Positions 1-64,000 of a DNA stretch of 64,000 nt are shown here, one piece after another (position 1 is the first letter of the stretch; the number at the start of each line of letters is the position of its first letter). The notes beneath the pieces were generated by a model. It had not been told where the DNA came from. It saw only the letters and a list, made by a program, of their open reading frames with translations, and made no database searches. Source of the DNA: Candidatus Rehaiarchaeum fermentans (GTDB lineage Archaea > Nanobdellota > Nanobdellia > Parvarchaeales > Parvarchaeaceae); assembly GCA_025920435.1 (NCBI GenBank), contig JAPDLT010000002.1:199-64198 (forward strand), given 5' to 3'. Made by a program: the position numbers and the translations under genes.

Positions 1-980
1 GTTAACATTTGTATAATAGAAGGCGGATTAAGAAGGGCTAAAAAACCAGAAACAGGAACATATTGAGGACCTAAAACTGTCTGCTCCAATTGAAATTTTC
101 CAAGTATTGGATTTCCTGATTTATAAAGAGTAAGCCCAAAAAATTGTAAACCGGCTAAAATAGAGACTATCATTATAAGAGGGATGACTGAATTATACAT
201 CAAAGAAATAGGCCATTTTATGGAAAAACCACGAAATCTTCCGAAAGATAATGGTAGCTCTACCCTAACTTGTTGAAGCCAAATTGCAAAAATAAATATT
301 CCAATTGTAGTTACTATTTCTATAATAGGAAATATTGCTTGCTGAATTAAACCCGAAATAGCAGAATAAATAATGGAAGGTATAGCACCGGGTGGAGAGA
401 AAATTGGATTAAACATGGTATTTATTAATTCTAATGATAGACTTCCTAAAATAAACAAACTTATTCCGGAACCAACTCCCCACTTGCTTACTAACTCATC
501 TAAAAAAAGTAATATAATTCCTCCAATAACAAGCTGCACCCACATTAATAACTGAAGAAGAATTGATGGATAAGCAGGAGTTATGGCACCAGAAAAAACG
601 TAAACAAAATTTTCAACAAGTATAAAAATAAAAGCTAGCAACTTTTGGGTGCCTTGGAATAGTACTCTTCCTTCATGTTGAGATAGATCGAAATGAATTA
701 TTTCAGATCCTTGTAAAAGTTCCATAAATATAGCTGCAGTAACTATAGGTCCAATACCTAAAGAAAGAACTGAACCGAAGTGAGCAGCTATAAGCGTTTG
801 TAAAACTTCGAAGCCAAAAGAATAAGTAGGACTAACACCAATCAGAGGTATATAGGAAAGTATAAAAAATATTGAAAGTGCAATAGCGGACCACTCTAAT
901 TTTTGTATAAAGCTGGTTTTAAATTCTGGAGAAGGTACAGAAGGTAAGTTAGACAGAAAATCTTTTAGTTTTTCATTCAT
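1..980 (-). CDS. secY: preprotein translocase subunit SecY (3' part runs off the window start)
   Basis: Minus-strand frame is open from ATG at 980-978 to the window edge, so it has no stop and is absent from the ORF track. My translation is MNEKLKDFLSNLPSVPSPEFKTSFIQKLEWSAIALSIFFILSYIPLIG...GIGPIVTAAIFMELLQG, multi-TM and SecY-like. It directly follows rpl15 as in the conserved L18-S5-L30-L15-SecY cluster, and its start overlaps the rpl15 stop by 8 nt. Confidence 0.85.
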   Translation of the reverse strand, partial: MNEKLKDFLSNLPSVPSPEFKTSFIQKLEWSAIALSIFFILSYIPLIGVSPTYSFGFEVLQTLIAAHFGSVLSLGIGPIVTAAIFMELLQGSEIIHFDLSQHEGRVLFQGTQKLLAFIFILVENFVYVFSGAITPAYPSILLQLLMWVQLVIGGIILLFLDELVSKWGVGSGISLFILGSLSLELINTMFNPIFSPPGAIPSIIYSAISGLIQQAIFPIIEIVTTIGIFIFAIWLQQVRVELPLSFGRFRGFSIKWPISLMYNSVIPLIMIVSILAGLQFFGLTLYKSGNPILGKFQLEQTVLGPQYVPVSGFLALLNPPSIIQML

Positions 981-1368
981 AAACTACTCCGCCAAAAGAT
1001 TTTATAGAATCAAGAGCAGTTCTTGAACACTTACCATGAACTTCAAGCTTTAATGCATTAGTTAGCTTACCACAAACTTTCGTATATCCGAGCTTCTTTA
1101 GATCTATTACATAAAAATCATCCTTTTTATATATCTTACCTTTTTCTAACAATCGATCCAAATTCTTTTCAACAAACCAAAGATTTAATGGATAATTACT
1201 ACGTCTTTTATTTTTTATGTGAACTCTTGAGTCTATAGAAAAGACTTTTTGTTGACCTCTCTTACCAGAACCAGCTCTACCTACGCCGCCCTTAGATCCT
1301 GCTTTTCTTGCATTTTGGCCATTTCCTCTACCCGCAGTCTTACTTCCTCTTAACTTCTTTCTTTTCAT
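973..1368 (-). CDS. rpl15: 50S ribosomal protein uL15
   Basis: 131 aa. Gly/basic N-terminus KKLRGSKTAGRGNGQNARKAGSKGGVGRAGSGKRGQQK is typical of uL15. It lies between rpl30 and secY. Confidence 0.9.
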   Translation of the reverse strand: MKRKKLRGSKTAGRGNGQNARKAGSKGGVGRAGSGKRGQQKVFSIDSRVHIKNKRRSNYPLNLWFVEKNLDRLLEKGKIYKKDDFYVIDLKKLGYTKVCGKLTNALKLEVHGKCSRTALDSIKSFGGVVYE

Positions 1369-1805
1369 ATCATCCTCAATAAAAGTTCGTTAATTTTCTC
1401 CTTTCTATAACCTAGTTCTCCTCCTTCACTAAATTGTTTTTTCTTACTCCCTTTAAATCCTTTTTTAGGCGGAGATAATCTGAATAGATTTTTTATGTTT
1501 TTATCTTTTAACCAAGCCTGATTATTAAGAAGTTTATCAACAAACTCTTCTAACTCCCCCTCTTTCCATTCATATTTTTTCTTATTACTTATCATAGCTC
1601 TATTTTTAAGTAAGGATTTGAGCGTTTCTTTGTCGATTTCTCCCCACGTAACATAGTTCTTAACCTTGTTTAGCATTCCTATTATATGTTTCTCTTCTCT
1701 TAATAATACTGCATTATTTTGTTTTTTCAATCCCAATGCATTTAAAGTACCTAGCTCACTTTTTGATGCATTTATCTTACTCTTAATCAGTATTGCGACT
1801 ATCAT
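1365..1805 (-). CDS. rpl30: 50S ribosomal protein uL30
   Basis: 146 aa archaeal long-form L30 (LGLKKQNNAVLL..NYVTWGEIDKETLKSLL). It has a 4-nt overlap with rpl15 and cluster context. Confidence 0.85.
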   Translation of the reverse strand: MIVAILIKSKINASKSELGTLNALGLKKQNNAVLLREEKHIIGMLNKVKNYVTWGEIDKETLKSLLKNRAMISNKKKYEWKEGELEEFVDKLLNNQAWLKDKNIKNLFRLSPPKKGFKGSKKKQFSEGGELGYRKEKINELLLRMI

Positions 1806-1807
1806 AC

Positions 1808-2539
1808 TTAACTATGGAAAGCATTTATCTTTTTAAGTGCATCGAATACTGCATAGCCCAATGATACACGAGTGCTTGTATTGCCTCGAGAAAAAACCCA
1901 TATGTCTTTAATGCCAGCTAATCGCATGATCTTTTTAACGTCTGCAGATGCACAAAGACCTAATCCTTTCGGAGCACATATTAATTTAACTCTTACAGAA
2001 CTATTCTTACCTTCTACATTAAAAGGAATAGAATGAGGAGTATCACACGCGCACTCTCTGCTCCCACACCCTAATTTTATTTTTATAATTGAAGTTTTAG
2101 CTCTTTTTATAGCCTTTTCTCGAGCTATCACTGCATCTGGGCCTCTTCCATATCCTATTCCTATATGGCCTTTCCCGTCGCCTACTACTGCCATTACAGC
2201 AAAATGCTGCTTTTTACCTTCTGCAGTCACCTGCTGAGTATTTCTTCTTATAGTTCGTTTACCACCTCCCATTTTTCCTTTCATTTGACCTATGTTTAGA
2301 AAATCAATTTTAAGATCAGGTATTAAATAATCTACTATTTCTGCCTCTCTAATTTTAATACCTTTATCTAAAATTTCATCGATGCTTTTGAATTCTCCAG
2401 CTAGAACTCTCTTTCCCAACGAAGTTTTGAAATTAAAAGTCCTTTCACTGTTCTTTAATTCTCCTGAATTTGAATCAGTATTAAAATCTTGCTGACTCTC
2501 TGCCTTCTTTTCAATTCCTTCTGCACTATTTTGCTCCAT
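1808..2539 (-). CDS. rps5: 30S ribosomal protein uS5
   Basis: 243 aa. FAVMAVVGDGKGHIGIGYGRG and the C-terminal LAGIKDIW..SRGNTST are S5 domain signatures. Cluster context supports the call. Confidence 0.9.
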   Translation of the reverse strand: MEQNSAEGIEKKAESQQDFNTDSNSGELKNSERTFNFKTSLGKRVLAGEFKSIDEILDKGIKIREAEIVDYLIPDLKIDFLNIGQMKGKMGGGKRTIRRNTQQVTAEGKKQHFAVMAVVGDGKGHIGIGYGRGPDAVIAREKAIKRAKTSIIKIKLGCGSRECACDTPHSIPFNVEGKNSSVRVKLICAPKGLGLCASADVKKIMRLAGIKDIWVFSRGNTSTRVSLGYAVFDALKKINAFHS

Positions 2540-3077
2540 ATTCCTTATCTATTTTATTCTTAACTTCTTGAAATATTTCTTTTATTTTTGAAATTTTATC
2601 TTTTACTTTTGAAAATTGTAAACCTGAAGACTTTTGCGAAATATTTATAATATGCAATCCCATGATTCTATCATTTGATATATTTATTTCGCCGGCTCTT
2701 ACTTTTAATCCGCCATCTATTGCACCTTTTAAGGCACTAAAAATAAAGCTATTTTGATGTAACGTATATAGACCTTTGTCCAAAATTAATTCCTCATTTA
2801 TTTTAGATTTTCTAGCTAAAAGATATCCGGTTAAATAAGAAGAAGGCAAATTTTTAAAGGAAAAAGGCCAATCAAACTTTTTAAGTTCTCTACCATAGGC
2901 ACTAGCAATAGTTATATCCTTAATATTTCCTTCTTCATCCAAAATTGTCTTGATAATTTGTGTTATAACAGTATGATTTGTTTTTCTAACTACTAATCTA
3001 GGTAATCCTGATCTAAGCAACTTTATCCTTTTTCTATAATCAGTATACGGTCTCATCTTTAATTTATTATTTAGCAA
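2526..3077 (-). CDS. rpl18: 50S ribosomal protein uL18
   Basis: 183 aa. N-terminus YRKRIKLLRSGLPRLVVRKTNHTVITQII is typical of archaeal L18/L5e. It lies directly upstream of rps5 with a 14-nt overlap. Confidence 0.85.
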   Translation of the reverse strand: MLNNKLKMRPYTDYRKRIKLLRSGLPRLVVRKTNHTVITQIIKTILDEEGNIKDITIASAYGRELKKFDWPFSFKNLPSSYLTGYLLARKSKINEELILDKGLYTLHQNSFIFSALKGAIDGGLKVRAGEINISNDRIMGLHIINISQKSSGLQFSKVKDKISKIKEIFQEVKNKIDKEYGAK

Positions 3078-3087
3078 TATATAAAAA

Positions 3088-3465
3088 TCATTTGTGTCTC
3101 AACAAATATATAATATATAGACAAAACCCGCTTATTAAAGCAACAAAATCAAGCTCTAGAGTTATATTTCCTCCGTATATAAATCCTCCTCCATTTATAA
3201 TAAAAAGATTAAATTCATCAATTATAGCACCAAATGACGCGCCGAAAGTAAGAGAAAAAAAGTATCGTAAATATCTATTACTTACAAAATAAGCCAGCAA
3301 TATAGAACTTAATATTAATCCTAATAGACCAAAGTATGCATGATGAAGGTAAATTGTTCCAACTTTAGGATTTATTGGATATAGGTATAGAATTAATCTA
3401 ATAAGACCTACAGATAAAAAGTCTCCTAATAAGAAGAAAAAACCTTCATTCTTAAAATATTTCAT
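3088..3465 (-). CDS. small integral membrane protein, unknown function
   Basis: 125 aa, about 4 hydrophobic helices, no recognisable motif. Co-directional and tightly packed with its neighbours. Confidence 0.5.
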   Translation of the reverse strand: MKYFKNEGFFFLLGDFLSVGLIRLILYLYPINPKVGTIYLHHAYFGLLGLILSSILLAYFVSNRYLRYFFSLTFGASFGAIIDEFNLFIINGGGFIYGGNITLELDFVALISGFCLYIIYLLRHK

Positions 3466-3466
3466 A

Positions 3467-4036
3467 TTAAAATTGAGAAAGCAACAATTTAACTTCTTTC
3501 AATTGATTAATAAATTGCGGTATCAAAGAATTAAACCTTAATGGAAAAGAAGGATGAAAAGCAACATATACTTTTCTTTCTTTTCCTGCAATAAACATTT
3601 GGTGAACTCCTAGTATATCTTTTATTCTACTAAATTTAAATCCAAGACCATAGGAGGCACTTACTCCTAAAGATAGTATAACTTTTGGATCAACAATTTC
3701 TATTTGTTTAAAAAGAAAGGCTTTTGTACAAATATCTATTTCTTCCTTAGAAGGTTTTCGATTGTTAGGAGGACGACATTTTACAATGTTTGTTATATAA
3801 GAATTATTCCTGTCAATTCCTACTTCCTTTAAACATTTATCCAGTAATTTACCAGCCTCGCCTACAAATGGCCTGCCTAGCAAATCTTCATTTCTACCTG
3901 GAGCCTCTCCTATTATCATTAAATCAGAAGGTATTTTACCTTCCCCTGGAACTGCATTTGTTCTAGAATTACTAAGCCTACATAGCTTACACATTTTTAT
4001 TTCACTATTTATTTTTTCAATATCCAATTCATCCAT
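3467..4036 (-). CDS. udg: uracil-DNA glycosylase, family 4 (Fe-S type)
   Basis: CKLCRL..GEGKIPSDLMIIGEAPGRNEDLLGRPFVGEAGKLL..NIVKCRPPNNRKP..FHPSF match family-4 UDG motifs (GEAPG, cysteine ligands). Confidence 0.85.
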   Translation of the reverse strand: MDELDIEKINSEIKMCKLCRLSNSRTNAVPGEGKIPSDLMIIGEAPGRNEDLLGRPFVGEAGKLLDKCLKEVGIDRNNSYITNIVKCRPPNNRKPSKEEIDICTKAFLFKQIEIVDPKVILSLGVSASYGLGFKFSRIKDILGVHQMFIAGKERKVYVAFHPSFPLRFNSLIPQFINQLKEVKLLLSQF

Positions 4037-4038
4037 TC

Positions 4039-4584
4039 TTATAAAATCTTGTTTACTTCATTTATAAACTGGTTATAAACATCATCCAAATTTTTATTTC
4101 CATCAATAATTATCCATTTACCCATAAAGTTTCTTTCTGCTAAGAACAAATACTTTTCGCGTACTTTTTTTAAGAATTCTACGTTTTCAAATATGTCTTT
4201 GTTTATTTTTCTTGAAAGTGAAACTTCTGGTGATATATCTATATAAATTATTGCTTTTGGGTAAGGAAATAACTTATTTGCTAACTCAATTGCTAAATCG
4301 ATAGGAAAACCCAAAGCACATTGATAAGCAATAGTTGATGTTATATATCTATCTAATACTGATTTTTCTGTCCACTTATTTTTATCTTTTATTATGTCTG
4401 AAGAATAAATAAAGAATAATTCTTCGTAAGACAAGCTTATTTCCTTATTAAGAAATTTATTTATGATGCTCCAATATATTCCATTCCTGTCAGGATAGCT
4501 AAACAATGAAAAATTATATTCTTCTGAAAATCGTTTAGTAATAGTACTTTTACCTGCTCCGTCTATTGCTTCTACAACTATCAT
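4039..4584 (-). CDS. tmk: thymidylate kinase
   Basis: 181 aa. P-loop IVVEAIDGAGKST at the N-terminus and the DRY(I/V)xS region (LDRYITSTIAYQ) are typical of Tmk. Confidence 0.8.
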   Translation of the reverse strand: MIVVEAIDGAGKSTITKRFSEEYNFSLFSYPDRNGIYWSIINKFLNKEISLSYEELFFIYSSDIIKDKNKWTEKSVLDRYITSTIAYQCALGFPIDLAIELANKLFPYPKAIIYIDISPEVSLSRKINKDIFENVEFLKKVREKYLFLAERNFMGKWIIIDGNKNLDDVYNQFINEVNKIL

Positions 4585-4623
4585 AAATCTTATATTCTTT
4601 ATTTTATAGAAAGATTATTTTAA

Positions 4624-4947
4624 ATGGAAATAACAAAGGAAGAATTTGAAAAATTGAATTTAGTAGTAGGAAAAATAATAGATGTAAGTGAAGTACCGAA
4701 AAGCGATAAACTTTTAAAGATAAAAATAAGCATCGGAGAAAATACAAAAACTGTCGTATCAGGAATAAAAAAATGGTATAAAAAAGAAGAGCTATTAGGC
4801 AAAAAAGTAATTCTGCTAGAAAATATAAAACCAGCTAAATTTTTAGGAGAAATATCGGAAGGAATGATATTAGCTGCGAGCGATGGAGAAAATGTAAGCT
4901 TATTGACAGTAGACAAAGAAATAAAAGAAGGATCTAAGGTTAGCTAA
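4624..4947 (+). CDS. tRNA-binding domain protein (Trbp111/CsaA/MetRS-C-terminal-like OB fold)
   Basis: 107 aa. LVVGKIIDVSEVPKSDKLLKIKISIGE..TVVSGIKKWYKKEELLGKKVILLENIKPAKFLGEISEGMILAA matches the EMAP/Trbp111 tRNA-binding domain. The antisense ORF 4620-4916 is low-complexity. Confidence 0.75.
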   Translation: MEITKEEFEKLNLVVGKIIDVSEVPKSDKLLKIKISIGENTKTVVSGIKKWYKKEELLGKKVILLENIKPAKFLGEISEGMILAASDGENVSLLTVDKEIKEGSKVS

Positions 4948-6062
4948 AATCTTTCTATTTCATAAGTTTTTGGCAAGAACTTCAAAAATTGAGGGTATAA
5001 AGCTCTTTTATCTAAAACGTAAACGGAGGAGGAGCTTTTAGGACTTCTATTTGCTCTGCCTATCATCTGTAATAAAAGTGAAGCTGTTGCTCCATACAGC
5101 AAATCTTCTATAGAAATAGAAGAAATGAATGAAATGAGTTTAAGGCTTTCTATGATACTTTTATGAGGAAAAGGTAAACCTACTGCGACCAATACTTTAT
5201 TTTCTAAAGAAATACTTTCATTGTATTTTCCTCTGAATACTTGAACATCTATATTTTCTTTAAACAAGTCTGAAAACTTTTCAGCAAATTCTTTATTTTG
5301 GAAAAATGCAACTACTTTTCCTTTATTACTCAAACTTTTTAACAAACTTTTAATATAATCAATATTTTTTGATCTTTCGCCAAAACTCATGTCTAATTTA
5401 GAATCTACGAAAATTTTGATACGCCTTTTATCTTGAATGTCTATTATTTTATCAGGAGAAATAGCCCACTTAAAAAATTGTTTCGGAATAAAAGTACCGC
5501 TCATAAATACGCTTTTGAAAAATATACTTTTTAAGTATCTAATAAGAAAAACAATTTTAGGATTTTGAACTATTTCATTAAAAAGATTGTGCGCTTCATC
5601 TAAAATTAATACAGAATTGCGGAAATCGATATTAAATCGTTGATTTACTTTTGAAAATAAGTTTTCATCTAGCAAATGTTTAATTCCTATCATCTTTACT
5701 TTAGAGTATTTTATAATTTTCAAAGCAGGTCTGTAATAATTAAATTCAAAAGGATTAAAATAGTTTTTATGATAGCTAAAATCAATATTTATCATATATT
5801 CTTTTCCAAATATTCCTGCATAATTCAAAGAAACGTTAGATGCATTTGAAATGTTTTCTAATTCTTTAATAAAAGATAGATAATGAGTGTGTTTGAATGT
5901 AGCAATAACTATGTTTTTTTCTGGGAATTTAGAAAGAGCGTAAAAAAGGACCGGCGCTGTTTTGCCTGAACCGACATAAGAACTTAGCAAAATACTTCTT
6001 CCTTGATCTAACTCCTCAATTATAGTTTTTTGTTCTTCGCTAATTTTATAAGGAAATATCAT
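4944..6062 (-). CDS. minimal SF2 helicase, XPD/DinG-like but lacking the Fe-S cluster cysteines
   Basis: 372 aa. Motif I SSYVGSGKTAP, motif II LILDEAHNLF, SGT (FMSGTF) and motif VI QMIGRANRS are present. There are no Cys residues between motifs I and II, where XPD carries its 4Fe-4S domain. Confidence 0.6.
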   Translation of the reverse strand: MIFPYKISEEQKTIIEELDQGRSILLSSYVGSGKTAPVLFYALSKFPEKNIVIATFKHTHYLSFIKELENISNASNVSLNYAGIFGKEYMINIDFSYHKNYFNPFEFNYYRPALKIIKYSKVKMIGIKHLLDENLFSKVNQRFNIDFRNSVLILDEAHNLFNEIVQNPKIVFLIRYLKSIFFKSVFMSGTFIPKQFFKWAISPDKIIDIQDKRRIKIFVDSKLDMSFGERSKNIDYIKSLLKSLSNKGKVVAFFQNKEFAEKFSDLFKENIDVQVFRGKYNESISLENKVLVAVGLPFPHKSIIESLKLISFISSISIEDLLYGATASLLLQMIGRANRSPKSSSSVYVLDKRALYPQFLKFLPKTYEIERF

Positions 6063-6547
6063 CCAAAGTTATAACTAAAGTCTTTTTTATCAGATTTATC
6101 TAAATTATCTATATCAAAATCAAATAAGTCTTTAAGTTGAATCAGCACATTTTTTAAATAAGAAAATACTTCTTTAAAGAAAGAAGCAGCTTCACTAGTA
6201 CTCTTAATAAAACGCAATCTTAGATCATACTTAACAAACTTATTCAAAAATTCTGAATGTAATTTAGATAAATTGTTAATTCTATTGAATTTTTTTAAGT
6301 ATGAAGCCATTTGTGCAGAAGAATAAGTTTGTGGAGACATAATTTCATTTATGAAATTATTAAGAGAGGTTATTTCGTCAAACAAAGCTCTCGACAAACC
6401 TATTAAAAAACTAAAATCATCTGCAAAAGAAAAATCTATTTTATTCTCGAGCAAAGATATAACTTCTTCTATTGCGGGCAGATCATATTTAGAAGCTAAT
6501 TCTTTATACTTTTTAATAAATTCTTCTTCATCAAAGGAGTTTTCCAT
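6059..6547 (-). CDS. hypothetical acidic helical protein, translationally coupled to the helicase
   Basis: 162 aa with no recognisable domain. Its stop overlaps the start of the 4944-6062 gene by 4 nt. Confidence 0.5.
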   Translation of the reverse strand: MENSFDEEEFIKKYKELASKYDLPAIEEVISLLENKIDFSFADDFSFLIGLSRALFDEITSLNNFINEIMSPQTYSSAQMASYLKKFNRINNLSKLHSEFLNKFVKYDLRLRFIKSTSEAASFFKEVFSYLKNVLIQLKDLFDFDIDNLDKSDKKDFSYNFG

Positions 6548-6590
6548 ATTATTATTAGCTTAGATTTATTTTATTGATTATAATTAAAAT

Positions 6591-7334
6591 ATGAAAGGAT
6601 TAGGAATAATACTTGCAATAATTGGAATACCTCTGCTTTTTTTAGGAACAATTTTTATAATATTGAGCGTTTCGTTAGGACAGTTGATACCCTTAACCTA
6701 TAAACTTTTGGAGGCAATAAGCAATAGTGTATCTTCTTATATTTCACTAAGCACTTTAACTAGTGCGCTTCCTAATCCCAATTCTCTCTATTCAATAGGA
6801 ATAGTATTTTTTATTATAGGAATAGCTGGCGTGACTTTTAGCGATTATAGAGGAAAAGGATTAGTTTATTCAGGAACGACAATTATAATAGCAAGCATTA
6901 TAGCATTTTTATCATTAGGAATAGAATTGATAATATTTCCAACTCAAATACAAAATGCATTAATGATAGCAAATGAAAGCATCAGTCAATCACAAATATT
7001 GCTTGCTGGTTATTCATTTGAAAAGAATACAATAATATTTTCTGTAGCAGGTATTATCTTAATAATATTTGGGGCCTTACTAAATAGGCACTTTAATAAA
7101 AAGGAAAAAATTAAAGAAGAAAAATTAAAGAATGAAGAAGAAAGCAAAGAAAAAATAATTGAAGAGATAATACAAAACCAACTTTCTCATAAACCGATAA
7201 TACTTGATCCTAACAACTTAGATTCTAAAAACAATATAAATAGCTTGCCTAGTAATACGTTTAATCCTGATATAAACAAAACTAATAATCAAGATCAAAA
7301 TAAAAAGGAAGATAATCCTTTCAAGCCACTTTGA
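6591..7334 (+). CDS. membrane protein with Lys/Glu/Asn-rich C-terminal tail
   Basis: 247 aa, about 6 hydrophobic helices followed by a low-complexity tail (KKEKIKEEKLKNEEESKEK...NNQDQNKKEDN). Confidence 0.55.
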   Translation: MKGLGIILAIIGIPLLFLGTIFIILSVSLGQLIPLTYKLLEAISNSVSSYISLSTLTSALPNPNSLYSIGIVFFIIGIAGVTFSDYRGKGLVYSGTTIIIASIIAFLSLGIELIIFPTQIQNALMIANESISQSQILLAGYSFEKNTIIFSVAGIILIIFGALLNRHFNKKEKIKEEKLKNEEESKEKIIEEIIQNQLSHKPIILDPNNLDSKNNINSLPSNTFNPDINKTNNQDQNKKEDNPFKPL

Positions 7335-7417
7335 GGAGAGTGGGGGAGTCGAACCCCCTTAACTCGTTTTCGGCTATAGCTTTGCAGACGAGCACATAGC
7401 CGTTCTGTCAACTCTCC
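7334..7417 (-). tRNA. tRNA-Cys(GCA) with a 13-nt intron at or near 37/38
   Basis: The reverse complement folds as GGAGAGT-TG-ACAG-AACGGCT-ATGT-G-CTCGT-[CTGCAAA + 13-nt insert GCTATAGCCGAAA]-ACGAG-TTAA-GGGGG-TTCGACT-CCCCC-ACTCTCC-T. The acceptor, anticodon and T stems are perfect, G18G19 is present, and the discriminator U fits Cys identity. Confidence 0.75.
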
Positions 7418-7439
7418 TTCAATAAATTTTATTTGCACT

Positions 7440-7874
7440 TCAAGAAATAAATTCTCTTGGGTCTTTGTTTTCTACTTTTATTCCCATACTTAAACAAGTA
7501 CCTAATATTTCGTTTATAACCTTCTTTTCATCACTACTTATTGAATTTTTAATTCTTTTAGAAGCCAATTCTTTTATTTTTTCAAAAGGAATGGAAACAC
7601 TATTAGATCTATCACCAAAACCTTTCTCTATTCCTGCTATCTTCTTTAATTCCTCAGAAATAAATGGCATACCTACTTTTAATTCATATTGTTTTGTTTC
7701 CTTATCAATTTCTATTTCTATAGGAACTTTCATTCCACTAAATTCTTTCGTTAGTTCATTTATTTTTGGAATAACCTGCTGAGGACTAAGTCCTCCGCTA
7801 GAAAGCAGAGGCCCTAAAGGCGGCCCAAAAGACGCTTTCCCTCCTTCAACTATTGCTTTTAACGTTACTTTCAT
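7440..7874 (-). CDS. rpl11: 50S ribosomal protein uL11
   Basis: 144 aa. VEGGKASFGPPLGPLL is the L11 N-terminal signature. It follows spt5/nusG as in the conserved cluster. Confidence 0.9.
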   Translation of the reverse strand: MKVTLKAIVEGGKASFGPPLGPLLSSGGLSPQQVIPKINELTKEFSGMKVPIEIEIDKETKQYELKVGMPFISEELKKIAGIEKGFGDRSNSVSIPFEKIKELASKRIKNSISSDEKKVINEILGTCLSMGIKVENKDPREFIS

Positions 7875-8343
7875 ATTCCTCCTTTTTAACTAATTCTACA
7901 TCTGACATTTTAATATTTACTTGTATAGGTACCGATGATTGTATAAAAGACACAATTATTTCCTTTTTTTCGTTATCAACTCCTTTTACAGAAACTATCT
8001 CGCCTTTGAAAGGACCTGATATAACTCTTACTAAATCACCTATCTTTAATTCTAAAGATTTTTCTTCTTTCTTAAGTATTTTTTCAATATCTTGATCAGA
8101 AAGCTCTATATTGGAAAACCCTCTGAAGTATTTAATCCCTTTGAAAAATTCGTATAATTCTTCTGGATCATCTGTTTCTATTATTATATATCCTTTCAAT
8201 TTAGGAGAGTATATTACTGAAATAAGCGACTTTGGCACTTCTGAATTTCTAAGTATTTCTAGAAACTTTTTCTCCTTATTACTTATTACTTTTATTACTT
8301 TTATTTCGATTTGAGTCTCCTTGTTTTGCTCTTCTTCTGCCAT
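7846..8343 (-). CDS. spt5: transcription elongation factor Spt5 (NusG homolog)
   Basis: 165 aa. An NGN domain is followed by a KOW motif (KIGDLVRVISGPFKGEIVSVKGVD). It lies upstream of rpl11. Confidence 0.85.
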   Translation of the reverse strand: MAEEEQNKETQIEIKVIKVISNKEKKFLEILRNSEVPKSLISVIYSPKLKGYIIIETDDPEELYEFFKGIKYFRGFSNIELSDQDIEKILKKEEKSLELKIGDLVRVISGPFKGEIVSVKGVDNEKKEIIVSFIQSSVPIQVNIKMSDVELVKKEEYESNVKSNS

Positions 8344-8360
8344 TATGAATATTTATATAA

Positions 8361-8370
8361 TTATAAATAA
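8361..8370 (+). promoter_or_regulatory. TATA-box-like element upstream of the permuted tRNA
   Basis: TTATAAATAA lies about 23-32 nt upstream of the first paired leader nucleotide (8392/8393). That spacing is compatible with archaeal TATA-to-TSS distance. Confidence 0.35.
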
Positions 8371-8392
8371 CTTTAAAACATATCTTTTTATA

Positions 8393-8493
8393 AAGTCCTG
8401 GATGAAGCTTTTAACCGGGTGGTTGCGGGTTCAAATCCCGTCAGACCCACTTAGGGTCTGTAGCTCAATCCGGTAGAGCATCCGTCAGGACTT
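8393..8493 (+). tRNA. circularly permuted tRNA-Lys(UUU) gene: leader, 3' half (pos 31-73), 4-nt linker, 5' half (pos 1-30), trailer
   Basis: 8407-8449 reads G-CTTTTAA-CCGGG-TGGTT-GCGGG-TTCAAAT-CCCGT-CAGACCC-A. 8454-8484 reads GGGTCTG-TA-GCTC-AATCCGGTA-GAGC-A-TCCG. The acceptor strands are perfectly complementary, and the anticodon stem forms only after joining 8484 to 8407. Leader and trailer form a BHB: outer helix 8393-8400/8486-8493, central helix GATG/CATC, and 3-nt bulges AA^G and CG^T. A T-run at 8492-8495 follows. Confidence 0.8.
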
Positions 8494-8528
8494 TTAAAGA
8501 TTATATCGATATAGTTTATAGTATCTTA

Positions 8529-10055
8529 ATGGAAATACTAGATCAATACAAAATAGAAAAGGATGGATTAGTAGCGGATGTAAAAATAATAAGAGATCCT
8601 CAAAAATTTGTTTTACAATATAACATAACAGTACCAGAAATAAATCCTGCTATAAGTGCAATATTCAATGATATAAGAACCGATTTAATAAGAAACTATC
8701 CTGAAAAAGTAGATGAATTTTCAAAAGATCTGAATAACCAAAAGCTAAGACTAGAATTTTTAAATGAAATAAATAAAAGAGTTTCTTCGTATTTACCTGG
8801 GTACGATGAATCAAAAATAAAGGCTTATTCCGCAATGTTATTACATCAGATGTTTGGAATCGGTAAATTAGAAATAATTACAGCCGATGAAAATCTAGAA
8901 GAAATAGTAGCTAATAAATCGAAAAGCCCAGTATTTGTTTATCATAAAAAATTTGGTTGGTTAGAAAGTAATGTAAAAATAGATAGTGAAGAAGAAATTT
9001 ATAGCTATGCGCAATCTATAGGAAGACAAGTAGGCAGACAAATAACTACACTTTCTCCATTAATGGATGCTCAGTTGCCTTCAGGAGACAGAGTTAATGC
9101 GACACTTGCCCCTATTTCGATTCAGGGTAACACTTTAGACATTCGTAAGTTTAGAGCGGAGCCTTGGACCTTTATTGATTTCATAAAAAACCAAACTTTA
9201 ACAACTGAAATAGTAGCTACGTTGTGGGAGGGATTGCAGTATGAAATGTCAATAATTGTTACTGGAGGTACTGCTTCAGGTAAAACAAGCATGCTAAACG
9301 TATTAATGCCACTAATGCCTCCTAATCAAAGAATAATAACTATAGAAGATACTCACGAATTAGTATTGCCAAAATTCATGCATTGGGTTCCCTTAGTAAC
9401 TCGCCCTCCTAACAATGAAGGAAAGGGAGAAGTATCGATGCTAGATCTTCTAATAAACTCTTTGAGAATGAGACCTGATAGAATAGTAGTAGGAGAAGTT
9501 AGAAGAAAAGAAGAAGTAGAGACACTATTTGAAGGTTTAATGACTGGTCACGCAGTTTATGCTACAATACACGCAGATACTGCTCAACAAGTAATCAAAA
9601 GACTTCTATCCGCACCTATAGAACTACCAGAAATAGAACTATCTGCGATGGATTTAATTTTGACTGCTTTTAGACAAAGAAGAACAGGTATAAGAAGACT
9701 TAGAGAAATAGCAGAAATAGCAGAAACTTATTCTGCAGGAAAAATGGAAATTAAGGCAAATAATATATTTGAATGGAATTCTAGAACAGATAAAATAGAA
9801 AGAACTACAAATCCTTCACTAAAATTCTATTCTAAGATTTATAGTTATACAGGATTATCGCAAAAAGAAATAGATGATGAAATAAATGAAAAGAAGAAAG
9901 TTATAGAATGGATGTTAAGAAAAAACGTAAATGGAGTAGATAATTTAGGTTATATAATAGCTACTTATTACATCGATAAAAATAGCGTATTAAATATTGT
10001 TGAAAAGGATGGTGATCCTCAGCTATTGCTTTCACAGTATGGAAAACAAAATTAA
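8529..10055 (+). CDS. type IV pilus/archaellum-family assembly ATPase (FlaI/PilB/VirB11 superfamily)
   Basis: 508 aa. Walker A IVTGGTASGKTSMLN, RIITIEDTHEL (Asp box), Walker B RPDRIVVGEVR and His box GHAVYATIHA are present. Confidence 0.85.
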   Translation: MEILDQYKIEKDGLVADVKIIRDPQKFVLQYNITVPEINPAISAIFNDIRTDLIRNYPEKVDEFSKDLNNQKLRLEFLNEINKRVSSYLPGYDESKIKAYSAMLLHQMFGIGKLEIITADENLEEIVANKSKSPVFVYHKKFGWLESNVKIDSEEEIYSYAQSIGRQVGRQITTLSPLMDAQLPSGDRVNATLAPISIQGNTLDIRKFRAEPWTFIDFIKNQTLTTEIVATLWEGLQYEMSIIVTGGTASGKTSMLNVLMPLMPPNQRIITIEDTHELVLPKFMHWVPLVTRPPNNEGKGEVSMLDLLINSLRMRPDRIVVGEVRRKEEVETLFEGLMTGHAVYATIHADTAQQVIKRLLSAPIELPEIELSAMDLILTAFRQRRTGIRRLREIAEIAETYSAGKMEIKANNIFEWNSRTDKIERTTNPSLKFYSKIYSYTGLSQKEIDDEINEKKKVIEWMLRKNVNGVDNLGYIIATYYIDKNSVLNIVEKDGDPQLLLSQYGKQN

Positions 10056-10941
10056 AATACCATCTATTTTAGTGCCTCCTCACATTGCAATAAAGCGTGG
10101 AGAAATCTTTAAAAATTTAGCAAATTCTATTGCTTATAGAAATCCAGAGCTTAAAAATAATTTGGCAGAAGCAGGGATAGATATAACACCTGCCACTTAC
10201 ATTGGAGCAGGACTATATTCGCTTGTAAATCTCTTAATCTTGCTTATCATAATTACTGTTTTTATTGTTTATATAGGAATAGAAAAAGCAGTTTTAAGTC
10301 AAAAATTCATTGTTTTATTAGTATTGATGGATTTAATAGTTCCATTCATGTATTACTTTTACTACTTAAACTATCCTAAGCTAAGAGCAATACAAAGAAT
10401 GAAAGATATGGAAACTTACTTACCGATCTTTCTAAGAGAGATTTTAGTGAAGGTAAGGGCAGGCGAACCACTTTTTAACTCGATTTTAGAAACAGCTCAG
10501 TCTACGAAAGGTGAACTTAGATCAGTTTTATCTAAGATAGTCCAAAGAGCCGAATCAGGAGAAGAACTAAGTAAGGCATTTGAAAATGAAGCAAAAAATG
10601 TACCTTCTAATCTAGTAAGAAGAGTGTTAGAATCTATAAGCAATGCGGTAAAATCAGGAGGAGATTTATCTAGTACGATAGAAACTTTAAACGATTATAC
10701 TTTAAACCATCAGCAAAGCAGATTTCAAGCTTATTCTCGATCATTATTGCCATTTTCGTTAGCGTATATGCTAATATGTGTAGTTTTACCCAGTCTAGGA
10801 AATACAATATTAATATTGCTTTCTTCTTTCGCTGGCGTTAATATATCAGTTATTTTAATCGTATTTCCAATATTAGTGCTTGTATTCGAGTTTATTTTCA
10901 TAAGCATGATAAAGCAAAACAAACCTGAACTAGGAGTATGA
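10039..10941 (+). CDS. type II secretion system F-domain membrane protein (TadB/FlaJ N-half-like)
   Basis: One T2SSF domain (LPIFLREILVKVRAGEPLFNSILE...AVKSGGDLSSTIETL) plus TM helices. I prefer ATG 10039 (MENKIKIP) to the track start at 9997. Confidence 0.75.
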   Translation: MENKIKIPSILVPPHIAIKRGEIFKNLANSIAYRNPELKNNLAEAGIDITPATYIGAGLYSLVNLLILLIIITVFIVYIGIEKAVLSQKFIVLLVLMDLIVPFMYYFYYLNYPKLRAIQRMKDMETYLPIFLREILVKVRAGEPLFNSILETAQSTKGELRSVLSKIVQRAESGEELSKAFENEAKNVPSNLVRRVLESISNAVKSGGDLSSTIETLNDYTLNHQQSRFQAYSRSLLPFSLAYMLICVVLPSLGNTILILLSSFAGVNISVILIVFPILVLVFEFIFISMIKQNKPELGV

Positions 10942-11960
10942 AAATAAGATTTGAAAATTTGTTATTAAAATCACAAAGAGAAGAAATTAAAAATTACTTG
11001 ATATATGCACAAATAAGAATATATAACGTAGTGGAATTCGAAAGAACAATAGTGATATTTATTTTAATAGGAGCTTTACTTGCATTCTTGATCTCGCTTA
11101 AATATTTACCTTTAAGTAATTTTCAATACAAAATACTTTTTTCGTTTTTAATAGGTTTAGGAGTTTGGTTTTTTCTACCTCTTGTAATTATATCAATACT
11201 ATCATTCTTAGCAGATTCTGTAGCAGCTGAAATTAATAAGTCTTTATCCGATGCATTATTCACAATGGCAACTAATATAAGATCAGGAACAGTGCCAGAA
11301 CAAGCTTTTATTGCTTCAATCAGGCCTCAGTTTGGTCCTTTAAACAATCTATTAAGATATGCAGCTGTAGAAATAGAAAGTGGAAAAACTTTTACAGATA
11401 CAATAAAAGAAATATCAGAATTAACTACATCAGAAAGCTTTAGAGAATCCATGAGAATACTTGCAGAAGGAATTAGATCTGGAGCAGAAATTGATAAAAT
11501 TTTAGAATCATTAGCAACAAATATTCTAAAGCGAGAAAATCTACAAGAACAAATGGCGGCAGAAATAAAAAGCTATGAGATGTTTATACTAGGAACTTCG
11601 TTGCTTGCGGCTCCTTTGCTGTATGGAATTTCTTTTATTATGATAACAATACTTACCGGTCTTTTATCTTCCGTAAACACTGGGCATATAAATTTAAGTA
11701 CAAATCTAGGAATATTTAGCAACATAAATTTCTCAAATATAAATATAAACCCAGTTTTGTTACAAGCAGCATATTTACTTAATATTATTATAGTAACAGC
11801 ATCAGCTGCATTAATAAATGCAGAATTAGAAAAGGGAAGCGTAAAATACGGAATAGTTTCATTACCGTTGTACGTAATAATAGGATTATCTATATTTTTA
11901 GCAATATCAATGCTAGGTCCTTCCTTGCTATCGCAATTAATACATGTACCTTTGCATTAA
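10938..11960 (+). CDS. type II secretion system F-domain membrane protein (TadC/FlaJ C-half-like)
   Basis: 340 aa. One T2SSF domain (TMATNIRSGTVPEQAF...AEGIRSGAEIDKILESL) plus TM helices. 4-nt overlap with the previous gene. Confidence 0.75.
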   Translation: MKIRFENLLLKSQREEIKNYLIYAQIRIYNVVEFERTIVIFILIGALLAFLISLKYLPLSNFQYKILFSFLIGLGVWFFLPLVIISILSFLADSVAAEINKSLSDALFTMATNIRSGTVPEQAFIASIRPQFGPLNNLLRYAAVEIESGKTFTDTIKEISELTTSESFRESMRILAEGIRSGAEIDKILESLATNILKRENLQEQMAAEIKSYEMFILGTSLLAAPLLYGISFIMITILTGLLSSVNTGHINLSTNLGIFSNINFSNININPVLLQAAYLLNIIIVTASAALINAELEKGSVKYGIVSLPLYVIIGLSIFLAISMLGPSLLSQLIHVPLH

Positions 11961-11961
11961 T

Positions 11962-12852
11962 TCAATATTTCATCGTAGAGAGCACTAAATACAAAATACT
12001 TACACTAATGAAAATTCCGCCAACTAAAGTTATTAAAAATACATAATATGAAATTTGGGAATTACCAAGAAATTCTATCATATCAATCCTCCCTAAAATA
12101 TAAGGATAAAATGAAGAAGATACAATAAATATACTTAAAAAAACTAGCACTAGGGAAATTAAGGTAACAAATTTACTTTTCACAAACATAAATATTAAAA
12201 ATAAAACGACGATTGCAGCATAAATATAAATCAAATATAAATTGATAGTGAAGAAATTATAGTTAAGTCTTAAGAAAGCTAGCAATGATGAAAAAATCAA
12301 AATATATAAAATGAAGAGAATAAGATTCTTTTTTTCAGAAAATATGATGTTTCCTATAAATAAAGATGAAACAAACCCTACTATTAAAAGAACATATAGC
12401 AAAGGATTAGTAAACCATTTAAACCAATTAATTGATTTTGTAAGTAAGTTTATTCCGTAACCATTAGAGGCATTGGCCAATAATGAAAAAACTAGAAACC
12501 AGAGAATAAGAGAAGTAATTATAAATAAATATTTCGATTCTTCGGAAGATTTGTTTTCGAAGTTAGAAAAAAAGTAATTACGAAGTAAAAACAACAATCC
12601 TGCAATTAATATGGGAATAATAAATACTGAACTTATTAATGGTATTGCTAACGGAAATGTTGCTTCTGTATTAACAACATAAAACACCCCAAAAGTACCT
12701 AAAACTTCCCAAATAGGTAAAAAGTACTTCTTTATTTTTTCTTTATATTTTTTGTAATTTAAAATTGAATAAATTACTACGCTGTTATCGTATAAAACTA
12801 ATAATAAAAATGCAGAAAATATCAAATAATTAATAAGAAAAGGGCCATTCAT
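11962..12852 (-). CDS. cydB: cytochrome bd oxidase subunit II (short form)
   Basis: 296 aa, about 8 TM helices, and a PIWE motif (FLPIWEVLGTFGVF) resembling the CydB PVWDGNEVW region. 4-nt overlap downstream of cydA. Confidence 0.65.
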   Translation of the reverse strand: MNGPFLINYLIFSAFLLLVLYDNSVVIYSILNYKKYKEKIKKYFLPIWEVLGTFGVFYVVNTEATFPLAIPLISSVFIIPILIAGLLFLLRNYFFSNFENKSSEESKYLFIITSLILWFLVFSLLANASNGYGINLLTKSINWFKWFTNPLLYVLLIVGFVSSLFIGNIIFSEKKNLILFILYILIFSSLLAFLRLNYNFFTINLYLIYIYAAIVVLFLIFMFVKSKFVTLISLVLVFLSIFIVSSSFYPYILGRIDMIEFLGNSQISYYVFLITLVGGIFISVSILYLVLSTMKY

Positions 12853-14282
12853 AGTCGCTTCATTTCGTTTTCTATGCTTTCTTTAGAACTAACCTTTTTT
12901 ATCAAAAAGTAAGTTAAAGGAATAATAGAAGAATAAAATAAAACAATCATAATTGAAAACACTTCAGTAAATGAAGAATATTCTGCTCCTTGATTAACTG
13001 TCATAACATCATATATTATCCAAGGCTGTCTACCAACTTCTGCAGTAACCCATCCAAGCTCCAGAGTAATTATTGAAAGAATAGATACAAAAATAATTAA
13101 ATAAAGCAAAAATTTGCTATTTAAGCTAAAGAATTTATTAATAAATCTTATACGTAAATTTCTTGCTTCAAAAAGTAAAAATAAAAACGCAATTAAAAAA
13201 ACGATAAAAATAACAAAACCACTTAATGCCATAAAATCAAAAGTGTCATGCACAAATAAAGGAGGCCAACTTGCATCGTTATAAAGATAAGCAGGCACAT
13301 TTTGGTAAAGAGAAGGATATAAGGAAGGAGGAAAAGTAGTAGCATTAAATTCTTTTAATCCTGGAGCAGTCCCTCCTAACAGAAAACTTTGAAGGCGTGG
13401 AATTACAAGTGCATCTTTTACAACTAAACTTCCATTCTGGGTTATTTCCGGAATTCCAAATATAATTTCTGAAGCATTCGAAGAGGGAGCATAATTAGCT
13501 TCTAATGCAGCGTATTTTTCTGGCTGAGTATTCGCAAGTGATTTTATTGAATCCATTCCTGAAATACCTGTTAACAATATCCCTATAAAACCTAAAATAA
13601 GGAGCAATCTAAGTGATTTATTATAAAATATTTTAGATTCTTCAGAAGTGCTTCTAAAGAGTGAAAAAATAACATAAATAAGAACAATAGATACTGCTAC
13701 AAGAAAGGAGCTAGGCAAAACGTGAGATATTTCTACAAAAGTGCTAGGAGTATTAAATACAGATAAAGGGTTTACATCCGTTATTATACCCTTAGTTAAA
13801 TAAGCTTGTATGTTGAACCCAGTAGGTGTATTCATGAAAGCGTTTATCATTGTTATAAGTGCACCTGAAAGAGACGCACCTATTGCAATTATTAAACCTG
13901 AAATAATATGAGAAATTTTACCTAAGTTCTTTAGTGAATAGAAATACACTCCAATAAATATAGATTCAGCAAAAAATGCAAATACTTCTACATAAAATGG
14001 CAATATTGCGACTTGCCCAACCAAAGTCATAAAATTCGGCCATAAGACAAACAATTCCAATGCAACGATTATACCTGATGCAGTTCCTATGGCAAATAAT
14101 ACTATAAAGGGCCTAATTAACTTTTTAGCAAGTAAGAGAAAATACTTATCTTTTCTTCCCAGTATTTCTGAAATAACAATTATAATTGGAAGCCCTATTC
14201 CTAAAGAAGCAAATATTATATGAACACCTAAAGAAAATCCCTGAATAAATCTACTAAAAATCAAATAACTAGCTAAATCCAT
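12849..14282 (-). CDS. cydA: cytochrome bd oxidase subunit I
   Basis: 477 aa. Conserved N-terminal His (FSLGVHIIFASLG) and the hallmark GWVTAEVGRQPWIIY motif are present. The protein is multi-TM. Confidence 0.9.
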   Translation of the reverse strand: MDLASYLIFSRFIQGFSLGVHIIFASLGIGLPIIIVISEILGRKDKYFLLLAKKLIRPFIVLFAIGTASGIIVALELFVLWPNFMTLVGQVAILPFYVEVFAFFAESIFIGVYFYSLKNLGKISHIISGLIIAIGASLSGALITMINAFMNTPTGFNIQAYLTKGIITDVNPLSVFNTPSTFVEISHVLPSSFLVAVSIVLIYVIFSLFRSTSEESKIFYNKSLRLLLILGFIGILLTGISGMDSIKSLANTQPEKYAALEANYAPSSNASEIIFGIPEITQNGSLVVKDALVIPRLQSFLLGGTAPGLKEFNATTFPPSLYPSLYQNVPAYLYNDASWPPLFVHDTFDFMALSGFVIFIVFLIAFLFLLFEARNLRIRFINKFFSLNSKFLLYLIIFVSILSIITLELGWVTAEVGRQPWIIYDVMTVNQGAEYSSFTEVFSIMIVLFYSSIIPLTYFLIKKVSSKESIENEMKRL

Positions 14283-14331
14283 GAATATTATTTTTGTCTA
14301 AAAATTAAAAGTATAAAAGCTTGAATTTTAG

Positions 14332-14403
14332 AGCCACAGGAGGGATTTGAACCCTCAACCTCCTGCTTACAAGGCAAGCGCTCTGCCGTTGAGCTACTGT
14401 GGC
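14332..14403 (-). tRNA. tRNA-Thr(UGU)
   Basis: Reverse complement is GCCACAG-TA-GCTC-AACGGCA-GAGC-G-CTTGC-CTTGTAA-GCAGG-AGGTT-GAGGG-TTCAAAT-CCCTC-CTGTGGC-T, a complete cloverleaf. Confidence 0.9.
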
Positions 14404-14597
14404 CTCACTTATTATTTTTATTATTCTTACCTCTAAAACTTTTATTTTGAATAAAGCAAGCTTAATGATTTATTTTAAAGCTCTTTTTGATTAAATAATA
14501 ATTTAAGTCTTTCTCAGTTTGACACATAAAAAGGCCTAGAGAGCTTATCTTGAACGTCTTTCAAAAAGTTGAGATATTTATAAGCAGTGGGAAAGGT

Positions 14598-14722
14598 TGC
14601 AGGGGGTGGGATTCGAACCCACGAAGGCCTAATGCCACAGGATTTCCAATCATTGATTAATCTCTTTACTTAAGATATAGAGATCTTAAGTCCTGCGCGT
14701 TTAACCGCTTCGCTACCCCTGC
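14598..14722 (-). tRNA. tRNA-Leu(UAA), class II, with a 41-nt intron at 37/38
   Basis: Reverse complement is GCAGGGG-TA-GCG..CGC-G-CAGGA-CTTAAG[41-nt insert]A-TCCTG-TGGCATTAGGCCTTC-GTGGG-TTCGAAT-CCCAC-CCCCTGC-A. The long variable arm plus discriminator A73 supports Leu rather than Ser. Confidence 0.75.
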
Positions 14723-14755
14723 TTTGATATATAATAAAAATATAAAATAAGTTAT

Positions 14756-14869
14756 TTAACTTCTCATCTTCATTAGTTTTCTCTTTCTCTTCCTTTCTCT
14801 TATTCTTTGTTTTCTGGTTTTCCACCTATTAATGTGCCATTTCTTCCACTTTTTTGAACTTCTTTTCAT
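14756..14869 (-). CDS. rpl41e: ribosomal protein eL41 (37 aa, below the ORF-track cutoff)
   Basis: My translation is MKRSSKKWKKWHINRWKTRKQRIRERKRKRKLMKMRS*. The extreme Arg/Lys content and KRSS..W..KK..RW pattern resemble archaeal L41e. It starts 4 nt after the upstream co-directional gene. Confidence 0.7.
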   Translation of the reverse strand: MKRSSKKWKKWHINRWKTRKQRIRERKRKRKLMKMRS

Positions 14870-14873
14870 AACT

Positions 14874-15305
14874 TTAATCTCTTTTATATAATAAAATTTT
14901 CTCCCCCTTTTCGATCAAAACTTTATTTATTTCTCTGAGAAGTTCCTCCTTACTATCTATAGTAGAAGGTAATTTAGATGATAAGGAGAAAACTTTAAAA
15001 TAGTAATGATGAACACCATGTCCTTTAGGTGGAAAAGGACCATCATAGCCTCTTCTTCCAAAATCGTTAATTAACTGAATAGCTTTATCATAATTACGAG
15101 GAATACCTTTCTCTAAAAAGTTTTTTTCTATATTAAATATCAGCCAATGAGTGAATGTTCCTCCTGGAGCGTCTGGATCTTCCATTATTAATGCATAATA
15201 GGCACCATTTTTGCTCCATTCTATACGAGGAGAAATGTTTTCACCTTCAAGAGTATATTCCTTTGGAAAGTAATCACCCTTTATGTCAGGAAATATTATT
15301 TCCAT
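14874..15305 (-). CDS. PEBP/YbhB-family protein (Raf kinase inhibitor-like)
   Basis: 143 aa. SPRIEW...IMEDPDAPGGTFTHWLIFNI...GYDGPFPPKGHGVHHYYFKVFSL are canonical PEBP motifs. Confidence 0.85.
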   Translation of the reverse strand: MEIIFPDIKGDYFPKEYTLEGENISPRIEWSKNGAYYALIMEDPDAPGGTFTHWLIFNIEKNFLEKGIPRNYDKAIQLINDFGRRGYDGPFPPKGHGVHHYYFKVFSLSSKLPSTIDSKEELLREINKVLIEKGEKILLYKRD

Positions 15306-15341
15306 TAAATTTATATAGCATTTAATATTATTAAGATTAGA

Positions 15342-15719
15342 ATGGGAATAAGCACTGGAGATGATGGAAGAAAAAGAAGCGGAGGGCTTAAAGGCAAATG
15401 GAGAGATAAAAGAAGATATGAAATAACAAGTCCTTCTTCAATACCTACTCTAGGTGAAAGAAAAATAAAGATAGTAAGGGGAAGAGGGGCTAATAAAAAG
15501 GTAAGAATATTAAGTGACAATTACGGCGTTCTATTTAGTAAAAATGAAAAACCTAAAAAAGTTAAAATAATCAAAGTGTTAGAAAATGCGGCAAATAGAG
15601 AATATGCAAGACGATTTGTATTAACAAAAGGAGCTATAGTTGAAACTGAAGCGGGAAAAGGAAAAATAATAAGTAGACCCGGACAGGATGGAGTAATAAA
15701 TATTCTGAAAATAGAATAA
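15342..15719 (+). CDS. rps8e: 30S ribosomal protein eS8
   Basis: 125 aa. MGISTGDDGRKRSGG..RDKRRYE...RGRGANKKVR and the C-terminal ISRPGQDGVINILK are typical of S8e. Confidence 0.9.
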   Translation: MGISTGDDGRKRSGGLKGKWRDKRRYEITSPSSIPTLGERKIKIVRGRGANKKVRILSDNYGVLFSKNEKPKKVKIIKVLENAANREYARRFVLTKGAIVETEAGKGKIISRPGQDGVINILKIE

Positions 15720-15740
15720 AATAAAAAAAGAGTTTAAAAT

Positions 15741-15962
15741 TTAAACTCTAATCCTTAATATTAACAAAGCAATTACAAAAACTATTAGCCCTACTACAAA
15801 TTCAGCAATGTCATAGTATATTCCTGAAACGTAATGATTTACGATTGATAAAATTCCTAAAACTATTAGTACTGCAGAAAAGAATAAGAAGAATAGGCCC
15901 ATTACAGTATCTACATACAACTTGTGCTCATTTGTATACTTTAAAAAGTTTTCTCTTTTCAT
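15741..15962 (-). CDS. small membrane protein (2 TM), unknown
   Basis: 73 aa with two hydrophobic helices. It sits in an otherwise empty gap between flanking genes, and there is no homology signal. Confidence 0.4.
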   Translation of the reverse strand: MKRENFLKYTNEHKLYVDTVMGLFFLFFSAVLIVLGILSIVNHYVSGIYYDIAEFVVGLIVFVIALLILRIRV

Positions 15963-15998
15963 TTTTTTATTTATTTTTAGTAATATATAAGTTTTAAG

Positions 15999-16532
15999 AT
16001 GGAAGGATGCATATTTTGTTCTATAGCGAAAGGAGAAGTTAATTCCTATAAGATATATGAGGATGGATTGATTTTAGGGGTTTTAGATATAAATCCTACT
16101 AGTTTAGGGCATTCCATCTTATTTACGAAAAAACATTATAACAATATATTTGAAATACCGCAAGAAGAATACTTACACTTAATGTCTATATCTCGAGCAA
16201 TAGCTTTTGCAATAGAAAAAAGATTCAAGGTAGAAAATGTGGACATTCTATATTCTAAAGAAATAAACAAAGGAGTAATAATACCTCATGCAATAGTTTT
16301 TTTAATACCCAGATATAAGGATGATAAAATTCAATATTATCTTCCAAAAGATGAAAAAATAGATCTAAATGATGTTAAAAACCAAATAATGAATGAAATA
16401 GAAATTATAAAAGGTGGGGAAAATCAACAAAGAGAAGAAACTAAAAAAATAGAAACTAAAACAAGTAACAACACTAATAATGAATCTGATAAAATAATAT
16501 TACCAGAAAAAAAGAAAAAAGCTATTGCTTAA
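15999..16532 (+). CDS. HIT-family protein with degenerate histidine triad and Lys/Asn-rich tail
   Basis: N-terminal CIFCSIAKGE and LGHSILFTKKHY are HIT-like. Where HxHxHxx is expected the sequence is PHAIVFLIPR, with only the first His retained. Confidence 0.7.
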   Translation: MEGCIFCSIAKGEVNSYKIYEDGLILGVLDINPTSLGHSILFTKKHYNNIFEIPQEEYLHLMSISRAIAFAIEKRFKVENVDILYSKEINKGVIIPHAIVFLIPRYKDDKIQYYLPKDEKIDLNDVKNQIMNEIEIIKGGENQQREETKKIETKTSNNTNNESDKIILPEKKKKAIA

Positions 16533-17004
16533 ATTGCTTTTTTAGTTCTTCTAAATCGTTTTTAGTTATATCGAAATATTGAAAGAAATAATCAGTTAGT
16601 TTTACAATAACTCTATTATTCTCCTTTCTTTTTAATACAAAACCTAGCTTAGCTAGTTTTGAAACATGCTGCCTCGCAATACTTCCTCTTATCTTAACTA
16701 AGTCATTTAAGGAGACTGGAGAATATATAGCTATAGCACTAAGCGTCATTGATAAACCTTTGCCTAACTCACTTCTTCCTTCAAGCAAATTTGAATATTT
16801 AGATTTAACCTTAAATTTATATAAGTTACCTTCCTCTACGAGCTCTATGCTAGAATTGTTTACATTGTATTTATTCATTAATTTTTTAATGTTCAACTTT
16901 ACTAACTCTTCGGGTATTTTTAATCGTTTAGCTATTTCTTCCGCAGAAATGCCATTAGAAGATGAAAATATCAATGCTTCTATTTCTGGCAATATTTCTT
17001 TCAT
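16522..17004 (-). CDS. scpB: segregation and condensation protein B
   Basis: 160 aa. EIEALIFSSSNGISAEEIAKRL and tandem wHTH organisation are present. It lies downstream of scpA with a 4-nt overlap. Confidence 0.75.
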   Translation of the reverse strand: MKEILPEIEALIFSSSNGISAEEIAKRLKIPEELVKLNIKKLMNKYNVNNSSIELVEEGNLYKFKVKSKYSNLLEGRSELGKGLSMTLSAIAIYSPVSLNDLVKIRGSIARQHVSKLAKLGFVLKRKENNRVIVKLTDYFFQYFDITKNDLEELKKQFKQ

Positions 17005-17657
17005 AGGGATTTATTTGATATAATAATATCTCCCATTGGGTTTTCTTGATATAGATCTATTTTTCTATTTGAAAACAAAAACGTTGCTGAAATAAAATAA
17101 TCAACTATTTCGTTCCAAGATTTACCTTTAGTAATATCAAAGAAATTAACTTGTGGAGAAGAAGAAAAAAGAGATTTAAGCAATTTAGAAAAAGCATCAA
17201 TTTTTTGTGATAGTTTTATTTCGTTAAGCTTAATTTCGAAAGAAATTTCTTCATTTTCTTTTTTCAGAGATACTGCTCTCTTAATATATTGGATTAATTC
17301 ATTAAGAGTAAGTGCTCTCTTTCTTATTATATTAAACTTGGCCGGCAATATTATTGGGAAAGGCTTACTCTTAACATAGTTATAAGTCTTAGTTTGTACA
17401 TTTCTTTTGCCCAATAAATAACTTAACAAATATTGAGACTTTAATCTTAAAAGAATAGATGCTATAAATATAAATTTCCCTGCCTTGTAAAAGTCTACTT
17501 TTACTAAGTAATTAGTTATTTGTAAAAATTTATCACTTAAAAGAGAAATATCTATATCTAACGGATTAATATTTTCCTCTCTTATTATTTCTGAAATTAG
17601 ATATTCCCATTCAAGTTTATCTTCAATAATTAGCGAGTATAATTCCTCGTAATTCAT
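17001..17657 (-). CDS. scpA: segregation and condensation protein A (kleisin)
   Basis: 218 aa. The N-terminal NPLDIDISLLSDKFLQ region and C-terminal winged-helix-like part are present. Operon partner of scpB. Confidence 0.7.
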   Translation of the reverse strand: MNYEELYSLIIEDKLEWEYLISEIIREENINPLDIDISLLSDKFLQITNYLVKVDFYKAGKFIFIASILLRLKSQYLLSYLLGKRNVQTKTYNYVKSKPFPIILPAKFNIIRKRALTLNELIQYIKRAVSLKKENEEISFEIKLNEIKLSQKIDAFSKLLKSLFSSSPQVNFFDITKGKSWNEIVDYFISATFLFSNRKIDLYQENPMGDIIISNKSL

Positions 17658-19963
17658 CCAAAGTATTTTTCTTCTTTTTTAACTATTTCTCTACTTTTGT
17701 AAAATCTTTCTGCTTGCTTAATATAGTAATCTACTTGGTCCTTAGTTAGACTTGGCTTTACTAATTCCAAAGCAGCCTCAAAGTCTTCCTTCTTCACTTC
17801 TATTTTTTCTTCACCATTGTTTATTTTCTCTATTGAATCTATATTTCTCCTCAATGCTATAAGTGCAGCGTACTTAGCTAACTTTTCTATATCGGCGCCA
17901 ACGAATCCTTCAGTCCTTGCAGCCAACATTTCTATCATATTTTCCTTATCCGCTACCGGCATTTTGCTAAGATAAACTCTAAGTATGCTCTTTCTTTCTT
18001 CAAGAGAAGGCGGAGGGACAAAAACTATCTCATCGAAACGACCAGCTCTAAGTATAGCAGGATCTATTAATTCTATCCTGTTAGTTGCGGCAATGACTAT
18101 TACATTTTTGAGTGGTTCTAATCCATCTAACTCATTGAGTAATGCATTAACAACTTGTGATTCTACCCTGTTTTCTTCGCTTCCGTATCTACTTGCTGCT
18201 ATAGCATCTATTTCATCAATAAAAATAATAGAAGGAGCAACTCTCTTAGCTCTATCAAAAATTTCTCTTATGTTTCTTTCGCTTTCTCCTACATACTTGC
18301 TAAATATCTCGGGTCCTTTAACCAGTATAAAATTGTATTCAGTTTCTCCAGCTACTGCTCTAGCTAAAAGTGTTTTACCAGTACCGGGAGGACCATAAAG
18401 CAATACTCCTTTAGGAGCAGAAATACCTAGTTCTTTGAAAGCATTCGGATATTTAAGTGGCCATTCTACAACTTCAATAAGTCGTTGCTTAACTGCATCC
18501 AGGCCACCTATATCTTCCCATTTTACATTAGGCCTTTCAATCAAAACTTCACGCATTGCACTAGGTCTTACGAATCTTAAGGCCTCCTCAAAATCGCTCA
18601 TAGTTACATAAAGGTTTTCTAAAACGTTTCTAGGTATCTTTTCATCCTTTGAGATATTCAGTGCATCTATATTTCTTCTAATTGCATTCATTGCTGCTTC
18701 TTTTACAAGGGCTTCTAAATCCGCCCCTACAAATCCATGAGTAACCTTAGCTAAATATTCTAAATTAACTTCTTTATCTAACGGAACCTTCCTTGTATGT
18801 ATTTTAAGTATCTGAAGCCTTCCTTTTTCATCTGGTACTCCTATGTATATTTCCCTATCAAATCTACCCGGTCTTCTTAAAGCAGGATCAATTGCATTAG
18901 GTCTGTTGGTTGCAGCAATGACTATTACGTTACCTCTTCCTTTCAGTCCATCCATTAAAGTAAGTAATTGTGAAACTACTCTATGTTCTACTTCTCCTGT
19001 GCTTTCTTCTCTCTTAGGTGCTATAGCATCTATTTCATCAATAAAAATAATAGAAGGAGCATTTTTCTCCGCATTTTCAAATATTTCTCTTAGCCTTTTT
19101 TCTGCATCACCTACCCATTTACTGATTATTTCTGGTCCATTTATTGAAAAGAAAGAAGCTCCTGATTCGCTAGCTACTGCTCTAGCTAAAAGTGTTTTAC
19201 CGGTACCGGGAGGACCATAAAGCAATACTCCTTTAGGAGGCTCTATTCCTAATCTCATAAAAATCTCCGGATGCCTTAAAGGAATTTCTACCATTTCTCT
19301 TATCTTAGAAACTGCATCATCTAATCCACCTATATCTTCATAGCTTACTTGCCTTATCTTTGCTTCTTCTAAAACTTGCCTTGATTGAAGAGAAATATTG
19401 ATTTGAGTATTTTCTGTTATGTAAACATATCCTTTCGGTACAGTATTTATAACTAAGAATCTCAGCGTTTCTCCAAAGAAAGGAACCCCAAAATTAGAAA
19501 AAGACATAAAAATTGCATTAATGAAGTCATCATCAAAGGAAGAAGCAGTACGACCCACAGATATTTCGTCTCCCTTAGTAAGAGGTCTTCCTCTAAGTAA
19601 AGTTACTAAAAAATCACTCTCCTTTATATTAGAATGAGTTAGAGGCGCTAATGTAACTACTTCAGCTTCAGATATTTCCGAACTATCTAATTTTCTTATT
19701 ACAACATTTTCTCCTATGCTTACTCCTGCATTCTTCCTTATTGTAAAATCCATTCTTGCAATGTTTAGACTAGCATCTGTTATGTATCCTCTATCGGCTA
19801 TAGCTACTGTACTTTTTTGTCCTACTATCTCTACAAAGTCTCCTGGTTTAACACCTAATTTTTTTAATGCATCGCTTGGTATTTTGACTATTCCTCTGTC
19901 CCTTTCTTCCGGAAATGCTTCTGCAACTTTTAACACAACTTCAGGCTTTTCATCTTTGTTCAT
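17654..19963 (-). CDS. cdc48: CDC48/VCP-type AAA+ ATPase (two AAA domains)
   Basis: 769 aa. A CDC48 N-domain is followed by two copies of [20 protein letters not shown] / [13 protein letters not shown] / [16 protein letters not shown]. Confidence 0.95.
18197..18417. repeat. cdc48 D2-domain copy of intragenic near-identical nucleotide blocks
   Basis: 18197-18239 (43 nt) is identical to 19019-19061. 18351-18417 (67 nt) matches 19173-19239 with one mismatch. The offset is 822 nt, which is in frame. Confidence 0.9.
19019..19239. repeat. cdc48 D1-domain copy of intragenic near-identical nucleotide blocks
   Basis: Partner blocks of 18197-18239 and 18351-18417. They cover the Walker B ([11 protein letters not shown]) and Walker A ([18 protein letters not shown]) codons. 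Confidence 0.9.
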
Positions 19964-19994
19964 ATTATTTATTGTTTTTCAAATAGTTAAAATT

Positions 19995-20213
19995 TTAAAT
20001 GCTCCTCTTGTACTTTATTAACGCCTCTTCTACTTTTCCTTTTTTGTAAAGAAAAGTTATGTATCCTGCTATTTTGTTTCTAACTTTTTTCTCTTTAACA
20101 TACTGCTTCACGATTAGTTTGTTATTGTTAAAATTATTGTTAAATTTATCTTTGAACAAAGAAATTAATTTTAAAGCACCATTTCTTACTTCCTTAGTTC
20201 TAACTCTTCCCAT
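19995..20213 (-). CDS. rps17e: 30S ribosomal protein eS17
   Basis: 72 aa. MGRVRTKEVRN...VRNKIAGYITFL matches the S17e signature. Confidence 0.85.
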   Translation of the reverse strand: MGRVRTKEVRNGALKLISLFKDKFNNNFNNNKLIVKQYVKEKKVRNKIAGYITFLYKKGKVEEALIKYKRSI

Positions 20214-20272
20214 ATTCTATACTTAACAGTGTGTTTAATTAATATATAAAAAGAAATAAATTTAAAATTTAA

Positions 20273-20677
20273 ATGAAAAGCTCTGCCAGGAGCAGAAAAG
20301 TAACAAGAAATAAGAGTAACTTTAGTAGTACTCCGCTCACACTTATTATAGCGGGTTTTTTTGTTTCTCTGATAATATCTATAATGTTTATAATTTCGGC
20401 AAGTATATATGAAAATAACATTTCTAGAGTAAATTATTATGGAATAAGCGGATACACTCTAAACGAACTGGTGATTTTAAACTATATTTCAATAGTAACG
20501 GATTGTATTGGAATTCTACTTGCTATAATTTTATCTAAAAAACCAAGCAAATTAATACCAATGTTAATAATGTTATTAGGAATAATGACATTTCCTTCAG
20601 CAGGAGGATTATTAGCAGGAATAATTCTTGTGATGTTGGGCGGATATTTAGAATTAAGACAACTGTGGAGTTATTGA
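20273..20677 (+). CDS. membrane protein, unknown
   Basis: 134 aa with a basic N-terminus followed by about 4 TM helices. Confidence 0.45.
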   Translation: MKSSARSRKVTRNKSNFSSTPLTLIIAGFFVSLIISIMFIISASIYENNISRVNYYGISGYTLNELVILNYISIVTDCIGILLAIILSKKPSKLIPMLIMLLGIMTFPSAGGLLAGIILVMLGGYLELRQLWSY

Positions 20678-20685
20678 GTATAGAG

Positions 20686-20759
20686 AGCCAGAGGCGAGAT
20701 TCGAACTCGCGACCTTTTCCTTACCAAGGAAACGCTCTACCAGGCTGAGCTACTCTGGC
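20686..20759 (-). tRNA. tRNA-Thr(GGU)
   Basis: Reverse complement is GCCAGAG-TA-GCTC-AGCCTGGTA-GAGC-G-TTTCC-TTGGTAA-GGAAA-AGGTC-GCGAG-TTCGAAT-CTCGC-CTCTGGC-T. Confidence 0.9.
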
Positions 20760-20817
20760 TTAATAAATTAAGTAAAATCTCAGAATATTTATTTTATATG
20801 CTTCTATGAAAATCGAG

Positions 20818-20890
20818 TAGCCCTGCCCGGATTTGAACCGGGGTTTCCGGGTCCAAAGCCCGACGTGCTTGACCGCTACACCACAGGGCT
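20818..20890 (-). tRNA. tRNA-Gln(UUG)
   Basis: Reverse complement is AGCCCTG-TG-GTGT-AGCGGTCAA-GCAC-G-TCGGG-CTTTGGA-CCCGG-AAAC-CCCGG-TTCAAAT-CCGGG-CAGGGCT-A. The A1:U72 pair is as expected for archaeal tRNA-Gln. Confidence 0.85.
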
Positions 20891-20930
20891 TTACTTTCTA
20901 TAGCTTTAATACAAAAGCATAAAATTTAAA

Positions 20931-21257
20931 TTATTTAATAAAGGACTTAGGTAAAAACACAATTGATAAAAAAGGAAAAATAGCAGAAAATAATAATAAA
21001 AGTCTTTCTGATTCAGACCAATAAAAATTTGATCTTATTATGAAGAATAAAGCAGCTACTAGAAAGTAGGATAGTATAACTACATATGAAAAAATAAAAT
21101 AAAAAGGTAAAGTTAGCAAATAACTTAGAAAAACTAAAATTCCTAATCGCTTAATCTTATCTTTTTTAATTCTTACTAAAAATAGTATTAAAATAGCAAA
21201 TAATGAAAATAAAGAAACGCCAATTAAAAAATCGTTAATATTTTTTACTATTTTCAT
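20931..21257 (-). CDS. membrane protein, unknown
   Basis: 108 aa with 3-4 TM helices. Confidence 0.4.
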   Translation of the reverse strand: MKIVKNINDFLIGVSLFSLFAILILFLVRIKKDKIKRLGILVFLSYLLTLPFYFIFSYVVILSYFLVAALFFIIRSNFYWSESERLLLLFSAIFPFLSIVFLPKSFIK

Positions 21258-21288
21258 AAATTATATAGTTAAAAATATAATTTACATA

Positions 21289-22299
21289 ATGCTTGAAGAG
21301 CTAGGAATTTCTGTTTTAATTGCTTTTTTAATAACTCTAATTGTTGGAAATTATCTAAGAAAGATATTAGTTAGTGCTTCTATAACTGCAATAGATAGAA
21401 ATAAAAAAGAAGCACCTACTTTACCTGCAAGCGGGGGGCTGGTTCTATTAGTAGGTTTAACAGTAGGGATAAGTGCTTTCATATTTGAAAGTAGTATTGT
21501 AAAAAATGATGTGAATTTAATAAATCTAGCTCTGTTTTTGGCAGCAGCTAGTATAGCTACTTTTGTAGGATTTTTAGATGATGTAGTTACTAACAGAATA
21601 AGAAACCTGAAGAGAAAAATATCTAAACAATATTTGAATGGAGGCCTTTCCCAAAAAGAAAAACCAATTTGGAGCATAATTGCAATAATACCAATTCTCG
21701 CAATGAGTGTGCCTCCGGCCGGAACATTGTTTGGAATAAATATAAAGTTGCCCCTCTATATTTTTGTAATTCTTGAGGGACTAACTTTACTCTTCACTAC
21801 TAATGCAGTTAATATGCTAGAAGGGCTAAATGGATTAGCTCTTCAAACTTCTGGCGTTGCAATACTATTTCTTGTAATATATAGTATCATAACAAATAAT
21901 CCTACTGCATATGTAACTGGAATTTTAATAATAGTAACAATAGCAGGCTATCTTTACTATGGAGTTTACCCCGCGAAAATATTGCCTGGAGACAGTCTTA
22001 CTTATTTGCTAGGGATTTCTTTAGGAACAATGATATTTTTATCAAGAGGTTATACATTAGGATTAATTCTTTTAATACCGTGGATAATAGAATTTATTCT
22101 GAAAGCAAGGGCCAGATTTCATGCTCATTCCTTTGGAATTATTCAAAAAGATGGAACTCTTAAATCTTTCTATGGAAATAAAATATATTCGTTAACACAT
22201 GTTTTCTATCAAGGAAAGTTTAAAGAGTGGCAAATAACTGGTTTAATTACCTTAATAGAAATATTGCTAGGTTTAATAGGAATTTTATTAAGCGTTTAA
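21289..22299 (+). CDS. glycosyltransferase family 4, dolichyl-phosphate HexNAc-1-phosphate transferase (AglH/MraY/WecA-like)
   Basis: 336 aa, polytopic. VGFLDDVV and NAVNMLEGLNGLA are signature motifs of the MraY/WecA/GPT family. Confidence 0.8.
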   Translation: MLEELGISVLIAFLITLIVGNYLRKILVSASITAIDRNKKEAPTLPASGGLVLLVGLTVGISAFIFESSIVKNDVNLINLALFLAAASIATFVGFLDDVVTNRIRNLKRKISKQYLNGGLSQKEKPIWSIIAIIPILAMSVPPAGTLFGINIKLPLYIFVILEGLTLLFTTNAVNMLEGLNGLALQTSGVAILFLVIYSIITNNPTAYVTGILIIVTIAGYLYYGVYPAKILPGDSLTYLLGISLGTMIFLSRGYTLGLILLIPWIIEFILKARARFHAHSFGIIQKDGTLKSFYGNKIYSLTHVFYQGKFKEWQITGLITLIEILLGLIGILLSV

Positions 22300-22322
22300 A
22301 TTAAGCGATTTATCCATAAATT

Positions 22323-22796
22323 ATGGACCAATTGCCCATAACAAGTAAAAAATTTAGTTATACAGGAATAATAGATGTAAATGGCTTTCTACAAGTAGTT
22401 AAAAAGAATCTCGAAGCGAAAGGTTTTAGTGTAGAAGAAACAAAATTTGAACAATCAGGATCTGAAAATAAAAACTATAGCATAGAATGGAGTGCTACAA
22501 AACAACTTGATGATTATACGATGTATTCTCTAACAGTAAAAATAAATTTTTCAGATGTAAAAGATGCTACGGTTTTAAAAAATAATGTACCTACTCAAAC
22601 TAAGATAGGAAAAGTAGATTTATCAATAGATGCTAGCATGATGCTAGATTATCAAGAAAAATGGAGTGCGGGACTTTTGAAAATATTAAGGCCTCTATTC
22701 GACAGAATGAATAAAGAGTTAATAGAAAGTAGAAAGAAAAGTCTAGCAAATTCTGTGGATGAAATAGTAGGTGCTTTGAAATCTACTTACTCTTAA
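22323..22796 (+). CDS. hypothetical protein coupled to the NFACT gene
   Basis: 157 aa, soluble, no motif recognised. Its stop overlaps the ATG of the next gene (ATGA-type junction at 22796). Confidence 0.5.
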   Translation: MDQLPITSKKFSYTGIIDVNGFLQVVKKNLEAKGFSVEETKFEQSGSENKNYSIEWSATKQLDDYTMYSLTVKINFSDVKDATVLKNNVPTQTKIGKVDLSIDASMMLDYQEKWSAGLLKILRPLFDRMNKELIESRKKSLANSVDEIVGALKSTYS

Positions 22797-24469
22797 TGGA
22801 AATATTAGCTCCAGATTTACTAAAATTTGTAGAAAAAGAATTGCTTTGGATAATAGAAAGTAAAATAACGAAAGTAAAAAGCTCCAATATAGGATTAGAA
22901 TTAGATCTATTCTCTAAAGACGGTAGAAAATTTTTATATATAAATAATAGCTATCTTCTGTTTAGCAGATTAAGACTTGGGCTCAGCAAAGAAAGTGAAT
23001 TTAGCAATACAGTAGAAAAATACTTGAAAGAAATTAAGAATATAAAAGTTTTGGGCCTTAATAGAACGCTGCTTCTAGAATCAGAAAATTATAAATTAAT
23101 AGCTGAATTTTTCCCGCCAGGCAATATAATACTTACTGATAAAAACAACAAAATAATAAAAGCTACCTTAGAAAAAGATTTTGGTAGAAGAAAGATACTA
23201 GAAAATGAGTTTTATGAAATAGAAGAAATAAAGCCCTTACAAAATGAAGAGGAGATGAGAAAAGCGTTAGAAAATTCTAATAAATCCACTTTAGTAAAAA
23301 TGTTAGCTACAGATTTAAGATTGGGAGGAATCTACGCAGAAGAAATATGCAAAAGAGCAAAAATTGAAAAAAATAAGAAGCCGACTAAAGAAGATGCAGC
23401 AATACTTATTAAAACATATAAAGAATTATTAGAAGAGTATTTTCCTAATAAGAAAGACAATATAATAACTACAATAAAGACGGAAAATTGCGTACCTTAC
23501 TCTTCTTTTAACGAAGCTCTAATAAGTGAAGTAACTAAATCGCAAGAAAAACATATAAAAGATAATATAGAAGAAAGAATCAAAGATATTGAAGAAGAGA
23601 TCTCCTTTATAAATGAAAATTTAGATAAAATATATCTCGCTAAAGAAATAATAAAGTCAAAAAAACCTTTAGAAGAGAGAATAAAAAACATAGAAGAATT
23701 GGGATTCAAGTATAGCAATAATCAAATAGAGGCAAAAACAATAAAAATCCCTTTGAACACAGACATTAGAAATCTGCTAGATAAATTATATCATAACTTG
23801 AAAAGATTGAGAGCGGCAAAAAACAGAGAAAATTTAAGTATAGAATTAGAAAAACCAACTTTAATAGAAAGTAATGATTGGTATGGAAGATTTAGATATT
23901 CTTATACTAAAGACAATTCCTTATTATTTTGGGGCAAAGATCAGGAACAAAACGAATCGATAATTAAAAAATACCTTAAAAAAGATGATTATGTTTTTCA
24001 TGCTAATATATTAGGAGCTCCTTTTCTGATATTAAGAGGAGAACTTACAGAACAAAATAAAGAAGAAGCTGCTATATTAGCTGCAGCGTATTCTTCTTTC
24101 TGGAAGAACAGATTTTATGAGGGAGAAGTATTTTTATTTAGAGGAGAACAGATAACTAGAAGCCCTCCTTCTGGAGAATACTTAAAAAAAGGTGCTTTTT
24201 ACATTGTAGGCAAAAGAGAATTAATTAAGACACCAATATTTGTTTATATAGGCCTTTCTAAAAAAGAAAACATGCTATCTATATTGCCTTATGCGCACAA
24301 ACCGGAAACTTCCTATATTTTAATAGAACCCGATGCTGAAAGAAAAACTGACAGGATTCTTAAAATACTAGAGAAAAAAGCAAAAATTTTGATAGAAAAA
24401 GATAAAATAGATAAATTAATACCGCCTGGAGGATTCAGAATAAAAGAATTTAATTTAAAATTAAATTAA
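22796..24469 (+). CDS. NFACT-family protein (archaeal Rqc2/NEMF/FbpA homolog, ribosome quality control)
   Basis: 557 aa. An NFACT-N-like N-terminus and coiled-coil middle are followed by an NFACT-R/DUF814 region (WYGRFRYSYTKDNSLLFWGKDQEQNESII..DDYVFHANILGAPFLIL). Confidence 0.75.
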   Translation: MEILAPDLLKFVEKELLWIIESKITKVKSSNIGLELDLFSKDGRKFLYINNSYLLFSRLRLGLSKESEFSNTVEKYLKEIKNIKVLGLNRTLLLESENYKLIAEFFPPGNIILTDKNNKIIKATLEKDFGRRKILENEFYEIEEIKPLQNEEEMRKALENSNKSTLVKMLATDLRLGGIYAEEICKRAKIEKNKKPTKEDAAILIKTYKELLEEYFPNKKDNIITTIKTENCVPYSSFNEALISEVTKSQEKHIKDNIEERIKDIEEEISFINENLDKIYLAKEIIKSKKPLEERIKNIEELGFKYSNNQIEAKTIKIPLNTDIRNLLDKLYHNLKRLRAAKNRENLSIELEKPTLIESNDWYGRFRYSYTKDNSLLFWGKDQEQNESIIKKYLKKDDYVFHANILGAPFLILRGELTEQNKEEAAILAAAYSSFWKNRFYEGEVFLFRGEQITRSPPSGEYLKKGAFYIVGKRELIKTPIFVYIGLSKKENMLSILPYAHKPETSYILIEPDAERKTDRILKILEKKAKILIEKDKIDKLIPPGGFRIKEFNLKLN

Positions 24470-24724
24470 ATCCTCTTCAGCTATTACCACAAAATCACCT
24501 ACTGAAATAACTGCAGCGTAAGGCGCTAATAGATCTCCTTCTTCGTCCTTTTCTAGTCTTAATTCTCTAGCGTAAGGAGTTGGATCTTTTATTGAAAAGT
24601 ATACTATTTCTCCGCTCCTCGTATCATAAAGTAAATCTTTAACCATACCTATCTTCCTGCCACTTTTGCTAACAACCTGTTTCCCTACTATTTCTCTTGA
24701 CTCAAATCTGTCTTTGTTTTCCAT
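24461..24724 (-). CDS. PRC-barrel domain protein
   Basis: 87 aa. IVGKQVVSKSGRKIGMVKDLLYDTRSGEIVYFSI is typical of the PRC barrel. Confidence 0.7.
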   Translation of the reverse strand: MENKDRFESREIVGKQVVSKSGRKIGMVKDLLYDTRSGEIVYFSIKDPTPYARELRLEKDEEGDLLAPYAAVISVGDFVVIAEEDLI

Positions 24725-24738
24725 AACTACATAACAAA

Positions 24739-25239
24739 TTATATTCCTTTAAATATAAAAACATAATCATTAGATATTTCTTTACTGAGTAAGAGATATT
24801 TTGTTAATTCCTCAGGGATTCTTATATTCGAAGCTTTTAAAAAAGTCAGAATTACAAACTTGCCTAACCTAAGTAACTTATAAATAAAATTAATTCTATC
24901 TTTTTCTTCAATATCTTGTAAAACTGTTACAGAAGTTACAGCATCAAACTTTTTATTCATTTGAAAATCTTCTAATTTGCAATTGCATATGTCTTTTATG
25001 TTTTTAAGTTTTTTACTTTCTAAAATTTTAAGCATACCTCTAGATGGTTCTAACACAGTAAAACTGATATGAGGATTAAGCTCTTCGAGTAAACCTGTTC
25101 CTGCTCCTACATCCAATACTTCTTTAGCCTTTATTAAATTTAAAAAAGCTGATATAAATATCAATTTTTCTATTTGCTCCGCTTTATAAAGCTTTTCGTA
25201 GCTCTTGCTTATTGAATTATAATAATCAATTGAGTTCAT
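24739..25239 (-). CDS. class I SAM-dependent methyltransferase
   Basis: 166 aa. Motif I is VLDVGAGTGLL. It directly follows proS (start at 25239). Confidence 0.7.
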   Translation of the reverse strand: MNSIDYYNSISKSYEKLYKAEQIEKLIFISAFLNLIKAKEVLDVGAGTGLLEELNPHISFTVLEPSRGMLKILESKKLKNIKDICNCKLEDFQMNKKFDAVTSVTVLQDIEEKDRINFIYKLLRLGKFVILTFLKASNIRIPEELTKYLLLSKEISNDYVFIFKGI

Positions 25240-26666
25240 TAAAAGGATTTAGCAAAAAGTGCTGTAACTCTTGCTTTGTTCCCACAGAAAACACAAACCT
25301 TTTCTTCGGGAGAATCATCAAGTATAACTCTCGAAGTAGCACCTGTTAAATCTTTTATATGTTTTTCGCACTCCATCTCATTACACCATGAAACTATAAT
25401 AGGTTTATTTAATTTCAGCAAATCTATTGCTAAGTTAGAGTCTTTTACTTTTTGAACTAATTTATTAATTTTAGCTTGAGCTTTCTCGTACATTTCAGTT
25501 TGTGTTTTTTCTATAAGTTCTTGTAGAAACTCCTTTGAAAGTTCATCTACTTTTATGTTAAATATTTTACCATCAAATCTTCTCTTTATAGATATTTCTC
25601 TAGATAAAACTTCTTTTTCACCAACAGATATTCTGAAAGGAATTCCTTTTAATTCATATTCATTATATTTCCATCCAGGTGTTTTTTCTAAAGAATCATC
25701 TAACTTACATGAAAATCCAAAAGACTTTATTTTTTCAAATATCAATTTACTTAATTCTAGAGATTTTAATGACTTATCTTCTTCTGAGTAAATTATAGGT
25801 ATTATTACAAATTGAATTGGTGCTATTTTAGGAGGTAAAATTAGTCCATTATTATCTGAATGAATTATTATCATTGCACCAAGTAATCTAGTAGAAGTGC
25901 CCCATGAAGTTTGATAGACATACTCCCACTGATTATTTTCATTAAGGAATTTAATATCAAAGGCCTTGGAAAAGTTTTGACCTAAATAATGAGAAGTTGC
26001 TATTTGAGCTGCATATCCATTATCAAAAATAGTTTCTAATGTATAACTAGTTACGGCTCCAGCAAATTTTTCTGATTCACTTTTCCTTCCAGCGAAGAAA
26101 GGAATTGCTAGAAGATCTTTTATAATTTTCGAATAAATTTCTAACATTTTTCTAGCATCTTTATCAGCCTCTTCCGCAGTCTTAAATGCAGAATGACCTT
26201 CTTGCCACAGATTCTCCCTTTGCCTTAGTAGAAACCTAGTTTCCTTCGTTTCCCATCTAACCATATTATTCCACTGATTCAGTTTTAAAGGTAAATCTTT
26301 GTAGCTATGTATCCATTTTGAATAAGAATAATACATAATAGTTTCAGAAGTAGGTCTTACAGCATATCTTTCTTCTAATTTTTTATCTCCGGCCCTTTCC
26401 ACCCACGCTACTTCTGGAGTAAAACCTTCTATATGCTCAACCTCTTTCTTAAGAAGTGATTCTGGAATTAGAATAGGAAAATATGCATCTTGAACACCTT
26501 CTTTTCTAATTTCAGCTTCAAGACTGCTTTTATATTTCTCCCACATATCATAAAGATAAGGTTTGTATATGTAGAATCCTTTTATTGCAGAATAATCCAT
26601 TAAATCAGCTTGCTGAACTAATTCTATATACCACGCAGAAAGATCTTTTTCTTTATTAGGAATCAT
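25239..26666 (-). CDS. proS: prolyl-tRNA synthetase (archaeal/eukaryal type, no INS editing domain)
   Basis: 475 aa. Class II motifs are present (YAVRPTSET, RWE..TRFLLRQRE, QIATSHYLGQNFS) with a C-terminal Zn-binding domain ending CVFCG. Confidence 0.95.
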   Translation of the reverse strand: MIPNKEKDLSAWYIELVQQADLMDYSAIKGFYIYKPYLYDMWEKYKSSLEAEIRKEGVQDAYFPILIPESLLKKEVEHIEGFTPEVAWVERAGDKKLEERYAVRPTSETIMYYSYSKWIHSYKDLPLKLNQWNNMVRWETKETRFLLRQRENLWQEGHSAFKTAEEADKDARKMLEIYSKIIKDLLAIPFFAGRKSESEKFAGAVTSYTLETIFDNGYAAQIATSHYLGQNFSKAFDIKFLNENNQWEYVYQTSWGTSTRLLGAMIIIHSDNNGLILPPKIAPIQFVIIPIIYSEEDKSLKSLELSKLIFEKIKSFGFSCKLDDSLEKTPGWKYNEYELKGIPFRISVGEKEVLSREISIKRRFDGKIFNIKVDELSKEFLQELIEKTQTEMYEKAQAKINKLVQKVKDSNLAIDLLKLNKPIIVSWCNEMECEKHIKDLTGATSRVILDDSPEEKVCVFCGNKARVTALFAKSF

Positions 26667-26715
26667 ATTAAATTTTAAAACTTTAAAATTAAAAATCTAG
26701 TATACGAGTGAATAT

Positions 26716-29394
26716 ATGGATATAAAGGAAATTGACAAAAAATGGATAAAAGAATTCGAAAAAATAAGTCAACCTACTATAGATAGAAAAAAAGAAAAAT
26801 ACTTTATAACAGTACCGATACCTTATCCTGATGGGCCTCTACACTTAGGCCATGCTTATACATGGGGCAGAGCAGACATAAGAGCTAGATTTAAGAGAAT
26901 GCAAGGTTACAATGTTTTATTTCCACAAGGATTTCACCTTACCGGAGGACCACTTGTTGGAATGTCCATTGCAATAAAAAATAAGGATGAAAAGCTTCTT
27001 CACGTTTTTAAAGATATTTACAAAGTAGATGATAAAAAATTGAATGAATTCGAAGATCCTCAAAAATTAGGCTTCTATTTTGCAGATGAAATAAAAAAAG
27101 AATTCGAATATGCAAGCTATACTATAGATTGGAGAAAAGAATTTAGAACAACTGATATAAGATTTCAAAAATTTGTTGAATGGCAATTCAAAAAACTAAA
27201 GGAGAAAGGATTAGTTTACAAAGGTACTCATCCAGTGATCTGGTGTCCTAGAGAAGGAACAGCATTAGGAGATCATGATAGATCAGAAGGAGAAGGAGAA
27301 AGCCCGGTAGAATTTACTATAATTAAGTTTTATTTAGATAAGCTTGTATTACCAATATCTACATTAAGACCAGAAACAATCTTTGGTTGTACAAATCTTT
27401 GGGTCAATCCTAAATTACATTATAAAAAATTAAAGGTCAATGGTGAATATTGGATAGTTGCGGAAGAAAGCGTAATAAAGCTTAAAAATCAATTAAAAAA
27501 GATAGAAGAAGAGGAAGATTTTGACATAAATACAATATTAAACAAAATGGCAAAAGATAATATTAATAATAAAGAAATACCGATCTATGCAGCAGATTTT
27601 GTAACCTCAAAGGGGACAGGAATAGTAATGAGTGTTCCAGCTCACGCGCCTTTTGATTACTTTTACTTAAAAAAGATAGATCCTAATGCAAACATTATAA
27701 AAGTTATAGAAGTAGAAGGAGAAGATGATTTAGTGCAAAAAAGTTTACAATTATTTGGAACAAGTCAAAAAGGATTAGAAGAAGCCACAAAATATGTTTA
27801 TAGAATAGAAGATGAAAAGGGAATAATTATCTCTCCAAGATTGAAAGGAATGAGTGTTAAAGAAGCAAGACAAAAGGTAATAGAAATATTAAAAGAAAAA
27901 GGAGTTTATGATAAAATATACGATACAATAAATCCAGTAGTTTGTAGATGTAAGGCGCAAGGAATTGTAAAAATAGTAGAGGATCAATGGTTTATAAAAT
28001 ATTCAGATGAAGACTGGAAAAGAAAATGCTTAGAACTTTTAAATGGAATGAAAATATATCCAGAAGAAGCAAAAAATTTATTGATAGCTTCAATTTTATC
28101 ATTAGAAGATAAAGCTTGTACGAGAAGCGGGAAAAAGGAGTTAGGAACAAAATTCCCTTGGGACAAGACACAAGTAATAGAACCTTTAAGTGATTCTACA
28201 ATCTACATGGCTTATTACACTATAGCAGATATAATAAAGGAAGTCCCTGAAGAAAAGATAAATGATGATTTATTTGATTTCGTCTTTTTGGAAAAGGAGG
28301 TAGAGCTAGATAAAGAAATTAAAGAAGTTGCTCTAAAGATGAGAGAAGCCTTTAATTATTGGTATCCAGTGGATGTAAGAATCTCAGCAAAAGAGCTAAT
28401 ACCTAATCATTTAACCTTCTTTTTAATGAATCATGCAATAATGTTTCCTCCAAATAAATGGCCACGAGCAATAGAAGCGCATGGATGGTTAACAATAAAT
28501 GAAATAAAAATGTCAAAATCGAAAGGTAATGGAATATTGATAGATGAATTTGTAAAAGAAAATGGTATTGATAAATTACGAGTAATAGCTTGCCTAGGTA
28601 ATGGTATAGATGATGAAGAATTTTCTTTAAAAGAATTAAAAGCATTCGATCAAAAAATCGATTTACTCGCAAGCATTATTGAAATGATGAATGCATTTGA
28701 TGATTCAAAGATTAAAGTATTGGATGATTATCTAAAATCTCTAAAAAATCAATTAATAATAAAAGTAACAGACAGCTTGGAAAACTTTAGATACAGAAAT
28801 GCATTATATTTAGCCTTTTATCAAGGAATAGAAAACTTAAGAACTTATATAGAAATGGGCGGCAAAAATAAAGAAGTTATATCAGATTATATATTCACTT
28901 TAATCAAATTGATTCATCCAATATTTCCTTCAATAACGGAAGATTTTGCCAAGGTTTTTGATAATAGATTGTTAGAAAGTTATAAATCCTGGCCTGAACC
29001 TAACATAAAGGAAATAAACAAAGAAGTGGAAAATGAATTTCAAGTATTTCAAAAAACTATTGAAGACATAAAAAAACTAATCGAAAGATTTAGAAAAGAA
29101 CCGAAAAAGATAGAAATAAGCATTGCTAAAAAAGAAGATTTTGAAATAGTTAATAAGATAGTAGAGTTAAGAGATAAAGAAATTAGTTTAAAAGAAATTG
29201 AAAAGATAGAAGGGGCTAAAAAATACTTGAAAAACATAAATGAATTAAGAAATTATGATTACGAATTGGAGAAAGAAGTATTTAACGAACTTAAAGAGTA
29301 TTTAGCCAAAATTTTCAATGCATCAGTAGAGATAAAAGAAAGTAATGAAAAAGCAATGCCTGGAAGGCCTGGCCTTAACATAATTTGGAAATAA
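26716..29394 (+). CDS. leuS: leucyl-tRNA synthetase
   Basis: 892 aa. HIGH-type HLGHAYTW, a CP1 editing region and KMSKSKGN are present. Confidence 0.95.
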   Translation: MDIKEIDKKWIKEFEKISQPTIDRKKEKYFITVPIPYPDGPLHLGHAYTWGRADIRARFKRMQGYNVLFPQGFHLTGGPLVGMSIAIKNKDEKLLHVFKDIYKVDDKKLNEFEDPQKLGFYFADEIKKEFEYASYTIDWRKEFRTTDIRFQKFVEWQFKKLKEKGLVYKGTHPVIWCPREGTALGDHDRSEGEGESPVEFTIIKFYLDKLVLPISTLRPETIFGCTNLWVNPKLHYKKLKVNGEYWIVAEESVIKLKNQLKKIEEEEDFDINTILNKMAKDNINNKEIPIYAADFVTSKGTGIVMSVPAHAPFDYFYLKKIDPNANIIKVIEVEGEDDLVQKSLQLFGTSQKGLEEATKYVYRIEDEKGIIISPRLKGMSVKEARQKVIEILKEKGVYDKIYDTINPVVCRCKAQGIVKIVEDQWFIKYSDEDWKRKCLELLNGMKIYPEEAKNLLIASILSLEDKACTRSGKKELGTKFPWDKTQVIEPLSDSTIYMAYYTIADIIKEVPEEKINDDLFDFVFLEKEVELDKEIKEVALKMREAFNYWYPVDVRISAKELIPNHLTFFLMNHAIMFPPNKWPRAIEAHGWLTINEIKMSKSKGNGILIDEFVKENGIDKLRVIACLGNGIDDEEFSLKELKAFDQKIDLLASIIEMMNAFDDSKIKVLDDYLKSLKNQLIIKVTDSLENFRYRNALYLAFYQGIENLRTYIEMGGKNKEVISDYIFTLIKLIHPIFPSITEDFAKVFDNRLLESYKSWPEPNIKEINKEVENEFQVFQKTIEDIKKLIERFRKEPKKIEISIAKKEDFEIVNKIVELRDKEISLKEIEKIEGAKKYLKNINELRNYDYELEKEVFNELKEYLAKIFNASVEIKESNEKAMPGRPGLNIIWK

Positions 29395-29395
29395 A

Positions 29396-30178
29396 ATGCA
29401 AATTATTGAGCAAATACCTCGAGGCTTCAAAAGAATAGGAACTGCAATTATTATAGAATCTAACAGGGACTACGGAAAATACGACAAGGAAATAGGAGCG
29501 GAAATTCTTCGAAAAACAAAAGCGGAAAGTGTTTTCCTAAAAATAGAAAAAATAAAAGGAAGAGAACGTGTTCCTAAACTAAAATTAATAGCAGGGAAAA
29601 ATAAATCAGTCTTTCTAACTAAAGAAAATGGCTGCTTATTCTATGTAAATTTAAGAAGATGCTTCTTTGATCCTTCTATGCAAAATGAAAGAAAAAGAAT
29701 ATATGAGCTAGTAAAAAGCGGTGAAAAAATAATAGATATGTTTAGCGGAGTAGGCCCATTTTCTATATTATTAGCTAAAAAAGCAAAAATAGTATATGCA
29801 ATTGAAATAAACCACTATGCTTATTCATTGCTAAAGAGAAATATTGAATTAAACAAAGTAAAAAACGTAATACCTTTGCTTGGAGACGCAAAAGAGATGA
29901 TTAATAAAATAGAAGGGGACTATGATAGAATAATAATGAATTTACCTTCGGAAGCCGAAAAATTTTTATCATTTGCTATAAATAAAGTAAATAAAGGAGT
30001 CATTCACTTATATAAATTTGTTAGATATTACGATTCAGATTTAAATTCAGAAGCAAGAAAAATATCAAACCTTTTAAAAGATGAATATAAAGTAATAAAA
30101 AACATAGATTTTACAAAGTGTGGAGATGTTTCTCCTTATACATCAAGAGTTTGTTTTGATATTTATCTAGAAAAGTAA
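29396..30178 (+). CDS. trm5: tRNA (m1G37) methyltransferase Trm5/Taw22 family (Met-10+ like)
   Basis: 260 aa. IIDMFSGVGPFSILLAKKAKIVYAIEINHYAY..NKV..GDA..IIMNLP are Trm5 class I MTase motifs. Confidence 0.8.
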   Translation: MQIIEQIPRGFKRIGTAIIIESNRDYGKYDKEIGAEILRKTKAESVFLKIEKIKGRERVPKLKLIAGKNKSVFLTKENGCLFYVNLRRCFFDPSMQNERKRIYELVKSGEKIIDMFSGVGPFSILLAKKAKIVYAIEINHYAYSLLKRNIELNKVKNVIPLLGDAKEMINKIEGDYDRIIMNLPSEAEKFLSFAINKVNKGVIHLYKFVRYYDSDLNSEARKISNLLKDEYKVIKNIDFTKCGDVSPYTSRVCFDIYLEK

Positions 30179-31095
30179 ATATTATAATTTATTTTATAGG
30201 TTAATTTGGGTTTATCTACCGGATGAATATAAGAAATCATATTAATAAGTTGATTAATATATTTCAAAAGATGCCAGTTTCCTTCTTTAACTCGAGTTAA
30301 CAACATATCTACATAACTTAAGGAATCCAAAGCTAATATGAGTGCTTTTGATTTCATATTCAAAGGCAATTCTTCATTTAACCAAATAATAAAATTATGT
30401 GCTTCGTCTGCGGTTAAAAAATATCCTAATTCTTTGCCTTCTAATAAAGATCTGATTGAATCAAATAAGTTATCTTCTGAATTTCTACTTTCAAATTTAT
30501 ATGAATGAGTTATTAAAAAGGAATTAAAATCATTTATAAGACTGTGCGCATTACCGTGTGCATTCAAAATTATTTTTTCTTCAATCTCTTCAGGAATTTC
30601 AACCCTATTGAGCTTCTCTAAATTATTTAATATTTTCCGAAGTTCATAAAAAGTAAGCTTAAAAAAGCGAATTACTTCAATGCCTTCTATATATCTTTTA
30701 TTTTTAGAAAAGAACACAAAATCGGAATTTGTTTCGAAAAATACTATGCCTTCAAATGTGGCAACTTTCTGAAAAATTATAGGATCTACAGCAAAAAGCT
30801 TTTCTGCGTTAGTTATATGAAGCAAATTTCTTTTTCCATCTAAACTCTTTGAAGAAATAATCCTTTTGAATTTATCTAATATTTCCTCTCTATTTTCCTC
30901 TTCTATAAAATAAGCATCCAAACTTATGAAATTAAGGTTAAATTTATTAGCTATCGCTCTTGCTAGGAACGTCTTACCTACTCCATTAGGTCCTACCAGA
31001 ATAGCCTTAAAATTATCATTGAATTTAGATAAGACTTCATCTAAAACTTTCTTATTTACAAAAAATTCTAAAGAATAGGGTATCTTAATTACCAT
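30163..31095 (-). CDS. rfcL: replication factor C large subunit, minimal and catalytically degenerate
   Basis: 310 aa, versus about 450-500 in typical archaeal RFC-L. Walker A GPNGVGKT is intact. The expected Walker B hhhDE reads LLHITNAE, and the GDxR-type sensor reads [11 protein letters not shown]. It lies downstream of rfcS with a 7-nt overlap. Confidence 0.6.
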
Positions 31096-32027
31096 TCTGT
31101 AATCTTTGCTAGAATAGCATTTAATTGTATTAATGGAGTGGCCCCAACTATAATTCTGTAGTCTGCTTCAGCAATTAGCTCAATTATTTTTATTTTTTTC
31201 TCAACAGCAATATCTGAATTTATTACATAATTATACATTGCATTAATAATTTCAGAAGGAGAAACTCCTTGAGAAATTATATCATCTAATTCTTTCTTAG
31301 AACTTAAGTAATCTCCTGATAAAGCACTCTTGAATATTTTATCAATCTTATCTAAATTTATCTTGCTAAGACTCTTATACACTAATTCAGCAGTTATTTT
31401 TTTAGATACAGACGCTATCGATTGCATTAGATTTATTAATCTTCTCAAATCCCCCATTGTAGAATTAAAAAGTGCTTCTTTTGCTTCCTCATCTATTTCT
31501 AAGTTTTCTGAATTAGAAATTTTATCTATAAGTGAAAAAACTGCACTTTTATCTAGAGATTTAAATCTTATTATAACACACCTTGATTGTATAGCTTCTA
31601 TAATGTTTGACTGATAATTAACGCTAAATATAAATCTACAATTTTCACCATAGTCTTCCATCATTCTCCTAAGAGCTTGTTGTGCCTCAGTCGTTAATGA
31701 ATCTGCCTCATCTAAAAATATAATTTTAAAGCTTGAGTTCAGGGGCTTAGATCTGGAAAACTCCTTTACTTTTGTTTGAATAGTTATTAATTTTCTATCA
31801 TCTGATGCGTTGAGTTGCATAAAATTATCCTGCCAATTTTCTCCTAACGATTCTTTTGCCAGGATTAAAGCACAAGTAGTTTTGCCAACACCTGGAGGTC
31901 CAGAAAAAAGCAAATGCTGAACCGTTTTAGTTTCAGCCATTGCCTTTAGTTTGCGCACTGCCTCTTCCTGTCCCACAACATCATCAAATGATTTAGGCCT
32001 ATACTTATCAACCCATAAAGTATCCAT
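31089..32027 (-). CDS. rfcS: replication factor C small subunit
   Basis: [40 protein letters not shown] and the SRC motif (QSRCVIIRF) are present. I prefer ATG 32027 to the track TTG at 32042. Confidence 0.9.
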
Positions 32028-32028
32028 C

Positions 32029-32721
32029 TTACATTTCTGCAAACACTTCAGCGTTAGGATAAACTATTATTCCTTTATTTTCTACGAATTCGTAAGGGCA
32101 TAGTTTATTAAGGAATTTAGTACCTCTCATTTTAACTATTTTTATAGACCTTATAAAAGTATCTTGCTTTTGTATAGTATTTAAAACTATTACTCCATCG
32201 CTTGCAAATTCTTCTACTCCTGTATCAGAAAGAGAATTAAAGCCGTATGGTATTTCTCCAATTAAAATTGAAGTCACAGATTTTTTCTTAAACAAATTAA
32301 TTAAATCTATTATAGCTCTTCTATAACTAAAAGAGTCAGGAAAGAATATCCTTAAATAAGAGACTGAATCAAGAACGAGACGTTTTATGTTAGATGCATC
32401 AATTTCGCTTTCTATTTCTTCCTTTAAGTTTTCTATGCTTGAAAGAGGTAAACTAACTACTTTTATTTTACCTGTACTTATTAATTGATTAATTTCTGAG
32501 TCAAATACAGAAAAATCCTGGACTATTTGCTCAGGCGGTTCTTCGAATGAAATATAAATTCCAGCCTCCCCTTCCTTACTTCCTTCAGTTAAAAACTGCA
32601 TAGAGAGCGTAGTTTTACCGCTTCCAGCTGTTCCTGTTAAAAAGACAGAATATCCTTTAGGAAAACCACCATAAAGCATTTCGTCAAGTCCTTCTACTCC
32701 AGTCTTACTTTTTTCAATCAT
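32029..32721 (-). CDS. KaiC-like single-domain RecA-superfamily ATPase
   Basis: 230 aa. [54 protein letters not shown] and IVKMRGTKF are KaiC/RadA-type motifs. Its stop lies 1 nt before the rfcS ATG. Confidence 0.8.
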
Positions 32722-33206
32722 ACGCTAACAATAGGATCTCCAAAGAAAGGATATTTTAGTTTAACAAGACCTTGTGAGTTTAATATCTCTGCCCACTTCT
32801 CAACTACTTCCTTAGGAACACCAAGTTCTTTAGAGGCTTCAGTTATCTTGATGCTTTTTCTTTTTAATACCAATTGAAGAAATGCCTCAGGAGAACCTTT
32901 TTGAGTAACATTCGAAAAGTCTTCCTCCTTAATCTTAATATCCTCCTTTTCTACCTTATTCTTTGAAAAGAACGGAAAAACGGGATTGTTTGGTTTTTTC
33001 TCGATAGATTTAGGAGGAAAGCTTACTTCTTCTGTTTTCATATTAATTGAAGGAGTATCTTGTTCATTTTCTTTAATTATTTGCTCATTATTTTTTTTAA
33101 TTTGCCTGCCCGTTATAGAGGTTATTATAGTAGACATAGTAGATAAATCATATGCTATATTAGAGGCATCTCTCAAAACCTTCTGAACATTTTCTAATTC
33201 TTCCAT
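32718..33206 (-). CDS. hypothetical protein with C-terminal wHTH-like segment, coupled to the KaiC-like gene
   Basis: 162 aa. The C-terminus ITEASKELGVPKEVVEKWAEILNSQGLVKLKY looks like an HTH. 4-nt overlap with the downstream gene. Confidence 0.45.
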   Translation of the reverse strand: MEELENVQKVLRDASNIAYDLSTMSTIITSITGRQIKKNNEQIIKENEQDTPSINMKTEEVSFPPKSIEKKPNNPVFPFFSKNKVEKEDIKIKEEDFSNVTQKGSPEAFLQLVLKRKSIKITEASKELGVPKEVVEKWAEILNSQGLVKLKYPFFGDPIVSV

Positions 33207-33368
33207 ATTTTTATTAAGTTTGATAAATATTAAATAATGAAAATGTGCAATATTGTTGCGCTTTTATTTGCGTTCTTAGGTATAATTTGTTTGGTCTTAA
33301 TCTTGCTATTAAGTAATAACATATTTTTAATCAAATACCTATTGATTTCTTCTTCAATACTTTTCTTT

Positions 33369-33647
33369 TTATTCTTTATTTTTGTAGCAAAGCAAGGATT
33401 CTCTAAGCCTTAGATTAACTGCTATTATGTGAGAACAAATTCTACCATGTATAGAATAATATTTGCAATCACAAGACCACCCTTTATTTTCTATATATAT
33501 AACGCTGTGATAAGTGTTATCTCCTTTTACGATAAAAGATATATTTCTTAAGGATATACTTTCTACTTTTACAGTATTTTTTATAGAAAGCGCTTTATTG
33601 TAAATTTTAATGTTAGATTTAAGTGATTCTGAGTCTAAAAGCTTCAT
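33369..33647 (-). CDS. SWIM zinc-finger protein
   Basis: 92 aa. WSCDCKYYSIHGRICSHIIAV fits the CxCx(n)CxH SWIM pattern. Confidence 0.65.
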   Translation of the reverse strand: MKLLDSESLKSNIKIYNKALSIKNTVKVESISLRNISFIVKGDNTYHSVIYIENKGWSCDCKYYSIHGRICSHIIAVNLRLRESLLCYKNKE

Positions 33648-33738
33648 TAAATCTAATAAAAAACAATAAAAATATTTTCAAATATTAATTGGTTTACTTC
33701 TAAAAATCATACAATTAACTAAAATTTCAAAAATCCTC

Positions 33739-33813
33739 TGCGCCCGGCAGGATTTGAACCTGCGACACGTCGCTTAGGAAGCGACTGTTCTGTCCGGGCT
33801 GAACTACGGGCGC
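33739..33813 (-). tRNA. tRNA-Arg(CCU)
   Basis: Reverse complement is GCGCCCG-TA-GTTC-AGCCCGGACA-GAAC-A-GTCGC-TTCCTAA-GCGAC-GTGTC-GCAGG-TTCAAAT-CCTGC-CGGGCGC-A. Confidence 0.9.
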
Positions 33814-33850
33814 TGCAAACAGCTTTTAAAGGTTTAGTTAATAAATTATT

Positions 33851-34519
33851 ATGACAAATAATCCTTTTATTAGTATTGTCCCCGTAAAAGGAGAAAATTT
33901 GGTAGATAGAGAAAAAGAAATAGCAGAATTAAGCGTGCTTATATATCACGCGTTGAATAAGGAAATCGGCCCAATTATAATAAAAGGGCATCCAGGAGTA
34001 GGTAAAACTTCTATAATACTCCACATAATAAGTACTTTAGATAAGCATGTAAATGTGATATATAGATATTTAGATAGTGACACATTAGAATATCTCTCTT
34101 CATTAAAACTAGAAGATAACAAAAAGTATCTTATTATAATTGATGATATAAATAACGAGGATGGATTCCCTAAAGAAAAAATTACTTCTTTTCATTATCT
34201 CATAAAAAACCTAGTAAAGAAATGCGCCATCATTTTGATAGATAATAGGAAAAAAGATATCTCCACCGAAGTAAGTTTTGAAAACCTAAAAATAATAGAA
34301 ATAAAAGGATTGTCTTATGAAGACCTTAAAAAGGTAATAATAAATAGACTAAATACAATTAGAAATAGGCCTTCAAACGACGTTTCGCCGTTCTCGGAAA
34401 AAGAAATTGAGGAAGTATATAAAAAATCAGGAGGAAACCCTAGATTTGCGTTGTTAATATTAGCAACGCTATTTGATGAGAAAACAAGTCATGAAGAAAA
34501 GATACGAAACGGTATTTGA
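33851..34519 (+). CDS. short AAA+ ATPase, Orc1/Cdc6-like core without winged-helix domain
   Basis: 222 aa. Walker A GHPGVGKTS, Walker B LIIIDDINN and a sensor-2-like GGNPRFALLILATLF are present. The protein ends right after the lid region. Confidence 0.55.
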   Translation: MTNNPFISIVPVKGENLVDREKEIAELSVLIYHALNKEIGPIIIKGHPGVGKTSIILHIISTLDKHVNVIYRYLDSDTLEYLSSLKLEDNKKYLIIIDDINNEDGFPKEKITSFHYLIKNLVKKCAIILIDNRKKDISTEVSFENLKIIEIKGLSYEDLKKVIINRLNTIRNRPSNDVSPFSEKEIEEVYKKSGGNPRFALLILATLFDEKTSHEEKIRNGI

Positions 34520-35297
34520 ATTAATTGGTGTATTTATAATACTGTTTTTACTAACTTACTTGATTACTTACGAATATAGAAAATTGGCTTTGCCTTCAAA
34601 CTTCACTTACTCAAATTCTTATGTAATTTACTATATTTTTTCTTTAGTAGGTATAATAATTTTAACATCATACATAATAAATTTTCTCTATTCCAAAAAC
34701 AAGAAGGCGAACTACATACCAAACTTGTTTTTACTTATAAGAGCAATAATTATACTTTCCTTCTTTTCAATTTTTTTAAACATTATAATTTCTTTTGCAC
34801 TAACTTTAATTTTACTCTATTACGAGAAAAAATCGATGATCTTAGCAAACTTTAATAATATAATAATAGCAGCGTATGTTGCAGCAACATTGGGAATAAT
34901 TATAGGAATAGTAGGTACAGAGTTGCTTCTGGGAATAATAGCTGTTTATGATTTTGTATCAGTTTATCTCACTGATCACATGATCAAATTAATTAAACCT
35001 TTCAAAGAAAGAATTGAATATTTAGGTATAGTTTTACAAGCAGGAAGCAAGAGAGAAGGCAAGAAAACATTCAGATTTCTGGGATTAGGAGATCTAGCCT
35101 TCTCAAATATATTAATTTCTTCAATTCTATTTTATACAAATCTTATAAGCTTGGCTTTTTTAGAAGAGATCATTGCTATATTCGCTTTGACTTTAATTTT
35201 CTTCTTTGGAAAAAAGAGGAGAGGACACCCTGCTATGGCTTACATTGCACCTCTTCAGCTCCTTATAACTAATATAATCTTATTTTTTGTAATTTAG
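34473..35297 (+). CDS. presenilin/signal-peptide-peptidase homolog (A22 intramembrane aspartyl protease)
   Basis: Polytopic protein with YD (AVYDFVSVY), GxGD (LGLGDLAF) and a PAL-like (HPAMAY) motif in the canonical order. The true start may be an internal Met (34476 or 34491). Confidence 0.7.
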   Translation: MMRKQVMKKRYETVFELIGVFIILFLLTYLITYEYRKLALPSNFTYSNSYVIYYIFSLVGIIILTSYIINFLYSKNKKANYIPNLFLLIRAIIILSFFSIFLNIIISFALTLILLYYEKKSMILANFNNIIIAAYVAATLGIIIGIVGTELLLGIIAVYDFVSVYLTDHMIKLIKPFKERIEYLGIVLQAGSKREGKKTFRFLGLGDLAFSNILISSILFYTNLISLAFLEEIIAIFALTLIFFFGKKRRGHPAMAYIAPLQLLITNIILFFVI

Positions 35298-35408
35298 GCA
35301 AATAATTAAAATATCAGTTACAAATTTTACTTTAACTTTTCATTTGATTTAATTTTTGGGTAAAATAAATTTTATCAAATAAATATTTTTAAAGGCACTT
35401 TATTAAGA

Positions 35409-35708
35409 ATGATAACGAAGGAAGAAGTACTTGAGGCATTAAAGAAATGCTACGATCCTGAAATACCTATAAACGTAGTAGATCTAGGACTTGTTTATGA
35501 CATAAAAATCGATGAAGAGAAAGTATATATACTTATGACATTAACCTCGCCTTTTTGCCCAATCATAGATATATTCATAGAAGACGTTAAAGAAAAAATA
35601 AAAGAAAGTACAAAGGCTGAAAGAGTTGACGTGGATATAACTTTTGACCCACCGTGGTCTCCGGATAAAATGAATGATGCTGCAAAGAAAGAATTAGGAT
35701 TAATCTAA
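35409..35708 (+). CDS. DUF59/MIP18-family Fe-S assembly protein
   Basis: 99 aa. VLEALKKCYDPEIPINVVDLGLVYDI is the DUF59 signature. Confidence 0.8.
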   Translation: MITKEEVLEALKKCYDPEIPINVVDLGLVYDIKIDEEKVYILMTLTSPFCPIIDIFIEDVKEKIKESTKAERVDVDITFDPPWSPDKMNDAAKKELGLI

Positions 35709-36818
35709 AAACTCTCCTTCCTTTATTTTCTCTGGAATATATCTTTCAGATATAAATTTAATGCCATTTGCTGCTAATGCATTTAATTCTACTTTGCCAG
35801 CCAAGTTCTTCATTTTATTTAATTCTTCCTGCCATTCTTTATTATTCTTAAACCAATCGTAGTTAGATATTTGATCAAGTCTGCTAAAGTCTACATCTTT
35901 AAACTTAATTATATGTTTTTTGAGATTATATCTAGAAATATCGTCGTATCTTAATCCCACAAATTTGGCTTGCGGCAATGCAAGTCTTTCTGATTCGTGT
36001 GCTAAATTTATAGATCCGAATTTGATAACAGAGTATATATAGATACCCCAAGGATCAAAATCCGTCAATACATAAACTGGCAGATTATATTCACTATTAA
36101 GACGCTGTAAAAGCCTTCGCGTACCTCTAGTAGCTTGTCCTTGAGTACCCATTATTATGCAATGTAACTTTTTCCACACTTTATCTTCATTAAGTCTTTC
36201 CCACAGATCGTTCTTTTCCATAACTAATACAAAATCTGCATCAACTTTCTTAAATACTAATTCTTCAGTGTTACTTGGTATTGACCATCCTCCGCTACCC
36301 ATCTTCGACCAATCTATAATATCATTATTATCTTCAATTACAACTTCACCTGCAACAACTCCTCTTTTATCTGCTCCTATATTTAGTTGTTCTCTACTAA
36401 AGGACGTAATTAATTCTAAATCCTCTATTGCCTTATCGCTCTCTGTTTGCTCATAAACTAAATCAATATTTGTATTAGGAAGAGTTTTCTTAAGCATGTA
36501 AAAAATATCTCTTAAATGCGCATGTGTTTTTTCTTCAATTAGCTGTTTGGAAATTGCGGCAACAGCTAGTGTTTGAACGAATTTTCGTACAGCTCCTACA
36601 TCCAAATAGTATCTTTTAGATAGGGCAGATCCAAGCTCAAGTATCCTTTTTTCTTTATTAAATTTTACGTTAGAAAGGTGTCTTATAGGTATTTCTAAAT
36701 AAGGGTTTTCACCTTTATTAATTTGATCTAATATAGTCTCACCTATATTTCTAAGTTTTTCAACTACTTGCTGCTTTATTTTTAAGATACTTTCTTCATC
36801 TAGTGCTTTCTTTTCCAT
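35700..36818 (-). CDS. top6A: DNA topoisomerase VI subunit A (Spo11 homolog)
   Basis: 372 aa. It has a 5Y-CAP region and a Toprim region (FVLVMEKNDLW...VYVLTDFDPWGIYIY), and lies downstream of top6B. Confidence 0.9.
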   Translation of the reverse strand: MEKKALDEESILKIKQQVVEKLRNIGETILDQINKGENPYLEIPIRHLSNVKFNKEKRILELGSALSKRYYLDVGAVRKFVQTLAVAAISKQLIEEKTHAHLRDIFYMLKKTLPNTNIDLVYEQTESDKAIEDLELITSFSREQLNIGADKRGVVAGEVVIEDNNDIIDWSKMGSGGWSIPSNTEELVFKKVDADFVLVMEKNDLWERLNEDKVWKKLHCIIMGTQGQATRGTRRLLQRLNSEYNLPVYVLTDFDPWGIYIYSVIKFGSINLAHESERLALPQAKFVGLRYDDISRYNLKKHIIKFKDVDFSRLDQISNYDWFKNNKEWQEELNKMKNLAGKVELNALAANGIKFISERYIPEKIKEGEFLD

Positions 36819-38646
36819 CTTCCAAAGATTTTGTTACGCTTTCTTCTATTTGCTTCCTTCTAGATTCTAATAATTTATCTACGCTAGCTTTAATTAATTT
36901 TTCATCTTTATCTGTCAATTTAGCTAGATCCTCTACTAATTCTACAGAATATTTATTAAATAAACTTATTTTCTCTTCAAACATCCTTTTTCTATTTTGC
37001 CTACCAAGATAAAGAGCAAGTTCTCTTAGTGCTTCTTGCAAACCAAGTTTTATTTCGTTCATAATAACAGGATACTTAGCGACTGCGCTCTTTCCCTCGC
37101 TAGTATAAGGAACCCAAACACTTGCGATATGGACCAAAACTACTAAAGGACCAAGAGGAACTTTTCCTTCTACCTGCAAATTATATCTTGAAAAGTCTAT
37201 AGCAGAAAATGCAGCAGTGATTGCACAAGAAGATGCATCTGAAAGCAATGGTATTCTATTGGCGAATCTCATCAATTCTGCTTTTTGAAGCGTTATTTTT
37301 CCACCATAAGCCAAACCAACCTCTATTAAAAAAGGAATTCCTCTATAAACTTCCGGCTTTCTGGTAACAGCATAGACAAAATCAGGAGAGAATTCAGCTT
37401 TTAAGCTCTTTTCTATTAATTCCTTTCCTATAGGAGAAAGACAATCAGTAGGTGGTCTCAATAAATCCAAAGATTGAAGTGCTTTAAGTATTTTGTCATA
37501 CATATCGGTAGATATTTCTTTGGGAGAAGTTTTGGGATCAATGCCTACGCTTTTGAGTGTTTCTTCTGCTATATTTTTACTCACTCTTGATAATTCTTCT
37601 TCTAAGGCTCTCAGAATAGATTTTTCCTTACTTTCCTTCATTAACCTAATAAAAGATCCTAGTTCTAGCCCCTGCGGATGAGGCTTGATAGCTTTAGGTT
37701 CTGGAGGCAAGGAAGTTGTAACCCTTTCATACTTAAATTTTTGACCTAGAGGATTAATGTAAATTATTGTAGAAGCAGGATTTACTAGGGCAGTCCTTTT
37801 TATATATTCATCAACGCCTTTAGAGCCAGCAACGTATATTCCCTCTATTTCTAGCTCAATTTTTGTTCCATGCTCATATGGAAAATCTTTAACTTCTTCA
37901 CGGGAATAAATTATCGGTTCGTTTTTTATAGTATCGACCCCTATTTGCATTTTAATGGCTTTGCCCTTAAGAGTCTTAGATATTACTGTAACAGGTTTTC
38001 CAGTAGTTAATTGAGAATAAAGAACTGCAGCATGTATGCCTATACCTTGTTGCCCTCTAGATTGTTTCATCATGTGAAACTTACTTCCATAAAGCATCTT
38101 GCCAAATATAAATGGCATTTTTTCTTCCACTATTCCAGGCCCGTTATCTAATATAGTTATCTTATAACGTGGACTCTTTTTCTTTAGAGAAAAGTTATTT
38201 GGTTGGATTGAAACCTTATCCTCAGAAATAATAATATTGAATGAACCATCTTCATATTCAAAACTTATTTTTTCTTTCTTTTCTTTAGTGATATCTTTAC
38301 CATGATAAGAAAAGTTAACATTTTTATCCGAAATAGATAATATTCCAACTAATTTATCTTGGCTTAATATCTGATAATCCTCGCTTACTTTTTCTACTTG
38401 AACAAAGATTTCAGGTAATTCTGGTTTTAAACCTTTTTTTATTTGAGAGTAAGCCTGTTCTTCACATGCATCCAAAGAATTATCTAAAGCTTCTTTTACG
38501 CAAGTAAGAAGAGCTTTCTGCTTATTCTCAAACCCTAATAAATGTCTGTTCTTTTCGAAAAATTCTGTTACACTAATACTCCTTTGTTTCTGAGCAATTT
38601 CCTCTGCAACATCAAATATTTCTTCAACCATAATTGATGCTCCCAA
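36796..38646 (-). CDS. top6B: DNA topoisomerase VI subunit B
   Basis: 616 aa. GHKL/Bergerat ATPase motifs are present (EALDNSLDA, ILDNGPGI, GSKFHMMKQSRGQQGIG), followed by a transducer domain. Confidence 0.9.
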   Translation of the reverse strand: MGASIMVEEIFDVAEEIAQKQRSISVTEFFEKNRHLLGFENKQKALLTCVKEALDNSLDACEEQAYSQIKKGLKPELPEIFVQVEKVSEDYQILSQDKLVGILSISDKNVNFSYHGKDITKEKKEKISFEYEDGSFNIIISEDKVSIQPNNFSLKKKSPRYKITILDNGPGIVEEKMPFIFGKMLYGSKFHMMKQSRGQQGIGIHAAVLYSQLTTGKPVTVISKTLKGKAIKMQIGVDTIKNEPIIYSREEVKDFPYEHGTKIELEIEGIYVAGSKGVDEYIKRTALVNPASTIIYINPLGQKFKYERVTTSLPPEPKAIKPHPQGLELGSFIRLMKESKEKSILRALEEELSRVSKNIAEETLKSVGIDPKTSPKEISTDMYDKILKALQSLDLLRPPTDCLSPIGKELIEKSLKAEFSPDFVYAVTRKPEVYRGIPFLIEVGLAYGGKITLQKAELMRFANRIPLLSDASSCAITAAFSAIDFSRYNLQVEGKVPLGPLVVLVHIASVWVPYTSEGKSAVAKYPVIMNEIKLGLQEALRELALYLGRQNRKRMFEEKISLFNKYSVELVEDLAKLTDKDEKLIKASVDKLLESRRKQIEESVTKSLEDGKESTR

Positions 38647-39103
38647 AAGCTACCGATAGTGATTTCCCACTTAATATTTTATTTATAATTCTTTTTGCTT
38701 TATCAACTTCGTCGTATTTGCCTATTATAGAGATAGTTTTACCAAATACAGATATTTTAGTGTTAGTAGTTCTTTCTATCTTAGCTTTTATTGATCCGTC
38801 TCTTCCTATAATTCTTCCCTTCAATTTAATCATTCTTTTTTTATTTTTTGTATAAGAATCTAATAAAATTATCTCCAAAAAATAATCTTCATTTAGCAAC
38901 AACTTTGATGCATCTTCGTCAAAACCTCTGTTAAAAGCTGTTATAACTTCCTTAGCTAGCATAACATTAACCGCATCTCCTCTTATTATAACTTTACCAT
39001 TATTAATATCTACGCTTATACCTATACTTTTCAAAGCTTCTTTCAGATTAGACGAATTAAAAGCTAGGAACCTCTTTTTATTCATTAATATTTCTTCCTC
39101 CAT
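38624..39103 (-). CDS. KH-domain RNA-binding protein (aDim2/Pno1-like)
   Basis: 159 aa. KH motif LKGRIIGRDGSIKAKIERTTNTKISV is present, with a second degenerate KH upstream. Confidence 0.7.
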   Translation of the reverse strand: MEEEILMNKKRFLAFNSSNLKEALKSIGISVDINNGKVIIRGDAVNVMLAKEVITAFNRGFDEDASKLLLNEDYFLEIILLDSYTKNKKRMIKLKGRIIGRDGSIKAKIERTTNTKISVFGKTISIIGKYDEVDKAKRIINKILSGKSLSVAFGSINYG

Positions 39104-39185
39104 GGCAAATACCAGATACTATTTATTTATTTTTCAGCTTTAAAAGCTTATAGAAAATAATATAATAAATAAAATAAATAAGATA

Positions 39186-39482
39186 ATGAGAAGCCAAGCA
39201 ATATTGATTATCTTTTTACCGATGGTAGCTATATCACTTTCAATTGCTACTTTATTTTCATTTTCCTTAAATTCATTCGAAAGTTATGCTTCATTTCAAA
39301 TAAAAGAAATAGAGTTTTCTTACATAGCTAATAGCTTATGTTCTATGAAATATCTTAATTCAAGCACATTCTCGCTATTTAACATATTTTTTCAACAAAA
39401 TAACATAAATATTTTCTTTAATGGAAGTGTTGTATCATTAAATTCGCAAAACTCTAATACATACTTATTAAAGAGGTGCTGA
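39186..39482 (+). CDS. small secreted/membrane-anchored protein, unknown
   Basis: 98 aa. The N-terminus MRSQAILIIFLPMVAISL may be a signal or class III-like peptide. No other signal. Confidence 0.35.
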   Translation: MRSQAILIIFLPMVAISLSIATLFSFSLNSFESYASFQIKEIEFSYIANSLCSMKYLNSSTFSLFNIFFQQNNINIFFNGSVVSLNSQNSNTYLLKRC

Positions 39483-39826
39483 TGGAAGAAATATTGTTCT
39501 TGATATATGGAAACCACCCAAAGAGTAAGAAGCTTTATGCAGAGGCGGAAAAAGTAATAAATATAATAAGAGAAAAAGGAGAAATTGAAAGAAATGAATT
39601 AGCAAAACAACTTAACTTAGACTTGAGTAAAGCAAAAGATAAAAAACATTTTTATGCAATAATCTCTCCTATGTTCAACAAAATACTTATTTCGGAACAT
39701 AGAGGGAAAGACCTAGTAATTTATAAATTATCCTATGATATATTTAGAATTTATCTAGACGGTATAAGAAGAAAAGCCAAATATTATTTAACAAAAGAAT
39801 CAGAAACGGATAATGATGTATTATAG
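39476..39826 (+). CDS. hypothetical protein, possible wHTH
   Basis: 116 aa. IREKGEIERNELAKQLNLDLSKAKD resembles an HTH. It overlaps both neighbours (7 and 14 nt). Confidence 0.4.
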   Translation: MLMEEILFLIYGNHPKSKKLYAEAEKVINIIREKGEIERNELAKQLNLDLSKAKDKKHFYAIISPMFNKILISEHRGKDLVIYKLSYDIFRIYLDGIRRKAKYYLTKESETDNDVL

Positions 39827-40328
39827 CGGAAGAGGAGATGATGGGTATACAGATCTGAAAGGAGAAAGAGTTAGAAAGGACTGTCCGGCTATCGAGTTAA
39901 TAGGAGAGTTAGACAAGCTAGCAGCGCATATTGGCTTAGCACTTTCTGAAATAGTTGATAAAGAAATAAGGGAAACTCTTGAAGAAGTAGAAAGACACAT
40001 ATATTTAATTAGTGCTAAAGTAAGTGGTTTTATTACAAAAGAAAAGGAAAAGGAGTTAGAAAAAGATTTAGTAGCTTTTATAGAGGAGAAAACAAATTAT
40101 TTTGGCTCCAAAATTCCAGATATTTCTAAATTTGTAAAGCCAAATGGTTCGAAGGCAGCTACACTACTTAATGTTTGTAGAACCTTGGCGAGAGAATGTG
40201 AAAGAACCGCGATAAAAGAACATCCAGAAGTTCAAATAATAAAGTACTTAAATAGGCTTTCTTCATTGTTATTTGTTCTATTTAGATATCAGAACATGTT
40301 AGATGGTTATAAAGAAGAATATTATTGA
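39813..40328 (+). CDS. ATP:cob(I)alamin adenosyltransferase, PduO/MMAB type
   Basis: 171 aa. GRGDDGYTDL.....RKDCPAIELIGELDKLAAHIG and the helical-bundle remainder are typical of PF01923. Confidence 0.8.
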   Translation: MMYYSGRGDDGYTDLKGERVRKDCPAIELIGELDKLAAHIGLALSEIVDKEIRETLEEVERHIYLISAKVSGFITKEKEKELEKDLVAFIEEKTNYFGSKIPDISKFVKPNGSKAATLLNVCRTLARECERTAIKEHPEVQIIKYLNRLSSLLFVLFRYQNMLDGYKEEYY

Positions 40329-40780
40329 GAAACATCTGCTATCTTAGGAGAATTTATTTTAATTATATCACTTATTCTTATTTTAAGTGTTTTGTTTAAA
40401 TCCCCTCCTCCAGCATACATAATATGTTCATTCGCTATATCTTTGTCAAGTATTTTTATTAAATTAGGGGGCAAGTCGAGAGGAGGAACTGCACCTCTTT
40501 TATAATTAACTATTTCTAATATTTCTTTATCATTAGCTAATCTTACGTGCTTAAAGCCTAACTTCTTTATTTTAGCAAGTGAAATCCTTTTGCTTCCTCT
40601 TAGAAAAACTACGACAGGAATGTTATCACAAATTAAAATTATACTTTTAAGAATTCTATCAGGGGTTAAGTTAAGACTTTGAGCAGCAGAAACAGAAGTA
40701 GAGAAATCCTCTCCTTCTATTAATTCTGCATCAATAGAATGTAATTTTATAAATTCTTGAAGATCTTTACTATTTTTCAT
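40322..40780 (-). CDS. YbaK/ProX-type aminoacyl-tRNA trans-editing deacylase
   Basis: 152 aa. LKSIILICDN.PVVVFLRG and GAVPPL are YbaK-fold motifs. This is consistent with a ProRS that lacks its own editing domain. Confidence 0.75.
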   Translation of the reverse strand: MKNSKDLQEFIKLHSIDAELIEGEDFSTSVSAAQSLNLTPDRILKSIILICDNIPVVVFLRGSKRISLAKIKKLGFKHVRLANDKEILEIVNYKRGAVPPLDLPPNLIKILDKDIANEHIMYAGGGDLNKTLKIRISDIIKINSPKIADVSQ

Positions 40781-41175
40781 CTATAACTAGTTTGTTTTCT
40801 AGCTCTAGCTGCACTTCTGTAAGGTTTTTGTGGTTCTGTAATTCTTCTGTCATCGACTAACAACGTTCTGTCTATTTTTACAAATTTCTCTTTTAAAGAA
40901 CTATCTACGCTAACCAGAGCCTTCGCAATTGAAGATCTTATCGCTCTACATCTCGAAAAATTACCTCCTCCTCTAGTTTCAACTAAAAAGTTGTATTTTT
41001 TAGCAACATCTCCTGCAATAAACAGAGGCTCCATTACTTCATATTTGAATAAAATATTATCCATACTGTTAAGATCTCGTCCATTTATGAATATTTTTCC
41101 TTCTCCCGGAACAATACGAGTCTTTGCGTATGATGTTTTTCTGATAGCCAAAAATATGTTACTTTGCTTATTCAT
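40777..41175 (-). CDS. rps9: 30S ribosomal protein uS9
   Basis: 132 aa. GGG..SRCRAIRSSIAKAL and the C-terminal ARARKQTSYR are present. Confidence 0.9.
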   Translation of the reverse strand: MNKQSNIFLAIRKTSYAKTRIVPGEGKIFINGRDLNSMDNILFKYEVMEPLFIAGDVAKKYNFLVETRGGGNFSRCRAIRSSIAKALVSVDSSLKEKFVKIDRTLLVDDRRITEPQKPYRSAARARKQTSYR

Positions 41176-41569
41176 AGCCTAAATATTTCGAAATTTCTTT
41201 TATAGTAGGATATTTATTATAGTCAGGAGACTTAAATAAATTAATTGATTGAGATACATCTAATCCTTCTGGAATACCTTCGTAAATTTTAATTCTTTTA
41301 AATGCTTCTCTCCCAACTGCTTTTTTCCTTCCAATCATTCCTCTTACACTTCTCTTAAATATCTCAGTGCTCTTAAATGAAATAAAAGGACCCTTGTTAT
41401 TACTACCTTTGTTCTTCTTTTCTACTAATTTTTTAATTACTAAATTCTTATCTTTTTTAAAAATCGCCTTCTCAGCATTAATTACAATTATTTCTTCGCC
41501 TTCTCTTGCTAATTTAGCAATTACTGACGATATCCTTCCAAGCGGAGCTCCAGTGGCATCTATTATCAT
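41168..41569 (-). CDS. rpl13: 50S ribosomal protein uL13
   Basis: 133 aa. IIDATGAPLGRISSVIAKL is present. Conserved L13-S9 pair with an 8-nt overlap. Confidence 0.9.
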   Translation of the reverse strand: MIIDATGAPLGRISSVIAKLAREGEEIIVINAEKAIFKKDKNLVIKKLVEKKNKGSNNKGPFISFKSTEIFKRSVRGMIGRKKAVGREAFKRIKIYEGIPEGLDVSQSINLFKSPDYNKYPTIKEISKYLGYE

Positions 41570-41664
41570 AATAGCATATATATAATTACTATTAATATTT
41601 TAAATCTTAACTGAATGCTAAAACCAATAGAAAACTTTTATAAATTATAGTGTAATAAAATGAA

Positions 41665-43845
41665 ATGCCGGAAAAAGAGTCCTTAACTGATAAAGTGAAA
41701 AGATTGATGCAACAGACCGAAAAAATAAGGAATATAGGAATAATAGCGCATATAGACCATGGAAAAACTACTACTGCTGATAATCTTTTAGCTGGTTGCG
41801 GAATGCTTTCAGAGGAGAAAGCTGGAAAAGCCCTTGTCTTAGATTTCGAAGAAATAGAGCAAGAAAGACAAATGACCGTAAAAGCTTCTAACGTAAACAT
41901 GGTTTATGAAAGACCAAATGGAGAAGAATACTTAATTAATCTGATAGATACTCCCGGCCATGTAGATTTCGGAGGACACGTAACGAGAGCTATAAGATCG
42001 ATAGATGGTGCTATAGTAGTGGTTGATTCGGTAGAAGGCGCTAGACCTCAAACAGAAATGACACTTAGGCAAGCACTTCAAAACAATGTAAAGCCAGTTC
42101 TTTATATTAACAAAATAGACAGACTTGTTAATGAATTAAAGTTAGATCCAAAGGCAATGCAAGAATGGTTAACAAAAATAATTAATCAAATTAATAATTT
42201 AATTAAATTATATGCGAGAGAAGAATACAAGCAAAAATGGCAAGTAAGTGTACAAAACGAAACTGTTGCATTCGGAGCTTCTTTAGACAATTGGGCGATT
42301 AGTATAAGTACAATTAAAGATACAGGAATAGGATTTCAGCAAGTTTATGAAGCTTATAAACAAAATGATAAAGATAAGATAAAAGAATTGTCAAAGAAGA
42401 GCCCAGTTTATAGAGCTTTGCTTGAAATGGTTGTTAAAAACCTACCTAATCCTAAAGAAGCACAAAGATACAGAATACCTATAATTTGGAAGGGCGATTT
42501 GAATAGTCCAGAAGGAAAATCTTTACTAGAATGTGACTCTAACGGAACTTTAATGATCTCATTGAATAGCATAGAAGTAGATCCTCAAGCAGGAGAAATA
42601 GCTGTTTGTAGAATATTTTCAGGGAAAGTAAAAAAAGGACAAGACATATATTTAATAAACAATAAACAACAAAGCAAAGCTCAATTACTGTATATTTGGA
42701 AAGGAGCACACAAGTTTCAAATTGAGGAAGCAGTGGCTGGAAATATAATAGGAATAGGAGGTCTTAAAGATGCTTTTGCTGGAGAAACAATATCTTCTAA
42801 TCCTAATGTCGAGCCGTTCGAACCAATAAAACACATATTAGAACCAGTAATGGTAAAAGCGATTGAGCCAAAAGATCCAAAAGATTTACCAAAGCTGACG
42901 CAGGCCCTTCGTGATTTAGCAATATCAGATATAACTCTTAAAGTAACTACTAATCCACAAACAGGAGAAATACTTATTGCTGGGTTGGGCCCTCTTCATC
43001 TAGAAATAGTAGAAGATAATTTAAGAAGAAAGTATAATTTAGACATAGTAACTTCGCCTCCAATAGTAGTTTATAAAGAAAGTATAACTAAAAAGACACA
43101 GGAATTCGAAGGAAAGTCTCCAAATAAACACAATAAACTTTACGTACATTTGGAGCCATTATCTGAAAATATCTTAAAAATATTAAGGGAAGAAGAAGTT
43201 CCAAGAGGAAGAATCAAAAATATACCTGAAGGAATAAAGAAAGAATTAATTGAAGCAGGCATGACTAATGATGAGATAAAAAGAATAGTAGACATAACAG
43301 GAAATAATATTTTTATAGACAATACTCGAGGAATATTGCACATCGGAGAAATAATAGAAATGTGCGCTCAAGCATTTGAAGAAGTGATGAAAGGAGCGCC
43401 ACAATGTAGAGAAGAAGCAGAAGGAGTTTTAGTTTCTCTGGATGATGCTGTATTGCACGAAGACGCTATACATAGAGGACCTGCTCAAATAATACCTGCA
43501 ATGAAAGATGCTATAATAGCTGCCTTCTTAAGCGCAGGACCTATTCTATTAGAACCTATTCAAATAATAAGAATTGATGCGCCATCTGCTTACATAAATT
43601 CAATAACTGCTTTAGTTCAATCAAAGCGAGGAACTGTCGAAAATGTGGAAGAAGAACTAGGAAATGTAGCAATAACTATAAAAATACCTGTAGCAGAAAC
43701 ATTCAATTTAGCAGATGAAATAAGAAGCGTAACTGAAGGAAGAGGCTCATTTTCTTTAGTTGGGAGTGAACTTAAGAAATTGCCTGATAGTTTGTATCAA
43801 AGTGTAGTCAAATCAATAAGAGAAAGAAAAGGTTTGCAAACTTAA
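41665..43845 (+). CDS. fusA: translation elongation factor aEF-2
   Basis: 726 aa. G1 AHIDHGKTT, DTPGHVDF and NKIDR are present, along with the diphthamide-site region HEDAIHRGPAQ. Confidence 0.95.
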   Translation: MPEKESLTDKVKRLMQQTEKIRNIGIIAHIDHGKTTTADNLLAGCGMLSEEKAGKALVLDFEEIEQERQMTVKASNVNMVYERPNGEEYLINLIDTPGHVDFGGHVTRAIRSIDGAIVVVDSVEGARPQTEMTLRQALQNNVKPVLYINKIDRLVNELKLDPKAMQEWLTKIINQINNLIKLYAREEYKQKWQVSVQNETVAFGASLDNWAISISTIKDTGIGFQQVYEAYKQNDKDKIKELSKKSPVYRALLEMVVKNLPNPKEAQRYRIPIIWKGDLNSPEGKSLLECDSNGTLMISLNSIEVDPQAGEIAVCRIFSGKVKKGQDIYLINNKQQSKAQLLYIWKGAHKFQIEEAVAGNIIGIGGLKDAFAGETISSNPNVEPFEPIKHILEPVMVKAIEPKDPKDLPKLTQALRDLAISDITLKVTTNPQTGEILIAGLGPLHLEIVEDNLRRKYNLDIVTSPPIVVYKESITKKTQEFEGKSPNKHNKLYVHLEPLSENILKILREEEVPRGRIKNIPEGIKKELIEAGMTNDEIKRIVDITGNNIFIDNTRGILHIGEIIEMCAQAFEEVMKGAPQCREEAEGVLVSLDDAVLHEDAIHRGPAQIIPAMKDAIIAAFLSAGPILLEPIQIIRIDAPSAYINSITALVQSKRGTVENVEEELGNVAITIKIPVAETFNLADEIRSVTEGRGSFSLVGSELKKLPDSLYQSVVKSIRERKGLQT

Positions 43846-43865
43846 ACTTTCGATTATTTTTAAAC

Positions 43866-44492
43866 TTACGAAATAGAATTATTGTCAAAAATTACGTTTT
43901 TTAAAGAAGAATAGTTAAGATAGCCTTGGTAGGTTTTATTATCAAAAACTATAGCAGGGAATTTGCTTATATTATAAAGCGATATCAAATCTTTAACTAA
44001 GGGAGAAGTACTATTTGCATTTATCGCAGATATTATCGTTTTATTCGTGTTTTGTAGATAAATATAATTTAGTTCTATACCTTCTTCTTGGCTTTCAACG
44101 TTATTTACAGTGTAGAAAAATAAGATATCTTTTATATCAGTTTTGCATTTAGAAACTAACAAATTACCATATAGCCAAATTTCTACTCTCAAATACATAA
44201 TAGTGTTTAAGTTTGTGGTAGAAAGAGTAGAATCATTATAAATACTAGAGTATATTGCATTTTTATATGCTAATTCATTTAGATACGAATGTAAATAATC
44301 GCATGCTGTAGGAGAATAATATCCTAGTAAAGTTATAATCTGCAGCTGCTGAACTTCATAATCAAGATTATTTATTTGATTAATTATTTTAGATTGATAA
44401 ATAGAGCTTAAAGACAACCCAATTAGAAAAGAAGAAATTACTAATATTGAAGTAACTACTATCGATAAATAAATATTTTTTTTAGATTTCAT
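43866..44492 (-). CDS. membrane-anchored extracytoplasmic protein, unknown; follows the GT2 synthase
   Basis: 208 aa with one N-terminal TM, then an Asn/Ser/Tyr-rich ectodomain with many N-x-S/T sequons. It starts 1 nt after the GT2 stop. Confidence 0.45.
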   Translation of the reverse strand: MKSKKNIYLSIVVTSILVISSFLIGLSLSSIYQSKIINQINNLDYEVQQLQIITLLGYYSPTACDYLHSYLNELAYKNAIYSSIYNDSTLSTTNLNTIMYLRVEIWLYGNLLVSKCKTDIKDILFFYTVNNVESQEEGIELNYIYLQNTNKTIISAINANSTSPLVKDLISLYNISKFPAIVFDNKTYQGYLNYSSLKNVIFDNNSIS

Positions 44493-44493
44493 A

Positions 44494-45726
44494 CTACCAG
44501 GAAGATTGCTTTCTTTTTATTAGTACAAATAGTAGAGAATAAAACCATATAAAGGAAATTATAAAATTATATATAAATACGTAGAAGAGTAAACCGAAGA
44601 CATTTTCTAAATTGAAACCATTGTTTGCTTTATAAAGCATAAATATTAGAGAAGTAAAACCCAAAATTATTGATATTGTTACAAGAACGTTTGAAAAAAA
44701 GCTAGCGCTTAAATAATTAAGAACCTCAGTTGTTATTATAAAAGAAAATATTTGCTTGTTAGAAATTACAAAATTTATAAAATTAATAAGTTGAGGAATA
44801 TTTATAAAGATCAAAAGAGAAGAAAAAAGAGAAATAGAACTCGAAATAATTGAGAAAGGCAAAAATACATATTTTAAATCTTTGTTTTTATTCAACTCAT
44901 TTTTATATTTGAACAAGTTTATAAAAAAACCAGTATACCAGCGCCTTCTTTGTCTAAAAAGACCATAAAGAGAAGTAGGAACTTTCGTATAACTTATTGC
45001 TTTCAAATCATTTATTACATAATAACCTTTCAAATTCAATCTTAAGCCTATTTCTAAATCTTCAGTTATGTTATTTTCATCAAAGTAGTTAATTTTTTCT
45101 AATATGTCTTTTCTAAAAGCAGAACCTGCACCATGAGCAATTATCAAACTATTTATTTTTGATGAAGCATTTCTTGCTAAAATAGATAAATCGTATTCAT
45201 ACTTTTGAGCCCAGGCTATTAATGAATCTCTGTAATTATCGACCTTTACCGAAGAAACTACAGCACCAACTTCCTTATTATCAAAATAAGGAATAACTAT
45301 ATTTAACATGTTTCTTTCTACATAAGTATCTGCATCCAATATTAGAATTATTTCTTCTTTAACAAAGTTTTTAATGGAATAATTTAAAACTTTGCTTTTC
45401 CCGTTAAAAGGCGCAAATATTAGATTTATTTCATTATATTTATTTTTCAAATAATTAGCTGAATCCACAGTTTCTTTAGAGGAGCTCTTATTCAAAACTA
45501 AATAAATTCTTTTGTTTTTATAATTTATTTCCAATGCCTTTTCAACTGTATTAATTATTTCCTTACCTTCATATATGCACGGTATAACTATAGCAACGCT
45601 CTTCTTTCTATTTTTATGTTTTTTATTATTCATATTTGATTCTTCTAGAAAAACAAACATCCAAAATACAGATGAAAAAATTAAAAATGAAGAAATTAAT
45701 ATGCTAACTAAATACAAATAATTCAT
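44494..45726 (-). CDS. membrane-embedded family 2 glycosyltransferase, processive-synthase type
   Basis: 410 aa. N-terminal TM, VAIVIPCIYE, LILDADT, ITEDLE and the Q(R)xRW motif (FRQRRRWYTG) are followed by several C-terminal TM helices. Confidence 0.8.
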   Translation of the reverse strand: MNYLYLVSILISSFLIFSSVFWMFVFLEESNMNNKKHKNRKKSVAIVIPCIYEGKEIINTVEKALEINYKNKRIYLVLNKSSSKETVDSANYLKNKYNEINLIFAPFNGKSKVLNYSIKNFVKEEIILILDADTYVERNMLNIVIPYFDNKEVGAVVSSVKVDNYRDSLIAWAQKYEYDLSILARNASSKINSLIIAHGAGSAFRKDILEKINYFDENNITEDLEIGLRLNLKGYYVINDLKAISYTKVPTSLYGLFRQRRRWYTGFFINLFKYKNELNKNKDLKYVFLPFSIISSSISLFSSLLIFINIPQLINFINFVISNKQIFSFIITTEVLNYLSASFFSNVLVTISIILGFTSLIFMLYKANNGFNLENVFGLLFYVFIYNFIISFIWFYSLLFVLIKRKQSSW

Positions 45727-45762
45727 TAATTATAAATGAGTTTTTATTAAATAGAAATTTTA

Positions 45763-46818
45763 TCATTTAATTTGATTATAAAACAATTCGGAGATCACAT
45801 TTAATGCGTACTCTCCTCTTTCTAAAATAAATGATAGTTCATATCGATTTCCTTCTTTGGAAAGAGAAATTTCTTTTGGAAACGAAATTGCCTTTCTAAA
45901 TCTACATTTCATATCTATCTCCGGCATAGAAGGAATTTCTAATTGTTTATAACAAATACCTTCTTCGCTTAGAATTTGTTGTATTTTATCAAAGTAAACT
46001 ACATCTTTGTAATTAAACAAGTCATAACCTGGCAAAATAATATATCTATAAGAATTTAATTCTATTCTTGAAAGTAACTTATTGAACAAATATGCTTGAT
46101 AGGATTGAAATATAAGCATCCTTAATCTTTTATCTAATTTTTTGATTTCTTTTAGATAGTCCTGCTTACTACTTATTTTTATATTTTTTAAAAAACTCAG
46201 CGCAATTCCTAAGTATCCCTGAATAAGTGCATATGAGGCTTTTAAATTAATTAATTTTCTCCCAAATCTTTGATAATTAAAATAATTTCTAACTCCATTG
46301 CTTCTCAGATAATTTATTCCTTTCAATAAATCTGATTCATTATGTTGAAGAGAAAATCTGACAACAAACCTATTTCCTACATTTTTTCCTAGTTTACATC
46401 CCTCATTAGATGTATGAATATCACTAATTTTAATATCGCTATTTAGCATACTTAAGTTCAAAAGCTTTTTTAATAATTGCTCATTAAATGGCAAAGATAG
46501 GAGTTGCGAGGTAGTTGCATACTTATCTTTTAAGCCGTAATATCCAAAAAGTTTAGATGATATATTTAATTTATCTGCTATTATCTTTATAGCTTCAAGT
46601 GTGCTTAAGTTTCTTTTTATTAGCTTAAATCTTATGAAGCTCTTACCAGAATTTTGATAATTATTTTCCTTTTCTAGATAAACAACCTTGCCAGCCTCGT
46701 CTATTTCTTCTACAAAAAAAGAATCAGCATTTAGTTCTAAAGGATAATTAACACAGTATTGATTATCAAATTTCTCGATTCCTATAGCACGAAAATTGAT
46801 ATTATTTAATTTTACCAT
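45763..46818 (-). CDS. truD: tRNA pseudouridine synthase TruD/Pus7 family
   Basis: 351 aa. FGYYGLKDKYATTSQ contains the catalytic GxKD motif, and NYFNYQRFG is also typical. Confidence 0.8.
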   Translation of the reverse strand: MVKLNNINFRAIGIEKFDNQYCVNYPLELNADSFFVEEIDEAGKVVYLEKENNYQNSGKSFIRFKLIKRNLSTLEAIKIIADKLNISSKLFGYYGLKDKYATTSQLLSLPFNEQLLKKLLNLSMLNSDIKISDIHTSNEGCKLGKNVGNRFVVRFSLQHNESDLLKGINYLRSNGVRNYFNYQRFGRKLINLKASYALIQGYLGIALSFLKNIKISSKQDYLKEIKKLDKRLRMLIFQSYQAYLFNKLLSRIELNSYRYIILPGYDLFNYKDVVYFDKIQQILSEEGICYKQLEIPSMPEIDMKCRFRKAISFPKEISLSKEGNRYELSFILERGEYALNVISELFYNQIK

Positions 46819-46837
46819 GTGTTAAATAATCGATATC

Positions 46838-47230
46838 TTATATTTCATCAATACATAAGTTAGTAGCAATTATATTAGAATGCCCTAGCACGTTACACAT
46901 GCATGAAGTTCCTTGGTAATTATCGTAACTAGCGCATTTATCGTTATAAAAACAAAAAATAGTAAAGGAAGAGTTATCAAAAAGCTTACTAACAATTGTT
47001 TTGTTGAATAAATTTAGAGATAATTCGTGAGAAAGAGATATTCCTTGATACTCGCAAATTGCATTTAGTTGTTTTATTTTGGATAAAGAATTATATTGGT
47101 TATAGTAATAAATAAAAACGAAAGAGAAGGCTATAGTGATTAGAAAAACTATGTAGATATAGTAAATTTTCTTCATAAAATAATCACGACAGAAACTATA
47201 TAAATGTAAAATTAGATTATTGCTACACAC
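46838..47230 (-). CDS. Cys-rich membrane-anchored protein, unknown
   Basis: 130 aa with one TM helix and 8 Cys in the ectodomain. It abuts the origin region. Confidence 0.4.
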   Translation of the reverse strand: MCSNNLILHLYSFCRDYFMKKIYYIYIVFLITIAFSFVFIYYYNQYNSLSKIKQLNAICEYQGISLSHELSLNLFNKTIVSKLFDNSSFTIFCFYNDKCASYDNYQGTSCMCNVLGHSNIIATNLCIDEI

Positions 47231-47250
47231 CCCTATGTTTCTACTGGAAC
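47226..47250 (-). promoter_or_regulatory. origin recognition box (ORB) with G-string, reverse orientation
   Basis: Reverse complement is GTTCCAGTAGAAACATAGGGGTGTG. It shares the core TCCAGTAGAAA plus a downstream G-run with the element at 47418-47441 and resembles the archaeal ORB consensus (TTCCAGTGGAAAC...GGGG). Confidence 0.65.
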
Positions 47251-47274
47251 TTTATTATTATTTTTTAATGTTTA

Positions 47275-47329
47275 TTTCCACTGAAGTATTCCTAATTTCA
47301 AGTGGAAAAAACTTTATTTCCAGTGGAAT
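47275..47329. promoter_or_regulatory. three mini-ORB-like elements
   Basis: The elements are TTTCCACTGAAG (47275-47286), TTTCAAGTGGAAAAA (47296-47310) and TTTCCAGTGGAAT (47317-47329). The last matches the Sulfolobus-type mini-ORB core TTCCAGTGGAA exactly. Confidence 0.6.
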
Positions 47330-47417
47330 TAAGTTTTAAACTTAAGCTGTTTTATTTTTAGGTTTATTGGCTTAAATAATTTAATTTATTAAGAAAGTAA
47401 GAAATTACTATTAATAT
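47330..47417. promoter_or_regulatory. A/T-rich candidate duplex unwinding element
   Basis: About 88 nt almost devoid of G/C, bracketed by the ORB elements. Confidence 0.5.
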
Positions 47418-47441
47418 CTCCAGTAGAAATAGAGGGGGAGG
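47418..47441 (+). promoter_or_regulatory. origin recognition box (ORB) with G-string, forward orientation
   Basis: CTCCAGTAGAAATAGAGGGGGAGG is the inverted partner of 47226-47250. It lies about 60 nt upstream of the orc1/cdc6 start. Confidence 0.65.
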
Positions 47442-47472
47442 ACTTGTGTGTTTAAATTTATTTAATTATCTC

Positions 47473-47481
47473 TTTTATAAA
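47473..47481 (+). promoter_or_regulatory. TATA-like box for orc1/cdc6 (probably leaderless mRNA)
   Basis: TTTTATAAA is centred about 23 nt upstream of the ATG at 47500. Confidence 0.4.
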
Positions 47482-47499
47482 GAAAAATTAACGTAAAAT

Positions 47500-48753
47500 A
47501 TGATTGATAATCTGGATTATTCAGAAGATAAAACATATATCTCACCGAAGGACTTGTTTAATCAGATATTGAGCAAAGCTTCATCTATTTTCAAAAATAA
47601 AGAAGTACTACTCAATGATTACATACCTAACGAAATACATTTCAGGAATAAGGAAATGACTCAATTGACTACTGCTTTATCTCCTATTTTGCTAGGAAAT
47701 AATTCCGTTAATGTGTTTATTTTTGGATTTTCAGGAACTGGCAAAACATTAGTTACTAGGAAGGTAGTTAATGACTTACTAGAAATAGGTAAACAAAATA
47801 ATGATAATATTTCATGTATTATCATGAATTGTAGACTTGATAATATAAATACTGAATATAGACTTATTACAAACTTAGCTAAGATTTTTGGTGCTAAGCT
47901 TCCTGATACCGGTCTGTCTCTTGCGAAGGTGTATGATAAATTCTTTGATAGTTTAAATATGAATAACAAAAAAGATTTGAAATTAGTTCTCGTACTTGAT
48001 GAAATAGATTATCTAATTCTTAAGGATCCTCTATTTTTGTATAATCTTTCTCGTATTAAGGAGAAATACGATAAGTTGTACTTGTCCCTAGTAGGAATAT
48101 CAAATATATTAAACTTAAAGTCAAGAATAGAACCTAAAGTTATAAGTTCACTTAATCCCGTCGAGATAGTGTTCTCTTCTTATTCTGCAGATGAAATAAA
48201 GGGAATTTTGGAAGAGAGAGTTAAACTAGCTTTTAACGAAGGAGTTGTGGCTGAAGGAGTAGTGTCTAAAATAGCTGCTATAAGTGCGCAAGAACATGGA
48301 GATGTTAGAAGAGCTATTAACTTGCTTAGGTTGTCAGGCGAATTGGCTCAAAGAAAAGGAGAAAGTCACATTAGTTTAGAGGATGTAGATCTTGCATATA
48401 AGGAGTCTGAAAAGAATATTATAGAGGAGACAATACATACTTTAGCTCCGCAATCTAAGCTGGTCCTTCTCGCAATACTTAATATTATTGAAAAGAAGAA
48501 ATCAGATACTATTTTCTCCGGAGAAATATACGATGAATATATTAAGTTAGCGAACAAATTTGGGTACCGAGAACTTACTTTCAGAAGGGTTTCTGATTTG
48601 ATTTATGAGCTAGATTATAATTCATTAATAAGAATTCAATTAAAAAGTAGAGGAAGATATGGAAGATCTAGAGAAGTAGGTTTAGGGTTTTCAAAAGAAG
48701 TAGTGCCAAGATTAGAAGATATAATTAAAAATGATTTGAATAAAAATTTGTAA
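47500..48753 (+). CDS. cdc6: Orc1/Cdc6 replication initiator
   Basis: 417 aa. PNEIHFRNKEM, Walker A FGFSGTGKT, Walker B VLVLDEIDYL, sensor-2 HGDVRRAINLLR and a C-terminal winged helix are present. Confidence 0.9.
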   Translation: MIDNLDYSEDKTYISPKDLFNQILSKASSIFKNKEVLLNDYIPNEIHFRNKEMTQLTTALSPILLGNNSVNVFIFGFSGTGKTLVTRKVVNDLLEIGKQNNDNISCIIMNCRLDNINTEYRLITNLAKIFGAKLPDTGLSLAKVYDKFFDSLNMNNKKDLKLVLVLDEIDYLILKDPLFLYNLSRIKEKYDKLYLSLVGISNILNLKSRIEPKVISSLNPVEIVFSSYSADEIKGILEERVKLAFNEGVVAEGVVSKIAAISAQEHGDVRRAINLLRLSGELAQRKGESHISLEDVDLAYKESEKNIIEETIHTLAPQSKLVLLAILNIIEKKKSDTIFSGEIYDEYIKLANKFGYRELTFRRVSDLIYELDYNSLIRIQLKSRGRYGRSREVGLGFSKEVVPRLEDIIKNDLNKNL

Positions 48754-48773
48754 TTTATAAATTAAACAACAAA

Positions 48774-49427
48774 ATGAATATGGGAGAAGAAGACTTTTTA
48801 GATTTGATTTCAAAAATACTACAAAAGTTAGATGACTTGGAAGCAAGAAATCTTAGGTTGGAGGAATTTATTTATAATAACTTCATTAAAAGGGATCCTA
48901 ATAATTTATCAGAAATTGACCAATCCTTAGCTGGGCCTCGTCCAATCGTCGTAGAAGAAAGAGTAGAACCTGATGAAAGAAACATTAGTTCTTATAAAAA
49001 AACTATGACTCCAGAAGGTTCCCTTATTGCTATTACTGGAAAACCATTTTGTGTTTCAGGTAAGCACTTAATTTCAGATAATGATTCGATTTTATTTTGC
49101 AGTAAATGTGGGCGCACTGTTTGTAGCTCTCACTACGTAAGTGCACCTCCGATATGTTTTGATTGTGCTATTAAAGAAATAAACATGAGTGAAGAAGAAA
49201 TATATGTACTCTCTTCCTTAGTAAATAATAAGCCAATGGAATATGAAGTAGAAAACTATTATTCTGTGATAAGTAGCTTAGAATATAAAGGATATATTAA
49301 AAGGAAGTTTTTATTTACAATAAAACCTACTATAAAAGGAGTGCACGCTCTTCGTCTTTTTGAAGAGCTAGTTGAGCGTAATGGACGAGGAGATAGAAAA
49401 GATAAAGATCTTGAACAAAATAATTAG
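48774..49427 (+). CDS. coiled-coil / Zn-ribbon / wHTH protein, unknown function
   Basis: 217 aa. CSKCGRTVCSSH...CFDCA gives two CxxC pairs. A wHTH-like region follows (IYVLSSLVNNKPMEYEV..VISSLEYKGYIKRK). Confidence 0.5.
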   Translation: MNMGEEDFLDLISKILQKLDDLEARNLRLEEFIYNNFIKRDPNNLSEIDQSLAGPRPIVVEERVEPDERNISSYKKTMTPEGSLIAITGKPFCVSGKHLISDNDSILFCSKCGRTVCSSHYVSAPPICFDCAIKEINMSEEEIYVLSSLVNNKPMEYEVENYYSVISSLEYKGYIKRKFLFTIKPTIKGVHALRLFEELVERNGRGDRKDKDLEQNN

Positions 49428-51111
49428 AAATAGATTTTTGGAGAAAGCTTTAGAATTATACGATAAAGGAAATGTAGAAATTTTATTACATATAAAAGAA
49501 TATTTAGAAAAATCTGGTCTTAAAAATTATCTAAATCTAATAAATTTAGAAAATGCAGAATTCCTCGAAGGAGAAATAAATCTAGGCTATGCAGAGGATA
49601 ATTTACCTGTTAAAGCATCGTTTGAAGAATTTAATAAAAACGCACTAGTCGTAGCTCCATCTGGTCATGGTAAAACTAATTTGTTAAGGAATATTATTTT
49701 ACAAACTTATTTCTCAAAATCTCAAGTAATTATATTTGATAGCAAAGAAGATTTTGTAGATTTAGCAAAAATAATAGGAGCTATAGTACTTGATAAAAAC
49801 ACTAAAATAAACATTTTTCAAATACCTGACTTTTTAGATAGGAATGAATTTATTCAGTTTTTAGCCGATCTTTTTTCAGATTCCCTTTCTCTCTTAGTTG
49901 GTAGTAGAGGATTTTTAATAGAAAGCTTGGAAAGAATCAAAGATTTTAAAAACGTTTCACTTAAAGAATTCCTGCTAAATTTAGTTTCAAACGATGATAA
50001 AAATGATTATTATAAAGTTATAAGAGGAAGATTAATTTCTCTTAGTAAAATTCCATTTTTCAATGGAAAATCTTTTGATTTAGATGCTTTGCTCAATAGC
50101 AATTTGATAATTAGATTAGGAGATTTAGGCTTTATAGAGCAAAAATTAGTTTTTAATTATTTAATTGGATTGCTTTACCTAAGAGGACTTAAGCAAAAAG
50201 GTAATTTTAAAGGCTTGATATTTGTTGATGATGCACACAATCTTTTAGATGTAAATCAAGAAAGATTACCTGAACAAGGTCTTCCATTAATTCATACGAT
50301 TTTTTCGAGAATAAGAGATTTAGGATATGGGTTTGTAGTGGCAAATCAACAAATATCTTCCTTAGTTTCTGCCGTTTATAGTAATTCATTTATCAAAATT
50401 TTTGGTCCTTTAGGCATCGATGAAATTAAAAAATTTAATTTGCCAGAAGAAATATCTACTCTAAGAAAGGGCGAGTTTTTTGTTTTCAAAAATGGAAAAA
50501 GTAAGAAATTTGTTACTTACGTAAGCCTAAAATTTCCTCTTCCAGATAGAACTGTGCTTGAAGAAGAAACAAAAAATAAATTAAAAATAGAAGAAGTGGA
50601 TGAATATGAATTAAGTAAATTAATATTTAATAAGATAATAAGCGATTATCCAATATCTTTTTCCAAAATTCAACTTTATTTTTCTAATGCTTTTTCTTAT
50701 GAAGAATTATCAAAAGCTTTTAACTTATTAATTCAAAACGAGAAAATAAAGAGGATTTATATTCAAGCATCGCCCTTTTCTAAAATTGAGTACTTAGTTC
50801 CTTCTAACGTAGATGAAGTTGAGGTTAAGAAAAAGATATTGCGTAAAATGGTCTATAAAAAACTTGTTAAGATGAGAATAGATTTTATAGACGATGGTGA
50901 AGGATTTGTAATCTACAAACCTAAAAAAATTTATATAGCAATAATGAAAGATTTCGCTGATTTATCTAGATTAGCTGAGACCAACTTTTATAAGATATAT
51001 GATGTAATAGATTCGCCTTTATCTGAAGTCAACATACTTTCTGAAATAAATCCTTACGATTTATCAAGAATAGAAGTTAGCAAAATATACAATTTCTTTT
51101 TAAATTTCTAA
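49381..51111 (+). CDS. P-loop NTPase, possibly FtsK/HerA-superfamily-like, with C-terminal wHTH-like region
   Basis: Walker A VVAPSGHGKTN and Walker B GLIFVDDAHNLL are present, followed by GFVVANQQISSL. I prefer ATG 49381, which overlaps the upstream gene by 47 nt. Family assignment is uncertain. Confidence 0.6.
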   Translation: MDEEIEKIKILNKIIRNRFLEKALELYDKGNVEILLHIKEYLEKSGLKNYLNLINLENAEFLEGEINLGYAEDNLPVKASFEEFNKNALVVAPSGHGKTNLLRNIILQTYFSKSQVIIFDSKEDFVDLAKIIGAIVLDKNTKINIFQIPDFLDRNEFIQFLADLFSDSLSLLVGSRGFLIESLERIKDFKNVSLKEFLLNLVSNDDKNDYYKVIRGRLISLSKIPFFNGKSFDLDALLNSNLIIRLGDLGFIEQKLVFNYLIGLLYLRGLKQKGNFKGLIFVDDAHNLLDVNQERLPEQGLPLIHTIFSRIRDLGYGFVVANQQISSLVSAVYSNSFIKIFGPLGIDEIKKFNLPEEISTLRKGEFFVFKNGKSKKFVTYVSLKFPLPDRTVLEEETKNKLKIEEVDEYELSKLIFNKIISDYPISFSKIQLYFSNAFSYEELSKAFNLLIQNEKIKRIYIQASPFSKIEYLVPSNVDEVEVKKKILRKMVYKKLVKMRIDFIDDGEGFVIYKPKKIYIAIMKDFADLSRLAETNFYKIYDVIDSPLSEVNILSEINPYDLSRIEVSKIYNFFLNF

Positions 51112-51169
51112 TTATTTTTAAATTTTAGTTTAAATTAACGCTTATTTTAATAGATGTTATTTTAAGTTA

Positions 51170-51829
51170 ATGGAAGGTTTTTCATTACAAGAAGCCGTTC
51201 TGATATCTGTTTTAATAATTGATATTTTATCAATTACTCTTGCGCTTCTAATGTCTCTTAAATATAATAAAAATAAGGCAAAAACTTATTTATTTTGGAG
51301 TGCAGGACTTTGGGTTTTTGCAATAAGTGTATTTTTAGAGATTTTATTTGCTTTAGGTATTTATAATGAATTTTTAATAAGTACTTATGTCTTTTTAGTA
51401 GCTCTTTTAGTAGAACTACTTGCTCTTGGATCTATACAATTTTTTCCAAAATTTGTTCGCGTTTATTACATTTTTTGTTTATTGAGTACTTTAGCACTTT
51501 TCATTTCTCTTTTCTTTGTAAATATTGGAAATATAATACAAAATTATGTAGTTTATGGAGCTCTTCCTTTAGTAACCACTATTATTTCTTCTATTATAAC
51601 CTTTCCAGCGGCTTCAATAATTATAATTTCTGCTATTCTTACAATTAAGAGAACTAGCAAATATAAAGACAGGAGTGTAAAATTTAAGAAAAGAGTTCAA
51701 ATGATTAGTATAATTATCGGAGTTCTATTTGTAAGTCTAGCTGGTACCTTTTATATTGCTTCTTACCCTGAACTGCTTTATTGGTCAGAATTTGGAGGAA
51801 TAGTTTTGCTCTGGATAGGCTTTATTTAG
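51170..51829 (+). CDS. polytopic membrane protein (about 7 TM), unknown
   Basis: 219 aa and strongly hydrophobic throughout. Confidence 0.5.
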
Positions 51830-51858
51830 TTTTTATTTGGTCTTGTTCAATATTTAGT

Positions 51859-52527
51859 ATGAAAGCAGTCATATTAGCTGGAGGATTAGGTAAAAGGTTA
51901 AGACCTCTAACTGATGATTTACCCAAGCCATTAATAGAAGTTGCAGGAAAGCCGATAATAGAATGGCAAATAGAGTGGTTTAAAAAATTTAATGTTTATG
52001 ACTTTATAATATTAGCTGGTTATAAGAAAGAAATACTAATAGATTGGGTGACGAAAAATCAAAATAGGCTTGGTATAAATGCAGTCTTTAGTACTGAAAG
52101 TGAGCCTCTTGGTACAGGTGGCGCGATAAAAAAGATAAAAAATTTAATTACGGGAGATTTTTTTGTCGTTAATGGGGATGTATTAACAAATATTGATATG
52201 ACTAAGTTGATCCAAGAAGGTCAAAATATTGCTTTAGTCCCTTTGCGAAGTACTTATGGAGTTATTAAACATAATAATGGATTAATTACAGAATTTGTAG
52301 AAAAGCCTATACTTTATGATTATTGGATGAATAGCGGAGTTTATAAATTTAATGAAGAAATTTTCGATTATTTACCTGACAAAGGAGATATAGAAAGAAC
52401 TGCCTTCCCTCAATTAGCTAGAGAAGGAAAATTGAAAGGGGTAAAATTTACTGACTCTTATTGGATTTCTATTGATTCATTTAAGGATATAGAAAAAGCG
52501 TCAGAAGAAATAAAGAAATACCTTTAA
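51859..52527 (+). CDS. sugar-1-phosphate nucleotidyltransferase (RmlA/GlmU-N/ManC-like)
   Basis: [25 protein letters not shown] is the classic N-terminal motif. I prefer ATG 51859 to the track start at 51781. Confidence 0.85.
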
Positions 52528-52745
52528 TAAAAAAAGTTTAAAGCTCCCTTTTAAGGGCAATTACTTTCTAAAGTTACAAAAATTAAAAAGAAATATGCCA
52601 GAAGCCTTCTAGGCCTTTCACTTTTTAAATGATTTTATAATTTAAATTCTGACTAATGCTTATTTTCTCACCTTAAAAATAAAAAGTGTAAAATTTAAAA
52701 TTAATTATTTTTCGGGTTTAATTATATTTATAAAATGTAACTGCT

Positions 52746-53732
52746 ATGGAGAAACCATTAGTAAGTATATATGCAACAGTTTATAATAATGCTAACATAG
52801 TTTCTAAATCAATTAAATCTATAATAAATCAGTTTCCTGACTTTGATAAAAATTTTGAATTTGTAATTGTCGATAATTATTCTAACGATGGTACATATGA
52901 AATCCTACTTAAGTTTCAGAAAAAGCATCCTAATATAAAAATAATAAGAGCTAACTGCACAAGAGGAGGTGGGCGTGCAATTGCAGTAAATAAGTCTCAA
53001 GGTAACTATTTATTTTATGTGGATTTAGATACTATTTATACTCCTGTTCTCTCTAAAGTGATTTATAAGATGATAAAAGAATATAAAACTGGTAGTTTAA
53101 TGCCTTATGGATTTTGTGATAGAAAAACAATGAACAAAATAGGCAATTGGAATTATAATCTTAATACAGGAGAAGATTGGGAATTTTCTGCTAGAGCCAT
53201 TAGTAAAGGTGTTAAGCTGTTCGATTTACCAGCTATTCTTGGTTTAAATGAAGTTGTAAACTCAAGAAGCAGAGAAAGGCGTTATTATAAAAATATGATT
53301 AGTTACATTATAAGAAGATATAAAAATTTAGAAGATACTATTAGAGGAAAAGGTTTTTTAAAAATTGATAGTAAAGTTAAGGCCGACATTTCTAATTTGA
53401 GATATTTAGCTTACCTTCTTATTTACTTTAAAATAAAAATTTTAAGACAAAAGATTTATAGTTACTACGATAAAGGACCGAATTCAATTTTTATTTATAA
53501 AAACATCAAACTCTTAAATCCAGCAAGTTTTAATATACCTAAAAAGTTCTATTTTTACAGGTTTAACATGTCCGATATTGAAATATCAGACTTAAACAGG
53601 CATTTAGAAACTTTGAGAAATTTTGGATTTAACAAAATCGAACTTAACGAGCCTAAGCTTAATAGGTTAAGATTATTTGTATATACAGATAAAACAGATA
53701 AGAACTTACTGAATTTGTTGAGATACACATAG
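52746..53732 (+). CDS. family 2 glycosyltransferase (soluble type)
   Basis: 328 aa. VSIYATVYNNANIV, VIVDNYSNDGT and YVDLDT (DxD) are present. Confidence 0.75.
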   Translation: MEKPLVSIYATVYNNANIVSKSIKSIINQFPDFDKNFEFVIVDNYSNDGTYEILLKFQKKHPNIKIIRANCTRGGGRAIAVNKSQGNYLFYVDLDTIYTPVLSKVIYKMIKEYKTGSLMPYGFCDRKTMNKIGNWNYNLNTGEDWEFSARAISKGVKLFDLPAILGLNEVVNSRSRERRYYKNMISYIIRRYKNLEDTIRGKGFLKIDSKVKADISNLRYLAYLLIYFKIKILRQKIYSYYDKGPNSIFIYKNIKLLNPASFNIPKKFYFYRFNMSDIEISDLNRHLETLRNFGFNKIELNEPKLNRLRLFVYTDKTDKNLLNLLRYT

Positions 53733-54097
53733 GCTTAAATTGCAAGCAGTTATTTAATTCTTGCTTTAGTCATGACTAGATTAAAGCTGTTAGAGTTTTA
53801 AACGTCAAAACATATAAATATTTGCTTTGGTGCTATTATTTTTTAACCTACATTATTGTATTGTGTAATAATAAAAGCATCGTTATGTGTTTTACAGTAC
53901 GGCTTCGAAATAAAACAAAATAAATTTGTAAAATATACAAAGATCAGAATGTTAAAATCGTTAAAATCTAATTTTAGTAATTTGAAGTATAAACATCTAT
54001 TTAAAGTAGGTTTTAAAATATACACTTAAATACAGTATTCGATATTTTCAAAAACAATAGATTAGTTGTACAGCAGCGAAATTTTTATAAATAATGA

Positions 54098-56194
54098 TTA
54101 ACAATTTTCGTACTCTAATATATTAAGATTTCCCGTGTAGTTATAAAACGGATTTGTAAATATTGTAAAGTGCCAGTGTAAAGTGGATCCACTTGTGAGG
54201 GTATAGGGCAAAGTTATATTAACATTAGTTAAATAAATTCCAGGGGTAAGTGATTTGAATCCTGTTATAGTACAAGTAATGCTTCCTTCTGTTGTAACTA
54301 CATAATAATTATAATAAGTCCCAGCAGAAGTTGAAAAACCATTTAAAATAAAGCTCTGATTTTGAGTCGGATAACCAAAATAAGTTGTTTCATCCGTTAA
54401 ATTGACAACATTTATATTTATCAAAGGCATAAACCTGGAGCTATTCCCTAAATATACTTCATTATTATTTCCAGCTCCTAACGTAGCATAATTATGGTTA
54501 TATTTAACATTAACGTTTGAAATTTCTTCTGCAGTATCATCTGCAAATGAATAATAAGATGGAAACTCTATATAAGAGTGAGTAAAATTATTGTAGTAAT
54601 ATAATCCTAAAGTGGCGTTCAGGTTTTGAATTGTAGCTAAGCTACCATTAAATCCTCCTCCGATTACAAATTCGGCATCATAATAAAGTGGAGGTATATT
54701 AATCGGATAATTACTTCCACTAATCATAAATTTAGCAGAAGCTACATTACTATCATTAATAAATATATTATCATAGCAATAGCCATTAATTGATACTGAT
54801 AGATTCTTACCATTTTGTAACGGCTGATAACATTCACTTATATTTATTCCTTTATTTGGATAAACCGAGACTATCGACTGTAAAGCAAAAGAAAATGGAT
54901 AATTATAAAAAGAAAGATTAGTTCCGTAGGCATAAAATGACTCCTTACTTATATTATCATAAATTACTTGCCCATGACCTTCTATGGTTTTATTCGTAAT
55001 ATCCTTGCCCCATAAATTATCTACTAAACTATAAAGTCTACTGACTGTATATAATTGGGCAAAATTTTGTACCCAGTATGTTTGTATAGTTCCATTTTTA
55101 TTTATAACCACTAACACACCATTTAATTGCGCAGATAGGAAATGACTTGCTGCCGATTGCGATGAATTATATACATATAGAGAGGATAGATTCAAAAACC
55201 CTTCCAAAGCACTTGTATTAATTGTATATGCAGATAAAATCCCGCTTTGATTAGATATTCCATACGATACTAAACCTTCAGCATTATTGCCTCTACTATA
55301 AATATATGGGTTTACTATGTATGGCGATTCTGTGTACCAAAAATCATAAAGCACGCTGGAATTATGTTTATTAAATAAAATAATAGAGTAGCTTCCCGGA
55401 GTTAGATTTCTTATTGAAATGTACTCGTTTGTTTGATTTCCCAAAACAGTAACTGGTTTTGATAAATAAACAGTTTTATTTGTTGAATTATCAAAAATAG
55501 AATAAATGATTGTTTGATTTGAAAGACCATATAAATATATAGTACTTATGTTTGTTACTTCAAAGGGAACTTTAATAGAAATAACATTGTTAGGTCCGAT
55601 GACCCCAAAACCTCCATTTGGAAGAGATAAAGAATTAAAACTATTCAAATGAGTAATAAACGACATTGTGTAATTAAATGCTACGTTAGAAGTTGAATTT
55701 TGAGGGACAACGACTAAGAAAAGTGTAATATTTTTCGACGATGCATTCTCTATAAAAACATTATTAACAATAGAATTATTGCTATAAAAAATAGAATTAA
55801 ACCTACTTTCTTTAATTGTTTCGTTTCTAAATAAGTTTAATTGAGATTCAGTTAAAAGCAGAGAAACTACTGTAGAGTTGCTTTTTACAGTGTATGTAAT
55901 TGTTGTAGCAACGTACGAACTTGAAGAATTTTTTGGTATACTCAACTCGTATACTTTATAACTTGTTTTGTTAAGTGTAACGTTATAGATATGATTAGGT
56001 GCTGCAAGTATAATCGGGCCAGACTGTACAAATTTAACAGGAGCTACTTTCGATAAAAAAGTTCGAGAAGAAGAAAGTAAAGCACCAATAACAATAACAA
56101 TCAGTATAACTATAGTTAGAATAGCTACCTTTCTTTTTCCGAACTTAGTTTTTTGTCCGGGTTTTTTAGACATACATTTTTTGCATTTAACCAT
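54098..56194 (-). CDS. thermopsin-family (peptidase A5) secreted protein with extra N- and C-terminal regions
   Basis: 698 aa with a basic N-terminus plus TM anchor and dozens of N-x-S/T sequons. SAQLNGVLVV..TYWVQNFAQL and LYYDAEFVIGGGFNG...NATLGLYYY...FADDTAEE match the thermopsin blocks I recall (LQFNIVL, YWLQDV, YYDAELVWGGGGNG, TLGLYY, FGADTAE). Confidence 0.75.
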   Translation of the reverse strand: MVKCKKCMSKKPGQKTKFGKRKVAILTIVILIVIVIGALLSSSRTFLSKVAPVKFVQSGPIILAAPNHIYNVTLNKTSYKVYELSIPKNSSSSYVATTITYTVKSNSTVVSLLLTESQLNLFRNETIKESRFNSIFYSNNSIVNNVFIENASSKNITLFLVVVPQNSTSNVAFNYTMSFITHLNSFNSLSLPNGGFGVIGPNNVISIKVPFEVTNISTIYLYGLSNQTIIYSIFDNSTNKTVYLSKPVTVLGNQTNEYISIRNLTPGSYSIILFNKHNSSVLYDFWYTESPYIVNPYIYSRGNNAEGLVSYGISNQSGILSAYTINTSALEGFLNLSSLYVYNSSQSAASHFLSAQLNGVLVVINKNGTIQTYWVQNFAQLYTVSRLYSLVDNLWGKDITNKTIEGHGQVIYDNISKESFYAYGTNLSFYNYPFSFALQSIVSVYPNKGINISECYQPLQNGKNLSVSINGYCYDNIFINDSNVASAKFMISGSNYPINIPPLYYDAEFVIGGGFNGSLATIQNLNATLGLYYYNNFTHSYIEFPSYYSFADDTAEEISNVNVKYNHNYATLGAGNNNEVYLGNSSRFMPLININVVNLTDETTYFGYPTQNQSFILNGFSTSAGTYYNYYVVTTEGSITCTITGFKSLTPGIYLTNVNITLPYTLTSGSTLHWHFTIFTNPFYNYTGNLNILEYENC

Positions 56195-56252
56195 TTAAAT
56201 ATTTAATACAAGGATCAGTTGTTGCATTTAGAAATTATTCTTATATCTTGGT

Positions 56253-56324
56253 TGGGCCTAGAGGGATTTGAACCCCCAATCTTCTCCATGTGAAGGAGAC
56301 GTCATGCCATTAGACCATAGGCCC
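56253..56324 (-). tRNA. tRNA-Val(CAC)
   Basis: Reverse complement is GGGCCTA-TG-GTCT-AATGGCA-TGAC-G-TCTCC-TTCACAT-GGAGA-AGATT-GGGGG-TTCAAAT-CCCTC-TAGGCCC-A. Nucleotide G1 is the last base of the argS TAG stop codon. Confidence 0.85.
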
Positions 56325-57982
56325 TATACTTTTTCTAATTTAAACAAACCTAAGAGATCAAATAAGTTCTCAACCACGTAAACGAATAACTTTACGAGGT
56401 AGATTCTTTCTTTTTCCTTTTGGCTGCCTATTATCCTATTTTTTTCATAGAATTTGTTAAATTCAGTGCATATACTATATAAATAATTAACTAGTATAGA
56501 AGGATCCAGATTTTCCAAAGACCTTTTAATGTATTCATCCCAAAACAATAATTGCCTTATCAAGTTCTTCTCATCTTCGTCAAAATCTAAAGAAGTTTCT
56601 ATATTCGTTGCTTTGTTTAAAACTTGCTTAGCACGTGCTAGTGTGTAGGATACGTATAAACCTGTATTTCCTTTTATATTTATAGCTTCATCTAAGTCAA
56701 AAATCATCATCTTAGTAGGAGAAGTTTTAAGCATCGAATATTTTATAACATTATAAGCTAATTTTTCTTTGTTTTCTCCTCTTAATTTTTCCTTAATTAA
56801 ATTAATTAATTCATCAGCGAAAACTTCTATTCCTTTTCTTCCACTCATGTGCAAAAATTCTGCTTCACTTTCTATTCCCAAATATTTAGCAGTTTTTTTA
56901 GATATAGCTACAGGTTCGTATGTTAAAAATTCATATGACTTTTCATTTGATTTATTTAATGAATTTACTGTTTCAGCTACTTCTTCTTGCTCCGATCTTT
57001 GTCTAGAATCAACAATAGTTATATTAATATCAAAGTCTTCAATTTCTTTTGGATTCCCTCTTTCTTCAGAAATAAGTATTTCACTTCCATCTAAGTTTTT
57101 TCCAAAAGTTTCCCATTTTACTTCTTCTCTTATTTTTTTCAATTTCCAAAGCGCATATGTTATATCTTTTAACAAATAAAGCGCAGTTCCATCAGATCTT
57201 CTTAATATAATGTTAGGTTTTTTCTTCAACACTGTGCATCCTTTATTTTTTCCATCCTTTACTTCTTCTATAATTCCATTTTCTTTAAGTAATTTTTCTG
57301 CTTCTCTTATTAAGCCTTCCTTAATCAAATAACTTTCAGTTGTTAAATAATCATAGTTTACTCCTTGAGGAATTATTGTTTCTAATTGGCCTTTTAATAC
57401 CCTTCTTGCTATTTCTTTAACTTGTTGAAGAAGATTTTCGTCTTCTTCTATCGACTTTAATAAGTCCTTTTTCTCTTTTAATAAATTTTCATCAGTCAAA
57501 TACCTTTCATTTATTTTTTTATAGATTTTAGCACATTCCAAATCAAATTTATTGTTTTGGTCTATATTGTATATTTTTAAGCCTATAATTATATCTGCTA
57601 CTTGAGAACCTGTGTCTTCAATAAAGTTGGCAACCTTTACTTTCGCGCCAGAAAAAAGCAGTATTCTTCTTATAAAATCTCCTATATATACATTTCTTAA
57701 ATGTCCTACGTGGATTGCTTTGTTAGGATTTACAGAAGTATGTTCTAGTATAATAGTTTTATTTTTGTACTTAGATTCTATCTCATCCTTTTGAAAAGCA
57801 AGTGGTACTATTTTTTTATAATTTAAAAAGACGTTTGTGTATATATTAACATTCTCTACTTTTTCTATATATTCGCTATCTAATTTATTTTTATAATTTA
57901 ATAAAGTTACGTCTGCAAACTTAGAAATTTCTACTTTAGCATCTTTTATCCCTAATAAAGCTTTTAATCTATCTATTTGCAT
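56324..57982 (-). CDS. argS: arginyl-tRNA synthetase
   Basis: 552 aa. A HIGH-type region (NPNKAIHVGHLRN), an ArgRS catalytic core and a DALR anticodon-binding C-terminus are present. Confidence 0.9.
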   Translation of the reverse strand: MQIDRLKALLGIKDAKVEISKFADVTLLNYKNKLDSEYIEKVENVNIYTNVFLNYKKIVPLAFQKDEIESKYKNKTIILEHTSVNPNKAIHVGHLRNVYIGDFIRRILLFSGAKVKVANFIEDTGSQVADIIIGLKIYNIDQNNKFDLECAKIYKKINERYLTDENLLKEKKDLLKSIEEDENLLQQVKEIARRVLKGQLETIIPQGVNYDYLTTESYLIKEGLIREAEKLLKENGIIEEVKDGKNKGCTVLKKKPNIILRRSDGTALYLLKDITYALWKLKKIREEVKWETFGKNLDGSEILISEERGNPKEIEDFDINITIVDSRQRSEQEEVAETVNSLNKSNEKSYEFLTYEPVAISKKTAKYLGIESEAEFLHMSGRKGIEVFADELINLIKEKLRGENKEKLAYNVIKYSMLKTSPTKMMIFDLDEAINIKGNTGLYVSYTLARAKQVLNKATNIETSLDFDEDEKNLIRQLLFWDEYIKRSLENLDPSILVNYLYSICTEFNKFYEKNRIIGSQKEKERIYLVKLFVYVVENLFDLLGLFKLEKV

Positions 57983-58030
57983 TATAAATAATGATGGGCA
58001 TGTTTAAAATCAATTTGCTTGTGTACAAAG

Positions 58031-58336
58031 ATGAGTGATATTCCTTTCTCTAACGAAGATCTATATAAGTCAATTTTTCAAGAAAAGCAGAAAATACGAA
58101 TTTATCTTAAGAAAGTAAGCTTTAATAAAATAATTACGGTAATAAAGTTTGAAGGGCAAGGCGACAAAACAGATCTTAAGAAATTAGCTAGTGAGATGAA
58201 AAGTAAATTAGCTTGTGGTGGGACCTACAGCGAAAACACTATAGAGCTTCAAGGCAATCATATAGAAGAATCTAAAAAAATACTCATATCAAAAGGTTAT
58301 CCAAGTGACTCGATAGAGGTCAATAAACTTTTATAA
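58031..58336 (+). CDS. sui1: translation initiation factor aIF1 (SUI1)
   Basis: IRIYLKKVSFNKIITVIKF....DLKKLASEMKSKLACGGT...IELQGNH matches the SUI1 domain. I prefer ATG 58031. Confidence 0.85.
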   Translation: MSDIPFSNEDLYKSIFQEKQKIRIYLKKVSFNKIITVIKFEGQGDKTDLKKLASEMKSKLACGGTYSENTIELQGNHIEESKKILISKGYPSDSIEVNKLL

Positions 58337-58367
58337 AATATTTAAATTTTTAAATTATTGTTTGAAG

Positions 58368-59777
58368 ATGAACTCAGAATTAGTAAGAATTTTTAACGAA
58401 AATGATATAATTGTCTCCGAAGATGTAGAATTAAATGATATAGATCCATTTTATTTGCTTAAATTTTTAAAAGAAAATAATATAAGTTTTGTTGATAGTG
58501 AAGTTTTGGAAAGAATCAAATTAGAGTTATACAATAAAAATCAAAATGAATTTGAAGTAAATTCTCCTCAATTATCTACTTTTTCAGGTTCGGCAGAGGA
58601 ATGGTCAGCTCTTTTATCTGATCGATATGACCGCCTAAGAAGAATTTTGTCTAGCAACTATAAAATTCCTGTTTCAGCAATAGGTAATCTTAAAGAAATT
58701 GGTAACGTAAATGTTATAGGAATAATCGGCGAAGTTAAAGAGAAAGATGGCTCTTTTTTGTTTGAATTAGAAGATCCTACTGGATCAGTATATTGCATTA
58801 CAAATGAAGAATTTTTGATAAGGGATGCTGTAGTCTTAGTCAAAGGCAAATTTACTGGTAAGTTTATAATGGCAGATGAAATAGTTTATCCGAATTCATT
58901 TAAAGCAGAAAGATCTAAGTCTAATTTTGATGGTTATGGTGCTTTTATATCAGATATTCATGTAGGTTCTAAGCTTTTTGCAAGAGAAGAATTTTCAAGG
59001 TTTATAAAGTGGATAAATGGTGAAATAGAAGAATATAAAGAAATAGCAAGTAAGATAAGATACTTATTTATTCTAGGTGATGCGGTAGATGGAGTAGGAG
59101 TTTATCCTGATCAACAGGAAGAAATAGAAACTACTGATGTGAAGAGCGAGTACGCGATGCTTGCAAACTATTTAAGCAAAATTAGGAAAGATGTAAAGAT
59201 ATTTATGATTCCTGGTAATCACGATTCTTCACACAACGCGTTACCTCAACCTCCTGTGTCCAAAGAATTTGCAGCTCCGTTGTATCAAATACCTAATTTG
59301 ATTCTTCTTTATAATCCATCTTTCCTAACTTTGAAACAACCTTCAATAAAAGTTACTTTATATCACGGAAATAGCATTCATTATTATGTAGATAATTATC
59401 CGAAATTTGCTAAAATGACTAGAGAAGATATTGCCTCTATTCTTAAAATTCTTTTAATGACTAGGCATCTGGCTCCATCTTTTGGTTCTGCACAAGTTTT
59501 GCCATCAAAAAAAGATTATTTAATAATCGATGAAGTTCCAGATATACTAGGAATAGGAGATACCCATAAAGCGTTTATAACTACTTACAAAAACACGATA
59601 ATTTTAAACTCAGGTTGCTGGCAATATAAGACAAAATATATGGCTAAATTTAATATTGAACCTGACTTAGGAAAAGTCCCTCTTGTTAATCTTTCAGATT
59701 TTGATTATACTATATTAGATTTCAGTAATGAAAAAATTAAGATATTTGAAGAAGGCATAAATATAAAAGTCAAATAA
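58368..59777 (+). CDS. DNA polymerase D (PolII) small subunit DP1
   Basis: An OB-fold region is followed by calcineurin-like phosphoesterase motifs (ISDIHVGS, ILGDAVDG, PGNHD, GDTH). I prefer ATG 58368. Confidence 0.9.
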   Translation: MNSELVRIFNENDIIVSEDVELNDIDPFYLLKFLKENNISFVDSEVLERIKLELYNKNQNEFEVNSPQLSTFSGSAEEWSALLSDRYDRLRRILSSNYKIPVSAIGNLKEIGNVNVIGIIGEVKEKDGSFLFELEDPTGSVYCITNEEFLIRDAVVLVKGKFTGKFIMADEIVYPNSFKAERSKSNFDGYGAFISDIHVGSKLFAREEFSRFIKWINGEIEEYKEIASKIRYLFILGDAVDGVGVYPDQQEEIETTDVKSEYAMLANYLSKIRKDVKIFMIPGNHDSSHNALPQPPVSKEFAAPLYQIPNLILLYNPSFLTLKQPSIKVTLYHGNSIHYYVDNYPKFAKMTREDIASILKILLMTRHLAPSFGSAQVLPSKKDYLIIDEVPDILGIGDTHKAFITTYKNTIILNSGCWQYKTKYMAKFNIEPDLGKVPLVNLSDFDYTILDFSNEKIKIFEEGINIKVK

Positions 59778-59799
59778 ATATTGCCTTTTATAAAGTATT

Positions 59800-61365
59800 A
59801 TGCGTGCTCAGTATGCTTTTGACTATTTGATAACTTTATCTTTAGGCATGGCAATTATCTTTGCTGCCTTTTCATTTTCTTTTTATAACATAAGTATAAA
59901 ATCACCTTCTTTTTCAATAAATACACTTCAGTCTGAATTGAATGGGTATGGGAATAGAATGGAATTTCCGCAGATTTATCCAGTCGGTTCTTTTATTTGC
60001 AATAATACTTTGTTTTTAAACGTTTCCGATTCTTCATATTCTCTAAAATCAAACTATTTGTTTCTTTTACCTTTGTCAGCTTCTTATTTTGTAGCAAATA
60101 GAATATCTTTGTATGGAAATAATTATATTACTTTTGAATTGCCTGTAGGTTCTATCTTAACAAATTATGTTTATAATCCAATAAATAAAACGCTTTATTT
60201 ATACTTGGAAGAAATTAGCTATAACGGCTCTTCCGAGAATTATCCATTCAATTCGCTTTTGCAACTCCTTTATTTTAATTATTCTATTTTTAGAAACGTT
60301 AACATCTTTTTGAACGGGAGCGCAATTATTTCCTTAAACAATGTACCAGATATTCCTTTCATTTTGAGACTTCAGGTTCCTCCTGATAACGCATTTTTAT
60401 CTATTTGTCTTCATCCAAGTAATACTGGTCTGCTTTTGAATATAACTAATTCTCAGTACTCTATTAATTCATCTTTTCAACAAATTATTAAAATTCCTAC
60501 TTATTATAATTTCATAAATCAGTCTCAGTTATATGTTGCCCAAAATGTAGAATTTCAATACGCAAATGGTTCTTCTATAAATAGTTGGTTTGAAGGTACC
60601 TATTCTTCATTATTGACTTGGTGGATAAAACTTTCTTCATTGCCTCACAAATCTATTTACGTATTTCTAAGAGCGTATAATCCTTCAATATCTCTTTTCA
60701 ATGGTGTTACAGTAGGAGAAGCTCCTCAGTTATCTCCTACTTATGGAGAATATGATAATGGAGCAAATGTATTTTTAAGTTACTTACCTGGTTATTCTTT
60801 AACAGGATGGACTACTTCTGGAACTGCAGGAGTTACTAATAGCGCACCTTCTGGTAATCCAATTTTTGGATCTCACGCTTTCTATGCAAATGGATCAAAA
60901 GGGGATTACTTATATACTATTGCTTCTTCCCAAAGTAATAATATGATTATAGAATATTATGGATACACAGCAAATTTGCAGGACCTATACTTTTTAGTTA
61001 ATTCTACAGGATTCGGTCAAATGGCTAGAGATGGTAACGGAGCAGGATGGTATGGAATAACAAATACTTATTCCTGGACTAATTGGAATGCTCCTCCCGA
61101 TACAGGCTCTTGGTCTAATGAATGGGTAACTGTAGGAGTAGTAGTTAATAACGGTGTCGCAACTATGTATTTAACCCCTGGTATAGTTCCTTATGGTTCT
61201 GAAATTGGTTCAAATCCATCTAATAGTTACACTGTTACTGACGCAGGAAATTATTTAGGTTTAGTTGGTGATGCTGCTAATGGGGCAACAACACAATATT
61301 GGAACGGAATAATAATAAGAGCATATCCTCCTAATGGAGTTATGCCTAGTGTGAGTATCGTTTAG
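59800..61365 (+). CDS. large surface protein with class III (type IV pilin-like) signal peptide
   Basis: 521 aa. The N-terminus MRA/QYAFDYLITLSLGMAIIFAAF fits [KR][GA]-Q-x-x-x-[ED]-[YF]-L plus a hydrophobic helix, as in archaeal prepilins. The remainder is Asn/Ser/Tyr-rich with many sequons, and the C-terminus reads IIIRAYPPNGVMPSVSIV. Confidence 0.55.
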   Translation: MRAQYAFDYLITLSLGMAIIFAAFSFSFYNISIKSPSFSINTLQSELNGYGNRMEFPQIYPVGSFICNNTLFLNVSDSSYSLKSNYLFLLPLSASYFVANRISLYGNNYITFELPVGSILTNYVYNPINKTLYLYLEEISYNGSSENYPFNSLLQLLYFNYSIFRNVNIFLNGSAIISLNNVPDIPFILRLQVPPDNAFLSICLHPSNTGLLLNITNSQYSINSSFQQIIKIPTYYNFINQSQLYVAQNVEFQYANGSSINSWFEGTYSSLLTWWIKLSSLPHKSIYVFLRAYNPSISLFNGVTVGEAPQLSPTYGEYDNGANVFLSYLPGYSLTGWTTSGTAGVTNSAPSGNPIFGSHAFYANGSKGDYLYTIASSQSNNMIIEYYGYTANLQDLYFLVNSTGFGQMARDGNGAGWYGITNTYSWTNWNAPPDTGSWSNEWVTVGVVVNNGVATMYLTPGIVPYGSEIGSNPSNSYTVTDAGNYLGLVGDAANGATTQYWNGIIIRAYPPNGVMPSVSIV

Positions 61366-61426
61366 CGTTAATTATTATCATATCTAAAATATTTTCTTAA
61401 TTAAACTTTGTTAAATACATATTTAT

Positions 61427-61498
61427 GCCACAGTAGCTCAGCGGCAGAGCGCTTGCCTCGTAAGCAAGAGGTCGAGGGTTCAAATCCCTCCTGTGGCT
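61427..61498 (+). tRNA. tRNA-Thr(CGU)
   Basis: GCCACAG-TA-GCTC-AGCGGCA-GAGC-G-CTTGC-CTCGTAA-GCAAG-AGGTC-GAGGG-TTCAAAT-CCCTC-CTGTGGC-T. It is nearly identical to the UGU isoacceptor at 14332-14403. Confidence 0.9.
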
Positions 61499-61504
61499 CT
61501 TATC

Positions 61505-62434
61505 TTATTCTTTTACTACGAATTCAGCTATTTTCCTAGGCTCAAATTTTATTAGATCATTGTAACTTTGTCCTACACTTAAAAAGTAAATCGGTTTATT
61601 AGCTATATAGGAAGCAGAAATTATAGCTCCTCCTTTTTCATCTATATCGCATTTCGTTAGAATTAAGCCGTCTATACCTATTCTTTGGTTGAATGTCCTT
61701 ACTTGATTTACTATTGCATTTCCACTTATTGATTCTAATATAAGTATTGTTAAATTTGGTTTGGTTACTCTTTTTATCTTTTCTAATTCTTTTAATAATC
61801 CTTCATTTATATCGCTCCTGCCTGCAGTGTCTATGAGAACTACATCTGCCTTGACTGAATTCGCATGTTTTATAGCATCAAATGCAACAGCAGCAGGATC
61901 CGCTCCATAATTATGAGATATTACTTCGATTCCTAGCTCTTTACCATAGTGTTTTAATTGTTCGATTGCTGCTGCTCTGAAAGTGTCCGAAGCAGAAATT
62001 ATAACCTTTTTATTATTGTCCTTTAAAAACTTAGCTAATTTAGCAATTGTTGTTGTTTTTCCTACTCCATTTAGGCCTACTAAAAGTATTATAAATGGTT
62101 TTTCTCCTTTTTCTATTAAAGATAAGAGATCCTCTCCCTTCATTATTTCTTCCAACGCCTTTTTTAATTCTTCTTTTATAGATTTTTTAAAATTGAATCT
62201 TGAGAAATTAATTTCCTCAGTGTCTTTTTTAATTTTTTCTATTATTTCTTTAGCTACTTCTACCGAAACATTATTTTCTACAAGTATTGATAATAATTCA
62301 TCCAGATCTTGTTCAGATATTTTTTTCCCCAAAATAGGATTAGTGCTTTTCTTTTCTTCTTTTATTTCTTCTTTGTTCTCTCTTTCTTCTTTACTAAAAA
62401 TTTTTTTTAACTTATTCTTTAGGAAGTTGAACAT
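61505..62434 (-). CDS. ftsY: signal recognition particle receptor FtsY
   Basis: 309 aa. The NG domain carries LLVGLNGVGKTTT, DTFRAAA, DTAGR and LTKCD. Confidence 0.9.
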   Translation of the reverse strand: MFNFLKNKLKKIFSKEERENKEEIKEEKKSTNPILGKKISEQDLDELLSILVENNVSVEVAKEIIEKIKKDTEEINFSRFNFKKSIKEELKKALEEIMKGEDLLSLIEKGEKPFIILLVGLNGVGKTTTIAKLAKFLKDNNKKVIISASDTFRAAAIEQLKHYGKELGIEVISHNYGADPAAVAFDAIKHANSVKADVVLIDTAGRSDINEGLLKELEKIKRVTKPNLTILILESISGNAIVNQVRTFNQRIGIDGLILTKCDIDEKGGAIISASYIANKPIYFLSVGQSYNDLIKFEPRKIAEFVVKE

Positions 62435-62807
62435 TTTTATTAATATAATCTTCTAGCTCTTTAGCTTCTTTTATAAGATCATTTATTTGCTTTGTTAGCT
62501 CATCAGCTTTCTTTATTGTTTCTTGTTGTCTTTTCTTTAGTAATTCTAGGAGTTTTTCTATAGTTACTTCTTCGTAAATGTTTTCTCCTATTTCATATAA
62601 GAATTTTTGATTATCTATAGTTGCTTTTGTTAATACTCCTGGTATTATTGAAACAAGCGTTTCTTTTTCAACAGCAAAGTTATTTATAAAGTTTTCTGTT
62701 TTAGCGTAAACACTTTGAAGCTGGGCTAAATTAGTGTTCAATATTTTTATTTTTTCATCTAGTTCTTGAAATTCTAAAATTTTAGCGTTTAATTCTTTTT
62801 CATCCAT
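62412..62807 (-). CDS. pfdA: prefoldin alpha subunit
   Basis: 131 aa with a coiled-coil / beta-hairpin / coiled-coil layout. It occupies the conserved archaeal position between rpl31e and ftsY. Confidence 0.7.
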   Translation of the reverse strand: MDEKELNAKILEFQELDEKIKILNTNLAQLQSVYAKTENFINNFAVEKETLVSIIPGVLTKATIDNQKFLYEIGENIYEEVTIEKLLELLKKRQQETIKKADELTKQINDLIKEAKELEDYINKNVQLPKE

Positions 62808-63056
62808 TTAAATCACCTTTGCTTCTACTTTATCATTAGTTTTTTTACACACTATTCTTATTTTTACAGGGGGATTTTTAGCACCATTTTTCCAAATTCG
62901 TTCGTTTATTGATTTGTCTAATTTTATATTTTCTGTGTGAAAGTGTCTTTTTAAATATGACTTTATATAAGATATCGCTCTTTTCGCTTTCTTATAATTA
63001 GGTCCTGCTTCTATGGCCTTTCTTAATCTTAAAGTTATGATTCTCTCCTCTTCCAT
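62808..63056 (-). CDS. rpl31e: 50S ribosomal protein eL31
   Basis: 82 aa. ITLRLRKA......KRAKRAISYIKSYLKRHF...IKLD..INE.IW..G..NPP.KIRI is typical of L31e. Confidence 0.9.
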   Translation of the reverse strand: MEEERIITLRLRKAIEAGPNYKKAKRAISYIKSYLKRHFHTENIKLDKSINERIWKNGAKNPPVKIRIVCKKTNDKVEAKVI

Positions 63057-63058
63057 AT

Positions 63059-63216
63059 TTATTTACTTAATTTTCTTCTTGCCTTTCCGCTTATTAATGC
63101 TTTTGCTCCTCTTCCTATTCCATAAGCCTTAAGGAATATAAAAGCAGGAATACCTTTTGCTCTTCTTGCTTTACTATACAAGCTCCTCTTTATTCTTGCC
63201 TGTCTATTTTTGCTCA
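63059..63216 (-). pseudogene. rpl39e: ribosomal protein eL39 gene interrupted by a 1-nt frameshift (or sequencing indel)
   Basis: The frame from ATG 63216 reads MSKNRQARIKRS, then runs into CIVKQEEQ... and stops. Shifting by 1 nt at about 63180-63182 gives LYSKARRAKGIPAFIFLKAYGIGRGAKALISGKARRKLSK*. The joined 52 aa align without gaps to archaeal L39e as I recall it (MSRNKP.AKK.RLAKA.K.N..IP.W..LKT). The total span of 158 nt is not a multiple of 3. Confidence 0.6.
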
Positions 63217-63285
63217 TTATATACTCTTATATACTTTATTTAAATAATTTATAAAATCCTTTGTTGGATATTTCATTACTCATTT

Positions 63286-64000
63286 ATGATTTCCGTTCAT
63301 TACGGCGAAATTGCACTTAAAAACAGAAATAGACATCTTTTTATTAAAGATCTTTTATATTCGTTGTTATATGTAACTGGAGGGCATCCGAAAGACATAG
63401 GCGGAAGGATAATTTTAGATGAGGGGGATATTTCTTTTTTGTCTTTAGTGCCGGGAGTTTCTTGGTATGGAGATACTTTCTTATTTAAAGAAATAAATGA
63501 GGTAGAAGCTTTTTTATTGAGTAAAGGTAAAAAATTCGATATAGAAGTAAGAAGAATTGATAAAAGCTTACCTTTTACTTCTTTAGATGTTAAGAAGAAA
63601 TTACTTTACTTAACTGATAAAAACGGAGAAAGAGCAAGAATAGAAATTTTTAAAGATAAAATCTTAGTTACTCTAAACATTAAAAAAGGGATTGGCGGGC
63701 TTCCTATAAATAAAAATAATAAGATATTGCATCTATTTTCAGGAGGGGTAGATTCTACTCTTGCTGCATTCGAATTGATGAAAAGGGGCGCAAATGTGGA
63801 TTTATTACATGTTTATGCAGTATCAGAAGATTTTGCATTAAAAGGCAAAATAGGGAAAATAGCTGCTTTCTTTAGTAATATTAAGCCAATTAGACTTTAT
63901 TTAGCGCCTTTTGACTACTTTTATTCTAAATTTTTAGCTTTAGATACTAAGTACGAAATAGTTTTATTCAAGCATTTTTTACTGCTTTTAGCAGATAGGT
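63286..64000 (+). CDS. thiI: tRNA 4-thiouridine synthase ThiI (runs off the window end)
   Basis: Open frame from ATG 63286 to the window end. It reads MISVHYGEIALKNRNR (ThiI N-terminus) through a THUMP-like region to the PP-loop LFSGGVDSTLAAFELMKRG. Confidence 0.8.
   Translation, partial: MISVHYGEIALKNRNRHLFIKDLLYSLLYVTGGHPKDIGGRIILDEGDISFLSLVPGVSWYGDTFLFKEINEVEAFLLSKGKKFDIEVRRIDKSLPFTSLDVKKKLLYLTDKNGERARIEIFKDKILVTLNIKKGIGGLPINKNNKILHLFSGGVDSTLAAFELMKRGANVDLLHVYAVSEDFALKGKIGKIAAFFSNIKPIRLYLAPFDYFYSKFLALDTKYEIVLFKHFLLLLADR

Follow-up and report, generated by a model that had tools for sequence, protein, structure and literature searches.

Circular permutation is very rare among tRNA genes: a 2014 review (PMC3978253) lists 34 permuted ones, of which two are archaeal, both in one crenarchaeon. 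Like the gene that we describe below, the crenarchaeal genes are archaeal, place the 3′ half upstream of the 5′ half on one strand and behind one promoter (a candidate one in our case), have a bulge-helix-bulge (BHB) motif at the junction, and are missed or mis-scored by standard tRNA finders. They differ from it in that their junction lies at 59/60 in the T loop rather than at 30/31 in the anticodon stem, in that they encode CCA and contain a canonical intron (ours does neither), in the length of their spacers (1 and 7 nt, versus 2-4 nt in the lineage studied here), and in that they belong to the Thermoproteota and specify another isoacceptor, whereas our host is a parvarchaeote of the DPANN group. 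In addition, for our case there are sister genomes with colinear orthologs at the corresponding locus, and these date the event. The permuted genes of Cyanidioschyzon merolae and green algae (Soma 2007; PMC3978253) follow the same gene logic and do not encode CCA, and their proposed maturation is the one that we propose here: the BHB is cleaved, the ends are ligated into a circle, the acceptor loop is opened and CCA is added. C. merolae likewise has a permuted tRNA-Lys(UUU). The algal genes are, however, eukaryotic nuclear genes with intervening sequences of 5-74 nt and with junctions at 15/16, 20/21, 37/38, 50/51 or 59/60, never 30/31, and circular intermediates have been shown experimentally in algae, whereas the circle of the present case is predicted from the sequence.

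Three other systems are similar in part. The tRNA-Lys(CUU) that is split in Nanoarchaeum equitans and in Staphylothermus marinus and S. hellenicus is another lysine tRNA, and its junction is likewise at 30/31, where a canonical hBHBh′ motif is followed by a 13-bp helix (8-15 bp in the lineage studied here) that is kept by a compensatory change, and one of its hosts is also a DPANN archaeon; but it is made from two genes with two promoters that are joined in trans and has the anticodon CUU, whereas ours has one transcript, reversed halves and the anticodon UUU. Archaeal introns at non-canonical positions use the same BHB-dependent endonuclease and ligase chemistry, and there too the BHB conformer competes with the mature stems; their exons are colinear and an internal piece is excised, whereas here the ends of the transcript would be excised and the ligation product would be circular. 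Finally, the YrlA Y RNAs (RF02553; Chen 2014; 10.1101/312249) share with our gene the order of elements, the paired 5′ and 3′ ends and the tertiary-interaction nucleotides, but they are bacterial, lack a BHB, are associated with Ro60 or RtcB, and are not known to mature into a tRNA.

The locus described here lies in a 64,000-nucleotide stretch of DNA (the window) from Candidatus Rehaiarchaeum fermentans (Parvarchaeota, DPANN), a tiny archaeon from a hot spring; a preliminary description made from the letters of the window had correctly guessed a DPANN-type host. We consider it highly probable (roughly 0.88), on the strength of comparative sequence analysis, that this locus is a functional, circularly permuted gene for the tRNA-Lys(UUU) of this organism. 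The permuted layout as such is already known. In the searchable literature we found no earlier report of one from DPANN, as the preliminary description had supposed, so that to this extent the gene is the first there; it makes a second archaeal lineage with permuted tRNA genes, and 30/31, inside the anticodon stem, is a junction that is not in the 2014 list.

Layout of the gene and identity of the rejoined tRNA

On the + strand, positions 8392-8494 of the window read in the following order: leader, tRNA positions 31-73, CTTA, tRNA positions 1-30 and trailer (Table 1). The upstream half is made up of G31, the anticodon loop CTTTTAA, CCGGG, the variable loop TGGTT, the T arm, the 3′ strand of the acceptor stem (CAGACCC) and the discriminator A73; CCA is absent from the gene. 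All of the segments and coordinates that had been assigned in the preliminary description agree with the sequence to the base. The two acceptor strands are perfectly complementary (7/7 pairs), TCCG plus G pairs with CCGGG only when 8484 is joined to 8407, both as claimed there, and the outer helix that it gave as 8-9 bp is 9 bp long (8392-8400 with 8486-8494).

Table 1. Features of the permuted tRNA-Lys(UUU) locus and its flanks (positions in the window)
Feature	Position	Strand	Remarks
Spt5/NusG gene	7846..8343	-	Upstream syntenic anchor
A/T-rich promoter-like block TTATAAATAACTTTA, TATA-like box	8361..8375	+	Suggestive only
Leader strand of outer BHB helix h, AAAGTCCTG	8392..8400	+	9/9 pairs with 8486-8494; predicted to be lost in maturation
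Leader segment of the preliminary description, AAGTCCTG	8393-8400	+	
GATG, leader strand of central 4-bp BHB helix H	8401..8404	+	4/4 pairs with CATC 8479-8482
3-nt bulge AA^G	8405..8407	+	Predicted endonuclease cut 8406/8407; G31 opens the 3′ half; invariant
tRNA-Lys(UUU) positions 31-73	8407..8449	+	Permuted covariance model, end-to-end 8407-8484
Spacer CTTA, loop closing the acceptor stem	8450..8453	+	Differs freely between versions
tRNA-Lys(UUU) positions 1-30	8454..8484	+	GGGTCTG (acceptor 5′ strand), U8 A9, D arm, A26, TCCG (27-30)
CATC, tRNA positions 25-28, second strand of helix H	8479..8482	+	H 4/4 at the 30/31 junction only
3-nt bulge CG^T	8483..8485	+	Predicted cut 8484/8485; G30 ends the 5′ half; T8485 invariant
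Trailer strand of outer helix h, CAGGACTTT	8486..8494	+	Pairs with 8392-8400
Trailer segment of the preliminary description, CAGGACTT	8486-8493	+	Preceded by T 8485
TTTTAAAG, short T-run (possible terminator)	8492..8499	+	Overlaps conserved CTTAAA(G/A)
FlaI-like T2SS/T4P ATPase gene	8529..10055	+	Downstream syntenic anchor

Does the rejoined sequence have the properties of a tRNA? All of the universal tRNA nucleotides are present (U8, A14, G18G19, A21, U33, A37, G53-T54-T55-C56, A58 and C61), as are the tertiary interactions A15-U48, A26-U44, G10-C25-G45, C13-G22-G46 and A9-A23-U12. A general-tRNA covariance model was built from 64 unrelated tRNAs that are at most 70% identical to the target, and its order was permuted in silico at 30/31; its full length is matched by 8407-8484 with 81.7 bits (E 1.4e-23); 21/21 pairs are standard in this alignment, and the next-best match elsewhere scores 28.6 bits. 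ARAGORN identifies the rejoined halves as a 74-nt tRNA-Lys(ttt). A degenerate pattern for the permuted order has one match (0.00 expected from 100 shuffles), far more than chance would give, and an architecture scan of the 64 kb yields a single credible permuted case. In the native order the gene is reported by neither ARAGORN nor the Rfam tRNA model, so the expectation that linear finders would miss it holds. Scoring the rearranged sequence with tRNA models had been proposed as a check; the sequence passes, but the check does not discriminate, since many different junctions satisfy ARAGORN, and true Y RNAs from bacteria get through ARAGORN as well as the permuted covariance model; a tRNA score is necessary rather than diagnostic. 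The ARAGORN rejoin test (128 junction combinations) was rejected as a discriminator on these grounds, with many junctions and bacterial mimics accepted. It is the BHB and the orthology described below, not the tRNA score, that decide the case.

The bulge-helix-bulge motif at position 30/31

The leader and trailer form a strict 3-4-3 BHB whose two bulges both fall exactly at 30/31. When the junctions from 26/27 to 31/32 were compared, a 5/5 anticodon stem was obtained at 30/31 only and, independently, a canonical BHB (H 4/4, outer helix 8-15 bp) was found at 30/31 only in the four gene versions tested; two copies found later have junction columns identical to those four. The cut sites were assigned by the geometric rule that the endonuclease cuts after the second base of each bulge, which we validated on an intron in the window itself as follows: the tRNA-Leu(UAA) gene at 14598-14722 has a 41-nt intron, and the rule yields the correct product. 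A strict BHB scan (H 4/4) missed ordinary introns, and relaxing H to 3/4 recovered the tRNA-Leu splice sites.

The inner helix h′ is formed by C32-U35 with A21-G24. The D and anticodon stems are in competition with both h′ and the central helix, which makes the BHB an alternative conformer of the precursor, one that needs the anticodon stem and part of the D stem to be unwound. The computed energies of the BHB conformer and the cloverleaf are about equal (-30.2 versus -31.7 kcal/mol). The ViennaRNA minimum free energy fold of the precursor (-46.5 kcal/mol) is rod-like and is neither cloverleaf nor BHB; it was treated as uninformative, as is usual for tRNAs. The closest described relatives, ARMAN-4 and ARMAN-5, have an alpha4-type endonuclease, which according to one paper is limited to strict motifs at the canonical position; the Rehaiarchaeum motif is strict, yet it lies away from 37/38.

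Conservation, colinear orthologs and alternative explanations

Eight assemblies or samples yielded the gene, in six distinct versions (the window with L121 and L122; L228; L215; L216; L221; and L230 with L231), which form two clades and in which the gene is always located between Spt5 and the FlaI-like ATPase gene. ARMAN-5 (L222-L224), L225, L226 and L229 were uninformative, with synteny lost or the contig ending inside a flanking gene. The flanks of the two clades are unalignable, and their Spt5 proteins are 49% identical. When the six sequences are aligned, pairing in the BHB conformer is 100%, compared with 34-49% in slid-register controls, and five of the eight innermost pairs of the outer helix, as well as acceptor pair 4:69, have changed on both sides with no disruption, a covariation that is drawn from essentially two clades and so represents few independent events. 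The outer helix is 8-15 bp long among the relatives, and the spacer is CTTA, ATTA, AAA or AA (2-4 nt) depending on the version. GATG is invariant in 6/6 versions though it lies outside the mature tRNA; more generally, the BHB core has seven bases that are not part of the tRNA (GATGAA and T8485), and none of them varies, versus 13/20 positions of the outer helix and spacer (Fisher p=0.006). The tRNA body varies at 3/74 positions in four copies, position 43 is added in the six-copy set, and two of these four changes are a compensatory pair.

A search of metagenome and viral contigs with a strict pattern gave no permuted relative, a weak negative since the matching JGI contig L230, which was found through its proteins, was also absent from the results; the matches obtained were tandem colinear tRNAs (many in phage clusters), the Y-RNA-like L150 and a tandem intron-containing tRNA locus (L189). 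The matches listed from a loose-pattern scan of genome contigs included bacterial tandem tRNA clusters and Y-RNA comparators; among those matches there was no permuted relative.

In two sister genomes (~60% ATPase identity) the site between Spt5 and the ATPase gene is occupied, on the same strand, by a tRNA-Lys(UUU) of the ordinary colinear form. In L227 (2743-2816) ARAGORN calls it tRNA-Lys(ttt), and its Rfam score is 69.5 bits; in L217 it is at 5781-5867, scores 56.9 bits with Rfam and has a 13-nt intron at 37/38 (parsed by hand). The rearranged window tRNA is identical to these colinear orthologs at 62-64 of 74 positions. Since a colinear tRNA-Lys(UUU) occupies the same site in the sister genomes, the permuted gene is its ortholog. 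On our reading the permuted gene replaced a colinear tRNA-Lys(UUU) at this locus in the common ancestor of the two Rehaiarchaeum-type clades, most likely after an intron-bearing gene was duplicated in tandem and the outer halves were then lost.

The alternative that deserves the closest attention is that the element is an archaeal counterpart of the bacterial YrlA Y RNAs, that is, a stable non-coding RNA that mimics a tRNA and is never matured into one. The best Rfam match of the native order is indeed YrlA (46 bits, E 3.5e-9), the T arm, closed acceptor and D arm follow one another in bacterial Y RNAs as they do here, some of these RNAs have a CUUUUAA loop and a perfect anticodon stem once rejoined, they match the permuted tRNA model at 58-66 bits, and the YrlA literature itself remarks on their resemblance to permuted tRNAs. 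The 46 bits are, however, short of the RF02553 gathering threshold of 69 (for the bacterial L011 the score is 76.1), the relatives L215, L216 and L221 go unreported at that threshold, and the Y-specific stem positions are deleted in the YrlA alignment of the window element. None of the bacterial comparators has a BHB at the junction that rebuilds the stem (H no better than 3/4, outer helix no longer than 1 bp), whereas all archaeal copies do, and it is this BHB junction that restores the whole CUUUUAA loop and the 5-bp stem. Of the bacterial comparators checked, three adjoin genes for Ro60 or RtcB (L108, TROVE and vWA_Ro60; L101, TROVE; L011, RtcB), whereas TROVE or RtcB is found in 0/72 ORFs of the window; the leader/trailer helix, five of whose eight pairs covary, has no conserved sequence for a Ro60 site; and, by its position, the window element is orthologous to a real tRNA-Lys(UUU). 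We therefore regard a Y RNA as very improbable.

Could the gene instead be a decaying or redundant rearranged copy left by a tandem duplication, with a working colinear tRNA-Lys(UUU) elsewhere in the genome? Permuted layouts plausibly arise from tandem duplicates, and the part of the genome examined is 64 kb, which leaves room for a second tRNA-Lys(UUU). Against this, the tRNA body has changed at only 4/74 positions between two clades whose flanks cannot be aligned, while the splice core is invariant; the sister genomes keep their tRNA-Lys(UUU) at exactly the Spt5|ATPase site; no colinear tRNA-Lys was found in the lineage DNA examined; and we would expect small DPANN genomes to carry single-copy tRNA genes. 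We judge a redundant copy to be as improbable as a Y RNA. [quoted passage not shown] The same holds for an assembly or binning artefact: the sources are all metagenome-assembled and one of the carrying contigs is labelled as another order (Conexivisphaerales), but eight independent assemblies or samples from different projects have the same arrangement at the same syntenic site with ordered sequence divergence, which effectively excludes it. The permuted tRNA-Lys(UUU) with canonical BHB cutting at 30/31 that was originally proposed has survived every test that was run, and the comparative evidence, to which the preliminary description had no access, strengthens it considerably.

Predicted expression and maturation, and significance

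Since the 2-4 nt spacer is too short to hold a promoter, both halves should be on one transcript. In each of the four permuted copies that were compared, a block related to the promoter-like block (ATAAATAACTTTA / GATAAACTTTA) stands upstream, at a distance of 25 nt from GATG and of 16-19 nt from the innermost 8 bp of the leader helix, and blocks of a similar kind, AAAC(C)TTT, are present upstream of ordinary tRNAs in the window; these blocks are suggestive only, because the region is very AT-rich (30% GC makes promoter calls weak). Transcription would presumably start near 8391-8393. The conserved CTTAAA(G/A) downstream is present in all copies, in the window with two extra T (CTTTTAAAG), and probably serves the ATPase gene (ATG at 8529) as its TATA box. 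Across the copies there is no conserved oligo-T terminator after the trailer, and the T-run varies.

From archaeal tRNA splicing and the algal precedent we infer the following course of transcription and maturation and the mature ends. The splicing endonuclease would cut after 8406 and after 8484, and an RtcB-type ligase would join G30 to G31 to give a 78-nt circle. RNase P and a 3′ endonuclease (tRNase Z) would then open the acceptor loop, with CTTA discarded, and addition of CCA would give a normal 74-nt tRNA plus CCA. Alternatively, the ends may be processed before the two paired halves are spliced. A Pfam survey of the 72 window ORFs gave no EndA, RtcB, RNase P proteins, CCA-adding enzyme or Ro60. 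The intron-containing tRNA-Leu(UAA) means that this genome needs BHB splicing anyway, so that an endonuclease and a ligase are implied and are presumably encoded elsewhere.

The Rehaiarchaeum genome paper used tRNAscan-SE 2.0.9. Because linear tRNA finders miss the gene, such genomes may seem to be without tRNA-Lys(UUU), and quality metrics based on tRNA counts would be biased. In screens for permuted tRNAs, on the other hand, the tRNA score of the rearranged sequence cannot separate out mimics of the Y-RNA type. The origin of the gene can be bracketed, and the sister genomes with an ordinary gene make this a clean system for studying how permuted genes arise. The coincidence of its junction with that of the Nanoarchaeum and Staphylothermus split tRNA-Lys bears on the debate over the evolution of disrupted tRNA genes. 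We tentatively raise the idea, which we think unlikely, that position 30/31 of archaeal tRNA-Lys is a recurrent or inherited site of disruption, with the Rehaiarchaeum permuted gene and the Nanoarchaeum and Staphylothermus split genes stemming from the same type of event (a 30/31 intron or a mobile element that targets the site). If so, permuted genes would form a natural step between tRNA genes with introns and split ones, and the colinear orthologs in sister Parvarchaeota would let the transition be rebuilt stepwise.

AAA had been described as very common in the coding sequence of the window, and it is in fact the most frequent codon in the genes of the window (1,211 of 17,387 codons) and makes up 74% of the Lys codons. 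If the gene is single-copy, translation in this archaeon would depend on the cutting and rejoining of its tRNA-Lys(UUU) transcript.

Anatomy and detection of the permuted gene

The segment-by-segment anatomy proposed for 8393-8493 agrees exactly with the sequence (table below), and the outer helix of the bulge-helix-bulge (BHB) is present as claimed, except that its length had been understated by one pair (8392-8400 with 8486-8494). When 8454-8484 is joined to 8407-8449, the product is 74 nt long and is identified by ARAGORN as tRNA-Lys(ttt), with all universal tRNA nucleotides and the tertiary pairs A15-U48, A26-U44, G10-C25-G45, C13-G22-G46 and A9-A23-U12; CCA is not encoded. The gene is the sole element in the 185 bp that separate the divergently oriented genes for Spt5 (-) and a FlaI-like ATPase (+). 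AAA, described as very common, is the top codon of the window genes (1,211/17,387; 74% of lysine codons).

Linear finders do miss the gene, as had been expected: ARAGORN (six other tRNAs) and Rfam (seven) report none here. A degenerate pattern of the permuted order matches once in the window (0.00 expected from 100 shuffles), and a generic scan that looked for an acceptor hairpin after a T arm found no other credible case there; the permuted arrangement at 8393-8493 is not due to chance. The rearranged gene was put to an equivalent covariance test as follows: 64 ordinary tRNAs (13 isotypes, unrelated loci, each <=70% identical to the target) were permuted at 30/31 in silico, four random nucleotides serving as spacer, and the model built from them with a permuted cloverleaf structure was run with search filters off. 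It matches 8407-8484 over its full length (positions 1-78 of 78) at 81.7 bits (E 1.4e-23) with 21/21 pairs standard, and the runner-up matches in the window (<=28.6 bits) are 3' halves of ordinary tRNAs; for scale, the normal tRNAs of the window score 52-75 bits with the Rfam tRNA model.

Segments of the permuted gene and locations of its relatives, colinear orthologs and bacterial mimics
Feature	Source	Position	Strand	Remarks
Leader AAGTCCTG, then GATG, then AA	window		+	first segments of permuted gene
tRNA positions 31-73	window		+	G, CTTTTAA, CCGGG, TGGTT, GCGGG-TTCAAAT-CCCGT, CAGACCC, A
Spacer CTTA	window		+	between tRNA 31-73 and tRNA 1-30
tRNA positions 1-30	window		+	GGGTCTG, TA, GCTC-AATCCGGTA-GAGC, A, TCCG
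T, then trailer CAGGACTT	window		+	after tRNA 1-30
Permuted gene, same site	GCA_025920375.1			identical element
Permuted gene, same site	GCA_025920395.1 (L228)
Permuted gene, same site	GCA_038881795.1 (L215)			ATPase 84% identical
Permuted gene, same site	GCA_964405205.1 (L216)			ATPase 71% identical
Permuted gene, same site	GCA_023270075.1 (L221)
Permuted gene, same site	JGI metagenome and Logan run (L230/L231)			Spt5 49% identical
Colinear tRNA-Lys(UUU)	L227	2743-2816		ARAGORN tRNA-Lys(ttt); Rfam 69.5 bits; no intron
Colinear tRNA-Lys(UUU)	L217	5781-5867		Rfam 56.9 bits; 13-nt intron at 37/38, central helix CTTT/AAAG
Y-RNA-type mimic, bacterial	L011	79-208
Y-RNA-type mimics, bacterial	L101	6428-6501, 6120-6195
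Y-RNA-type mimic, bacterial	L108	5494-5569
Y-RNA-type mimics, bacterial	L074	1321-2189
Y-RNA-type mimic, bacterial	L015	388-466
Y-RNA-type mimic, bacterial	L150	3041-3120

The predicted splice junction, its conservation and its origin

Junctions 26/27 to 31/32 were each scored twice, for the rebuilt anticodon stem and, independently, for canonical BHB geometry (an outer helix, 4 bp between two 3-nt bulges, and cleavage following the second base of the bulge). In four archaeal versions 30/31 is the only tested junction with a 5/5 anticodon stem and the only one whose central helix pairs 4/4 and whose outer helix has 8-15 bp, so the canonical BHB claimed there stands as a strict 3-4-3 motif. The precursor conformers are nearly iso-energetic (BHB -30.2 versus cloverleaf -31.7 kcal/mol), and the inner helix (C32-U35 with A21-G24) and central helix of the BHB use strands that belong to the D stem and the anticodon stem. 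Such borrowing from mature stems is usual at stem-located archaeal splice sites. An internal control is provided by tRNA-Leu(UAA) at 14598-14722 (-), which ARAGORN missed and Rfam matches at 51.9 bits: the same cut rule, applied to its 41-nt intron at 37/38, gives the correct 84-nt product, and its slightly relaxed BHB (central helix 3/4, outer helix 7 bp, inner helix 2 bp) means that splicing in this organism must already cope with a less canonical junction than the 30/31 motif. Elsewhere, in metagenome contig L189 (Ga0164310_10176472), tandem tRNA genes at ~259-620 (-) apparently have ~75-nt introns in the anticodon stem (~28/29); Rfam reports a tRNA of 151 nt at 299-449, and a canonical BHB was not found at the ~28/29 junction.

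NCBI places Candidatus Rehaiarchaeum fermentans in Nanobdellati (DPANN), Candidatus Parvarchaeota, in agreement with the preliminary description. Relatives were found from the DNA around homologs of Spt5 and the FlaI-like ATPase, and their permuted genes comprise six distinct sequences in two clades, all at the same site, which rules out an assembly artefact. The outer helix is wholly different between the clades (AAAGTCCTG/CAGGACTTT versus AAGTTTTGATTCCG/CGGAATCAAAACTT) with perfect pairing kept. In the six-sequence alignment, 5/8 of its innermost pairs are changed on both sides and none is broken, acceptor pair 4:69 changes from U-A to C-G, and the BHB conformer is 100% paired, versus 34-49% in a slid register. 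The spacer is free to drift (CTTA, ATTA, AAA, AA). The BHB core includes 7 bases outside the tRNA (GATG, AA and the T that follows position 30), and none of them varies, versus 13/20 in helix and spacer (Fisher p=0.006). A helix conserved only in its pairing beside frozen leader bases is what a splice-site motif would be predicted to leave, as judged from few independent substitutions in two clades. ARMAN-4/5, the closest described relatives, have a 177-aa alpha4-type endonuclease, a class said to require a strict 3-4-3 motif; such strictness, if shared, would explain why GATG-AA is frozen. No splicing endonuclease of Rehaiarchaeum was found within the 64-kb window.

Several observations concern the relatives themselves. 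The L215 contig (JAVZPC010000036.1), labelled 'Conexivisphaerales archaeon', is clearly Rehaiarchaeum-like (ATPase 84%, Spt5 72%, same gene order) and is either mis-binned or a host and symbiont co-binned. The JGI copy (L230; 3300041912, Ga0453806_45111) at 2360-2459 (-) fits the strict pattern yet was unreturned by the metagenome-contig scan, so that collection is incomplete, and a search of it that finds nothing says little about absence. The tRNA-Cys(GCA) of the second permuted clade measures 85-86 nt (L216, 315-400 (-); L230, 4468-4552 (+)), more than a standard tRNA, and may include a short intron or additional arm.

The Spt5|ATPase synteny is kept in two genomes with ~60% ATPase identity, and each has a colinear tRNA-Lys(UUU) there on the same strand; the rearranged Rehaiarchaeum sequence is identical to these at 62/74 and 64/74 positions. 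By shared site, strand and identity, the permuted gene and a normal tRNA-Lys(UUU) are positional orthologs. The synteny is lost in ARMAN-5, and the Rehaiarchaeum-lineage DNA examined has no colinear tRNA-Lys. These comparisons place the permutation after the split from the colinear lineages and before the divergence of the two permuted clades.

Permuted gene or tRNA mimic

Does a rejoined sequence that looks like a tRNA identify a permuted gene? Such likeness, proposed as a test, is necessary but fails to separate a permuted gene from a tRNA mimic, since ARAGORN and the permuted model (58-66 bits) also accept the bacterial comparators; ARAGORN even accepts the archaeal element rejoined at many wrong junctions. 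The separation therefore rests on splice motif and gene context. The mimic concerned is YrlA (RF02553), a bacterial Y-RNA-like RNA described as without an anticodon loop, with a closed acceptor stem, that 'resembles circularly permuted tRNAs' (Chen 2014; preprint 10.1101/312249). Like the element, it runs from T arm through closed acceptor to D arm, and it is the top Rfam match in native order, but at 46 bits, under the gathering score of 69; bacterial L011 is YrlA by Rfam at 76.1 bits. Among seven comparators, bacterial or metagenomic, the junctions that rebuild the stem (28/29 or 29/30) reach at most 3/4 in the central helix and 1 bp in the outer helix, and comparators adjoin Ro60 genes (TROVE and vWA_Ro60 in L108, TROVE in L101) or RtcB (L011), whereas 0/72 window ORFs are TROVE or RtcB. 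We consider a YrlA-type mimic very improbable, and put at about 0.88 the probability that 8393-8493 is a permuted tRNA-Lys(UUU) gene with a BHB at 30/31 and the maturation predicted from its sequence. A split tRNA is rejected: the halves are only 2-4 nt apart, so there is no room for an internal promoter.

Among the matches listed in the first database scan were several bacterial loci with Y-RNA-type layout outside any tRNA gene. The six mimic loci in the table all have a CUUUUAA 'anticodon loop', in contrast to the YrlA description, and a short local closing stem; rejoining at 28/29 or 29/30 would restore a tRNA-Lys-like anticodon stem with all 5 bp paired. Up to five of these modules follow one another in L074. 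In Shimazuella kribbensis (L053), 4909-4983 (+), outside any ARAGORN tRNA, the 3' part of a tRNA-Lys-like sequence, with CTTTTAA, T arm and acceptor strand, precedes a 3-nt spacer, an acceptor 5' strand complementary to the first, and a D arm; the permuted model scores the locus at 58.6 bits.

Predicted maturation and relation to known systems

A conserved TATA-like block (8361-8375), found 25 nt upstream of GATG in each of four compared copies, would drive transcription. The splicing endonuclease would cut after 8406 and after 8484, G30-G31 ligation would give a 78-nt circle, and RNase P and a 3' endonuclease would open the acceptor loop, with CTTA lost and CCA added; acceptor-loop opening, spacer loss and CCA addition have been demonstrated for algal permuted tRNAs (Soma 2007; review PMC3978253). 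A CTTAAA(G/A) block directly 3' of the trailer, with the ATPase start codon ~30 nt downstream (window 8491-8499, CTTTTAAAG; also L215, L216 and L221), probably serves as TATA box of the ATPase gene, whose mRNA would then be almost leaderless. After the trailer, no conserved oligo-T terminator is visible in the window or the compared copies, and the tRNA transcript may read through into the ATPase gene. LysRS, EndA, RtcB and CCA-adding enzyme are absent from the 64-kb window; it encodes ProRS, LeuRS and ArgRS, a Trm5/TYW2-type methyltransferase (29396-30178 (+)), a TruD pseudouridine synthase (45763-46818 (-)) and a small tRNA-binding-domain protein (4624-4947 (+)). Cytochrome bd oxidase subunit-like genes, judged from translations alone, lie at 11962-14282 (-) in this organism named 'fermentans' for its reliance on fermentation.

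Of the 34 permuted tRNA genes listed in a 2014 review, whose junctions are 15/16, 20/21, 37/38, 50/51 and 59/60, only tRNA-iMet and tRNA-Tyr of Thermofilum pendens are archaeal, both 59/60 with CCA encoded and an extra intron. Unlike these, the Rehaiarchaeum gene is permuted at 30/31 without encoded CCA, and 30/31, absent from that list, is a junction class new to permuted genes. The accessible part of the Rehaiarchaeum description paper reports tRNA annotation with tRNAscan-SE 2.0.9 and makes no mention of permuted genes. No report of a permuted tRNA from a DPANN archaeon was found in the full-text literature, including that since 2015, which mostly leaves out subscription journals; within this coverage, which does not guarantee priority, the gene is the first found for DPANN archaea. 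The tRNA-Lys(CUU) that is split in Nanoarchaeum equitans and Staphylothermus has exactly the same 30/31 junction and likewise a canonical hBHBh' (outer, central and inner helices with two bulges) followed by a long helix kept by compensatory change. Permuted tRNA genes are rare, and here the origin of one can be traced to a colinear ortholog; that its junction is shared with split tRNA-Lys genes is a notable coincidence.
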